Numbered from the stretch's first letter, positions 1 through 64,000 are shown. The stretch: DNA of 64,000 nucleotides from Candidatus Latescibacterota bacterium (GCA_965208125.1 OZ242320.1:2368001-2432000), one strand, 5' to 3'. Notes: generated by a model not told the origin, from the letters alone. Program-made: numbers and translations.

Positions 1-20105: not shown

Positions 20106-21463
20106 ATGGACGCGAGTGAGATTCGGCTTTTAATTGCAGATGATGAGTACTATATCTGCGAGGGTCTGCGAGAGGCGATGACCAAAGACGGTTATCGGGT
20201 TGATGTGGCTTATGATGGGAATCGGGCAAAGGCGCTTATGGAAGCCCATGAGTATGATGCCGCAATTTTTGATCTCAAGATGCCGGGGCAGGATGGTCTG
20301 GCACTTTTGAAGTGGGTGAGCGGTGCAAATCGCGAGATTGGCGTTATTGTGATTACGGCTTATGGAGAGGTGGAGACGGCTGTTGAAGCCATGCGGCGGG
20401 GGGCTTATGATTATTTGACCAAGCCCGTAGATCTGAAGCGGTTGCGCCTGTCTTTGGAGCGTTTGCTGGATCACCAGGCACTGGTAGTGGAGAATCGCGT
20501 ATTGCGGGCGCGTCTGGATTCCAATGGGGAAAATGGGGATATCGTGCATCGAAGTGCCGCGATGGAACAGGTCTGTGATACCATAGCGCAGGCGGCAATG
20601 ACCGATGTGCCGGTTTTGATTACCGGGGAAACGGGGACGGGGAAAGAACTCGTGGCGCGTGCGATTCATCAGGCGAGTGCGCGGCGGAATGCGCCCCTGG
20701 TGGCGATGAATTGCGGGGCGTTTGCCGAGACATTATTTGGCAGCGAGTTGTTCGGTTATGCAAAAGGGGCGTTTACGGGCGCGACAGCGAATAAGGCGGG
20801 TTTTTTTGCCGCGGCTGAAGGCGGGACGCTTTTTTTTGATGAAGTGGGTGAGATCCCATTGCCCAATCAGGTCGATTTGCTTCGCGTATTAGAAGAAAAA
20901 GCCTATCGCCCGGTGGGCAGTACCAAAGCGGTGGCCGCAGATGTGCGAACCATTTTTGTCACCAATCGCGATCTCGAGCGAGAAGTGGCAGAAGGACGGT
21001 TTAGAGAAGATCTGTATTATCGCATCAATGTGGTGCCTATTCGCCTGCCACCGCTTCGCGAGCGCGTCGAAGATATTCCGCTTTTGATCGATGTGTTTTT
21101 TGACAATCTGTGTGCGTTGCACCACAAAGCGCGCAAGGAGTTGACGCCCGATGCGATGGATAGGGTTCTGGCTTATTTATGGCCGGTAATGTGCGCGAGT
21201 TGAAAAATACCATTGAGCGCATTGTGGTAACCTGCGCAGATCAAAAGGTGGATGTCGATCATTTGCCTTCTCGAATACGCGATGCCCAGAATGAGACAGA
21301 TGCTATAACGGTTGAACTCGGTTCATCACTTGTAGATGTGGAGCGCGCGCTGATCGAAAAAACACTGGCACATGTGACGGCAAATCGGAAGGAGGCCGCG
21401 GCTTTGCTGGGGATCAGTGTTCGCGCGTTGCAATACAAGATCAAGGCATATAATTTGCGCTAA
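20106..21463 (+). pseudogene. Sigma54-dependent response regulator (REC-AAA+-Fis HTH), split by an apparent 1-bp deletion near 21185
   Basis: GETGTGKE, GAFTGA, FREDLYYRINV; the expected WPGNVREL reads TGG CCG GTA ATG and continues as GNVRELKN..HTH in another frame. Could be a sequencing error. Confidence 0.85.
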
Positions 21464-21473
21464 TTTTCAAAAA

Positions 21474-21518
21474 CGCAATTTTTGCATTTTGGTTATAAAA
21501 TAGGGTGCAATTTTTGCA
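21474..21518. promoter_or_regulatory. Two putative enhancer-binding-protein sites (YGCAATTTTTGCA)
   Basis: cgcaatttttgca 21474-21486 and tgcaatttttgca 21506-21518, ~90-130 bp upstream of a sigma54 promoter. Confidence 0.7.
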
Positions 21519-21574
21519 TCTAAATAGAAAAAAAAAGAATATGAAGATTGAGTTTTATGATTTTTGTTCAATAT

Positions 21575-21587
21575 AAACAACGATTTA
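21575..21587 (+). promoter_or_regulatory. Putative IHF site
   Basis: AAACAA-CGAT-TTA resembles WATCAA-N4-TTR in an AT-rich tract between the enhancer sites and the promoter. Confidence 0.45.
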
Positions 21588-21604
21588 TGTATATAGGCAC
21601 GTTT

Positions 21605-21620
21605 TGGCACGGATATTGCT
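21605..21620 (+). promoter_or_regulatory. Sigma54 (-24/-12) promoter
   Basis: TGGCACG-GATA-TTGCT matches the consensus TGGCACG-N4-TTGCW exactly. Confidence 0.88.
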
Positions 21621-21713
21621 GTAATATTAGGTCGCGTTTATCGCGGATTTTTGATATTGGGGATTAATCTTTGTTTTTATTGATGTTAATGTGTTGTTCT
21701 TCATTTTTAATAA

Positions 21714-22280
21714 ATGTCTTATAGTTTGAAGATGCAAATTCTGCATTTTGTTGCGTGTGGGGGCCTGGTGACTCAAACGACAATTTTACCTGAAGACGAT
21801 GTTTTTCATTTTGATGTTTCGCTTCTTGTACCCGAGTTGCAATCACAAGATCGCCTGGGGGCGATCAAGGAACTGGTCGATCGGCTCTATGGGCGCAGGA
21901 AGGTGGTTGATAGTCTGAAGTTTTTGCAAACTATTCTGGATCGAGAAGATCAGATGAGTACTGTTTTGGGCCGGGGTGTTGCACTGCCCCATGCGCGATG
22001 CCGCTCGGTTGCTCAGCCCGGTGTGGCATTGGGTCTTTCTCAGACGGGTATTGCCTTTCCCCCAGATGCAGAACCCGTTCACGTGATATGCATGGTTGCA
22101 GTACCCGATGTGGCTCCTGTGCCTTATCTCTCGGTTTTGAGCAATTTGGCTCTGTTGTTTAAAAATTCAGATGTTCGAGCGGGTTTGATGGCCTGCGACA
22201 CATCGTTGAGTATGTATCAATTTATGACGAAACATCTGGCGCAAATTCGCAAAATGTCGGCTCCCCATTCTGTTTTATAG
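21714..22280 (+). CDS. PTS EIIA (Fru/Ntr-type) domain protein
   Basis: ILDREDQMSTVLGRGVALPHAR with the conserved phospho-His; start uncertain (possibly 21732 or later). Confidence 0.8.
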   Translation: MSYSLKMQILHFVACGGLVTQTTILPEDDVFHFDVSLLVPELQSQDRLGAIKELVDRLYGRRKVVDSLKFLQTILDREDQMSTVLGRGVALPHARCRSVAQPGVALGLSQTGIAFPPDAEPVHVICMVAVPDVAPVPYLSVLSNLALLFKNSDVRAGLMACDTSLSMYQFMTKHLAQIRKMSAPHSVL

Positions 22281-22314
22281 CCGTTCTCCCCATCCTTTTT
22301 ACAGGAGGTTCCCC

Positions 22315-23166
22315 TTGCCTGGAATTATGATACAAGATAGTGAGTCTCTGGATTTGTATCTGCGAGACATTGCCTCGTCTGAACCCCTTTCGAGTGCAGA
22401 AGAAATTGAACTGGCAAAGAAAATCCACAAAGGTTGTCAGAGATCCAGAGATAAACTGGTTGCGGCCAATCTCCGTTTTGTGGTGAGTGTGGCGCGCGAA
22501 TATCAAAATCACGGGGTGCCTCTGGCGGATTTGATCAGCGCGGGGAATATGGGTCTGATGACGGCTGCCGAGCGCTTTGATGGCACGCGAGGATTTAAGT
22601 TTATTTCTTATGCGGTATGGTGGATACGCCAGGCGATTCACCAGAGTTTGGCACAGGATTCACGGGTTGTGCGTTTGCCTATTAACCGCATTGATTTGTT
22701 GCACAATATTTCAAAGGTGTCGCGCGAGCTGAGGCAGTCAAGCGAGACCGAACCCGAACCCGAAACTGTGGCAAAAGAACTCGGTGTGTCGGTGGAGATG
22801 GTTCAAGATACGCTGATGCGCGCGCGCGATGTCTGGTCTCTGGATGCATCTTTCCGCGAAGAGGATGACCACAGTTTGCTGCATGTGTTGCCCGATAATA
22901 CGCAAAAGGCACCGGATGAGGAGGTTGTAGAGGATTCGGTGCGCGAACAGGTAAAAGATGTGCTCACATCTCTGGATGACCGCGAGACCGAGGTTTTGCG
23001 CCTGTATTTTGGGCTGGGCGGTGAAGAGCCGCTTACGCTTGAAGAGATTGGCGTTCGGTTCAATTTGACCCGGGAGCGCGTGCGGCAAATTAAGGAGAAA
23101 GCACTGCGCAGGTTGCGCCATCCGCGTCGTCGCTCGCGGCTTGAGCCGTTGCTGGAAGTGACTTAA
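22315..23166 (+). CDS. Sigma70 factor, RpoD/SigA-like without region 1.1
   Basis: NLRFVVSVA, DLISAGNMGL, FKFISYAVWWIRQAI, TLEEIG..LTRERVRQI; RBS AGGAGG before TTG start. Confidence 0.93.
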   Translation: MPGIMIQDSESLDLYLRDIASSEPLSSAEEIELAKKIHKGCQRSRDKLVAANLRFVVSVAREYQNHGVPLADLISAGNMGLMTAAERFDGTRGFKFISYAVWWIRQAIHQSLAQDSRVVRLPINRIDLLHNISKVSRELRQSSETEPEPETVAKELGVSVEMVQDTLMRARDVWSLDASFREEDDHSLLHVLPDNTQKAPDEEVVEDSVREQVKDVLTSLDDRETEVLRLYFGLGGEEPLTLEEIGVRFNLTRERVRQIKEKALRRLRHPRRRSRLEPLLEVT

Positions 23167-23210
23167 ATGCAGTGAGAAGTGAGACGAAAGACGCGAGATG
23201 TAAGACTTAA

Positions 23211-23238
23211 ATGCCCCTGAGTTTTCAGGGGCATTTTT
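23211..23238. terminator. Hairpin terminator between convergent genes
   Basis: atgcccctga-gttt-tcaggggcat followed by a T-run. Confidence 0.75.
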
Positions 23239-23277
23239 CTTAGCTATGAGAAAATTGACAAACCCAACCGTTCGGCG

Positions 23278-25119
23278 CTACTTGAGGTAGAGCAGCCGTT
23301 GCGTCTGCACCCCGCCGGGATAGCTCAGGCGTGCGATGTAGATCCCAGTCGATAGCGAGATGCCCCGCTGATCGAGGACATCCCACCGAATCTGATAGGA
23401 GCCTGCGGCCTGGGACTGATCCACCAATGTGCGTACTGGCTGCCCCAGCACATTGTAGATTACCAGTTGCACCGGACCGGGGCTGGACAGGTGGTAGGTG
23501 ATCAGGGTGGCGCTGTTGAATGGGTTGGGAAAGTTGGGCGCCAGTCCACTAACTTCCGGCACTGTTTCGGCTGATAACGCGGGCTCGGCTGCGACCACTG
23601 GCTTGGATGCGGTTAGTGGTTCGACTCGTACGACCCTCATCTTGCCGCCCAGGGTCAGTTCCAGGACCTGGCGTTGATTGTGATTGAGGGGAATGCTGTG
23701 CCACTGGCCAACGGTTTCGCCATCGGCGTTGCTGGCGCGGGCTATATAGTACCCACTGACCCCATTTGGGTTGGAGATGGTGAGGGACAAAGAGCCATTG
23801 GCATCTGTGACGGCGTTATAGGCGTAGTCGGGCTGTTGGCCGGCGATGGATGGAGAGAACTCGACGGTCAATCCCTCGACGGCGTTGCCCAGGACCGTGG
23901 CTTCCACTTCTGTATAGGGATCAGTCGGGACAACCTCGGGTGCGCGCCCATAAAAGCCCGATCCAATGATGAAGTTGTACGGGACTACCCTTCCACCTAA
24001 CTCGGTTTGCGTTTTGAACTCGCGTGCGTATCCGACCTTGGGGATATCGGCGCTGTCGGTGTCGTCGTTGGGATCGTCGAAGTAATACTCCACGAAGCCG
24101 CCTTCCGGGTCACTTTTCGCCGCTTCGATGACCTGCGGTAGTATGAGTTTTCCGGTAACCGCGTCTCGGACAGTCGCTATCAGAGGTCGAAGCTCGTATC
24201 TGTTCGGAAACGCAGCGTGTATTTGGATTACGTTGCTGGTAGTATCCAGGACATAGAGGTACACGGAACCGTGTCTCCAGGGCCCGTTCGGATCCCGAAG
24301 TGCGATCCTGGCTATCCCACCGGGGAAATTGCCGGTTTTCCGAAGTTCGAGACAGTACTCCCCTGCTTCCGTGACGAAGGCCTTCAGGGTTTCTCGATCT
24401 ACCACGTCCCTGGCGGTAACGGCCGGGGTAATGTGATCGATCTCTTCTTCAATTAGGTGAGTTTCATTGAGGTCGAAACCGGCCATCATCACAAGCGGGC
24501 CTTTAAAAAAGTCCGACCAATATGTGGCGGCGTAGCCGGAGGCACCCGGTATGCCAGGTCGCAGGCCTGGTATAGGGGTGGTCGCATCGAATGCGGCATC
24601 CGGTTCTTGCGACAACATATTAAAGACATCGGAATTAGCCTGAGCGGCAATAGCAGGATCGGGAGAAGATAGGTCGGCCAGAACGGTTGAGGGTACTCCC
24701 AGCGCAGAAAGGATCTCTGCATAAATAAGGGGGTTGAGTCGCCTGCTCGACAATGCCATGTTCTTCGCATGAATCAAAATACTGCCATCGGCCTTCAGAA
24801 TCACGAGGTAGGTGGAACCGGAATACCAATAGCTCCCCTCTTGCCGGAAGAGACATCCATAGTATACCACTTGTCCCAGATTCTCAGCCGTCTGAAGCTG
24901 AATAACGAATTGTTCTCTCGAGGCCAGCGCGAAGTCCTGCAGGGTAGCGCTGCCGTCTTCCACCTGTTGCGCCGTTACACTCGGTGGCACAGGGGATGTC
25001 ACGCCAGGCGGGGGTGGACAATCTGCCAGGGCGGGAGGCGCATTGGAAAAGACGCCAGCCAGCACGAGCAGTCCGACAATGGGAATCAGGTATGTGGGTA
25101 ATGTTCGAGTTTTCATCAC
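23278..25119 (-). CDS. Secreted protein: two Cache-like domains + ~90-aa Ig-like module + FlgD/T9SS-like C-terminal domain (paralog 1)
   Basis: Signal peptide (PALA-D), DPNGPWRHGSVYLYVLD..GGFVEYYF..KVGYA..IIGSGFY (single-Cache-like), PNFPNPFNSAT..IYNVLGQ..STGIYIARL; start GTG 25119 by RBS GGAGG and paralog alignment. Confidence 0.75.
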   Translation of the reverse strand: MMKTRTLPTYLIPIVGLLVLAGVFSNAPPALADCPPPPGVTSPVPPSVTAQQVEDGSATLQDFALASREQFVIQLQTAENLGQVVYYGCLFRQEGSYWYSGSTYLVILKADGSILIHAKNMALSSRRLNPLIYAEILSALGVPSTVLADLSSPDPAIAAQANSDVFNMLSQEPDAAFDATTPIPGLRPGIPGASGYAATYWSDFFKGPLVMMAGFDLNETHLIEEEIDHITPAVTARDVVDRETLKAFVTEAGEYCLELRKTGNFPGGIARIALRDPNGPWRHGSVYLYVLDTTSNVIQIHAAFPNRYELRPLIATVRDAVTGKLILPQVIEAAKSDPEGGFVEYYFDDPNDDTDSADIPKVGYAREFKTQTELGGRVVPYNFIIGSGFYGRAPEVVPTDPYTEVEATVLGNAVEGLTVEFSPSIAGQQPDYAYNAVTDANGSLSLTISNPNGVSGYYIARASNADGETVGQWHSIPLNHNQRQVLELTLGGKMRVVRVEPLTASKPVVAAEPALSAETVPEVSGLAPNFPNPFNSATLITYHLSSPGPVQLVIYNVLGQPVRTLVDQSQAAGSYQIRWDVLDQRGISLSTGIYIARLSYPGGVQTQRLLYLK

Positions 25120-25304
25120 GATGGTCCTCCCTCTTGGAATGGGTGGTAAGGAATAAGCGCAGGAAGAATAATATGAAGATGCCCTGGTAAGCAAATAGAT
25201 TTTCTATGCATAAACTGAGGGGCACAGGCATGCCATGTTTATGATGATGGCAATATGGTATTGCGCGGGGTTCAGCAGGGTGTTGTGAAAAAGACGAGGC
25301 GTAA

Positions 25305-25333
25305 AAAAAGCCCCTGAATTTTCAGGGGCTTTT
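25305..25333 (-). terminator. Intrinsic terminator of paralog 2
   Basis: aaaagcccctgaattttcaggggctttt; homologous to the 23211 hairpin. Confidence 0.75.
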
Positions 25334-25352
25334 GCTTTGTGCGTTCGGCGCA

Positions 25353-27197
25353 CTACTTGAGGTAGAGCAGCCGTTGGGTCTGCACTCCGCCGGGATAGCT
25401 CAGGCGTGCGATATAGACCCCCGTCGATAGCGAGACGCCCCGCTGATCGAGGACATCCCACCGAATCTGGTAGGAGCCTGCGGCCTGGGACTGATCCACC
25501 AATGTGCGTACCGGCTGACCCAGCACATTGTAGATTACCAGTTGCACCGGACCGGGACTGGACAGGTGGTAGGTTATCAGGGTGGCGCTGTTGAAAGGGT
25601 TGGGAAAGTTGGGCGCCAGTCCACTAACTTCTGGCACTGTCTCGGCTGATAACACAGGCTCGGATACGGCCAGTGGCTTGGATGCGGTTAGTGGTTCGAC
25701 TCGTACGACCCTCATCTTGCCACCCAGGGTCAGTTCCAGGACCTGGCGTTGATTGCGATTGAGGGGAATGCTGTGCCACTGGCCAACGGTCTCGCCATCG
25801 GCGTTGCTGGCGCGTGCCTGATAGTAACCACTGACCCCGTCCGCGCTGGAGATGGTGAGGGACAAAGAGCCATTGGCATCGGTGACGGCGTTATAGGCGT
25901 AGTCGGGCTGTTGGCCGGCGATGGATCGAGCAAACGCGACGGTCAACCCCTCGACGGCATCGCCTGTGACCGTGGCCTCCACTACCGTATAGGGACCATC
26001 CGGGACAACGGGTGCGCGCCCATAAAAGCCCGACCCGACGATGAAGTCAGCCGAGACTGTGCTTCCGTCTGCCCTCCGGATTTCAGCGGCGAACTCGCGT
26101 GCGTATCCCACCTTGGGGATGTCGGCGCTGTCGGTGTCGTCGGTGGGATCGTCGAAGTAATACTCCACGAAGCCGCCTTCCGGGTTACCGGTCGCCGCAG
26201 CGATGACTTGAGGCAGAATGAACTCTCCGGTCACAGCGTCAAGGACGGTCGGTATCAGAGGCCGATACTCGTACTTGTCCGGGAACGCTGCGTGATACGT
26301 GATGACGCTGCTGACAATATCCAGAACGTAGAGGTACACGGAACCGTGTCTCCAGGGGCCGTTCGGATCCCGCAAGGCGACCCTGGCTCTCGAGGCAGCG
26401 GCTGCATCGCCGGTCTTCAGGATTTCAAGAAAGTAGTTTCCTGCTTCTGTGACGAAGGTCTTCAGGGTCTCGCGATCTACCACGTCCCTGGCGGTAATGG
26501 TCGGGTCGCCGTAATCGATCTCTTCTTCAACTACGTGAGATTCGTTGAGATCGAATCCCGCGAGCAGCAGAATCGGAGTTCCTAAATTGGGCGAGACATA
26601 GACGGCGGCATGGCCCGAAGCGCCTGGTATTCCTGGTGATAGACCTGGAATAGGAGTGGTCGCATCGAATGCGCCGTCCGGCTCCTGCGACAATGTGCCC
26701 AAGACGGCGCCGAAAGCCTGGGCGGCGACAGCAGGATCGGGAGAAGCCAGATTCGCCAGATCGGTTGGGGATACGCCCAACGCAAAAAGGATCGCGCCGT
26801 AAATCACAGGGTTGAGCAGCCTGCCCGACAATGCCATGTTCTTCGCGTGAATGTACACTCTGCCGTCGAGCGTCAGGCTCACGATGTACGTGGAACCGGA
26901 ACGCCAAATCCCATCATCCTGCCTTATGATACATGCGATATACAGCCCTTGTTCCACGGTCGCGGCCCCCTGGGCATATTCTCTGGACCGCTCTCTCACG
27001 GCCAGCGCGAAGTCCATCAGGGTAGCGCTGCCATCTTCCACCTGTTGCGCCGTCACACTCGGGTCCGGAGGAGGCGTCTCGCCGGCAGGAAGTGAACAAT
27101 CTGCCAGGGCGGGAGGCGCATTGGAAAAGACGCCGGTCAGCACGAGGAGTCCGACAATGGGAATCAGGTATGTGGGTAATGTTCGAGTTTTTGTCAC
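25353..27197 (-). CDS. Secreted Cache-like + Ig-like + FlgD/T9SS-like protein (paralog 2, tandem duplicate)
   Basis: Signal peptide and C-terminal ~200 aa near-identical to paralog 1; divergent patches in the Cache-like regions. Confidence 0.75.
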   Translation of the reverse strand: MTKTRTLPTYLIPIVGLLVLTGVFSNAPPALADCSLPAGETPPPDPSVTAQQVEDGSATLMDFALAVRERSREYAQGAATVEQGLYIACIIRQDDGIWRSGSTYIVSLTLDGRVYIHAKNMALSGRLLNPVIYGAILFALGVSPTDLANLASPDPAVAAQAFGAVLGTLSQEPDGAFDATTPIPGLSPGIPGASGHAAVYVSPNLGTPILLLAGFDLNESHVVEEEIDYGDPTITARDVVDRETLKTFVTEAGNYFLEILKTGDAAAASRARVALRDPNGPWRHGSVYLYVLDIVSSVITYHAAFPDKYEYRPLIPTVLDAVTGEFILPQVIAAATGNPEGGFVEYYFDDPTDDTDSADIPKVGYAREFAAEIRRADGSTVSADFIVGSGFYGRAPVVPDGPYTVVEATVTGDAVEGLTVAFARSIAGQQPDYAYNAVTDANGSLSLTISSADGVSGYYQARASNADGETVGQWHSIPLNRNQRQVLELTLGGKMRVVRVEPLTASKPLAVSEPVLSAETVPEVSGLAPNFPNPFNSATLITYHLSSPGPVQLVIYNVLGQPVRTLVDQSQAAGSYQIRWDVLDQRGVSLSTGVYIARLSYPGGVQTQRLLYLK

Positions 27198-27396
27198 GAT
27201 GGTTCTCCTTTCTTACTTAAGCGACTCGCTTAATTGAGAGGGTTTTAAGACAGTTTCTTAGAGAGAGTAATAAAAAATACTCTGGTGAGCAAATAAGTTT
27301 TCTATAGCATAAATCCCATTAGCTTTTAATTATCGAAACACATCTGAAACCTGCTGGAAAAGCACTCCCTCGTACCTCTCACCGCATTTTTTTGGC

Positions 27397-27425
27397 TTGA
27401 CAGCGCGCGAATCGAAAAATATACT
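27397..27425 (+). promoter_or_regulatory. Sigma70 promoter
   Basis: TTGACA-17 bp-TATACT. Confidence 0.8.
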
Positions 27426-27468
27426 GTAGTTGTTCGTTTTTGTGGTGATAACTTGCAGGGAGATCGAA

Positions 27469-27975
27469 ATGAAACGCCTGATGATATGCCTCTTATCTGT
27501 GTTCGCAATGCAGGGCTGTAGTGATCGTCTGTCAGATATGCAAACACAACTGGCAGGTACATGGGTCTTGCAAACTCGCCAATTGCAAGATGGTACTGTG
27601 TTGAGTGGCCCGCATATAAAAGGGTCGCTTTTTTGGGTGCCAATCAGTTCTCGCAAAGCACATATTACGCTCAATATGCTCGAGGATTTAAAAGACGGTA
27701 CGCCCCGGCGATTTAATTATGCTGCCAGTACGTATGAAATTTCTACATCTGCGATTACGCGAGCCAGGCATGTGCTGGTTCGCCAGGGATATCGGTCTTC
27801 TGCCGAAGCACCGATGTCGATTTATCCCAAGGGCAAGAGTGTGAAGGGCAAGATTACTGTTGAGGGCGATAAAATTGAGATTGCACACGATGAGCAGCAG
27901 TGGGTTTTTGAAGGCAATACGATGACGGCATCTTATGAGGGGGCATGGGTCGATACATGGGCGCGGGTTCAGTAG
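27469..27975 (+). CDS. Putative lipoprotein, lipocalin-like beta-barrel
   Basis: Lipobox MQGC, LAGTWVL motif, VDTW end; homologous to 31581-32090. Confidence 0.65.
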   Translation: MKRLMICLLSVFAMQGCSDRLSDMQTQLAGTWVLQTRQLQDGTVLSGPHIKGSLFWVPISSRKAHITLNMLEDLKDGTPRRFNYAASTYEISTSAITRARHVLVRQGYRSSAEAPMSIYPKGKSVKGKITVEGDKIEIAHDEQQWVFEGNTMTASYEGAWVDTWARVQ

Positions 27976-28021
27976 GATGGGTTAATGCGAACGGCTCCGG
28001 TTTCCCGATAAGCAAAAAAGC

Positions 28022-28058
28022 AAAGCCCGTTGATCACGCAGATCAACGGGCTTTTTTT
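28022..28058. terminator. Bidirectional terminator (AGCCCGTYRAT family)
   Basis: aaagcccgttgatc-acgca-gatcaacgggcttttttt. Confidence 0.8.
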
Positions 28059-28151
28059 GTGCGTTCGGCGCACTACTTGAGGTAGAGTAGCCGTTGGGTC
28101 TGCACTCCGCCGGGATAGCTCAGGCGTGCGATATAGTACCCACTGACCCCG
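28056..28151 (-). pseudogene. Chimeric remnant of a third Cache/FlgD-family paralog
   Basis: 28056-28136 matches 25336-25416 with one mismatch; 28131-28150 equals 23744-23763; the two parts join at a shared ATATAG. Confidence 0.85.
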
Positions 28152-28301
28152 ATAAAGACGAAAATGAGAAATCTTTTGCTGATGCATAAGGTATGGCATG
28201 TCTCCTCGTGCTTATCGAAAAAAAGAGGATATACGCGTAAAAAATTAGACGTACGCGTAATTTTTTGCTTTTGAAATTGTAGTAGCAATTGTATTATTAT
28301 T

Positions 28302-28410
28302 TGGAAACGTTTGGATACAAACTCAGGAAAAGCTCAACGGCTGCGGGATGTTTTTCTGGATTCTTCCAGAAAAATTAAGGACCGGTCCTCCCTTCCCGCA
28401 GCCTTTTTTT
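28302..28410 (+). ncRNA. Candidate structured small RNA
   Basis: Possible promoter TTGAAA(28271)/TATTAT(28295); hairpin GTTTG-GATA-CAAAC; multibranch stem GGCTGCGGGA..TCCCGCAGCC followed by T7; no + strand gene leads into it. Confidence 0.35.
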
Positions 28411-30964
28411 AGTTAAAATATGGATTAAAGACCTCAAATTTGCCGTTCTTGACGATCAGGATAATCGGGTTGTAAATCGCGTCTCCGTTGGCGTCAAAAG
28501 AGAATTTGCCCAGGATTGTGTCCAGATTACTGATATGCGCCATTGCGTCTCGAATCGCCTCTGAATCAGTTGATGGGGCAGCGGCGATGGCGTTTGATAG
28601 GATATAGACGGTGGCATACGCTTGTGCGACGAATTCGTCTGGTTCGGAATTGTATTTCATCGTGTAATTTTCGACGAATGCGCGATTTCCCGGTGTGTCA
28701 GCCATGCTGCTCCATATGGTAAAACTAATCGCGCCTTCGGCGGCGGGACCCGCGCGTTGTACATTGCCCGCGGTCAGGGCTATCGTGATGAAGTGAACTT
28801 CGGTGGGGATGCCGATTTGCCGAGTCTGGATCAGAACGGCTTCCTTTTCTATGGGTAAAGCGGAGAGGAAGATGGCGTCTGGATTCAGTTCTTTTATTCG
28901 GGTTAATTGGTCCGAGAAGTCGGTGTCGCCGGTTTGGAAAGTTTCTGTGGTTATCACTTCGACGTTGTTCTGCTGGAGTGCTTCTGTGATCGCCTCGTTG
29001 CTGCTCTGGGAGAAGACATCATCGCTTTGATATATGGTAGCGACTCTCTGATAGCCGAGTTTTTCATGGGTGGTTTTGACGCCACCGGGTACGACGCGAT
29101 CTACGTTGAGTATCGTGCGAAAGACAAAATCACCTATTTCGCTGAGGCCCTGGGCGGCGGCAGTCGGGCTGATCGCTACGATTTGATTTTGTTGGGCAAT
29201 GGGAAAAGCCTCTCGAGTCGTAGTTGAGGCGAACGGGCCGATGATGACGGATACGCCATCTCGATGAATCAGTTTATTATAGGCTGCAATTGTTCCCGCT
29301 GAGGTGGTCTCATTGTCTTCTATAATAAACTCGATTCTTGCTCCGCCGAGTAGCGGTGATTGGTTGATTTCTTCGCGCGCGAGTTCGAGACCATTTTTTA
29401 TCGCAGGGCTAAGTGTCGCAAGATGGCCTGTCAGGGGCATGACGACGCCAATGGGTATTTCTTTTTTTTGTGGTGACAAACCGAAGACTTCGAGTTTGCC
29501 ATTTCTGACGATCAGTACAACCGGGTTGTAAACCCCATCTCCATTGGCGTCAAAAGAGAATTTGCCCAGAATTGTGTCCAGATCTCTGGTTTTTGCCAGA
29601 GCGTCCCGAATTGCCCTTGAATCAATTGATTGGGCATTGGCGATGGCGTTTGATAGGATAAGGACGGTGGCATAGGATTGTGCGGTGAATGCGCTGGGTT
29701 CAACGCCGGCTCTCATCGTGTAATTTTCGACGAATGCGCGATTTCCGGGCGTGTCAGCCGTGCTGGTCCAGGCTGTAAAACTAATCGCTCCCTCGGCGGC
29801 AGCACCTGCGCGTTCTATTTCGCCTGGGGTCAGGGTTTGTGTGATGAAGTGAACTTCGGGGGGAATACCGATTTCCCGAGTCTGGATCAGAATATCATTC
29901 GCCTCTGTTATAGGTAAAGCAGAGAGGAAGATGGCGTCTGGATTCGATTCTTTTATTCGGGTTAATTGATCCGAAAAGTCGGTCTGACCGACCTGGAAGG
30001 ACTCTGTGATCAGAACCTCGACGCCGTTTTGAAGAAGTGTTTCTTTGATTACTGCGTCGCTATTTTGGGCAAAGATGTCGCCAGCCTGGAATATTGTGGC
30101 TACTTTCTGATAGCCGAGCTGCTCATGCGTGGCCGTGACGCCACGGGGTATAAGCCAGTTAACGGTGAGACTGGTGCGGAAGAGGAAATCGCCTATTGCG
30201 CTGAGGCCTGGGGAGGCTGAGGTTGGACTAATCGCCACGACTTCGTTTTGTTGGGCGATGGGAAACGCCTCTCGGGTTGAACTTGAGGTGTACGGGCCGA
30301 TGATGACGGATACGCCATCTTGATGAATCAGTTTATTATAAGCTTCAACAGAGCCTTCTGGCGTGCTGCGATTGTCTTCCATAATGAAATTGATTTTTGC
30401 CCCGCCGAGTAGCGATGAACGGTTGATTTCTTCGCGTGCGAGTTCAAAGCCAGCTATAAGCGACTGACCGCCTGCACTGAGTTGGCCCGTCAGAGGCAGG
30501 ACGACGCCAATGGTAATTTCTGCGGGGAGACCTTCTAATGTCAACTCTGCCTTTCCGCCAATGGGCAAGTTGAGCCGTACTTTTTGGCCTTCGTTAATTG
30601 GAATGCTGGTCCAGGATCCGATCTCGATTCCGTCTTGTGAGGCGCGCGCTTGATAATAGCCATTGCCCGTTGTGATCTCTATCCGTGCTTGACCATTTTC
30701 ATCAGTTATGTCTGACCACTGATAATCTGCTTTTTGTCCCGCAATAGAACGCGCAAATTCTACTTTTGCCCCGCTTACTGGTGCGTCATCCTGCTGCACA
30801 GTGGCTAAGACCACAGCATTTTGTTGTGCGGCCAATTTGCTCAGGGGACGGCCAATCTGTTCTTCTGTCCCGATTTCTGACTGCGTTACGCGCTCACCGC
30901 CACAATTCCATATCATTCCTGCGACAAGGGCTATTGCGATTATACTGCGGATATTTTGCAACAT
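28409..30964 (-). CDS. Lipoprotein with N-terminal Ig-like module and two tandem Leu/Ile/Val-type periplasmic binding domains
   Basis: Lipobox IWNC; two internal repeats starting IGVVLPLTG / IGVVMPLTG and ending ILGKFSFDANGD; start ATG 30964 after RBS AGGAG. Confidence 0.88.
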   Translation of the reverse strand: MLQNIRSIIAIALVAGMIWNCGGERVTQSEIGTEEQIGRPLSKLAAQQNAVVLATVQQDDAPVSGAKVEFARSIAGQKADYQWSDITDENGQARIEITTGNGYYQARASQDGIEIGSWTSIPINEGQKVRLNLPIGGKAELTLEGLPAEITIGVVLPLTGQLSAGGQSLIAGFELAREEINRSSLLGGAKINFIMEDNRSTPEGSVEAYNKLIHQDGVSVIIGPYTSSSTREAFPIAQQNEVVAISPTSASPGLSAIGDFLFRTSLTVNWLIPRGVTATHEQLGYQKVATIFQAGDIFAQNSDAVIKETLLQNGVEVLITESFQVGQTDFSDQLTRIKESNPDAIFLSALPITEANDILIQTREIGIPPEVHFITQTLTPGEIERAGAAAEGAISFTAWTSTADTPGNRAFVENYTMRAGVEPSAFTAQSYATVLILSNAIANAQSIDSRAIRDALAKTRDLDTILGKFSFDANGDGVYNPVVLIVRNGKLEVFGLSPQKKEIPIGVVMPLTGHLATLSPAIKNGLELAREEINQSPLLGGARIEFIIEDNETTSAGTIAAYNKLIHRDGVSVIIGPFASTTTREAFPIAQQNQIVAISPTAAAQGLSEIGDFVFRTILNVDRVVPGGVKTTHEKLGYQRVATIYQSDDVFSQSSNEAITEALQQNNVEVITTETFQTGDTDFSDQLTRIKELNPDAIFLSALPIEKEAVLIQTRQIGIPTEVHFITIALTAGNVQRAGPAAEGAISFTIWSSMADTPGNRAFVENYTMKYNSEPDEFVAQAYATVYILSNAIAAAPSTDSEAIRDAMAHISNLDTILGKFSFDANGDAIYNPIILIVKNGKFEVFNPYFN

Positions 30965-31047
30965 GGTGATCTCCTGAAAGCGGTATAGAGAAAATCCCAG
31001 GACGGTTTTTCCCATCCTGGGATTTTTTGTGCGAGATGGACGGGTGT

Positions 31048-31488
31048 CTATCCCGTCAGTTGTGCGTGAAATTCTGTCCAGTCATCGAGGTTGTTCAGGT
31101 TGACGGCGTCGAGAATTGTGCCGTCGTCGTCAATGCCTGCGCCACCGAGGATGGCCCCGCGGACATCGTCTGCGTGGTTATAACCCTCGATTGCGGCGTT
31201 GAGTTCTGCAACGGCGTTGCTGTCGAGGCTGCCGCCGCTCTGTGCGATTACCCATGCTTCGAATTCCGGATAGGAGGGTAGATTTTCGGTGAGATAGGCG
31301 ACGGTGGCATCGCGGTCGAGGCCCAGACCATCGAGAACCATCTGGTCGTAGCCCATGCCACATTGGTCATATCCTTCTTCGAGGTTGCCCGTGGCGCCCA
31401 ACAGGACTTTGCTCCACAGGCGAGGAAGATGGAGTACGCCCGCCGGTCCTGCAACACCTGAACTGATGAGGGGGATTGTTCCTGCCAT
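31048..31488 (-). CDS. DUF5069-like protein
   Basis: GVLHLPRLWSK, CGMGYDQMVLDGLGLD; RBS AGGAG. Confidence 0.7.
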   Translation of the reverse strand: MAGTIPLISSGVAGPAGVLHLPRLWSKVLLGATGNLEEGYDQCGMGYDQMVLDGLGLDRDATVAYLTENLPSYPEFEAWVIAQSGGSLDSNAVAELNAAIEGYNHADDVRGAILGGAGIDDDGTILDAVNLNNLDDWTEFHAQLTG

Positions 31489-31580
31489 TTTTTACTCCTT
31501 TTGAATATGGTTCATCGACCAGCACGCGAATGATTGGGGAGGTGCTGGTGCGATTTGAACCGTCTTTTGAGAATGACTTT

Positions 31581-32090
31581 TTATTTTGCCAAAACACCTT
31601 TTTGATCTTTGTTGAGTGTCCAGGTATCGACCACACCGTTTGAATATGTTACGGTAAGTTGTGAGCCGATAAACTCATATTGCGTTCCGTTATCGTGGGT
31701 AAGTGTTACGCGCGCATCGTCAGAGGAGATTTGTCCCGTGCCATTTTGGGTGGTTGTGTCATAAACTGCATCTGAGCTATCTGTTTCTACCGAGCCGATT
31801 CTGAGTTTGGATTGATATGTAAATGTCGTGCCTTGTAGATCGTATAAACGGTCGATGATTCTAATGCTCTGTCTGTCGTCGGTTACGGAGAGATGCACCT
31901 TAGCCTGGGTGGGTGTGGTTGGAAACCATTCGATGAGGCCGCTGATTTGCGGACTCTGGATGATTTCACCCTGTGCGGGTTTGCGAGAGTCCAACAGCCA
32001 GGTTCCGCGAAGCTCTGCCTGGTATTTGGTGTCGTCGCCGCAACCAATTAGTAAGGCACAAAAGACGAGTGTTATAGATGTGCGCAACAT
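31581..32090 (-). CDS. Putative lipoprotein, lipocalin-like; paralog of 27469-27975
   Basis: Lipobox LIGC, LRGTWLL, VVDTW. Confidence 0.65.
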   Translation of the reverse strand: MLRTSITLVFCALLIGCGDDTKYQAELRGTWLLDSRKPAQGEIIQSPQISGLIEWFPTTPTQAKVHLSVTDDRQSIRIIDRLYDLQGTTFTYQSKLRIGSVETDSSDAVYDTTTQNGTGQISSDDARVTLTHDNGTQYEFIGSQLTVTYSNGVVDTWTLNKDQKGVLAK

Positions 32091-32220
32091 AAAAATCTCC
32101 TGTCAAAACATCGATGCAAATAGAATCCGTCATTATCCCGCCGCGAACAATAAAAAGGGAATTAGTGCCTTGTCAAGGACAAACTGTTGTGTGTAGCAGG
32201 TTCTCGTTCTATATTTTGAT

Positions 32221-32322
32221 CCGCAGATGAACGCAGATGGACGCAAATGTGTAGGGGCAGTGCCTCGTGCCTGCCCGCCAGATGAACGCAGGTGTGTAGG
32301 GGCGAGGCATGCCTCGCCCGTC
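32221..32322. repeat. Composite of nonamer repeats (CGCAGATGA-like) and two GTAG REP-like palindromes
   Basis: ccgcagatgaacgcagatggacgcaaat, gtaggggcagtgcctcgtgcctgccc (32251), gtaggggcgaggcatgcctcgcccgtc (32296). Confidence 0.75.
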
Positions 32323-32350
32323 ATTGCCTTTAAATGGGAGAATATTTGAA

Positions 32351-33286
32351 ATGGAAGAGATGGCGCACAGACCAAAGCGGTCTTTGAGAAGCTATGTTGG
32401 TATTGCATTGAGGGGCGTGTGTATGGGGGCTGCCGATGTTGTGCCCGGCGTGTCGGGGGGCACGATGGCGCTGATTACGGGGATTTATGAAGAGCTGATT
32501 CTTTCGATCCGGTCTTTTGACACGCGATCTGCGAGGCTTCTGATTGGGTTGCGAATAAGAGAGTTGCTCGGTTATGTGCGATGGCCTTTTTTGTGCGCGC
32601 TGGTCACGGGGATTCTCGTTGCGTTTTTTTCTTTGTCGCGCGCGATTACTTATTTGCTGGAGAATGAGCCTGTTTTTCTGTGGTCTTTTTTCTTTGGGCT
32701 GGTGCTGGCGTCCGTTTTTACGGTGGGGAGGCGCATTCCGCAGTGGAATTTGAAAATGTTTTTGGGTGCTGTTGGCGCAACGCTGTGCGCGTATTTTTTG
32801 GTCGGGTTGGTGCCGGTTGAAATGCCGCATAGCCCACCGTATATTTTTGGTTCTGCTATGGTTGCGATTTGCGCGATGATTTTGCCCGGTATTTCGGGGT
32901 CCTTTGTGCTGGTTTTGCTGGGGCAATATCCATATCTTCTCAACGCGGTCAATACGTGGGATCTGTTTACAATCGCGCTTTTTGGTTCAGGGGCTGTGGT
33001 GGGGCTGATGGCTTTTTCGCGCGTTCTGAACTGGTTTTTTCGGCATTATCACGATTTGACGATTGCGCTGTTGACCGGGTTGATGCTGGGGTCGCTCAGG
33101 AAGATCTGGCCGTGGAAAGAGACGCTGGAGACGATGGTCAATAGGCACGGCGAGGTGGTGCCTATAGTTCAGGTGAATGCGTTGCCCGAGGCGTGGTCAG
33201 GCGAGGTGATGGGGGCAATAGGACTCGCGCTTTTGGGGCTGGTGCTGGTGCTCGTTCTCGAGCGTTTGGCCAGGCGCGGGGAGTGA
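32351..33286 (+). CDS. DUF368 family membrane protein (putative undecaprenyl-phosphate translocase family)
   Basis: GAADVVPGVSGGTMALITGIYE and AMILPGISGS signature repeats. Confidence 0.92.
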   Translation: MEEMAHRPKRSLRSYVGIALRGVCMGAADVVPGVSGGTMALITGIYEELILSIRSFDTRSARLLIGLRIRELLGYVRWPFLCALVTGILVAFFSLSRAITYLLENEPVFLWSFFFGLVLASVFTVGRRIPQWNLKMFLGAVGATLCAYFLVGLVPVEMPHSPPYIFGSAMVAICAMILPGISGSFVLVLLGQYPYLLNAVNTWDLFTIALFGSGAVVGLMAFSRVLNWFFRHYHDLTIALLTGLMLGSLRKIWPWKETLETMVNRHGEVVPIVQVNALPEAWSGEVMGAIGLALLGLVLVLVLERLARRGE

Positions 33287-33372
33287 GATTCTGATTTTTT
33301 CTTGACAGGTCCGCATTTTGGAAAATAGATTGTGACGAGAATTTTTTTCATCCTTAAACTATCGAGGTAGAT

Positions 33373-34266
33373 ATGGCAAATTCAGATTACACAATTGGCG
33401 TGGTTGGCGTTGGGCGAATGGGCGCGAATATTGCGCGTCATCTCAACGATGAGGGGTTTTCGGTCGAGGCGGTGTACGATGTTCGCGCAGAGGTCGCATC
33501 GGATCTTGCCAGCGAGTTGGGTTGTGAGGCGCATACAGAACTCGCGGGTGTGACGGCTGCTGCAGATTATATTATTACGGTTGTGACAGATGACGCTGCA
33601 ATGGGGACCATTTATGCCGAGTCTGGCGATAGTCTGCTGCAGGGTGCTCAGGGCAAGGTTTTTATTAATTGCGCGACGATTACGCCACAGATTCACGTGG
33701 ATGTGGAAGGTCTTGCAGAGCAGGCGGGGGCAAATAGTCTGGAGGGGTGCATGGCCAGTAGTATTACACAGGCGCGCGAAGGTACGCTTTATTTGATGTG
33801 TGGCGGTAAGCGCGCTGTTTTTGACCAGGCGAGTCCGATTCTCGAGTCTATGAGTACAAATTTGATCTATATCGGCGAAGCGGGGCAGGCAGCGCAGGTC
33901 AAGGCGCTCGTCAATATGGTTATGAATATCAATACCGCTGGTCTGGCAGAGGGGCTGGGGTTGGGCGCTGCGCTCGGTCTGGATTTGAATATGCTCATGG
34001 AGGTGTTTTCGCAAACGGGGGCAAATTCCCGCGTGCTGGAGACCGATGGGGAAGATATGGTCATTCGCGATCACGAATGTTATTTTTCTGCCGATCATGC
34101 GGCAAAAGATTCTGGTATTGCGCTTTCGCTCGCTCAGGACGCGGGTGTCAATCTGCCATTGGCAGAGGCGACAAAAGCCCAGTTTGAGCTTTTGAAAGAG
34201 AAGGGCAAGGGCGATTTGGACAAATCGGGTGTTGCCGAGTTGACTTTCCCGGGGCGAGATGATTAG
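33373..34266 (+). CDS. NAD(P)-dependent oxidoreductase, 3-hydroxyisobutyrate dehydrogenase-like
   Basis: GVVGVGRMG, VKALVN, HAAKD; upstream TTGACA(33302)..TAGATT promoter candidate. Confidence 0.88.
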   Translation: MANSDYTIGVVGVGRMGANIARHLNDEGFSVEAVYDVRAEVASDLASELGCEAHTELAGVTAAADYIITVVTDDAAMGTIYAESGDSLLQGAQGKVFINCATITPQIHVDVEGLAEQAGANSLEGCMASSITQAREGTLYLMCGGKRAVFDQASPILESMSTNLIYIGEAGQAAQVKALVNMVMNINTAGLAEGLGLGAALGLDLNMLMEVFSQTGANSRVLETDGEDMVIRDHECYFSADHAAKDSGIALSLAQDAGVNLPLAEATKAQFELLKEKGKGDLDKSGVAELTFPGRDD

Positions 34267-35457
34267 GTGATGCAGACACGAGATTTCATAGCGGCTATTG
34301 ACCGAGAGTGGGTGGCTGATCGGACCCTGGAGTTGGTCGATATATACAGTGTCACGATGGATGAAGCCGAAGTCTGCCGCGCGTATTGCGATATGATGTG
34401 TGGGATTGGTCTGGATGTGGATGTGCGAGAGGTTACTCCGGGGCGGAATAATCTCTATGCGCGTATCGCGGGGCAGGGGGATGGCCCCTCCCTGATGCTC
34501 AATGGGCATCTCGATACGATTCCCGTGGGGGATTGTCCGCCCGCTCGTCGCGAGGGCAACCGCGTGTACGGTCGGGGGGCGACCGATATGAAGGGGGGGA
34601 TGGCTGCGGCTTTGGGCGCAGTTAAGGCGCTCATGGAAAGTGGCGTGGAATTGCGGGGTGATCTGTGGCTGACGGCAGTTGTGGGGCACGAGGAGGTCGA
34701 GGCGCAAAAGGACGGGCCATGGGCGCTGATTGCCGATCGCAATAGCGGCCGGATTGGCGGAGACCGGATTTTGATTGTCGAGGGCCGCGATGCGCTGTGG
34801 GTGATGAGCATGGGGTCGATGGTTTTTACCATCACGCTCGAATCAGATGCTGGCGGCAGGCACACGCAGTACGTGCCTTTTGCGGAGAATCCGATCCGCT
34901 TTGTGGGCGCGCTTATCGAGCGAATTCATCATTATCAACTTGAGCTTGACGCTGGACCAGCACACGCTCTTGCCGGGGCAGAGCGAGTCGATCTGGGCAT
35001 TGTCACCGGGGGCGACTATTTTAATCGCACGCCCCTGTGTTGTACGCTGACCGGGACCCGGCGCTGGTTGCCGGGGCGCACCGCGCCACAGGTGTTGGCG
35101 GAGTTGGAAGACCTGGCGCGGCCATTTGCCGAGGCTGGAGAGTTGCGCCTGCGGGTCGAGATGGAGCACGATCGCGAGCCTTTTGATACCCGTGCCGACG
35201 ATGCGGCAGTGCAGGCGGTGGCCCGGGCGCATACACAGGTGACGGGCCATGATGCAGAGCTGGTGGGGATGAGGATTGTGGGGGATGCCAATTTATACGT
35301 GCACGGGACGGGGGTGCCGACTTTTTACTACGGTCCCTCGAATGAGACGGCACACGCAGATGTGGAGTGGGTGGAGGTGGATCGGTTGGAGAAAGCCGCG
35401 CAGGTGTACGCGTTGGCTGCGGCTGACTATTGTGGTCTTGTGGGAGAGGAAGGGTAG
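34267..35457 (+). CDS. M20 family metallopeptidase (ArgE/DapE-like)
   Basis: LNGHLDT, GRGATDMKGG, HEE, AHADVE. Confidence 0.9.
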   Translation: MMQTRDFIAAIDREWVADRTLELVDIYSVTMDEAEVCRAYCDMMCGIGLDVDVREVTPGRNNLYARIAGQGDGPSLMLNGHLDTIPVGDCPPARREGNRVYGRGATDMKGGMAAALGAVKALMESGVELRGDLWLTAVVGHEEVEAQKDGPWALIADRNSGRIGGDRILIVEGRDALWVMSMGSMVFTITLESDAGGRHTQYVPFAENPIRFVGALIERIHHYQLELDAGPAHALAGAERVDLGIVTGGDYFNRTPLCCTLTGTRRWLPGRTAPQVLAELEDLARPFAEAGELRLRVEMEHDREPFDTRADDAAVQAVARAHTQVTGHDAELVGMRIVGDANLYVHGTGVPTFYYGPSNETAHADVEWVEVDRLEKAAQVYALAAADYCGLVGEEG

Positions 35458-35482
35458 GGGTTTAACGTTCCGTACAAAAGAC

Positions 35483-35516
35483 AAAAGGGCTGTGCAATGA
35501 GTGCGCAGCCTTTTTT
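35483..35516. terminator. Bidirectional terminator
   Basis: aaaagggctgtgca-atgag-tgcgcagcctttttt between convergent genes. Confidence 0.7.
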
Positions 35517-35517
35517 G

Positions 35518-36387
35518 TTACCTGTTGGTGTCTTTTGGGAGGTCGAGGTATTTGACAAAGGCCACTTCGTTGCGCGCTTCGTTGTAGATCAATTCGTCTG
35601 CGCTGGTTTTGACCATTAGCAGGCCAAAGCCGCCCGGGCGCAACCCCTGGTTTTCTCTGACGCTCATGTGGGCGATGGGATCGTCGGGGTTGTTGAGAGC
35701 CGCATGTTCGAGTTCATCCATGTCAAAGCCCGATCCGGGATCTGCTATGCGAAACATGAGCATGCGTTCAAAGCGGAGAAATGCGATTCGAACCTTTTTG
35801 CTCGGGTCGAGTTGCCCGCCCCATTCAATGGCATTGGCGAGGAGTTCGTAGAATGACATCGCGATGGTCTCGCGGAGGTCTTCGGGCAAGTCGGCTTCCA
35901 GTTGCATGACAAAATTGCGCATCCGTCCCGCTGATTTTTGATCACAGGGCACCAGAAGCTCAACCCAGTTTGGGGTTGCCGATGTCACTTCGATAATTGT
36001 TTCCTGGCGACTTGCGCCGAGGCCGTCCTGGACAATGCGTGTCAATTCCTGGGGGTCTATGGGTTTTGGGATATAGTGATATGCCTGTTCGCGGATTGCT
36101 TTGAGGAGGGTGTCTGAGGTGTCATCGGAGGTCATGACAATGACTGGCGGTGGTGAGGGCAGGGTTTTTACTTTTGACAATAATTCCAAACCGTTGAGTC
36201 CGGGCATCCATATATCTGTAAGTAGCAAGTCGAATGGGGTTTTGGCGATTCGGTCATAAGCCTTTTTCCCATCGGTTACTGTTTCTGTTGTGTACCCGGC
36301 ATCTTCGAGTATGGCTTCTACCAGCACTCTGGTTGGGCCGTCGTCTTCGGCGATCAGTATTTTGGACATGTCTGGTGCTCGGTTCAA
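35518..36387 (-). CDS. Response regulator fused to an RsbW-like anti-sigma/Ser kinase (HATPase_c_2)
   Basis: ILIAEDD, TDIWMPG, then ELLANAIEWG, DPGSGFD, GGFGL. Confidence 0.85.
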   Translation of the reverse strand: MNRAPDMSKILIAEDDGPTRVLVEAILEDAGYTTETVTDGKKAYDRIAKTPFDLLLTDIWMPGLNGLELLSKVKTLPSPPPVIVMTSDDTSDTLLKAIREQAYHYIPKPIDPQELTRIVQDGLGASRQETIIEVTSATPNWVELLVPCDQKSAGRMRNFVMQLEADLPEDLRETIAMSFYELLANAIEWGGQLDPSKKVRIAFLRFERMLMFRIADPGSGFDMDELEHAALNNPDDPIAHMSVRENQGLRPGGFGLLMVKTSADELIYNEARNEVAFVKYLDLPKDTNR

Positions 36388-37115
36388 AAGGAATATGTGA
36401 GTTCTTTGAGTGCGTTTTGAACTGCGGATAACTCGCGTTCGAGTGCCTGGCAGGTTTCGGAAGCCTGGCTCAAGTTGTCCGTTTTACCCATTTGCTCGAG
36501 TGCGAAAGCTGTTTCGTATGCTGCTTTGGCGTCAAAATTGGCCACGGAACCCTTTAGCGCGTGGGCTGCCTGGCGCAGGTCTTCGGGCGATTGCTGGTCA
36601 ATTGCCCGATGCAATGCGGCGATATGGTCGGGTAATTCTTTTAGGAAAACATCTACCATTTTTTTAAAAATTTGTTTTCTGCCACCTACCCGTGTCATGA
36701 TACCATCAATGTCAACAGGAGGTGTTTGGGAAGCGGCAGGCACATTCAAATTTTGCAAGACGGCAACGAGAAGGTCTGCGCGGACAGGGCGGATTAGCGT
36801 TGCTGTGGCACCTGCGTTGAGACAGGGTTGATCGTATTTTTCGTGTGATACGAGACCAATAATGGGAATGCCCGATTGCGCCCGCGCAATTTGTTGTTCA
36901 ATATTTTCACACTCATCTATGTCGATCATCGCGAAACGGTAAGACAGGGCTTTCTCGGGTAGTTCGGAAACCGCCACAACCCGATAGCCTTTTTGCTCGA
37001 GGAGCGCGTAGAGCAGGTGGCGATGGATGGGGTTGCGGTCTATAATGAGCGCGTCGCAAGATGTTGGGAGATCGGCCATCGAATCTGACTCCAGGAATGT
37101 GAAAAAATCATCCAC
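36384..37115 (-). CDS. Degenerate REC + Hpt domain protein
   Basis: AAHALKGSVANF Hpt motif; N-terminal REC-like region. Confidence 0.85.
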   Translation of the reverse strand: MDDFFTFLESDSMADLPTSCDALIIDRNPIHRHLLYALLEQKGYRVVAVSELPEKALSYRFAMIDIDECENIEQQIARAQSGIPIIGLVSHEKYDQPCLNAGATATLIRPVRADLLVAVLQNLNVPAASQTPPVDIDGIMTRVGGRKQIFKKMVDVFLKELPDHIAALHRAIDQQSPEDLRQAAHALKGSVANFDAKAAYETAFALEQMGKTDNLSQASETCQALERELSAVQNALKELTYSF

Positions 37116-37287
37116 ATAATAGGTACAACAGATTGGCAGTTTATGTCAACCACAATTGTTTGAGGTTGTGGGTAGTTCAAACTAATAGAAAGAAGTAGAT
37201 TTTTGGTTGACTTCTGTTTTTGTGTTTGCAATCTTAATGGCAAATGGTTTCCCACAATCGCTATTCCGATAGTATCAGGAGGTGTTT

Positions 37288-37527
37288 ATGGATCTTAAGG
37301 ATTTGGACCGTATCCACGAGGAACAGGCAGAGAGACAAAAGTTCAAAAGCATTCTTCAACGTTTTGAAGAAGGGAACAATTTGAGGAATGGGTTTATTGT
37401 TATTGCCATTGTGATTGCCCTGGTCATTGTGATTTACGGTTTGAAAGAAATGAATTTTCTCTTTGAATCTATTCCGGGTGGTGACCCGGTAGAACAAGTA
37501 ACGCCCCGAGACACAGAGGGTGAATAG
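37288..37527 (+). CDS. Small single-TM hypothetical protein
   Basis: RBS AGGAGG, hydrophobic stretch FIVIAIVIALVIVIY. Confidence 0.65.
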   Translation: MDLKDLDRIHEEQAERQKFKSILQRFEEGNNLRNGFIVIAIVIALVIVIYGLKEMNFLFESIPGGDPVEQVTPRDTEGE

Positions 37528-37543
37528 GGCTTCCTGAAAGCTT

Positions 37544-40441
37544 ATGATGGATAAACGCGATACACATACGATTGATTCTACTGGTGGCTTTCAACAGATT
37601 CGAAATGCGTTAGACGCATTGCAGCGGAGCGAAGAGCGTCTAACACACGCGCTCGAAGCCGGTGGGATTGGTCTGTTTGATTGGGATATACAGAACGATC
37701 GCGCCGTGTGTACAGACCGGTATTTCGAAATTTTTGGTTTTCCCCCACGGGATACGATGGTCTCTGAGGCCGAGTGGTTGGCATGTATTCATCCAGATGA
37801 TCGCGATCGCGCACAGAGGGAGGTCAGGCAAACCCTTGGAGGACGCGCGCCTTATGACACGGAATATAGAATTATGCAGGCCAATGGCGAGGTGAGATGG
37901 GTCAGCAGCAAAGCCAAAGTGTTTTTTGATGCGGGTGAAGAAGTGCCGGTTCGCATGATTGGTGCGGTGGCCGATATTACCCGGCAAAAGCGAGCAGAAG
38001 GTGCGCTCGGCGAGCAGGTGACTTTTCAGAACGCGCTTATACAGGTCAGTCGCGCCGTGCAGCAGATGACGCGGCCAGAGCATCTCGAGGTGGTTGTTCG
38101 CGTGTGTAGAGAACAGTTGCTGGCTCTCGATGTATCCGTTGTCGCCATTGCCGTGCATCGATTGCTCGATCCCAAGACGCGTACTTTTGAAACGCACGAG
38201 GTGATGCCTTCGGGGGAGATCAATCGCATGGTGCGCCAGGTGCCGAATGTTTACCGGATGTGGCAACAGCAAAAAACAATTTACCGCGAGAATCTCGTAG
38301 AAAATATGGGGGGGTTGTCACAGGTGGGTTTCAAGGCCATAGCTGCGCGATACGGGGTTGAGGTGCGGTGTATTCTCGATATTCCCCATGTGCGGGGCAC
38401 AATGGCTTTGATGAGTGATACTATTTCTGCTTTTTCAGAGGCTGAGGTTTTGTTTTTGGAAAGCATTGCAGAACAGGTCTCGATGGGTATTACCCGTTTA
38501 GATGACCTCGAGCGCCTTGAGGCGCAGAACAAAGAGCTTGAAAATGCCCGTATAGCAGCCGAAGCAGCAAATCAGGCCAAGAGCCAATTTTTGGCCAATA
38601 TGAGCCACGAGATTCGCACGCCGATGAACGGCATTATGGGGATGATCGAGTTGCTGGGCAATACCGAGTTGACTGAGCGGCAAAAGGAATACGCCGATCT
38701 CGCTTATAATTCGGCAGATACGTTGCTCGTATTGCTCAACGATATTCTCGATCTGTCCAAGGTGGAGGCTGGCAAGCTCGAATTGGAAAGCCTTCCGTTC
38801 GCGCTGAGAGATACGCTTGGCGATACGTTGCAAACACTGGCTGTTCGGGCGAGTGAGAAGGCGCTTGAGTTGACCTATCGGATTGCGCCAGAGGTCCCCG
38901 ACGACCTGATAGGGGATCCCATTCGCCTGAGACAGGTCGTCGTCAATCTGGTGGGCAATGCCATCAAGTTTACGGATCGAGGGGGTGTGGATATCGATGT
39001 TGACCTGATAGAGGTGCGCGAGGAGGATGCAAAACTGCGTTTTGAGGTGCGCGATACGGGTATTGGTATTCCAGTACAGGTACAACAGCAGATATTTAGC
39101 GCGTTTGATCAGGCAGACAGTTCCACGACGCGGCAATATGGCGGCACGGGGCTTGGTTTGACTATTTCTGCCCAATTGGTCGAGCTGATGGGTGGAAAAC
39201 TCGATGTGAAAAGCGAGCCGGACAAGGGCAGTGTTTTCTTTTTTGAAGCCAATTTTTCGCGTCGCACCAGCGGTGTGTTGTACCGGGATGTTTTGCCCGA
39301 TACATTGCACGGTATGCCCGTATTGGTCGTTGATGATAACAATACCAATCGGGTGATTTTTGAAGAGATGTTGTCCTGCCATGGTTTGAAACCCGCTCTG
39401 GCTGAGAATGGTCAGATAGCATTGGAAGAGTTGTTGCGCGCACAACAGGCGGGTAGTCCATATCCACTGGTTCTGCTCGACGCGGAAATGCCCGTTATGG
39501 ACGGTTACGCGCTCGCCAGGCAGATTGCCGGTGACGCAACGCTGAAATACACGCGCGTGGTGGTGTTGACTTCTGCTGGCCGCCCGGAGGTGGCTGCTAC
39601 CAGCGAAATGCTGGCCGGACATCTGTCCAAACCCATCAAGCAATCCGATCTTTTTAATTTGATCGCTGACATATTTGAGGAATCTGCGTCAGATGCTTTG
39701 GGGGTAGATGATGTTATAACTGAGAAGACGCAAAAATCTCTGCGCATATTATTGGCCGAAGACGGTCTGGTCAACCAGCGCGTTGCCATTGATATGTTGC
39801 ACCAGCGCGGTCACACAATCGTTGTGGCAAATAATGGTGTGGAGGCTCTGGAAGCACTTGATAAAGACGATTCATTTGATCTGGTGTTAATGGATGTACA
39901 AATGCCCGAACTGGATGGTCTTGAAGCCACCAAAGAAATTCGCAAGCGAGAAAAGGAATCGGGAGGGCATATTCGAATTGTTGCGATGACGGCCGATGTA
40001 ATGAAGGGCGACCGCGAGCTTTGCATAGCGGCTGGCATGGATGGGTTTGTCGCCAAACCACTTCGATCTCGCCTCCTTTACGATGCGGTAGAAGCGACGG
40101 GGCCCGCCGGGCAGCAGACGCTCAATTGGGAGGCTTCATTGCAACATGTTGGCGGGAATGTGGCGCTACTCGTGCGGCTATCCGAGATGTTTTTAGAGAC
40201 GAGGGGCGATTTGATAGGCCTTCTTGACGACACAGAAACGCTTCGCCAGGGGGCGCGTGAATTAAAAGAAAATGCCGAATTGTTTTACGCGGATGACGCG
40301 AGGGAGGTTGCCGTGAAGATTGAAGCGTTGGCAAAGGATGAAAATTGGTCAGGTGCTAAGCGCCTTGTGGCAGATTTGAGAGCGCATGTGGAATCTCTTG
40401 CAGCCGAGCTTGAGGTGCAAGGAGATTTGGGTCACAAATAG
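37544..40441 (+). CDS. Hybrid histidine kinase (PAS-GAF-like-HisKA-HATPase-REC-REC-degenerate Hpt)
   Basis: [41 protein letters not shown], two REC domains (LLDAEMP, LMDVQMP). Confidence 0.95.
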
Positions 40442-40454
40442 GAAGGAAAACAAG

Positions 40455-40799
40455 ATGGCTTTTGAAGAAACAATGCAGGGGAATATTCGCATTATAAAGC
40501 TCGACGGTCAGGTGACAGACCGCGAGATGTCGGCGTTGGCCGATTATGTAACTGAATTTCTCGAAGAGAATAATGGGATGAAAGTGGTTCTGGATTTGGG
40601 ACAGGTGCGGTGGTTAAACAGCATGGCATTTGGGGTTTTGACCGCGCTTTTGCAGCGTTTGCGCAAGGCCAATGGCGATTTGAAACTCGCCAATGCCCAC
40701 GATCATGTGATCAGTGTTTTTGTGCAGACGCAGTTGATTAAAATTTTTGATCTACACAATTCCGTAGATGAGGCTGTTGCGGCATTTCAGGCGGCGTGA
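40455..40799 (+). CDS. STAS-domain anti-sigma factor antagonist
   Basis: VVLDLGQVRWLNSMAFGVL, GDLKLAN, FDLHNSVDEA; RBS GGAAGG before ATG 40455. Confidence 0.88.
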   Translation: MAFEETMQGNIRIIKLDGQVTDREMSALADYVTEFLEENNGMKVVLDLGQVRWLNSMAFGVLTALLQRLRKANGDLKLANAHDHVISVFVQTQLIKIFDLHNSVDEAVAAFQAA

Positions 40800-40849
40800 A
40801 TCTTTTTCTTGCCTGAGAATGAAATTGTGGTATTTTTTTAGACAGCAAA

Positions 40850-40928
<79 letters not shown>

Positions 40929-40935
40929 AAATCAG

Positions 40936-40970
40936 AAAGCCCGTCAATCGGTGGTGATCGACGGGCTTTT
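40936..40970 (+). terminator. tRNA terminator (AGCCCGTYRAT family)
   Basis: aaagcccgtcaatc-ggtggt-gatcgacgggctttt. Confidence 0.8.
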
Positions 40971-40973
40971 GTT

Positions 40974-41053
40974 TGAAGTTGCCCCGTTTTGATGGAGTAT
41001 TTAGGGCTTGGGTTCAAGCCTGCGAAGGTACCCGCCGAAACGGATCAAGTCCA
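40974..41053. mobile_element. Miniature element E1 (type A) with IS3-like terminal inverted repeats, 80 bp
   Basis: TGAAGTTGCCCCGTTTTGATGGAGTA ... GTACCCGCCGAAACGGATCAAGTCCA. Confidence 0.7.
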
Positions 41054-41164
41054 AAATTAGGATCAGAAAATGACCAAGAAAAACCCAAAAGAAAAAAGAG
41101 ACCCATTAGTGCAGTCTCTGGTGTGGTAATTGTTGCCAAAATAGCGACTCGACAAATCAAAAAA

Positions 41165-41710
41165 TCATCTCAGAAGTAATTTTACTTCTGGATACTTTCC
41201 TTTTTCCCTCCAAAGCACATTGTTCTGGTGCGACATTAGAATTAACTCCTGTCCATCCGAAAATATCCAGCTTGATGCAAAATCCCCTCTGTTTATTCCA
41301 TCGCTGGCATGATCAAACTTTATAGTGCTATGTGGTGGACCTATATCTTTTTCAAATACGATGGAGTATTTTTCAAAAACTCCAAAGCATGCGGCCTTTC
41401 CTCTGCACAATAAAAATTCTCCATCGCGTTTTAAATCAGACAATACAATGCCCATAGAAGAATCGTGCAGAAAATATGGCTCTGATGGTTTCTGATATAC
41501 TGGTTTAGTATATTCGGAAGAAGAGGAATCATAAGAGATAGACGAATACCTTTGTGATCTATCAATCCAATAATCCAGAGCAATCAAAACTATTATGCCC
41601 AAGACACATAAAAAACCAAACAACTTCTGTTTCCATTCAACATGATATTGTTTTTCCTTGGTATGGCCCGACTTTTTTCCTTCATTGGAACTTGTATCGC
41701 GCGAACTCAT
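41165..41710 (-). CDS. AT-rich hypothetical single-TM protein
   Basis: 181-aa ORF with TM segment LFGFLCVLGIIVLIAL; RBS AGGA. Confidence 0.65.
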   Translation of the reverse strand: MSSRDTSSNEGKKSGHTKEKQYHVEWKQKLFGFLCVLGIIVLIALDYWIDRSQRYSSISYDSSSSEYTKPVYQKPSEPYFLHDSSMGIVLSDLKRDGEFLLCRGKAACFGVFEKYSIVFEKDIGPPHSTIKFDHASDGINRGDFASSWIFSDGQELILMSHQNNVLWREKGKYPEVKLLLR

Positions 41711-42116
41711 GGGTAGTTTCCTTTGTTTCGCAGATGCAGACCGTGTGCTTTTTCCAAGTGACTTTGGTGAGTCTTACTGGATAAGCACACGATCTTTTAT
41801 TAGTAATGCTATAAAGCTAAATTGTCATAATGATATGTCAAGTTAAATTTGGGTAGTGTCTCAGTTTGAAATTTCAGGGCATATCTGCCTTTAGACTGGA
41901 TAGCCTAAAAACCGCATCTTTGTGCAATGCAGATAGGCTATCAAAAGCAGATTTGATTCTCGCAAGGTCGCTTTTCATTTCCCCATTCTCATCATGTGGT
42001 CCGCCAATTTATTACTCATTTCTGGATATTTGGACTCGCGGTATCTGACACCATCGGCAATTATTTCTGCCACCCGCGCGGCTTATTCTGCCCTCGTTTT
42101 TTGAAGTTCCTTCAGA

Positions 42117-42234
42117 TGAAATTATCCCGCTTGAGTGGATAGTGTAGAAGTTTCAATCCCATCATCCTGTGCCATTGGTTTTTCATTGGTGATGAGTGAT
42201 TTATGATGTTATCCATCAAAATGGGTCAAGTCCA
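42117..42234. mobile_element. Miniature element E2 (type B) with IS3-like terminal inverted repeats, 118 bp
   Basis: TGAAATTATCCCGCTTGAGTGGATAG ... GTTATCCATCAAAATGGGTCAAGTCCA. Confidence 0.65.
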
Positions 42235-42371
42235 ATCAAACAAATACTTGAACATAGTCATAAAAGGCTTTATAGTGCGCGTTTCCTGAAATTGATGGAC
42301 AAACATGATGGTACTCCCTATTCCATACGATTTGAGTTGTTTACCTGAAAATAAAAAAGGAGAAAAATAAA

Positions 42372-43355
42372 ATGGCTGACGTACACTATTTCCCGCGTTA
42401 CACACAACGCGAAAATTTTGTAACCAACAATACCTTGTTGCTGTTCCAGCGATTATACGACTACAATCTGCGAAAATTCGGTAAATTCCTAATGGAACTC
42501 AACGAGGACCTCGATTCGTTTTCAGGTCTTTTGGGATTACACATAAACCAGCAAATAAGAACCGGGAACAGCGTACCGGATGGCTTTATCGTCCAGCATC
42601 CGTTAAAAATTGTTATCGAAACAAAAATACATGAAGGGTTCGACGGATCCCAACTTCGTCGGCACTTGAACACGAACCAGGAACATCCCGATCTGGTCTT
42701 GATGTTGTTAAGCCCTCGGGGAGAACCAAGCGAGAAACTGGTCGCAAGCCTGCGGAATGATAAGGCAAAGATTGTTGTTACTTCATTTCGAGATATAATT
42801 GGTGCTGCCAGGAGGTGTTTATCAGAACACGATGAAGATATGAATGCCCTTGTAGATGATTACGAAGCATTTTGTAGCGAGTCTAAGTTGCTACCTCGGG
42901 ACGATTATACGCTATTCATCCCCCCTTGTGGTGAATCGTATGAGGTGAACGCTCGACTAAAACTCTATTGGTGTCCGGACCACCGAAATATAAGAAAGTC
43001 AAAATATCTGGGTATCTACACCAGTAAAGCAGTGCGGCATATTGGCCGTATAAGGGAGGTGGTCAGTTGCTACTTGAACGAGGATGGAACGCTGAATGTC
43101 ATTGAGGGAGAGCCTAACAGCGACGAGCAAGAGCGAATCAAGATGGCTATGCAAGAAGGAGGGGTTAGCCAAGGTCATAAATTCTTTTTGTGTTCTGAAA
43201 TGGAGGAGACATTTTTTCAGAAGCAGACGAAAGGGGGAATGCAAAGGCATCGCTACTTTGACCTGGGGGCAGATGTGCTTGAGGGAGATGAAAATGTACC
43301 GAATAGTCTTGCGAAACTCGCGGAGGAGCTCAAGAAAATCCCTTGGCCATTCTGA
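42372..43355 (+). CDS. Hypothetical protein with PD-(D/E)xK nuclease-like N-terminus
   Basis: QRENFVTN..SVPDGFI..IVIETK; strong RBS AAGGAG; A-rich composition unlike the flanking core genes. Confidence 0.65.
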   Translation: MADVHYFPRYTQRENFVTNNTLLLFQRLYDYNLRKFGKFLMELNEDLDSFSGLLGLHINQQIRTGNSVPDGFIVQHPLKIVIETKIHEGFDGSQLRRHLNTNQEHPDLVLMLLSPRGEPSEKLVASLRNDKAKIVVTSFRDIIGAARRCLSEHDEDMNALVDDYEAFCSESKLLPRDDYTLFIPPCGESYEVNARLKLYWCPDHRNIRKSKYLGIYTSKAVRHIGRIREVVSCYLNEDGTLNVIEGEPNSDEQERIKMAMQEGGVSQGHKFFLCSEMEETFFQKQTKGGMQRHRYFDLGADVLEGDENVPNSLAKLAEELKKIPWPF

Positions 43356-43399
43356 TACAGGAAGTTCAGGTTAGTTGCGACTTTTAAGGAGGTATAAAT

Positions 43400-43543
43400 A
43401 TGATTGAGAACTGCGAAAAGTATAAAAGATTCATCAAAGCAGGTGGTGTTGGCTCAAGAGACAAAGTTGCTGATTCAATAAAGTCTTATGTGTCATATTT
43501 GAACAGCGTGTCAAGGCATTTGGATGGAGTTCCCCCGCTTTGA
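43400..43543 (+). pseudogene. ORF truncated by element E3
   Basis: RBS AAGGAGG + ATG 43400; frame open for 41 codons (MIENCEKYKRFIK..SRHL), then enters E3 at 43525 and stops. Confidence 0.6.
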
Positions 43544-43616
43544 TGGAGTATTTAGGGCTTGGATTGATGCAGCTTTCTAACTACTGGTAAGTACCCACCG
43601 AAAAGGGGCAACTCCA
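43525..43616. mobile_element. Miniature element E3 (type A) with IS3-like terminal inverted repeats, 92 bp
   Basis: TGGAGTTCCCCCGCTTTGATGGAGTATTTA ... TAAGTACCCACCGAAAAGGGGCAACTCCA; shares TTTGATGGAGTATTTAGGGCTTGG with E1. Confidence 0.75.
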
Positions 43617-43646
43617 ACTTTGCTCAAGAATAAAATTTGTTGACTT

Positions 43647-43666
43647 TGTTCTTAAATTTGAGAACA
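43647..43666. promoter_or_regulatory. Palindromic operator upstream of the TA operon
   Basis: TGTTCTTAAA-TTTGAGAACA directly after TTGACT. Confidence 0.6.
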
Positions 43667-43711
43667 TTAAAATAAATATAGAAAGCTTCACTCAGGAAAT
43701 AACGATACTCA

Positions 43712-44089
43712 ATGCCGGAAATCCAGGTCATATTCTATCAAGAAACGAATGGAAACGTTCCAGTTCTCGCATGGCTTGATACACTCCTTCCTAAAGTCAA
43801 AGCCAAATGCATCGTGAAAATTGAACGACTCCAAAAATTAGGTCATGAACTTCGGAGGCCCGAATCTGATTACTTGAGAGACGACATCTATGAGCTTCGC
43901 ATCGCTTATCGCGGCATTCAATATCGGCTTCTTTACTTTTTTTGGGGACGTAATGCCACTGTGATCTCACACGGTATTGTTAAAGAACAGCGCGTGCCTT
44001 CCACAGAAATTAACCTCGCAATTCAAAGAAAAAGAAACTTTGAACAGAACCCCGGGCGACACACCTATTCGCTGGAGAATGATTCATGA
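43712..44089 (+). CDS. Type II TA toxin, RelE/HigB (Gp49-like) family
   Basis: LRRPESDYLRDDIYELR..YRLLYFF..HGIVK; toxin-first order overlapping an HTH gene. Confidence 0.85.
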   Translation: MPEIQVIFYQETNGNVPVLAWLDTLLPKVKAKCIVKIERLQKLGHELRRPESDYLRDDIYELRIAYRGIQYRLLYFFWGRNATVISHGIVKEQRVPSTEINLAIQRKRNFEQNPGRHTYSLENDS

Positions 44090-44409
44090 AAACACAAAAG
44101 ACTACCGATGCCGTAGCGATTCTTCACAAACGCTATGTTGAAGGCGACCAGGAAATGGAAGCCCTGTTAAAAAGAGAAAGAATACACGCCGAAGTTGCTG
44201 CCCAACTCTACCAGATCAGAATCGAGTCTGGACTGTCCCAACGAGAATTGGCAAAAAAGGTTGGGACATCGGCATCTGTCATCTGCAGACTTGAAAATGC
44301 AGACTACGAAGGACACTCACTTGCTATGCTACGGCGAATCGCCGCCGCTTTACATAAACAGATTCGAATTTCTTTTCATCCTCTGCAAGAAACAGTATCG
44401 TCTCGCTAA
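44086..44409 (+). CDS. XRE-family HTH antitoxin (HigA-like)
   Basis: GLSQRELAKKVGTSASVICRLE..SLAMLRRIAAAL. Confidence 0.88.
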   Translation: MKTQKTTDAVAILHKRYVEGDQEMEALLKRERIHAEVAAQLYQIRIESGLSQRELAKKVGTSASVICRLENADYEGHSLAMLRRIAAALHKQIRISFHPLQETVSSR

Positions 44410-44414
44410 ATATC

Positions 44415-44489
44415 TGGACTTGACTCGTTTTAGTGGATAGTGCGGAAAGCACTCTTTATGCTGTTATACACCAAAACGAGTCGAGTCTA
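44415..44489. mobile_element. Miniature element E4 (type B) with IS3-like terminal inverted repeats, 75 bp
   Basis: TGGACTTGACTCGTTTTAGTGGATAG ... CTGTTATACACCAAAACGAGTCGAGTCTA; shares GTGGATAGTG and TTTATGnTGTTAT with E2. Confidence 0.7.
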
Positions 44490-44519
44490 AGGTTAAAGAG
44501 ATATTATCGTCTATTTTAC

Positions 44520-46403
44520 TCACCTATCCAGTCCTGATGGCGCAACCTGCTCAGGACAGGCACTTTTTGCTCCTCGACCATTTTCCAATGGCAATGTCAG
44601 TCCAAATGTCGATCCCTTGCCCTGTTCGCTTTCGACATAGACCCGCTCGCCGTGTGCATCCATGATGTGCCGAACAATGGACAAGCCCAGGCCCGTCCCG
44701 CCCATTGCCCGTGAGCGCCCTTTATCGACCCGGTAAAATCGCTCAAAAATGCGATCCATATCTGACAGTGGAACCCCAATACCCGTGTCCTTTACTTCAA
44801 GTGCAATACGGCGCGTGCGGGTCTGATTTTCAATTCCCTCGGGTCTATTGCGACGGTTTTCTCGATCATTTTCCACAGGCTTGAAATCTCGCGTCTGAAT
44901 CCAGATTTTACCCTCTTCAGGCGTGTATTTTACGGCGTTGTCGAGCAAATTGAACAATGCCTGTTCAATGAGCTTGTGATCGCACTGCACCTGCACATTT
45001 TTTTTCGTGTTTATCTCGATGGTAAGGTTTTTTTCTTTTGCCAGTGGGCGTATTTGTCCAACGACGGAATTGATCATCTCATGTAGGGGATAAACGCCTG
45101 TCTCAAGAGGTAGCGCGCCGGATTCTATACGCGACAAATCCAGAATATCTTCTACCAGATTGTGCAAGCGATCCGCATGGGTGTTGATCATTTTTACGAA
45201 TCGCTGTGAGGCTTCCCGGTCGTCTAAGGCGCCGTCTGCCAGCGTGGATGCACATCCTTTAATGGTTGTAAGCGGGGTGCGCAATTCATGGGAAACATTG
45301 GCGACAAAATCTTTGCGAATGCGCTCCAGACGGCGCAATTCCGTGATGTCGTAAAAAATAGTTACAGAACCCGCGATATGATCATCTTGCAAAATAGGTG
45401 CAATCTGTACATCGAAATGGCGTTCTCGGTCGTCTGAGCGGATGAGATCTAAAAATACCGCTTGTCCGGTTTTCAGGGTTTGATCAATTGCATTTTGCAC
45501 ATCCCGATGGCGCACAAGCTCAATGGGCATGCGCCCTTCAATGGCGTCAGACACCCCAAATAGCTTTTCAAATGTCTGATTGCCCATCAGGATGCGCCCA
45601 CTCTGGTCCGTGACCAGAATGGCTTCTGTAATGCTCGTCAAGACGGCTTCTAAACGCGATTTTTCAAGTGTGATTTGTCCGATGTGCGTCTGGACCTGCC
45701 GACGCATGTCGTCTAATGCTGTGCCCAAATCGCGCAATTCTCGCGTGGATCTAACGCGGAGTGTGGGGTGTTTTAATCGTCCCGAAGCAATGTTTTGGAC
45801 GAACCAGATGGCATCTAAAATCGGACGCGAGATATATCGCGAGGTGGCATAAGCCAATAACAGGGCGAGGCATAATCCCAGTATGGATACTATCCATATC
45901 GCCTGTGAAATCAATTGTTTTATATGCGCCATCTCGCGCAAGGGCAGGGCCAATCTCAGGACATAATGTCCATCGCCAATTTCAGGTACTGCCGTTGCGA
46001 CATATAATATTTCGGTATCCAGTGTGTTGCTATAACGCAAGCTACTTCCCCGCCCCTGTTGACGTGCCGCGCTGATTTCTGGATGATCGGTGTGATTCTC
46101 CAGAGCGCTCAGATCGGATGGATCGGTTTCCGAATCGGCCAATACGCGTCCCTGGCTGTTGATCAGCGTTGCACGCACGCCAAAACGCAATCCCACTTCG
46201 TTGATAAGTGGAATGAGTCTCTCGTCGGTATTTGCCACCTCGCTGAGATGCACGCGGGCAAAACGCACCTCGCGCAAAAGTCTCTGCTCGAGATGAGAAA
46301 CCCAAAAGTCGCGTATGGCGCGATCCAGATATAGATGTGCAGATGCCAGTACCAGTACCAGTACAGAAAGACAGGCGAGCATCCATTTCCAGTGCAAACG
46401 CAT
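44520..46403 (-). CDS. phoR: PhoR-like membrane sensor histidine kinase
   Basis: Two TMs, HAMP, PAS, DFVANVSHELRTPLT, FERFYRVDKGRSR; start ATG 46403 right after the phoB-like stop. Confidence 0.8.
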   Translation of the reverse strand: MRLHWKWMLACLSVLVLVLASAHLYLDRAIRDFWVSHLEQRLLREVRFARVHLSEVANTDERLIPLINEVGLRFGVRATLINSQGRVLADSETDPSDLSALENHTDHPEISAARQQGRGSSLRYSNTLDTEILYVATAVPEIGDGHYVLRLALPLREMAHIKQLISQAIWIVSILGLCLALLLAYATSRYISRPILDAIWFVQNIASGRLKHPTLRVRSTRELRDLGTALDDMRRQVQTHIGQITLEKSRLEAVLTSITEAILVTDQSGRILMGNQTFEKLFGVSDAIEGRMPIELVRHRDVQNAIDQTLKTGQAVFLDLIRSDDRERHFDVQIAPILQDDHIAGSVTIFYDITELRRLERIRKDFVANVSHELRTPLTTIKGCASTLADGALDDREASQRFVKMINTHADRLHNLVEDILDLSRIESGALPLETGVYPLHEMINSVVGQIRPLAKEKNLTIEINTKKNVQVQCDHKLIEQALFNLLDNAVKYTPEEGKIWIQTRDFKPVENDRENRRNRPEGIENQTRTRRIALEVKDTGIGVPLSDMDRIFERFYRVDKGRSRAMGGTGLGLSIVRHIMDAHGERVYVESEQGKGSTFGLTLPLENGRGAKSACPEQVAPSGLDR

Positions 46404-46404
46404 T

Positions 46405-47097
46405 CTATGCTCTTTCTCGACGGAAGCGATAGCCCACGCCCCGCACGGTTTCAATCCATTCGCCTGACTCACCGAGTTTTTCGCGCAACCGCCTGATGTG
46501 TGTATCGACCGTGCGCCCATAGCCGCTGTATTCATACCCCCATACTGTGTCGAGTAAGTCGTCGCGCGTTTGCACGCGCCCGCGGCGTTCGATCAGGGTC
46601 AGGAGCAACTTAAATTCCGTGCCCGTCAATTCCAATGGGTCACCGTCTAACAGAGCCTGATGTGCGGCTTTATCGATAGATATCGGTCCCGTATGTAGCC
46701 AGGCATCAGTGGTCGATTGCGAACTGTCCTGACTGCGCCGCAGAATCGCCTGCGCCCGCAAGACGAGTTCGCGCGGGGAAAAGGGTTTGACAACGTAGTC
46801 ATCGGCTCCTAATTCCAATCCCACAATGCGATCTACTTCCTCTTTGCGCGCGGTCAACATCAAGATGGGTATGTGACGGGTTCGAGCATCTTGTTTTAAT
46901 TGCCGGCACATATCCAGTCCGTCGATGCCCGGCAGCATCAGGTCCAGTATGATCAAATCTGGCAGAACCTCCTGAACGCTCTGGAGAGCACGCTCGGCAT
47001 CTTCTGCTGTTTCAACATCTAACCCAGCCTGATCGAGGTTGTAGCGCACCATTTCCAAAATATCAGGTTCGTCTTCAACCACCAGAATTTTGTTCAT
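46405..47097 (-). CDS. phoB: PhoB/OmpR-family response regulator
   Basis: ILVVEDE, LDLMLPG, GADDYVVKPFSPREL, RTVDTHIRRLREKL, TVRGVGYRF. Confidence 0.8.
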   Translation of the reverse strand: MNKILVVEDEPDILEMVRYNLDQAGLDVETAEDAERALQSVQEVLPDLIILDLMLPGIDGLDMCRQLKQDARTRHIPILMLTARKEEVDRIVGLELGADDYVVKPFSPRELVLRAQAILRRSQDSSQSTTDAWLHTGPISIDKAAHQALLDGDPLELTGTEFKLLLTLIERRGRVQTRDDLLDTVWGYEYSGYGRTVDTHIRRLREKLGESGEWIETVRGVGYRFRRERA

Positions 47098-47122
47098 TTT
47101 AATCTCCTGAACGGTGGTCAAA

Positions 47123-49456
47123 TTATAGTGAACGTTTGAGAACAAAAACCATGTCAATGGCTTGTAATTGTTCGGTCAGCTTATCCAGGGTGTTCAGTTC
47201 AGACAGGTTGACAGGTGTTTGCAATAGGTGCTGAATATCGCGATGGTCAAAAATGCGTTGCGGTGGTGTTTCGTAGCCTTTTGCTTCTACGTGGATCTGG
47301 CTGGTCGCAGGCACCCAAATTTGAAATGTTCCGCGTGGAGCCTCTGTTTGCAGGACTGTTCTGCCAATGGGATCAATCGCTCGAATAACGGTTTTGGGTA
47401 CAGAAGAACTGTCAGCCATTTCAATTTTGCCTTGCACGATAGCCTGAACAGGTTGGGGGGGGGCGAAATTTTTTGTTTCGAAGTAGATTGGATTCGTCAA
47501 TGCCACGCGCGATGTATCTATACCATAGCACCGGGCGAGGTACCAGCAATTGACAGTATCTTCGAGTGCTGTTGATATCCGATATTTTCGCGGTTGTTCT
47601 TCCAGATCCCAACTCTGGATTACCCGTGCATTGCGAATTAGTTCAATGCGCGTCAAATACGCATCGGGTTTGGCGGCTGCCCAGGCGTGAATTGTTGCTC
47701 GTCTTTTGCGGCCTGTGGGCAATTGGTTGCCGGGTCCGGCTGCAAAGACGGATAATGAGATTAGAGGTCCGTTGGTTATCATATTTTGGCCGCTGGCAAT
47801 TGCGCGCATCAGTCTATCGGCTGTCAGATCGCCGGGCACCTGTGTGTATGTGCGAAAATGTTTGGCGGAAAGAGCTGTACCCGCAATGCGGTATCCCCGA
47901 TTGAGCAGTGCAAACCACAGCGCTCGCATATCGGGATGCGCGATGTCGAGTGCGTCAAAAGCCGGGCCTGCGAGAATATCGAATAACGATGTGCCAAAAA
48001 TATCTGTATAGCCAACAATACCGCGATCTAAGCGCGTCTGGGCATGTATCTCGAATCCGTTTTTTTCAGGGGTAAATAGCCCCGTGGTGCCCAATACCCA
48101 TTGTTTTCCCCCGCGGGTTTCAACATATTTGCCGGGTAGTGTCAATATTAAATTTCCATTCGCATTTACTGGCAAGGCGACCCAGTCCAGTCCGCGTGCC
48201 CGCGCATCATTGGCAGTGCTATTGAGAAAATCGCCACCCACCCATCCCCGCGCATGGAGATCTCCCCAGGGTTTGAAGGGCAATTCTACCATGTGTTCAC
48301 GACCGGGTATGAGGTGCAAGACCTGTGGTTCTGGCGGCAGGTGCGCAAAACCGCGCATTGCGGATATGGTGATTGTTTGGGGTGGTAGATCAATTGCAAA
48401 TTCACTGTCGGCGACAAAGCCGCGTTCTGCAAATCCCGTTTGTAAAATATTACCCAGAGAATCGGCGACGATTACCCGGCCCAATAGGGGTTGTCCGGTA
48501 TCGGCATTAAAAAGATGACCGCGCAATCGGACCGCTTTTTTGTCGCCAACATAGGTCCGGGCGCTGAGGTGAGCCAACCGCACTTGCACATAGACGCCAC
48601 CCACATTTTCATCGGCGTCACGCAATATGGCTGTCGCTGTGCCATTTTCTATTTGTGCCCAGGGGGTTATTTGCCCGCGACTCGCTTCAAAAATAACCAC
48701 GGCTCCATCATGAGAAACCACACTGTCCTGTTGAGTTACCTGGTGAGGTAGCGCGACAACGCTGTCTTGTATGGTCACGCGCACCCTTGAGACGCGTGCG
48801 CCACTTGTGGGAAAATCCGCTGCTTTTAATTCAAGGCCGAGGGGCATTCGCGATGCGATTTTGTGCAGACGCACGTCGTCAAAAGCCGCTTCTTTTCCGT
48901 GTATGAGACAAATCACACGCCCAAATACGGCTTTTGTGGGTGCTAAAAAAGTTCCTGTCCATTGCGTCCACGACGCGTTTGTTGCTTCTGTTGTTGTGCT
49001 GCTTTCGCCCACCGGAGTCTGATCTTCTGACAACCATCGGATGCGTGCATAAGCCCTTGCGCTGTCGGCACGCGCCCATCCGGTTAAGACATAAACGGCT
49101 CCCGGCTGAATACCGACGGGATCGCTGATGAGTGCGGTGGGTTCCCCCCGCGGCCCTCCCAGCATGAGAACTGAGGTTTTGCCGCTTTGAGCGCGTTCAT
49201 GTTCGACCATGATCCGCGTAGAATCGGGTACGGGAGACCAATTTACAGGTATCTGCGATGCTGTTATTTGTTCAAACCCCCCGTTGGGCATGTCTGCCCA
49301 GAGGTGTGCGGTAAGGGAGAAAAAGAAAAAAAGCGGTAAGAAGTGAGACGTGAGATATGAGAGGTCCACCCAAAACCGCCCCAATGTTTTCCATCTGTGT
49401 TTATCCGTGTTCATCTGTGGTTGCTTTTCACTTTTCCATGACAAATTGAATATCAT
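47123..49456 (-). CDS. Exported protein: CBM4/9-like N-terminus + degenerate CehA/McbA-like metallohydrolase region; true start probably downstream of 49456
   Basis: PNGGFE..W..SGKTS CBM-like start after a signal peptide; ITNGPLI, IELIRNARV, WYLAR..ALTNPIYF. Confidence 0.6.
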   Translation of the reverse strand: MIFNLSWKSEKQPQMNTDKHRWKTLGRFWVDLSYLTSHFLPLFFFFSLTAHLWADMPNGGFEQITASQIPVNWSPVPDSTRIMVEHERAQSGKTSVLMLGGPRGEPTALISDPVGIQPGAVYVLTGWARADSARAYARIRWLSEDQTPVGESSTTTEATNASWTQWTGTFLAPTKAVFGRVICLIHGKEAAFDDVRLHKIASRMPLGLELKAADFPTSGARVSRVRVTIQDSVVALPHQVTQQDSVVSHDGAVVIFEASRGQITPWAQIENGTATAILRDADENVGGVYVQVRLAHLSARTYVGDKKAVRLRGHLFNADTGQPLLGRVIVADSLGNILQTGFAERGFVADSEFAIDLPPQTITISAMRGFAHLPPEPQVLHLIPGREHMVELPFKPWGDLHARGWVGGDFLNSTANDARARGLDWVALPVNANGNLILTLPGKYVETRGGKQWVLGTTGLFTPEKNGFEIHAQTRLDRGIVGYTDIFGTSLFDILAGPAFDALDIAHPDMRALWFALLNRGYRIAGTALSAKHFRTYTQVPGDLTADRLMRAIASGQNMITNGPLISLSVFAAGPGNQLPTGRKRRATIHAWAAAKPDAYLTRIELIRNARVIQSWDLEEQPRKYRISTALEDTVNCWYLARCYGIDTSRVALTNPIYFETKNFAPPQPVQAIVQGKIEMADSSSVPKTVIRAIDPIGRTVLQTEAPRGTFQIWVPATSQIHVEAKGYETPPQRIFDHRDIQHLLQTPVNLSELNTLDKLTEQLQAIDMVFVLKRSL

Positions 49457-51389
49457 CCGCCCAGGGATCTACCCGCGTCAGGCGTACGCTTATGCGTTCA
49501 CCCGCACTGATTTGTCCGGATAGGCGCATGTCAACTTGTAAAGCGTAATCCAGGATTTCGATCCGGGCGCGCTGATCCCAGATATTTAGTACGAGTGCGT
49601 CAAATACCTGTCCTCTGTATTGCGAGAGATGGTGGTATATCCAGTAGCGCTCTCGTCGCTGTTCCAGGCGATTGATCAGGCGGAGGCGTTCTTCGACGTA
49701 GGGACAGAGTTCTGTCAGGTCGTCCAGAGAATAGGGCAAGGCTTTATTGTCGATGATGGCGACGAGTTGTCGCTGTGATATCAGGTCCAGAAATCGCCTC
49801 AAGGGAGATGTGGTCTGGCAATAGGGTTCTACCCCCAGGCCACCGTGCAGACCGGGTTGTAGTGAGATTGCCGCTGCGCGCATGCGCGTCAATACCCGAT
49901 ACCGGTGCAATTGCTCGATGTCCGTGGGTTCTAAATCGGAGAGGTCGGGTGCGTCTTGTACGCGAAAGATCGCGGGTGCGTTTTGCTCAACACACAATTT
50001 TGCGGCTTCGACATTGGTTTTGACCATCAGTTCACTGACCAGCAGATCGGCGCTGGAGTCGCGTTTTTTTAGTTCGATATTCACGGTTCCATCAGCCGAG
50101 ATATCCACGCGGCGGTCAACTTGATCAACTGCTATAGCACCGGCTTCTACGCGGTGTATCAAAAGCGATTCTGCCGCGTCAAATAGAGATGATAACATCG
50201 CGTGTCTGGGATGCGTCGCATCGTCGAGTATTGCGTCTGCTTCGTCATAACTCAGTTTTTCACAACATCGGATGACGGAAAGCGTCCAGGTCGGGGTTTC
50301 CATTATGTCATCTGGTCCCACATCCCACAAGAGGCTGACGGCCAACCGATTTTCATGCGGGATAAGACTGCCCAGGTTTTCCGATAAGACGGGTGGCAAC
50401 ATGGGGTATTTTGCTTCTGGCAAGTATAGACTTGCGCCGCGGTTTCTGGCTTCTTCGTTGAGGGTTGAATGCGCGGGGATCAGTGTGGAGACATCGGTGA
50501 TATGCACGCCAACTTGATAGCTGCCGTCTTCTCGAAATTGAACCGATACCGCATCGTCCATGTCTGTTGTCGATGCATCGTCAATGGTTACGGCATCCAG
50601 ATACGTCAGGTCCTGGCGGTGCGCAGGTTGAAATCCGTTGTACATTGCCTGGATCTCGTCCGCTTCTTTGATCAATAGGTCGGGAAAATTCAGAGGTATG
50701 TCTTCGCGCATCAATTCGACAAAGGCATGCTGGTCCCATACGCCTTCGGCAACTAAGCGATCAAAGGCTTTGCGCGCAGAGAGGGTCTCGCCAGCCATGC
50801 GTTCCAGCCAGTGTGCATATTTGCTCTGTTCGCCGTGTAGTGCGACGTCTTTTAGCCGATCGATCCATTCGTCATTGCCGGTGCCCTGAAACTGTAGCCA
50901 TTTCAAAAATGCCTCTCGTTCCGCTTCGCGCTCTTTGCCACGGGCGACCACTTCCAGTCTGTGGCTGACTTCTGTCCGATCAACTGCGCGAAATCCCCGT
51001 CCTTCGGTATCGAAGTAGGTACTTGTTTCCAATGCGACTAAAAATGCCGACATGTGTTCCGATGTCGGCGTGTTATTGTAATACAGTTCGGCCAGTTCGT
51101 TCAAGTGCCAGATTTCATCTTCTTCTACGAGGAGTTCCCACAGGTCGCAAAGGTCAATGTCGGCGCTTGTGGTTTCTGCGCGATTGAGCCACGCTGTGCC
51201 AGCGGTTTTGTCATTTCCGATGTGTCCGGTTGTCTGAAGAATATTTTCTATGGGTACATTATGAGACGTACGCGCCGATACCGCAAATCTGGCTCTGGTA
51301 TGTGAGATGTTGACACACACGCCCGCCATGAGCCGATTTCTGTAGCGGAACAAAGCTATTTCGTTTTCTTTGGGTAAGATATAATTCAT
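49428..51389 (-). CDS. RNB-domain exoribonuclease (RNase II/R family)
   Basis: TIDDASTTDMDDA, GVHITDV, YPMLP, TSPLRRFLD, C-terminal S1-like domain. Confidence 0.9.
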   Translation of the reverse strand: MNYILPKENEIALFRYRNRLMAGVCVNISHTRARFAVSARTSHNVPIENILQTTGHIGNDKTAGTAWLNRAETTSADIDLCDLWELLVEEDEIWHLNELAELYYNNTPTSEHMSAFLVALETSTYFDTEGRGFRAVDRTEVSHRLEVVARGKEREAEREAFLKWLQFQGTGNDEWIDRLKDVALHGEQSKYAHWLERMAGETLSARKAFDRLVAEGVWDQHAFVELMREDIPLNFPDLLIKEADEIQAMYNGFQPAHRQDLTYLDAVTIDDASTTDMDDAVSVQFREDGSYQVGVHITDVSTLIPAHSTLNEEARNRGASLYLPEAKYPMLPPVLSENLGSLIPHENRLAVSLLWDVGPDDIMETPTWTLSVIRCCEKLSYDEADAILDDATHPRHAMLSSLFDAAESLLIHRVEAGAIAVDQVDRRVDISADGTVNIELKKRDSSADLLVSELMVKTNVEAAKLCVEQNAPAIFRVQDAPDLSDLEPTDIEQLHRYRVLTRMRAAAISLQPGLHGGLGVEPYCQTTSPLRRFLDLISQRQLVAIIDNKALPYSLDDLTELCPYVEERLRLINRLEQRRERYWIYHHLSQYRGQVFDALVLNIWDQRARIEILDYALQVDMRLSGQISAGERISVRLTRVDPWADDIQFVMEK

Positions 51390-51456
51390 ACACGATTTGT
51401 GTACATCAAGTAAAACGGCAGACGATACAATCCGTCTGCCGCGAGTCAATACATCC

Positions 51457-51894
51457 CTATATTGTTGGCAATAATGCCTCGGGATGCTTGCGCGCATCCA
51501 CGTTGGTATGGATTTGCGCGATTGTCCCATCGGGTGCAATGAGGTATGTCATGCGTTTGGCTGCGCGGTCCGATGCCGATTGACAAGCCCCATAAGATAG
51601 ACAGATTTCGCGTTCTGTGTCGCACAACAGGGGATATTCAAATTCCTGTGTTTCTGCAAATTTGGCGTTGGCGGCAACGCTGTCTGTGCTCACGCCCAGA
51701 ATTTGCACATTTCTATCTGCATAGTCCTGGATTCGCTCCTGGAATCCCACACCTTCAGCCGTTCAGCCACCCGTGCTTGCTCTGGGATAAAACCAGAGTA
51801 CGACGGTTTTGCCGCGATAATCACTGAGTTTTACTGCATTGCCTGTGTGGTCTTTGACCAGAAAATCAGGCGCGATATCGCCAACATTGAGCAT
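51457..51894 (-). CDS. bcp: BCP/PrxQ peroxiredoxin with selenocysteine (in-frame TGA, codon 44)
   Basis: RBS AGGAGG, MLNVGDIAPDF..VVLWFYPRASTGG-TGA(51763-51765)-TAEG.. continuing in frame into the 51457-51750 ORF. Confidence 0.9.
51729..51747 (-). promoter_or_regulatory. Bacterial SECIS-like hairpin
   Basis: GGATTC-CAGGAGC-GAATCC at nt +16 to +34 after the UGA. Confidence 0.65.
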
Positions 51895-52059
51895 TATGAC
51901 CTCCTGAAAAAAATTGAAGTGTTGACAGACGGTGGCAATATAGGCAAACAGGATGTGTAAATCCAGTGAGAAGTAAGAAGTAAAAGCGGAAACAAACCTT
52001 TACCGCATTCCCTGTTCTGTTTATCTTGGGATTGACAACTGATAACTGAGGATTATTTC

Positions 52060-52773
52060 ATGAAAATCGCACATATTTCCGATTTCCATCTTCGCCACCA
52101 TCTCGCTGGCGAGAATATCAGGTGCGGGCCTGATCTTATAGCCGAAGGTGCGCGTCATATTGCCGCGCATTCTCCCGATTTGGTCGCTATTACGGGTGAT
52201 CTGGCCGATTATCCTCTCGATGCATTGGACGATCCCGATACGGTGACGCTGGGGGAAAAAGACCTCCATCTCGTGCGCGAATGTTTTGACGGTCTTTCCT
52301 GTCCCGTTGCGTATGTGCCTGGCAATCACGATCATCCCACGTCTTTTCGCCGCGTTTTTTTCGATCAGCCTTTTGATTTTGATGTGCAGGGTTTTCGCGT
52401 GGTTATTTTTTTCGATGAGGAAGGGGATCACCATGTGCCGCAGCGCGTTGGGGCAGAACGAGCGCGGTTTCAATCTGTGTTGTCAGATGGCGATCCGCGG
52501 CCGCAAATTCACTTGCAACACTATTTGATTTTTCCCGAGCATAGCGGAGGGTATCCATATAATTATGGCGATGCGGCGGAGTTGAAAGCTGCATTGCTTG
52601 CAGATTCGCGCCGCAAACTCGTGCTTAGTGGGCATTATCACGAGGGAGAGGATCTTATGGCAGAAGGCCATATATCTTTTGCGACGGCGCGTGCCTTTCG
52701 AGAACCACCCCATCCCTTTCGCGTGTACGAGATTGCGGATGCGGATATTACACAGGCTGAGTACACTTTGTGA
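52060..52773 (+). CDS. Calcineurin-like metallophosphoesterase
   Basis: HISDFH, TGDL, PGNHD, SGHYH. Confidence 0.92.
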   Translation: MKIAHISDFHLRHHLAGENIRCGPDLIAEGARHIAAHSPDLVAITGDLADYPLDALDDPDTVTLGEKDLHLVRECFDGLSCPVAYVPGNHDHPTSFRRVFFDQPFDFDVQGFRVVIFFDEEGDHHVPQRVGAERARFQSVLSDGDPRPQIHLQHYLIFPEHSGGYPYNYGDAAELKAALLADSRRKLVLSGHYHEGEDLMAEGHISFATARAFREPPHPFRVYEIADADITQAEYTL

Positions 52774-53360
52774 GTGGAGGTTGTGTGACGTTTAAGGCGA
52801 GACATATTTTTATACCAATTGCTACAATCGCTCTGGGGATTTGCGTTTTTGTAGTTTTCCTGGATTACCGAGATGCTTTTCACCGCGCCCTCAATGTGCC
52901 GCCAACTTCGCATTATGCAGCCGATGTTCCCAATTTGATTACGGCGTATTACACGCGGTCGGATGTATCAGATATAGAGTGGACTCTTTCCGAAGCTCTT
53001 GCGCCCGACCAGCCGATTCGCCGTCTGGTTTTTGCACTTTTTCTCGTGTACACATCACAGGAAAAGCGCGTTGCCGCGTTTTTGCATTACGCGGCGTTTG
53101 GTCCCGTGCGCGGTATTGAGCGGGCTTCTCTATATCATTTTGATATTCACCATTCAAAGCTCACGGCTGGCGAGGTTTTGCTGCTGTGCGATCTGGCGCA
53201 TGGTGCAGATGTCCCGATGAATGATCCCATTGCCGCGTTGGAGCGCCGCGATGCGCTTTTGTCCGATTTGTTCGCGCGCGGTTTTTTATCTCAGGATGTT
53301 TATCGCAGCGAGCGCGACCGCGCGTTGTCCCTTTCTGTCAATCCCATACCGGTGAAGTGA
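52770..53360 (+). CDS. Membrane-anchored protein resembling the C-terminal half of a transglycosylase (GT51) domain
   Basis: FGPVRGIERASLYHF..KLTAGEVLLL..ALERRDALL..GFLS; no EDxxFxxHxG motif. Confidence 0.55.
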   Translation: MSGGCVTFKARHIFIPIATIALGICVFVVFLDYRDAFHRALNVPPTSHYAADVPNLITAYYTRSDVSDIEWTLSEALAPDQPIRRLVFALFLVYTSQEKRVAAFLHYAAFGPVRGIERASLYHFDIHHSKLTAGEVLLLCDLAHGADVPMNDPIAALERRDALLSDLFARGFLSQDVYRSERDRALSLSVNPIPVK

Positions 53361-53405
53361 TGGTTCGTGGTGAGGATATAGTGAAAAACAAAGGTTTTAT
53401 TGCGT

Positions 53406-53981
53406 ATGTCAAAAGCAAAATGGCGTGAAAAGCTCGATTATGCGAAAACAATTGCCGATCCATTGCGCCGTCGGCTCTATGTTTGCGCGCTTGTGGCCGC
53501 AGCATTGCCGCAAGCGAAAAAGTTGCCTTATGTCATTGTTGGTGGCAATGCCCTGGAGTTCTATACGCTTGGTGCTTATGCCACTGTGGATGTCGATCTC
53601 GTGAGTGAAAGGCGAAACGAAATTGGCAATTTGTTGGAAAGCTGGGGATTTGACCAGATGGGCAGGCATTGGCATCACGTGGGGCTGGATATTGCAATTG
53701 AGATTCCCGATGATGTTCTCGCTGGATCTGAAGATAAGGTGACACTGGTCGAAATTGAGGATTTGACTGTCTATATCATCGGTGTGGAAGATCTCATTAT
53801 TGATCGGTTGAGTGCTTATGTCCATTGGGATTCAACCGATGATGGAAATTGGGCGCAGGAACTCCTGGCACTATACCAACAAGATATTGATTGGACGTAT
53901 CTCAAAACCCGCGCGCAAGCCGAAGGCGTGCTGGAGGCGTTGATTGCGTTTAGAGATCAGGTAGAGGAGGACAGAGGTTGA
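53406..53981 (+). CDS. Nucleotidyltransferase-fold protein (DUF6036-like)
   Basis: IVGGNALEFYTLGAYATVDVDLV, GVEDLIIDRL, IDWTYL. Confidence 0.75.
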   Translation: MSKAKWREKLDYAKTIADPLRRRLYVCALVAAALPQAKKLPYVIVGGNALEFYTLGAYATVDVDLVSERRNEIGNLLESWGFDQMGRHWHHVGLDIAIEIPDDVLAGSEDKVTLVEIEDLTVYIIGVEDLIIDRLSAYVHWDSTDDGNWAQELLALYQQDIDWTYLKTRAQAEGVLEALIAFRDQVEEDRG

Positions 53982-54208
53982 AAATTGTAAATTTTGATCA
54001 ACACGTTCGAGAGATTCGACCACGTGCGCGACGCTATCAACTCGAGCAACGCATGCAGCGACGCCAGCGCCTGCCCCGTCGTCGTCCTCGTGACGCGGAT
54101 GCACGTCGGGGTCTGATTCAGTTGGCGTTAAAACGCCGGGCGCAGTGGTTGGAAGACGGTAGATTAGAAAAGATCGGCCCCAGACACTATCGCTTGCATC
54201 TGGATTAG
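53978..54208 (+). CDS. Small Arg-rich hypothetical protein
   Basis: TTG start overlapping the previous stop, RBS GAGG; fills the gap between co-directional genes. Confidence 0.55.
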   Translation: MKIVNFDQHVREIRPRARRYQLEQRMQRRQRLPRRRPRDADARRGLIQLALKRRAQWLEDGRLEKIGPRHYRLHLD

Positions 54209-54214
54209 AGACGA

Positions 54215-55486
54215 GTGATGAATAGAGATACCCAGTCCTGGACGTGTAGTTTTCTGGCGGGTCGCATTGGTTCTGCAGATCCGCTTGCCAGGGGTACGGA
54301 GATTGTGCATATCGAGGCGCATAAGGGGCGGCTTTATGCCGGAAATGGCTATTGGATGGATAATCCTTATACCGCGATACCCTGGGCGCAGGTTCTGGTG
54401 ATTGATTCACCGGCTGACAAGTGGCGTATAGACTACAGTCTGGGGGCGTCGCATCTTCGGGTTACTGCGCTGAAGTCGGTGGTTTTTGAGACGGATGATT
54501 CGGGCAATTCTCTGTCCGAGAGAGTGAATCTTTTGCTGGCTGGGTCTGACCGGCGCAGGGGCGTTCGCGGGATGGGTGAGTCGAATATTTTTACGCGAGA
54601 CGATGATAGCGGGTCGTGGGTGAGGACTACGCTTCAGTCCGGCAGGGGTTATCGGCGCATGGTGCGCGCGTTTTTTATTCATCGCGATGGGGTGACGGGG
54701 GTGGATCGCATTTTTGTTTCTGCGGGGCAATTGGGGATTTATTCAGGGGTGTATGATCCGGCTCAGTTGGGGAAGATTCGATGGGATGAGGTGTCCGAGT
54801 TTGGGCCGATTAAAGCGCGTCCTATGTCTTTTGCAGAGGCAAATGGTATTTTGTATGCGTCGATTGGGACGTCGGTTTATCGCCGCGTGGATGGGCAGGT
54901 ACCTGTTTGGGAGGAGGTTTATACGGATGATACGCCGTATAGTTTTGAACAGGCTGGTATCCGCGGTTTGACGTCGGTTCCTCCTCCGGCAGGTGAAGGG
55001 GAGTCTCTTTTGTTTTCTCACACGAATCGCATTATTCGCATGGATCCGGAGGCGGATTATGCAGCGACTGTTGAGTTGAAGATTGATGCGTTGCTCAATA
55101 AGGCGTGGCAGCGTTCTATTAGAGGCAGAAGTATTATTGCCGCGTACAGCGATATGGTGCCTGTTACCGATCCTGCGACGGGACAGACTGTCTATATGAT
55201 GGGTGTTCAGTCAAAGGTGAATGGGGGGCAGACTTTTGGGGAGTGGTATCCGGGCGCGGCTTATTTGATCCGATATCCCGATTTGAGCTATCGGGTCAAG
55301 GAGGTGAATGGGCAATGGAAACCAGGCGATCCTTTTCTGGTGGCGATACGCACGATCGAGTTGTCGCCTTTTTCTGAGGATGCGGGTCAATATCTCTACT
55401 TTGGCGGCTTTGACGCAAATTTCCTCGATGCACACGATACTGCCTGGATTTACCGCGCGCACATGGATGCAGTTTTGGAGTTTTAG
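54215..55486 (+). CDS. Hypothetical protein, probably beta-propeller
   Basis: 423-aa ORF with repeated beta-strand motifs (HKGRLYAG, ANGILYAS, YLYFGGFD). Confidence 0.65.
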   Translation: MMNRDTQSWTCSFLAGRIGSADPLARGTEIVHIEAHKGRLYAGNGYWMDNPYTAIPWAQVLVIDSPADKWRIDYSLGASHLRVTALKSVVFETDDSGNSLSERVNLLLAGSDRRRGVRGMGESNIFTRDDDSGSWVRTTLQSGRGYRRMVRAFFIHRDGVTGVDRIFVSAGQLGIYSGVYDPAQLGKIRWDEVSEFGPIKARPMSFAEANGILYASIGTSVYRRVDGQVPVWEEVYTDDTPYSFEQAGIRGLTSVPPPAGEGESLLFSHTNRIIRMDPEADYAATVELKIDALLNKAWQRSIRGRSIIAAYSDMVPVTDPATGQTVYMMGVQSKVNGGQTFGEWYPGAAYLIRYPDLSYRVKEVNGQWKPGDPFLVAIRTIELSPFSEDAGQYLYFGGFDANFLDAHDTAWIYRAHMDAVLEF

Positions 55487-56509
55487 ATGTCGCTGCTTAC
55501 GGGTAAGGTTAGCGATTTTTTGAAGATTGGTGTTGCGGCTGCTGGTCGCGGAGATTTGGAGACTGTGCAGACGGTGCTGGCGGAGAGGTCAGACTGGTTG
55601 TTGCGCGTTGGGTCGCACGGGCGGACGATGCTCTGGGAAGCGGCGTACCGGGGACGGTTGGCGATGGTTGAATGGTTGCTCAATCAGGGTGCGGATATCC
55701 ATGCGTGGGGCTGCCATTTTACGCCGTTGCTGGTGGATGTTTCGCCTTATTGCGCGGCGCGGTTTAAGAATCACGATGCGGTCGCCGATGTGTTGTGGGC
55801 GCGGGGTGCTACTGCTGATATTTATACGTTTGCGTATTTGGGGGATGGGGATAGAGTTGCCGAGTGCCTGCGCCGCGATCCGGGTCTCGCCACTGCGGAG
55901 CGGGTACAGCACGATACGAATGTTCGCGCTACGGTGTTGCACTACGCGGTTGGTGCTGGTTATCTGGATATTGTTTGTTTGTTGCTTGAGCGTGGTGCAG
56001 ATCCGCGGCTCTGTGGCGATTGGCTGGTGCGGTTCTGTATCTGGCGTGATCGGGCAGATATTTTGAAGGTGTTGCTCGATGCAGGTCTCGATCCGACGAT
56101 GGCTGAACTGCCCCGTTCCGGTCTTACCAATCCCGATATGATTGCGCTGCTTTCGAGCCGTGGGGTGGATTGCGATCCGAATTATGCAGAGGATGGGTGG
56201 CCGTCGATTGTTTTTCAGGCTCGTGGCGACCGCGGCGGGCGTGTTGATCGCATCCGGGATTTGATCGCGCGTGGCGCAGATGTGAATGCGCGCAATTACA
56301 AGGGGCAGACCGCGTTGCACTGCGCGGCGAGGGCGGGGTTTGTGGATATTGTTTCCCTACTTCTCGAACACGGTGCGGAAGTCGATTTGCGAGACCGCGC
56401 GGGACATACGCCGCTTATGGCTGCGTTGCGTTCGGGGATTAAGAATAAGGATAAGCTCTGCGAGGTTGTTCGCGTTCTCAAAGCAGCGGGTGCGAAGGTC
56501 GGTGAATGA
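55487..56509 (+). CDS. Ankyrin-repeat protein
   Basis: GRTMLWEAA..WLLNQGADIH, TVLHYAV..LLLERGADP, GQTALHCAA..LLEHGAEVD, GHTPLMAA. Confidence 0.93.
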   Translation: MSLLTGKVSDFLKIGVAAAGRGDLETVQTVLAERSDWLLRVGSHGRTMLWEAAYRGRLAMVEWLLNQGADIHAWGCHFTPLLVDVSPYCAARFKNHDAVADVLWARGATADIYTFAYLGDGDRVAECLRRDPGLATAERVQHDTNVRATVLHYAVGAGYLDIVCLLLERGADPRLCGDWLVRFCIWRDRADILKVLLDAGLDPTMAELPRSGLTNPDMIALLSSRGVDCDPNYAEDGWPSIVFQARGDRGGRVDRIRDLIARGADVNARNYKGQTALHCAARAGFVDIVSLLLEHGAEVDLRDRAGHTPLMAALRSGIKNKDKLCEVVRVLKAAGAKVGE

Positions 56510-56549
56510 TGAACTGCTTAGCGAAAATAAATTCTCAAAGGAAGACAAT

Positions 56550-57560
56550 ATGAAAGCGAGAATCGTTGGAGAGCGGCAGTCAGATGTGGTGACAGCACCA
56601 GTGCCAGAGCCGAAGGAGGATTGGGCGGTGGTGAAGGTGCATGCTTCGGCGATGTGTACCGAGTATAAGGCGTGGATGGCGGGGGATCGACGCGAGGTGA
56701 TCGGGCACGAGGGGGCTGGCGAGGTGGTGGCGGTGGCGCAGCCGGGACGGGTGAAGGTGGGGGACCGGGTTACGGTGATGCCGCAGTATCCGTGTGGCAA
56801 TTGTGCTTTGTGTCGATCAGGTGATTATATCTATTGTGAGGATACATATAACTTTGCCGAGTTCACGGGTAGCCGAGAGGGCAGTGGTACGTTTGCCCAT
56901 TATGTGGTCAAGCCCTCATGGCTTTTGTTGCCGATTCCCGAACGGGTTACGTACGAGCAGGCGACAATGGCGATTGACGGTATCGGCGCTTCTTTTGGGG
57001 GTATGCAAGCGATTGGCGTGGGTGCGTTTGATACGGTGCTGATTACGGGGCTGGGGCCGGTGGGGCTTGGTGGAATTATTAATGCCCGGTTCCGGGGGGC
57101 GCGGGTGCTGGCGGTGGAGCCTGCGCCGTGGCGCGCTGCGCTCGGCCTTGAGTTGGGCGCAGAGGTGGTGTTGCATCCGCAGGATGACCCGCTTGCGCGT
57201 ATTCGAGATTTGACGGATGGTCGCGGGGTTGATTGCGCGGTGGATTGTTCTGGTTCTGTAGCAGGCGAGCGGCTGTGTATTGATGCGGTGCGGCGGCGCG
57301 GACGGGTGGCGTTTGTCGGCGAGTGTTCCCAGGATTTGCCGATTAAGGTGAGTCCGGATTTGATTCGCAAGGGGTTGCTGGTGTCGGGGAACTGGCTGTA
57401 CAATATGCAGGATTACGAGGGCGTGATGCAGGTGATTGCGGAGTCGCCCCTTATCGATAAGCTGATCAGTCACGTTATGCCGATGAGCAATATTCAGGAG
57501 GCTTTTGGTCTTCTGGCTGCTGGCGAGGCCGCAAAGATCGTGCTTCATCCCTGGGCGTAG
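56550..57560 (+). CDS. Zinc-binding (MDR) dehydrogenase
   Basis: GHEGAGEV, CGNCALC..C, GLGPVG; start ATG 56550. Confidence 0.92.
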   Translation: MKARIVGERQSDVVTAPVPEPKEDWAVVKVHASAMCTEYKAWMAGDRREVIGHEGAGEVVAVAQPGRVKVGDRVTVMPQYPCGNCALCRSGDYIYCEDTYNFAEFTGSREGSGTFAHYVVKPSWLLLPIPERVTYEQATMAIDGIGASFGGMQAIGVGAFDTVLITGLGPVGLGGIINARFRGARVLAVEPAPWRAALGLELGAEVVLHPQDDPLARIRDLTDGRGVDCAVDCSGSVAGERLCIDAVRRRGRVAFVGECSQDLPIKVSPDLIRKGLLVSGNWLYNMQDYEGVMQVIAESPLIDKLISHVMPMSNIQEAFGLLAAGEAAKIVLHPWA

Positions 57561-58363
57561 GGCGTTTCTTTTAGTACGCTTTTAAGCCATGCTCTGGCAC
57601 GCCTGCGATACGGACTTTCTCTGTGCATCCACAGGTCTGTATGCGGGTGGACGATATTGTCTTCGGGGATGTTGAATATCTGGTCGGTTGGCACGTTCAG
57701 GAATGTGAATTGCGCCAGGTTGAGGTGTTCTTTGAGGAATTGATCTCTTATCCTGCTGGCGTTCTGCCCGCAGATGAGCACGGGCCGGCCCTTTATCCGT
57801 GCAAGGCGGGTGAGAGCAGATGCGCGGTCACTTTCTGGATAATCCCATTCCTTTTCGCCGTCAAAATGGTCGTGGGTGAAGATGCCTTTCCAATAGGCTG
57901 CGATTTCGTCATCCGCAAGGCCGATGTAGCTGGTGCCAATGGCTCCGCGCGAGAAGCCGCAGATGAATATGTTTCGCGGGTCGCCGCCAAATTTTTTACA
58001 GATCCGCGGGAGGTTGGTCTTGCAGTAGTTCACGGTTGCTTGCTTGTCGCCCCACCACGTGACGGCATTTTCTTTTGTTCCCTTTTCTATATATGGCATA
58101 GATACCCATATAAATCCTCGCCCTCCACTTATACCATAGCCCAGGTTCGCGTCTTCCACTTTCCCAGTTGATTTACAAGGTTCCCATTTGTTGCCGGTAT
58201 ATTCGACGATGACAGGGTATTTGCGCCCGGGTTGCCAGTCTTTGGGAAGGTATAGCGCGTGGTGTACATCGGTTCCTCTGTACTCCGGCGCAGTTTGACG
58301 CACGCGCTTGCCCGGGGCAGGTGGCGCATCCGTCATGGTTGGTGTAACGAGGTCTAATGGCAT
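57545..58363 (-). CDS. Alpha/beta-hydrolase-like protein
   Basis: LYLPKDWQPGRKYPVIVE, GFSRGA nucleophile elbow, C-terminal HTD. Confidence 0.7.
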   Translation of the reverse strand: MPLDLVTPTMTDAPPAPGKRVRQTAPEYRGTDVHHALYLPKDWQPGRKYPVIVEYTGNKWEPCKSTGKVEDANLGYGISGGRGFIWVSMPYIEKGTKENAVTWWGDKQATVNYCKTNLPRICKKFGGDPRNIFICGFSRGAIGTSYIGLADDEIAAYWKGIFTHDHFDGEKEWDYPESDRASALTRLARIKGRPVLICGQNASRIRDQFLKEHLNLAQFTFLNVPTDQIFNIPEDNIVHPHTDLWMHRESPYRRRARAWLKSVLKETPYAQG

Positions 58364-58386
58364 GGTCCCCCTGCATTCGAGTTCGT

Positions 58387-59505
58387 TCAGGATTCCAATT
58401 CGTCGAGCCAGCGCGCTACCACTCGACTGCCTTTTTGTATTTCAGAGATGGCTTCGTGGTCGGGTTGCTCTTGTTCGTCGATCAGACCTTTTCGCCGGAA
58501 GCGATTTCGGATATAACCGCCACAAAGATGCGCGCCTATTGCGCCGGGGTTTTTCAGGAGGCCGTAGAGAGCTTCGGCATACCATTTTCCATCTGCGAGA
58601 TGATATTCCCCATCCAGATATTTTCCGCTGTCGTCCGCGATGGTTTCCCGGGGACGGGAGCCGTCTGCCCATAGAACCGGCTTTCCCGTGGCTGTGTGCC
58701 ATTCGCGCATGTGTGTGACCGGGTCTCCGAAGTCCTGAAAGCTGAGTACGTCAACGTACGGCTCAGCAGCCTGTACAATTTCCATTGGGAGTGGTGCGAG
58801 TGCTTCGTATCGGTCTCCGAGGATCAGGTGATGGGGATCATAACGGCGAATGGCGTCGTGGGTGATTTTGTAGTATCGCTGTGCCAGGTTGAAGAGTTCA
58901 GTCCGGCCCGCTTGCGATTCCAGTCGTGTGGGATCAAACATGGGTCCGCGCCATGCCGTGTGTGGGGTTCGGACGTGAACCCAGGTTGGACAGTCCGAGT
59001 AAAAATAGCCGATTAAGTTTGGTTCGTCTCTGAGTCGCGCGCATTCGGATCTGGCGACATAGTCGCACCAGTCCTCGAAGTCTTTGCTGAAGATGTCGGG
59101 ATTTTTGTGCCATGCGTTCCATTGATGTGTTTCGATGAAGGGCAGGAGGTGACAGTAGGGCATGGATAGGGCGCGATATTCTTCCAAGGTGAAGCTCGGA
59201 CTGTGCGCGTGTTTTAAGATGGTTACATCCTGTACCCAGCCGACGGTGTTGAATCCCCAGGATTTCAGGTCGGGGGATACGGATTCGCTGATCCACTTGA
59301 TGCTGTTGTTGTCGTATTTCTGTTTCCAGCGGGGGAGGTTCTCTGGATATAGCAGTGGGGAGGAGTCGATGTGATTTAATCCGACGGAGAAAAACGGCTG
59401 TCGACCTGGCGTGAGCAAGATCCAGCGTTCGCCGAGTTTTCCGAGGGTGAAGAATCCTTCGGGGGATGTTTGCGTTGTTTCGACTGTTTCCAGTATGGTA
59501 TTCAT
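58387..59505 (-). CDS. Glycoside hydrolase-like TIM-barrel protein (agarase/GH50-like)
   Basis: PFFSVGLNH, WGFNTVG, PNLIGYF, AIRRYDPHHLILGDRY, DVLSF. Confidence 0.65.
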   Translation of the reverse strand: MNTILETVETTQTSPEGFFTLGKLGERWILLTPGRQPFFSVGLNHIDSSPLLYPENLPRWKQKYDNNSIKWISESVSPDLKSWGFNTVGWVQDVTILKHAHSPSFTLEEYRALSMPYCHLLPFIETHQWNAWHKNPDIFSKDFEDWCDYVARSECARLRDEPNLIGYFYSDCPTWVHVRTPHTAWRGPMFDPTRLESQAGRTELFNLAQRYYKITHDAIRRYDPHHLILGDRYEALAPLPMEIVQAAEPYVDVLSFQDFGDPVTHMREWHTATGKPVLWADGSRPRETIADDSGKYLDGEYHLADGKWYAEALYGLLKNPGAIGAHLCGGYIRNRFRRKGLIDEQEQPDHEAISEIQKGSRVVARWLDELES

Positions 59506-59526
59506 TGAGGCTCCTTATCAGGCTGA

Positions 59527-60609
59527 CTACCCCATCCTCAAGTTGCGATCTTCGAGGGGCAGGTCAATGCGGATGTTGCCGCGGCGGTGGGATTCTCTTA
59601 TGGCGATGCCGATTTCAAGGGCTTCGCGGCCGAACTCGCCGGGGCAGATGTCTTCGCGGCCCTGTTCGATAGAGCGACAGACGCCTTCGATGGCGTCAAC
59701 CATTGAGCTTCTGGGATGCCATGGTCCCGGGAGATGCGTCTGGGTGGGTGCGCCGGTTTCGGGATGTGGGGTCCATATCTCGAACTGGGCATGGGCGTTG
59801 CGGGAGATAATGCGGCCGGTTTCGCCGATGAATTCCAGGGACCAGGCAAAGGGCCTGGTTTCGGAGCGGGAGTTTAAGATGGTGCGGATGCCGTTTTCAT
59901 AGACAATGATTCCCGATCCGGGGATGTCGGCGTTGGATTGGGCCTGTTTGTCTGTGTCGATGAGACCGACTACCCATTGGGCTGGCGCACCGGCAAAGAG
60001 GCGGAGTAAGGATAGGGTGTGGCTTTGAATATTGGAAAGGCTGGCGGGGCTGTGGCAGATCATTGTTTTTAAGGGGCCAATGATGCCGTCGGCAATGAGT
60101 CTGCGGGCGTTTGTGTAGTAGCTATACCAGTTGAGGTGGCAGGCCATTGAGAGGATGACGTTGTTTTTGGCGCAGGCGTCGATCATGGCATCGGCATCGG
60201 CCAATGTGCGGCACATCGGTTTGGTGGCAAAAATGGCTTTGACGCCCAGTTCGGCCAGACCGACCGTGATTTCAGCGCGGGGTTCGGGGCGGGTGGTCAG
60301 GCATACCACGTTGATTTGTTCTTTTTCGACCATTTCCCGGTAATCGGTGTACAGGGCTGAAACGTCCCAGCGCTGTTTGAAGTCCTCGAGTTTGGCGGGG
60401 TCATCATCAGCGGCGGCAACGAGATCGATTCCCCGGGCTTCAATCATTGCAGGCGCGTGTGCCCAGGGCCATGGGTAATGAGGCATGCCAATGTGTTCGT
60501 CGTCAATGGTGCTGCCCATTCTGCCGCATCCTACAACGGCACCGCGATAGATATTTTTGGGCGCGGTGTCTCGCACGGTCTGAAAGGCTTTGCCTTTGGG
60601 TTCGGCCAT
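59527..60609 (-). CDS. Gfo/Idh/MocA family oxidoreductase
   Basis: AVVGCGRMG, LYTDYREM, FATKPM. Confidence 0.88.
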   Translation of the reverse strand: MAEPKGKAFQTVRDTAPKNIYRGAVVGCGRMGSTIDDEHIGMPHYPWPWAHAPAMIEARGIDLVAAADDDPAKLEDFKQRWDVSALYTDYREMVEKEQINVVCLTTRPEPRAEITVGLAELGVKAIFATKPMCRTLADADAMIDACAKNNVILSMACHLNWYSYYTNARRLIADGIIGPLKTMICHSPASLSNIQSHTLSLLRLFAGAPAQWVVGLIDTDKQAQSNADIPGSGIIVYENGIRTILNSRSETRPFAWSLEFIGETGRIISRNAHAQFEIWTPHPETGAPTQTHLPGPWHPRSSMVDAIEGVCRSIEQGREDICPGEFGREALEIGIAIRESHRRGNIRIDLPLEDRNLRMG

Positions 60610-60630
60610 TGGGGTCTCCTCTGGAAGCTA

Positions 60631-61398
60631 TTAAGCGCTCTTTTGCACAATAAGCAACTCGCGGTGTTCGTTGGTTTCAATGCCTCGCTGAGTGGTGTAT
60701 TTCTCGAGAATCTGGTTAACGCCTTGCCAGTGTTTTTCGATTTCAAATTTTTCGGGCAATGGGACTGTGTGTAGCCATAAGAGAAGTGATTCAACATCAC
60801 AGAACCAATACGCGATGTCATACTCCATGAGCGCGATGATACGATTGCCGCGTTGCTGGAAAGTTTTGGCGAGTTCTTTAGCAGGCGACCACCAATCCTT
60901 GCCAAAACTGTTGCTCGTCCAACCGAATGCTGCCAGGATATTGGACGTATTGCGATGTCCCACGCTCTGCGTGATAAAATACCCTCCCGTACGTAGAACA
61001 CGCAAAACTTCATCTATATTGACAACAGAATGTCGATTTAAAACAATATCAAAATTCGAGTCAGGCAATTGCAGGGCATCAGCACTCATGACATTGAAAG
61101 AGACGTTGTTTATCTGCATTTTGGATTGGTTCTTATGGGCTGTTTGAATCATTTCATCGCTGATGTCGATTCCAATGCCCCTGCCGAAATTCGGTGATAA
61201 AGTGAGAAACTTTTCACCGCCACCCGTTCCTATATCAAGGACGCGAGATGATGAGGTGAGGTAGTTGCGAACCAGAGTAAGATAATCCCAGGGTACGGGA
61301 TCCCGTCTATCTCTTACGGCGGAGAAATCCCACCCTTGAATTTTACCAACAGACGCTGCGATTTGTTTTAGCTCTTTAAGCGTCATTAAGTTGCTCAT
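60631..61398 (-). CDS. Class I SAM-dependent methyltransferase
   Basis: VLDIGTGGGE, GIDIS, FDIVLNRH, RVLRTGGYF. Confidence 0.9.
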   Translation of the reverse strand: MSNLMTLKELKQIAASVGKIQGWDFSAVRDRRDPVPWDYLTLVRNYLTSSSRVLDIGTGGGEKFLTLSPNFGRGIGIDISDEMIQTAHKNQSKMQINNVSFNVMSADALQLPDSNFDIVLNRHSVVNIDEVLRVLRTGGYFITQSVGHRNTSNILAAFGWTSNSFGKDWWSPAKELAKTFQQRGNRIIALMEYDIAYWFCDVESLLLWLHTVPLPEKFEIEKHWQGVNQILEKYTTQRGIETNEHRELLIVQKSA

Positions 61399-61421
61399 CT
61401 TTGATCAGTGGCTTCGGTTTG

Positions 61422-61610
61422 TTATTCAAACCCATAGTCGAAACAAGCATGAATATCTTCTTGAGTCAGTGAAGGATATTCTTCCAGGATATTCTCAAAG
61501 GTATCCCCATTGGCCATCATCCGGAGGATTAGATGAACTGGAATACGGGTGCCTTTAATGCAGGCTTGTCCATGACAAACTTTGGGATCAATAGTAATAC
61601 GTTCATGCAT
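61422..61610 (-). CDS. DUF433 family protein (putative antitoxin)
   Basis: RITIDPKVCHGQACIKGTRIPV..ILEEYPSLTQEDI. Confidence 0.85.
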   Translation of the reverse strand: MHERITIDPKVCHGQACIKGTRIPVHLILRMMANGDTFENILEEYPSLTQEDIHACFDYGFE

Positions 61611-61631
61611 TTTTTTTTCTATTCTTTTTTG

Positions 61632-62273
61632 CTAAGCGTGTAGCATTCTCATGAATGTATCGTGGTTTGAAAAGTCTTCAACCCAGCACTCACATTTTCC
61701 CTCTAAGCGTGGTCCTACGCCTATGAAATGCCATTCCAGTTTTTTGGTCGCCTGGATATCCCATACAGCATCACCGATATATACGACGCGATAGAAACGG
61801 TCCCCCAATGCAGATAGGCATTTCTTCATGATCTCCACACGCTCGTCGCTGTCATCACTGGAAAATAGAACCATATTTCTCAAGCTAAATCCCGCATGTC
61901 TGAGTTTCATTTTGGCAGTATGTCTCCAGCCGCCTGTGGCAATTCCAATTTTATAGTGCTGATCAGATAGAAGTTTATCAATCAGGCAAACCGCCCCTTT
62001 CTTTGGGTGGCATTCGCCACCATTCTCAAGATATTGCCCAATTAATTCACCGAATTTTTTGCGGATTTCTCCAATTTGTTCCTCTTCCTGGATCTTATTC
62101 TTTTTCATTATTTGTCGCAAGATACCTGTGTCAGTTACATTTTTGTATTTGCTCCAATCATCGTCGATGCAAACTTCGCCCAGAATCTCTCTTATCGCAG
62201 AGATGTAGCTGGTCCCATCAAAATCAAAACTTTCGACCAGGGTTCCATCAATGTCAAATATCGTGGCTATCAT
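61632..62273 (-). CDS. HAD-superfamily hydrolase
   Basis: FDIDGTL, IATG, YIGDAVWD. Confidence 0.9.
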   Translation of the reverse strand: MIATIFDIDGTLVESFDFDGTSYISAIREILGEVCIDDDWSKYKNVTDTGILRQIMKKNKIQEEEQIGEIRKKFGELIGQYLENGGECHPKKGAVCLIDKLLSDQHYKIGIATGGWRHTAKMKLRHAGFSLRNMVLFSSDDSDERVEIMKKCLSALGDRFYRVVYIGDAVWDIQATKKLEWHFIGVGPRLEGKCECWVEDFSNHDTFMRMLHA

Positions 62274-62463
62274 TTGTTATCGCATTTTGTCATGAGAGTG
62301 TGTATTGGTTTTTCAAATTATTATTCAAATATGTGCAAGGTTGGAATGGATTGCAAGTCCAGATGGGAAAGATGATATTCTAAAGTTCGGTGCTGGTTGA
62401 CTTTGGTAAAATGGGGTTGTATTTTCGGTTGCCAGATGTTTGGATCAATGTATGGGAGGGATT

Positions 62464-63561
62464 ATGAAGATTACGGATGTTAAATATCATCGTTTGCGCT
62501 ATCCCGTGACCGAGAAGTTCGGAAATTCTTTTGCGTGGATTACGGAGCGGTCATCTATTCTGGTGGAGATTTCTACCGATGCGGGTATTACGGGATGGGG
62601 ACAGGGGGCGGGGTCGCTGGGTGAGTCGGATATTCAGCGGCATGTGATCGGGAAGGATCCGTTCGATTGCGAGGTGATCTGGAACGCGCTGAACAATTCG
62701 GGGAGTCTGAGGAATGTGGGCGCGACCAGTGGCGTGGATATTGCGTTGTGGGATATTATGGGTAAGGCGCTTGATGTGCCGATTTATCGCCTTTTGGGGG
62801 GTGCATTTCGGGACCGTATTCCCTGCTATGCCAGCGGGTTGTTCAGGAAGGACAGGCCGGATAATACACAGGCGTTGATGGATGAGGCCAGAGGATATGT
62901 GGATCAGGGTTTTCCCGCGATGAAGATGAAGGTTGGATTGGGGAAGGCTTATGATGAGCAGAATGTGGCTGCTGTGCGGAGAGCGATTGGCGATGATATT
63001 CTTTTGTGCGTGGATGCAAATTTGGCCTATGATGTGGGTACGGCGATTGAGGTGGGGCGCAGGATGGAGGCGTACGATTTGTTCTGGTATGAAGAACCGA
63101 CTTCGAGGGATGATGTGGCCGGGTATGTGGAAATTAAAGGGGCGCTCGAGATGCGGATTGCGGGATGCGAGGGTTTGCAGGGGCGCTGGGCATTTCGGGA
63201 GTTTATCCAGCGACGGGCGGTGGATATCGTGCAGCCAGATATTGCGATTGTTGGCGGGTTTACAGAGGCGAGAAAGGTTGTGGCAATGGCCAGTGCCAAT
63301 TATATTCCGGTTATGCCGCATATGTGGGGAGCAGTCGTTGGCCTTGCCGCTACCCTGCACTGGCAGGCGTCGATGCCAGATGCGTCCGGTTCTGTGAATC
63401 CAGTCCCTTCTTTTTTTGAATGCGATATGACGGAAAATGGGCTTCGAACAGCGTTGTCTAAAGAGCCTATTTTGCCGGTGGATGGGTATCTCGCGGTTCC
63501 TCAAGGCCCCGGGCTGGGGATTGAGATTGACCGGGATGTTCTTGAGAGATATTCGGTTTGA
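62464..63561 (+). CDS. Mandelate racemase/muconate lactonizing enzyme family protein
   Basis: GVDIALWDIMGK, KMKVG, VDAN, WYEEP, DIVQPD, GPGLGIE. Confidence 0.93.
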   Translation: MKITDVKYHRLRYPVTEKFGNSFAWITERSSILVEISTDAGITGWGQGAGSLGESDIQRHVIGKDPFDCEVIWNALNNSGSLRNVGATSGVDIALWDIMGKALDVPIYRLLGGAFRDRIPCYASGLFRKDRPDNTQALMDEARGYVDQGFPAMKMKVGLGKAYDEQNVAAVRRAIGDDILLCVDANLAYDVGTAIEVGRRMEAYDLFWYEEPTSRDDVAGYVEIKGALEMRIAGCEGLQGRWAFREFIQRRAVDIVQPDIAIVGGFTEARKVVAMASANYIPVMPHMWGAVVGLAATLHWQASMPDASGSVNPVPSFFECDMTENGLRTALSKEPILPVDGYLAVPQGPGLGIEIDRDVLERYSV

Positions 63562-63589
63562 CGCGGTGTCTTTTCAAAGGAGCGATGCG

Positions 63590-64000
63590 ATGGACGAGAT
63601 GCTGAGATGTTTTGCGGAGAATGGGTATGCCGTGGTGGAGGGGGCGCTTTCACCGGAGGAGGTGACGGCGATTAACGATGGGATTGATGCGGATGTGGCC
63701 GCGCATCCGAAGGAATGGGAGCCTGGACCGCGTCCGGGTCATATAGCGGTGGGCTGCAGGGCGCCGGAGTTGATGCACAGGACAGAGGCACTGGATGGCC
63801 TGGTTCACCATCCGTCGGTTGCGCCTCTGGTGCACCGCATTCTCGGAGCGGGTGTTCAGTTTTGCAGTCTGAGTTTTTTGCGGCGCGAGGTGTGTGCTGC
63901 CGATCCGCCAGAGGATATTGACGGCGGCGATCCGCTCTGTCTCTCGCGGCAGTGGCACCGGGAATACAATGGTATTGTGGAGGGTGCTGATCGAAATGCG
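63590..64000 (+). CDS. PhyH-family dioxygenase, 3' truncated by window edge
   Basis: RBS AAGGAG, MDEMLRCFAENGYAVVEGALSPEEV.., LVHHP..ILG, QWHRE. Confidence 0.75.
   Translation, partial: MDEMLRCFAENGYAVVEGALSPEEVTAINDGIDADVAAHPKEWEPGPRPGHIAVGCRAPELMHRTEALDGLVHHPSVAPLVHRILGAGVQFCSLSFLRREVCAADPPEDIDGGDPLCLSRQWHREYNGIVEGADRNA

Follow-up and report, generated by a model that had tools for sequence, protein, structure and literature searches.

How did a set of accessory genes come to lie between a tRNA-Pro(CGG) gene and a phoR-like gene, split into modules by four short elements with similar ends? The question concerns one region of the window, the 64,000-nt stretch of DNA analysed here, within which all positions are counted unless stated otherwise. 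The initial annotation had proposed an array of cassettes delimited by miniature inverted-repeat elements (MITEs) and assembled by a transposase acting in trans. The genome carrying the islet (G000) was compared with 20 congeners (labelled in the form G001), and metagenome contigs aligned to the locus were also examined, uncovered parts of the locus not being taken as evidence. The source of G000 is a metagenome in which closely related strains are present at much higher depth. Sequencing runs partly matching G000 carried sponge or marine metagenome labels, with small shares (0.12-0.17).

Borders of the islet at the tRNA-Pro gene

The islet (Table 1) is absent from 12 of the 20 congeners, in which tRNA-Pro and the phoR-like gene are only 42-90 bp apart. 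Homology with these empty-site congeners stops at 40927 (junctions were read in 3 of the 12), and the empty-site joint, 40927 to 44589, is also present in one metagenome contig. In another five congeners the site is occupied by different cargo, and the tRNA-Pro(CGG) 3' end is a hypervariable hot spot of the genus. The tRNA was the only match in the Rfam search. With 41.9% G+C against 51.2% for the genome, the islet is AT-rich, as had been claimed.

Both ends of the islet are conserved. The left end, comprising a hairpin that belongs to a genome-wide AAGCCCGT...ACGGGCTT hairpin family and a 30-nt tail, is common to G000 and to the islets of five other congeners, and the right end, a truncated ParB-HTH-like ORF, is common to G000, G015 and G014. 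Comparison with relatives places the true islet at 40928-44589, and therefore the four elements do not quite bracket the whole of it as first proposed, since the hairpin left of E1, taken for the tRNA terminator, and 100 bp right of E4 also lie inside. The right-end remnant has 81% identity to L017:4001-4192 of G015, with similar C-terminal peptides; the G015 counterpart ORF matches Pfam HTH_ParB, and in G000 the remnant is fused in frame to the phoR-like gene.

Seven bases of the tRNA end (CGACCAA) are repeated at the right end of the islet in G015 and G014, where the original spacer is also preserved intact beside it. Att-like sites can be read in these two genomes as attB, CCCCGACCAA followed by TAGATTT; attL, CCCCGACCAT followed by AAAATAAGAAAGCCCG; and attR, GGGCGACCAA followed by TAGATTT; the fourth of the quartet is a contiguous attP-like arrangement beside other copies of the ParB-like gene. 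The direct att-core repeat of a tRNA-integrated islet is thereby present in G015 and G014, and its right-hand copy is deleted in G000, in which no repeat of the tRNA 3' end occurs inside the islet with up to 6 mismatches in 23 nt. Such a 7-bp repeat is what site-specific integration at the tRNA 3' end would leave behind. As a domain search found no cognate integrase in the G000, G014 or G015 islets, the case for such integration is made by this repeat and the conserved ends alone. Marks of this kind were missing from the initial annotation.

Table 1. Features of the tRNA-Pro islet and its flanks, in window positions
Feature	Position	Strand	Description
tRNA-Pro (anticodon CGG)	40850..40926	+	ARAGORN; Rfam tRNA 67.6 bits; 3' end is the islet insertion point
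Variable islet	40928..44589		3662 bp, 41.9% G+C; replaces 42-90-bp spacer and terminator of 12/20 congeners
Terminator-like hairpin	40936..40969		Conserved left end of islet family
E1	40974..41053	-	80-bp MITE from IS-A; IRR side left, IRL side right
Module 1, 181-aa protein	41165..41710	-	One hydrophobic segment, no family match
E2	42117..42234	-	118-bp MITE from second IS type (IS-B); left arm degenerate
Module 2a, 327-aa protein	42372..43355	+	Widespread uncharacterised family
Module 2b	43400..43524	+	First 41 codons of 90-codon gene, cut at E3 left tip
E3	43525..43616	-	92-bp MITE from IS-A
Module 3, HigBA-like toxin-antitoxin unit	43617..44414	+	higB-like 43712-44089, HTH antitoxin 44086-44409
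E4	44415..44489	-	75-bp MITE; IS-B-like ends, near-perfect hairpin, TA terminus
ParB-HTH-like ORF 3'-end remnant	44490..44588	-	Conserved right end of islet family
PhoR-like sensor kinase	44520..46535	-	Last 2 codons replaced by 23 island-derived codons

Elements E1-E4 and their parental insertion sequences

Direct reading of the sequence found the four elements exactly where the initial annotation had placed them, with imperfect terminal inverted repeats of 22-25 nt (about 25 bp had been claimed), TG..CA termini in E1-E3 and a TA end in E4; the quoted motifs, TTTGATGGAGTATTTAGGGCTTGG in E1 and E3 and GTGGATAGTG and TTTATGnTGTTAT in E2 and E4, are likewise there. A repeat search joined the right arms of all four into one 4-copy family of 31 nt (65-77% identity to the reference copy), paired E1 with E3 over 56 nt at 84% and the left arms of E2 and E4 over 33 nt at 73%, and gave arm complementarities of 87% over 23 nt inside E4 and 77% over 22 nt inside E3; hand counts gave about 68% inside E1 and about 64% inside E2. 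Identity among the four is 49-72%. A 17-nt arm consensus, allowing up to 3 mismatches, has 5 matches in the window, all inside E1-E4, against 0.12 expected from 100 shuffles. As single-stranded DNA, only E4 folds far better than shuffles (z -7.4, compared with -1.7 for E1, -0.7 for E2 and -1.1 for E3). All four share one orientation when aligned to insertion sequence (IS) ends. The A-B-A-B arrangement originally described holds insofar as two end types alternate, but 2 of the 6 possible orders do so and the order is hence not significant.

A genome search with the element ends, as the initial annotation had suggested, found in G000 a 1371-bp IS3-family IS with the same ends at genome position 2167030-2168400, the ORFs of which match the NCBIfam model 'IS3 family transposase' (model positions 1-85, 69-235 and 237-369 of 369) and Pfam HTH_Tnp_1, HTH_21 and rve. 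E1 matches the final 53 nt and the initial 19 nt of this IS, from which E3 retains the last 76 nt plus positions 127-159, reaching as far as the orfA ribosome-binding site. E2 corresponds to IS-B along 80 nt on the right side and about 25 nt on the left, and E4 aligns to the ends of this second type less clearly than E2. Twenty near-full-length copies of IS-A are spread across 11 of the 20 other genomes, G015 holds ten 1253-bp IS-B copies with identical ends, and intact IS copies in sister species measure 1253-1256 bp. No intact orfB or transposase of this IS clade was found in the G000 genome, in which orfB is frameshifted in the one IS of the clade that is nearly complete.

Because their ends match IS3-family insertion sequences both here and in sister species, E1-E4 are IS3-derived MITEs; their recognition as miniature IS3-family derivatives is borne out by a parental IS with orfA and orfB in G000 and intact copies in congeners. 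Their alignments show them to be internal-deletion derivatives of two related IS3-family insertion sequences, E1 and E3 stemming from one type and E2, and less clearly E4, from the second. Lengths of 75-118 bp without any transposase-domain ORF agree with the small size of MITEs. Copies are also dispersed, E2-like copies of 79-98% identity occurring in at least 11 congeners and arm matches numbering 38 in the genome at E < 1, 8 of them in the islet, a clustering that is overstated, as these same 8 islet arms served to build the arm model. An ortholog of E1 lies at the same place in G015, as does an element matching E4 in 69 of 75 nt. Arm pairs 470-600 bp apart prompted a REP/RAYT reading, which was rejected as the intervening ORFs are fragments of IS3 orfA/orfB and not Y1 transposases.

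Cargo and breakpoints at the element tips

The module 1 protein matched no family in Pfam, NCBIfam, PADLOC or PHROGs. Module 2a has 152 homologues at E <= 0.001, a few of which bear the source names 'PD-(D/E)XK nuclease superfamily' or 'Restriction endonuclease'; it has no Pfam match, and PADLOC and PHROGs searches of module 2 returned one sub-threshold match (E 0.0094, 13 bits). With these names and a D...ExK motif read by eye, it is probably a PD-(D/E)xK nuclease. The truncated ORF noted earlier in module 2 is real, E3 abutting a 90-codon gene at codon 41; full-length relatives of this gene carry the SAM-like domain PF02899, and the missing half was not found beyond E3. With a gene truncated by E3, the modules cannot be called tidy cassettes. 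It is exactly at the left tip of E3 (43525) that metagenome contigs part from the islet sequence.

Module 3 comprises a small Gp49/HigB-like toxin gene followed, with a 4-nt overlap, by an HTH-XRE antitoxin gene. Its HigBA-like character stood up to a Pfam search (PF05973, 6.3e-18; HTH_3, PF01381, 2.1e-8), and gene layout and domains predict a HigBA-type type II toxin-antitoxin pair. The module forms a discrete unit of 798 bp. Five other genomes carry it at 93-98% identity with almost unchanged ends, and it is flanked by IS tips on both sides in G013 and G020, on the right side only in G003, and by no IS ends in G007 and G019; its left end in G007 and G019 is the same within 3 nt (12 nt in G003). 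The flanking tips in G000, G013 and G020 face inward, and elsewhere the unit recurs only with truncated inner arms. We infer that the pair is often relocated as a unit and that it came into the islet with IS ends on its flanks. A candidate degenerate MITE right of HigBA in G019 was discarded, its alignment scores lying within the shuffle range.

The sharpest boundaries appear in the comparison with G015, with which homology ends at the E1 right tip and resumes at the E4 left tip. E1 and E4 occupy the same places in both genomes and the cargo between their inner tips is wholly different. Elsewhere in G000, a further arm cluster delimits blocks whose counterparts in relatives are scattered. The G014 islet, of 11.8 kb, carries a HaeIII-type restriction-modification (R-M) system, IS256 and DUF4238, interspersed with these elements.

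The notion of MITE-delimited modules is partly right. Breakpoints do fall at tips, both in the G015 cargo swap and beside HigBA (G013, G020 and the right side in G003), but the link between modules and elements is broken by a PD-(D/E)xK-like gene in G020, which has other breakpoints and no elements nearby, and by HigBA in G007 and G019. The tRNA-Pro to phoR interval, the comparison of which had been advised, changes cargo exactly at tips relative to G015.

Assembly of the islet

The locus is a familiar kind of genomic patchwork, a well-documented example and not a new cassette system. On balance, it is rather likely that MITEs moved into an integrative islet, since decayed, and now act as its rearrangement breakpoints. 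A small integrative islet would have settled at the tRNA-Pro(CGG) 3' end, after which IS3 transposases, in an ancestor or donor, may have mobilised MITEs into it. As short dispersed repeats with reactive ends, the MITEs could then have become joints for DNA exchange, deletion and addition, whether copies recombined with one another or IS ends brought about adjacent rearrangement, and a deletion would have fused the right end of the islet to phoR. MITEs acting as joints would explain the cargo swap at the E1-E4 tips, the half gene at E3 and the phoR fusion. Decay is visible in the truncated 90-codon gene, the fusion of phoR to the ParB remnant and the lack of an intact orfB; the array is now inert in G000, because the only near-complete IS of the clade has the frameshift. 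Against RecA-type recombination between the elements, 75-118 bp at 49-72% identity is a poor substrate. MITE-based exchange also leaves unexplained the HigBA copies of G007 and G019, which keep their ends without IS ends.

Assembly by transposition is the next best reading, and an unlikely one. Directly oriented MITE pairs would have formed composite non-autonomous transposons, each unit being pasted in by OrfAB acting in trans. The common orientation of the elements, active-looking IS copies in the genus and the tip-exact replacement of cargo relative to G015 all suit it, as do the inward-facing tips at HigBA, which are those expected for the inner ends of two flanking copies. There is also experimental precedent in another family, TIMEs being described in part of Szuplewska et al. 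(2014; PMC4133298) as mobilising intervening DNA when transposase is supplied in trans. As the initial annotation had claimed, however, the island contains no transposase or integrase (ORFs and domain search), and reading of the sequence shows no target-site duplication at E1-E4. No 3-bp duplication flanks any pair (E1-E2, E2-E3, E3-E4, E1-E4, E2-E4 or E1-E3), the single flank match, ATC at the E2 right tip and E4 left tip, being a 1-in-64 event in about ten comparisons. The lack of duplications at E1-E4 is weak evidence either way, as only 5 of 16 full-length IS copies with pairable ends have a 3-bp one (9 further loci without an end pair were unscored). That E1-E4 themselves transposed is inferred, the empty sites compared being those of the whole islet. 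Abutted tip-to-tip junctions numbered 0 in 21 genomes with one search pattern, a looser search gave only unrelated hairpins, and the metagenome contigs showed neither a joint between element ends nor a circular junction of the kind that the initial annotation had proposed to seek. A joint skipping 1248 nt (41099 to 42348) was disregarded, being from a depth-2 contig with 21 nt on one side. A composite transposon is further contradicted by the truncated inner arms of HigBA elsewhere and by E1 and E4 standing at the same places in G015, which means that the frame did not move with the cargo; module 2 ends in a half gene, the nuclease-like gene (G020) and HigBA (G007, G019) occur without elements, and G000 lacks an intact transposase of the clade. 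With neither target duplications, abutted junctions, circular joints nor an intact G000 transposase, assembly by a transposase in trans as originally proposed was not upheld.

It is improbable that the MITEs simply piled up in tolerant AT-rich intergenic DNA and took no part in rearrangement. Except for E3 they do lie in non-coding gaps of an islet with 42% G+C, HigBA retains its borders in G007 and G019, where no IS arms adjoin it, and an AT-rich target preference is reported, in part of the TIME study, for non-autonomous elements of another family (PMC4133298). Such a passive role would nevertheless make coincidences of the tip-exact swap with G015, the gene cut at E3 without its other half and the arms at block boundaries.

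A more far-reaching proposal, and a distinctly long shot, is that facing IS3-MITE tips form a transposase-dependent docking site, giving an integrase-free cassette array with IS ends as 'att' sites; just as speculatively, the 798-bp HigBA unit would exemplify small DNA inserted or exchanged between tips. Its footprints would be the near-identical HigBA ends beside IS-end variants in three other genomes, together with the swap in G015. If true, IS ends would provide a second, integrase-free route to cassette arrays.

Less likely again is a dedicated site-specific cassette system, integron attC-like or pdif-like, in which the likeness to IS ends is secondary. Chromosomal integrons carry attC arrays with hairpin sites between genes and toxin-antitoxin cassettes, which the 75-118 bp lengths, imperfect hairpins, intergenic positions and toxin-antitoxin module recall. 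The consensus attC boxes are RYYYAAC...GTTRRRY with an AAC...GTT core; here, read by eye, GTTTT stands in the left arm and AAAAC in the right, so that the boxes are misplaced and not in the required orientation, and the island proteins contain no integrase domain. The arms are instead ends of insertion sequences with IS3 orfA/orfB, a truncated gene sits among the modules and the locus has no integrase. A metagenome-assembly artefact, through collapse or chimeric joining of repeats, for which the related strains at higher depth would give occasion, is least credible of all, since a separately assembled contig of 3547 nt covers 41013-44559 with 0 differences, although possibly from the same sample as the window, and E1 and E4 stand at the same places in G015.

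Read as a decayed islet with MITEs as breakpoints, the locus shows base by base the turnover of a tRNA-linked hot spot in an uncultured lineage, the integrative islet providing the landing pad and the IS3-derived miniature elements marking the joints at which sister species exchange genes for toxin-antitoxin, nuclease and restriction-modification functions. Knowledge of it aids the annotation of such genomes, in which these repeats interrupt assemblies and look like regulatory hairpins, and is of use in tracing the travel of defence and addiction modules. The 23-residue foreign tail gained by the phosphate-sensor-like kinase may have physiological meaning.

Among known systems, IS3-family insertion sequences and MITEs share the TG..CA imperfect repeats of about 25 nt, the IS having orfA, a -1-shifted orfB and a DDE (rve) domain, and in both cases internal deletion has spared about 20-35 nt on the left and 50-80 nt on the right, in dispersed copies; the four copies here differ in lacking a 3-4-bp target duplication, in interleaving two parental types and in having no working clade transposase in G000. 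IS26-bounded arrays and pseudo-compound transposons consist of full IS copies with a working transposase and a targeted conservative route. Modules between directly oriented copies of one IS family, with boundaries exactly at the tips, are common to both, whereas the present elements are miniature, IS3-family and inert. In pdif arrays, 28-bp XerC-spacer-XerD sites alternate in orientation, unlike these elements of 75-118 bp with one orientation and IS ends.

TIMEs, as far as the mosaics described in PMC4133298 go, also have miniature ends flanking functional modules, toxin-antitoxin systems included, but are Tn3-family elements with 38-bp repeats, 5-6-bp duplications and experimentally shown mobility, in contrast to IS3-family elements with no duplications seen and known here from sequence alone. 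In the MITE-flanked class 1 integrons of Acinetobacter and Enterobacter, as outlined in part of PMC9771954, one MITE pair similarly frames strain-variable cargo in different contexts, and the integron integrase swaps that cargo at attC/attI sites inside the frame, a recombinase and site that this locus does not have. From tRNA-targeting integrative islets the islet departs in having no integrase gene at the site, a repeat of only 7 bp and a far border deleted in G000, but it shares with them insertion at a tRNA 3' end, conserved ends, low G+C, defence and toxin-antitoxin cargo and, in G015 and G014, a far border marked by a short, directly repeated copy of the tRNA end.

Four miniature elements and the insertion sequences they derive from

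Downstream of tRNA-Pro(CGG), a 34-nt hairpin is followed by four short elements (E1 to E4), all in the same orientation, with three gene modules between them. The right arms of all four form one repeat family in a repeat search, which also recovered a common stretch of 56 nt in E1 and E3 (84% identity) and left arms of 33 nt in E2 and E4 (73%). A 17-nt arm consensus, allowing up to three mismatches, has five matches in the 64-kb window against 0.12 expected, all of them inside E1 to E4. Arm complementarity is imperfect: the repeat search gave 87% for E4 and 77% for E3, and manual counting gave roughly 68% (E1) and 64% (E2). E4 is the only one of the four to fold much better than shuffled sequence. 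The region has a G+C content of 41.9%, compared with 51.2% for the genome. The initial annotation, which described four short elements in an AT-rich tRNA-Pro island, is thus confirmed on this observation; the A-B-A-B alternation it emphasised carries no weight, being two of six possible orders.

Features of the tRNA-Pro to phoR-like interval, in window coordinates
Feature	Coordinates	Strand	Description
tRNA-Pro(CGG)	40850-40926		Position confirmed by tRNA annotation
Islet	40928-44589		Includes the hairpin
Hairpin	40936-40969		Terminator-like
E1	40974-41053	-	Miniature element
Module 1	41165-41710		181-aa protein, one hydrophobic segment; no family match
E2	42117-42234	-	Miniature element
Module 2	42372-43355		327 aa, widespread unnamed family labelled PD-(D/E)XK nuclease or restriction endonuclease by some sources; no Pfam match; D...ExK motif read by eye
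Module 2, truncated ORF	43400-43524		Adjoins E3
E3	43525-43616	-	Miniature element
Module 3 (HigBA unit)	43617-44414		Gp49/HigB-like toxin gene and overlapping XRE-type antitoxin gene (domain scan)
E4	44415-44489	-	Miniature element
PhoR-like kinase C-terminus	44520-44588		23-residue tail
phoR-like gene	44520-46535	-	Far-side neighbour of the islet

The proposal that the elements are miniature IS3 derivatives was borne out by a search of the genome, in which the window belongs to one 5.75-Mb contig. An arm profile gave 38 matches at E < 1, including 8 within the islet, a share inflated by the profile having been built from those same 8 arms. At genome 2167030-2168400, an arm pair with a spacing of 1371 bp flanks orfA and a -1-shifted orfB, which match the NCBIfam model 'IS3 family transposase', covered whole in three pieces, and the Pfam families HTH_Tnp_1, HTH_21 and rve. 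Two further pairs (524 and 537 bp) enclose orfA alone or the 3' end of orfB alone and are thus deletion derivatives of larger size. Of the 1371-bp insertion sequence (IS-A), E1 and E3 match the first 19 nt and last 53-76 nt, and E3 additionally retains positions 127-159, reaching the orfA ribosome-binding site. E2 aligns to the ends of a second type (IS-B), which is about 70% identical to the first, and E4 does so less clearly. Because these ends align to those of insertion sequences with IS3-type orfA and orfB, E1 to E4 are, judged by sequence, IS3-derived MITEs.

IS-A is present as 20 near-full-length copies across 11 of 20 sister genomes, among them a 1256-bp type. IS-B is present in the congener G015 as ten 1253-bp copies (L061-L070) whose ends are identical, with an open frame of 317 codons; the 3-bp target duplication in only two of the ten suggests frequent inter-copy recombination or duplication-free transposition. 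In the genome holding the window (G000), orfB of the sole near-complete copy is frameshifted by 1 nt and the left end of that copy holds a 108-bp palindromic insert; no other intact orfB of this IS clade was found there.

The palindromic insert, GATGCTGTTGCCGAATT...AATTCGGCAACAGCATC (L037:1049-1156; genome 2167048-2167155), is nested between two GTTTTG repeats. It was found alone in several congeners at 89-94% identity, and also inside the G015 copy of E1 and, at genome 1798037, within a 165-bp element. It may represent a third miniature element family targeting the IS arm. Three near-identical hairpins of G000, GGGTCAAGTCCAGA(CCAGA)TAGGACTTAACCG, lie beyond the window at 4782237, 4800345 and 4803405 of contig C1, each with a ribosome-binding-site-like AAGGAG about 10 nt downstream of it. 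Their likeness to the IS tip may reflect chance or descent, and a role as a leader or regulatory element is conceivable.

Borders and probable integration of the islet

The flanks of the islet lie 42-90 bp apart in 12 of 20 congeners, and the empty joint (40927 to 44589) is also present on one metagenome contig. Three empty junctions were read, each with the tRNA end CGACCAA, then a different terminator and then the last phoR-like codons. The empty sites define the islet as 40928-44589, including the hairpin, which had been taken for the tRNA terminator. Other DNA occupies the same site in G014, G015, G003 and G005, and in G004 on a rearranged flank, and the islets of all five have a common left end consisting of the hairpin plus TGTTTGTACTCGAGGTGAGTAGAGGGGTATAA. 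The right end in G015 and G014 consists of a truncated ParB-HTH-like ORF, then GGGCGACCAA, then the untouched original spacer, with a 7-bp direct repeat of the tRNA end at the border. Further copies of the ParB-like gene have the hairpin end immediately upstream, which fits the expected attP-like joined form. Integration of a circular element, site-specifically at the tRNA end, is a step that we infer from these sequences, because domain scans found no integrase in any islet at the tRNA-Pro site.

In G000, the last two phoR codons were lost in a later deletion along with the old terminator, the 7-bp repeat and the rest of the ParB-like ORF. The PhoR-like kinase there ends in a 23-residue tail of the LENGRGAKSACPEQVAPSGLDR type, compared with ...TLPEA in relatives. 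This tail is encoded by what was the 3' end of the ParB-like ORF in the islet, the deletion having fused it in frame to the kinase gene.

The hairpin (also in L011 and L019) belongs to a genome-wide terminator-like family, AAGCCCGT..ACGGGCTT, with more than ten close copies. The loop in G013 and G004 reads as the exact reverse complement between flanks of unchanged orientation, indicating that the hairpin has flipped. Four congeners have 3-7 copies per genome of the ParB-HTH-like gene (L082-L088; L017:4105-4640), which is about 170-200 codons long; G000 has none with the query used. Ahead of every copy, on the opposite strand, stand GGGC[GTA]ACCA and a terminator, resembling a pseudo-tRNA 3' end, and one copy lies directly 3' of tRNA-Pro(TGG). 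The 11.8-kb islet of G014 encodes a HaeIII-type restriction enzyme and methylase, a second methylase pair, an IS256-type transposase and a DUF4238 protein (L018:2680-4342 and 7840-9802). The tRNA-Pro hot spot collects defence genes.

Element tips and module boundaries

The initial annotation took the elements to delimit gene modules, and comparison of the tRNA-Pro to phoR interval across relatives upheld this in part. E1 (carrying the 108-bp insert) and E4 (identical at 69 of 75 nt) occupy the same places in G015, and the DNA from the right tip of E1 to the left tip of E4 is wholly different, comprising 3361 bp with three modules in G000 and about 2.8 kb with a sigma-54 response regulator in G015, a cargo swap exact to the tips. 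The G014 islet is likewise interspersed with these elements, and another arm cluster in G000 delimits blocks whose counterparts in relatives are scattered.

The 798-bp HigBA unit is present in five other genomes of the 31 in the family searched, at 93-98% identity, higher than the 87-95% of the islet flanks. In G013 and G020 the unit is flanked directly by IS tips at either end. In G003 there is a tip on the right, 3 nt further in, and the left break falls 12 nt inside the unit, adjoining a recombinase-like fragment (read by eye). In G007 and G019 the same unit ends within 3 nt, and no IS ends were found around it. The module 2 nuclease-like gene in G020 likewise has no elements and different breakpoints, and the short ORF adjoining E3 retains only codons 1-41 of a conserved 90-codon gene, whose missing half does not lie beyond E3. 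Tip-exact exchange and the tips abutting HigBA speak for a boundary role, and the genes free of elements and the gene cut at E3 against it; the joints are therefore rearrangement scars at IS tips, not tidy cassette borders.

Metagenome contigs of four runs had depths of 103-122x for the HigBA unit and 2-18x for modules 1 and 2, indicating that the unit resides in other, more abundant strains of those metagenomes. One candidate for the recombinase of these islets is the product of a 546-codon ORF (L014:148-1785) beside the unit in G003, in which an N-terminal half with tyrosine-recombinase motifs (by eye) is fused to an ATPase-like C-terminal half. A 197-bp stretch of the DNA that came in with HigBA in G019 (L015:1731-1927) belongs to a leucine-rich-repeat gene and was rejected as a mobile element; it is a repeated protein domain, with dozens of copies, 72-81% identical, in every genome searched.

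Origin of the array and known parallels

Assembly by a transposase acting in trans was not supported. No 3-bp duplication surrounds any single element or element pair, which is weak evidence because only 5 of 16 scored full-length IS copies have one (9 further loci were unscored). Tip-to-tip junctions were absent from 21 genomes with the pattern used, as were joints between element ends among the metagenome contigs of four runs; these contigs branch exactly at 41053 and 43525. In place of a cassette array assembled in trans, we moderately favour a decayed tRNA-integrated islet in which MITEs act as rearrangement joints. That IS tips serve as an integrase-free docking site is very improbable.

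IS26-bounded arrays are a structural analogue. Keyword searches listed no paper reporting arrays of IS3-derived MITEs, either at tRNA islets or from sponge symbionts, which does not prove absence. MITEs framing exchangeable cargo are known from Acinetobacter class 1 integrons (PMC9771954), and miniature Tn3-derived elements have been shown to move the DNA between them and to form mosaic non-autonomous transposons (PMC4133298).
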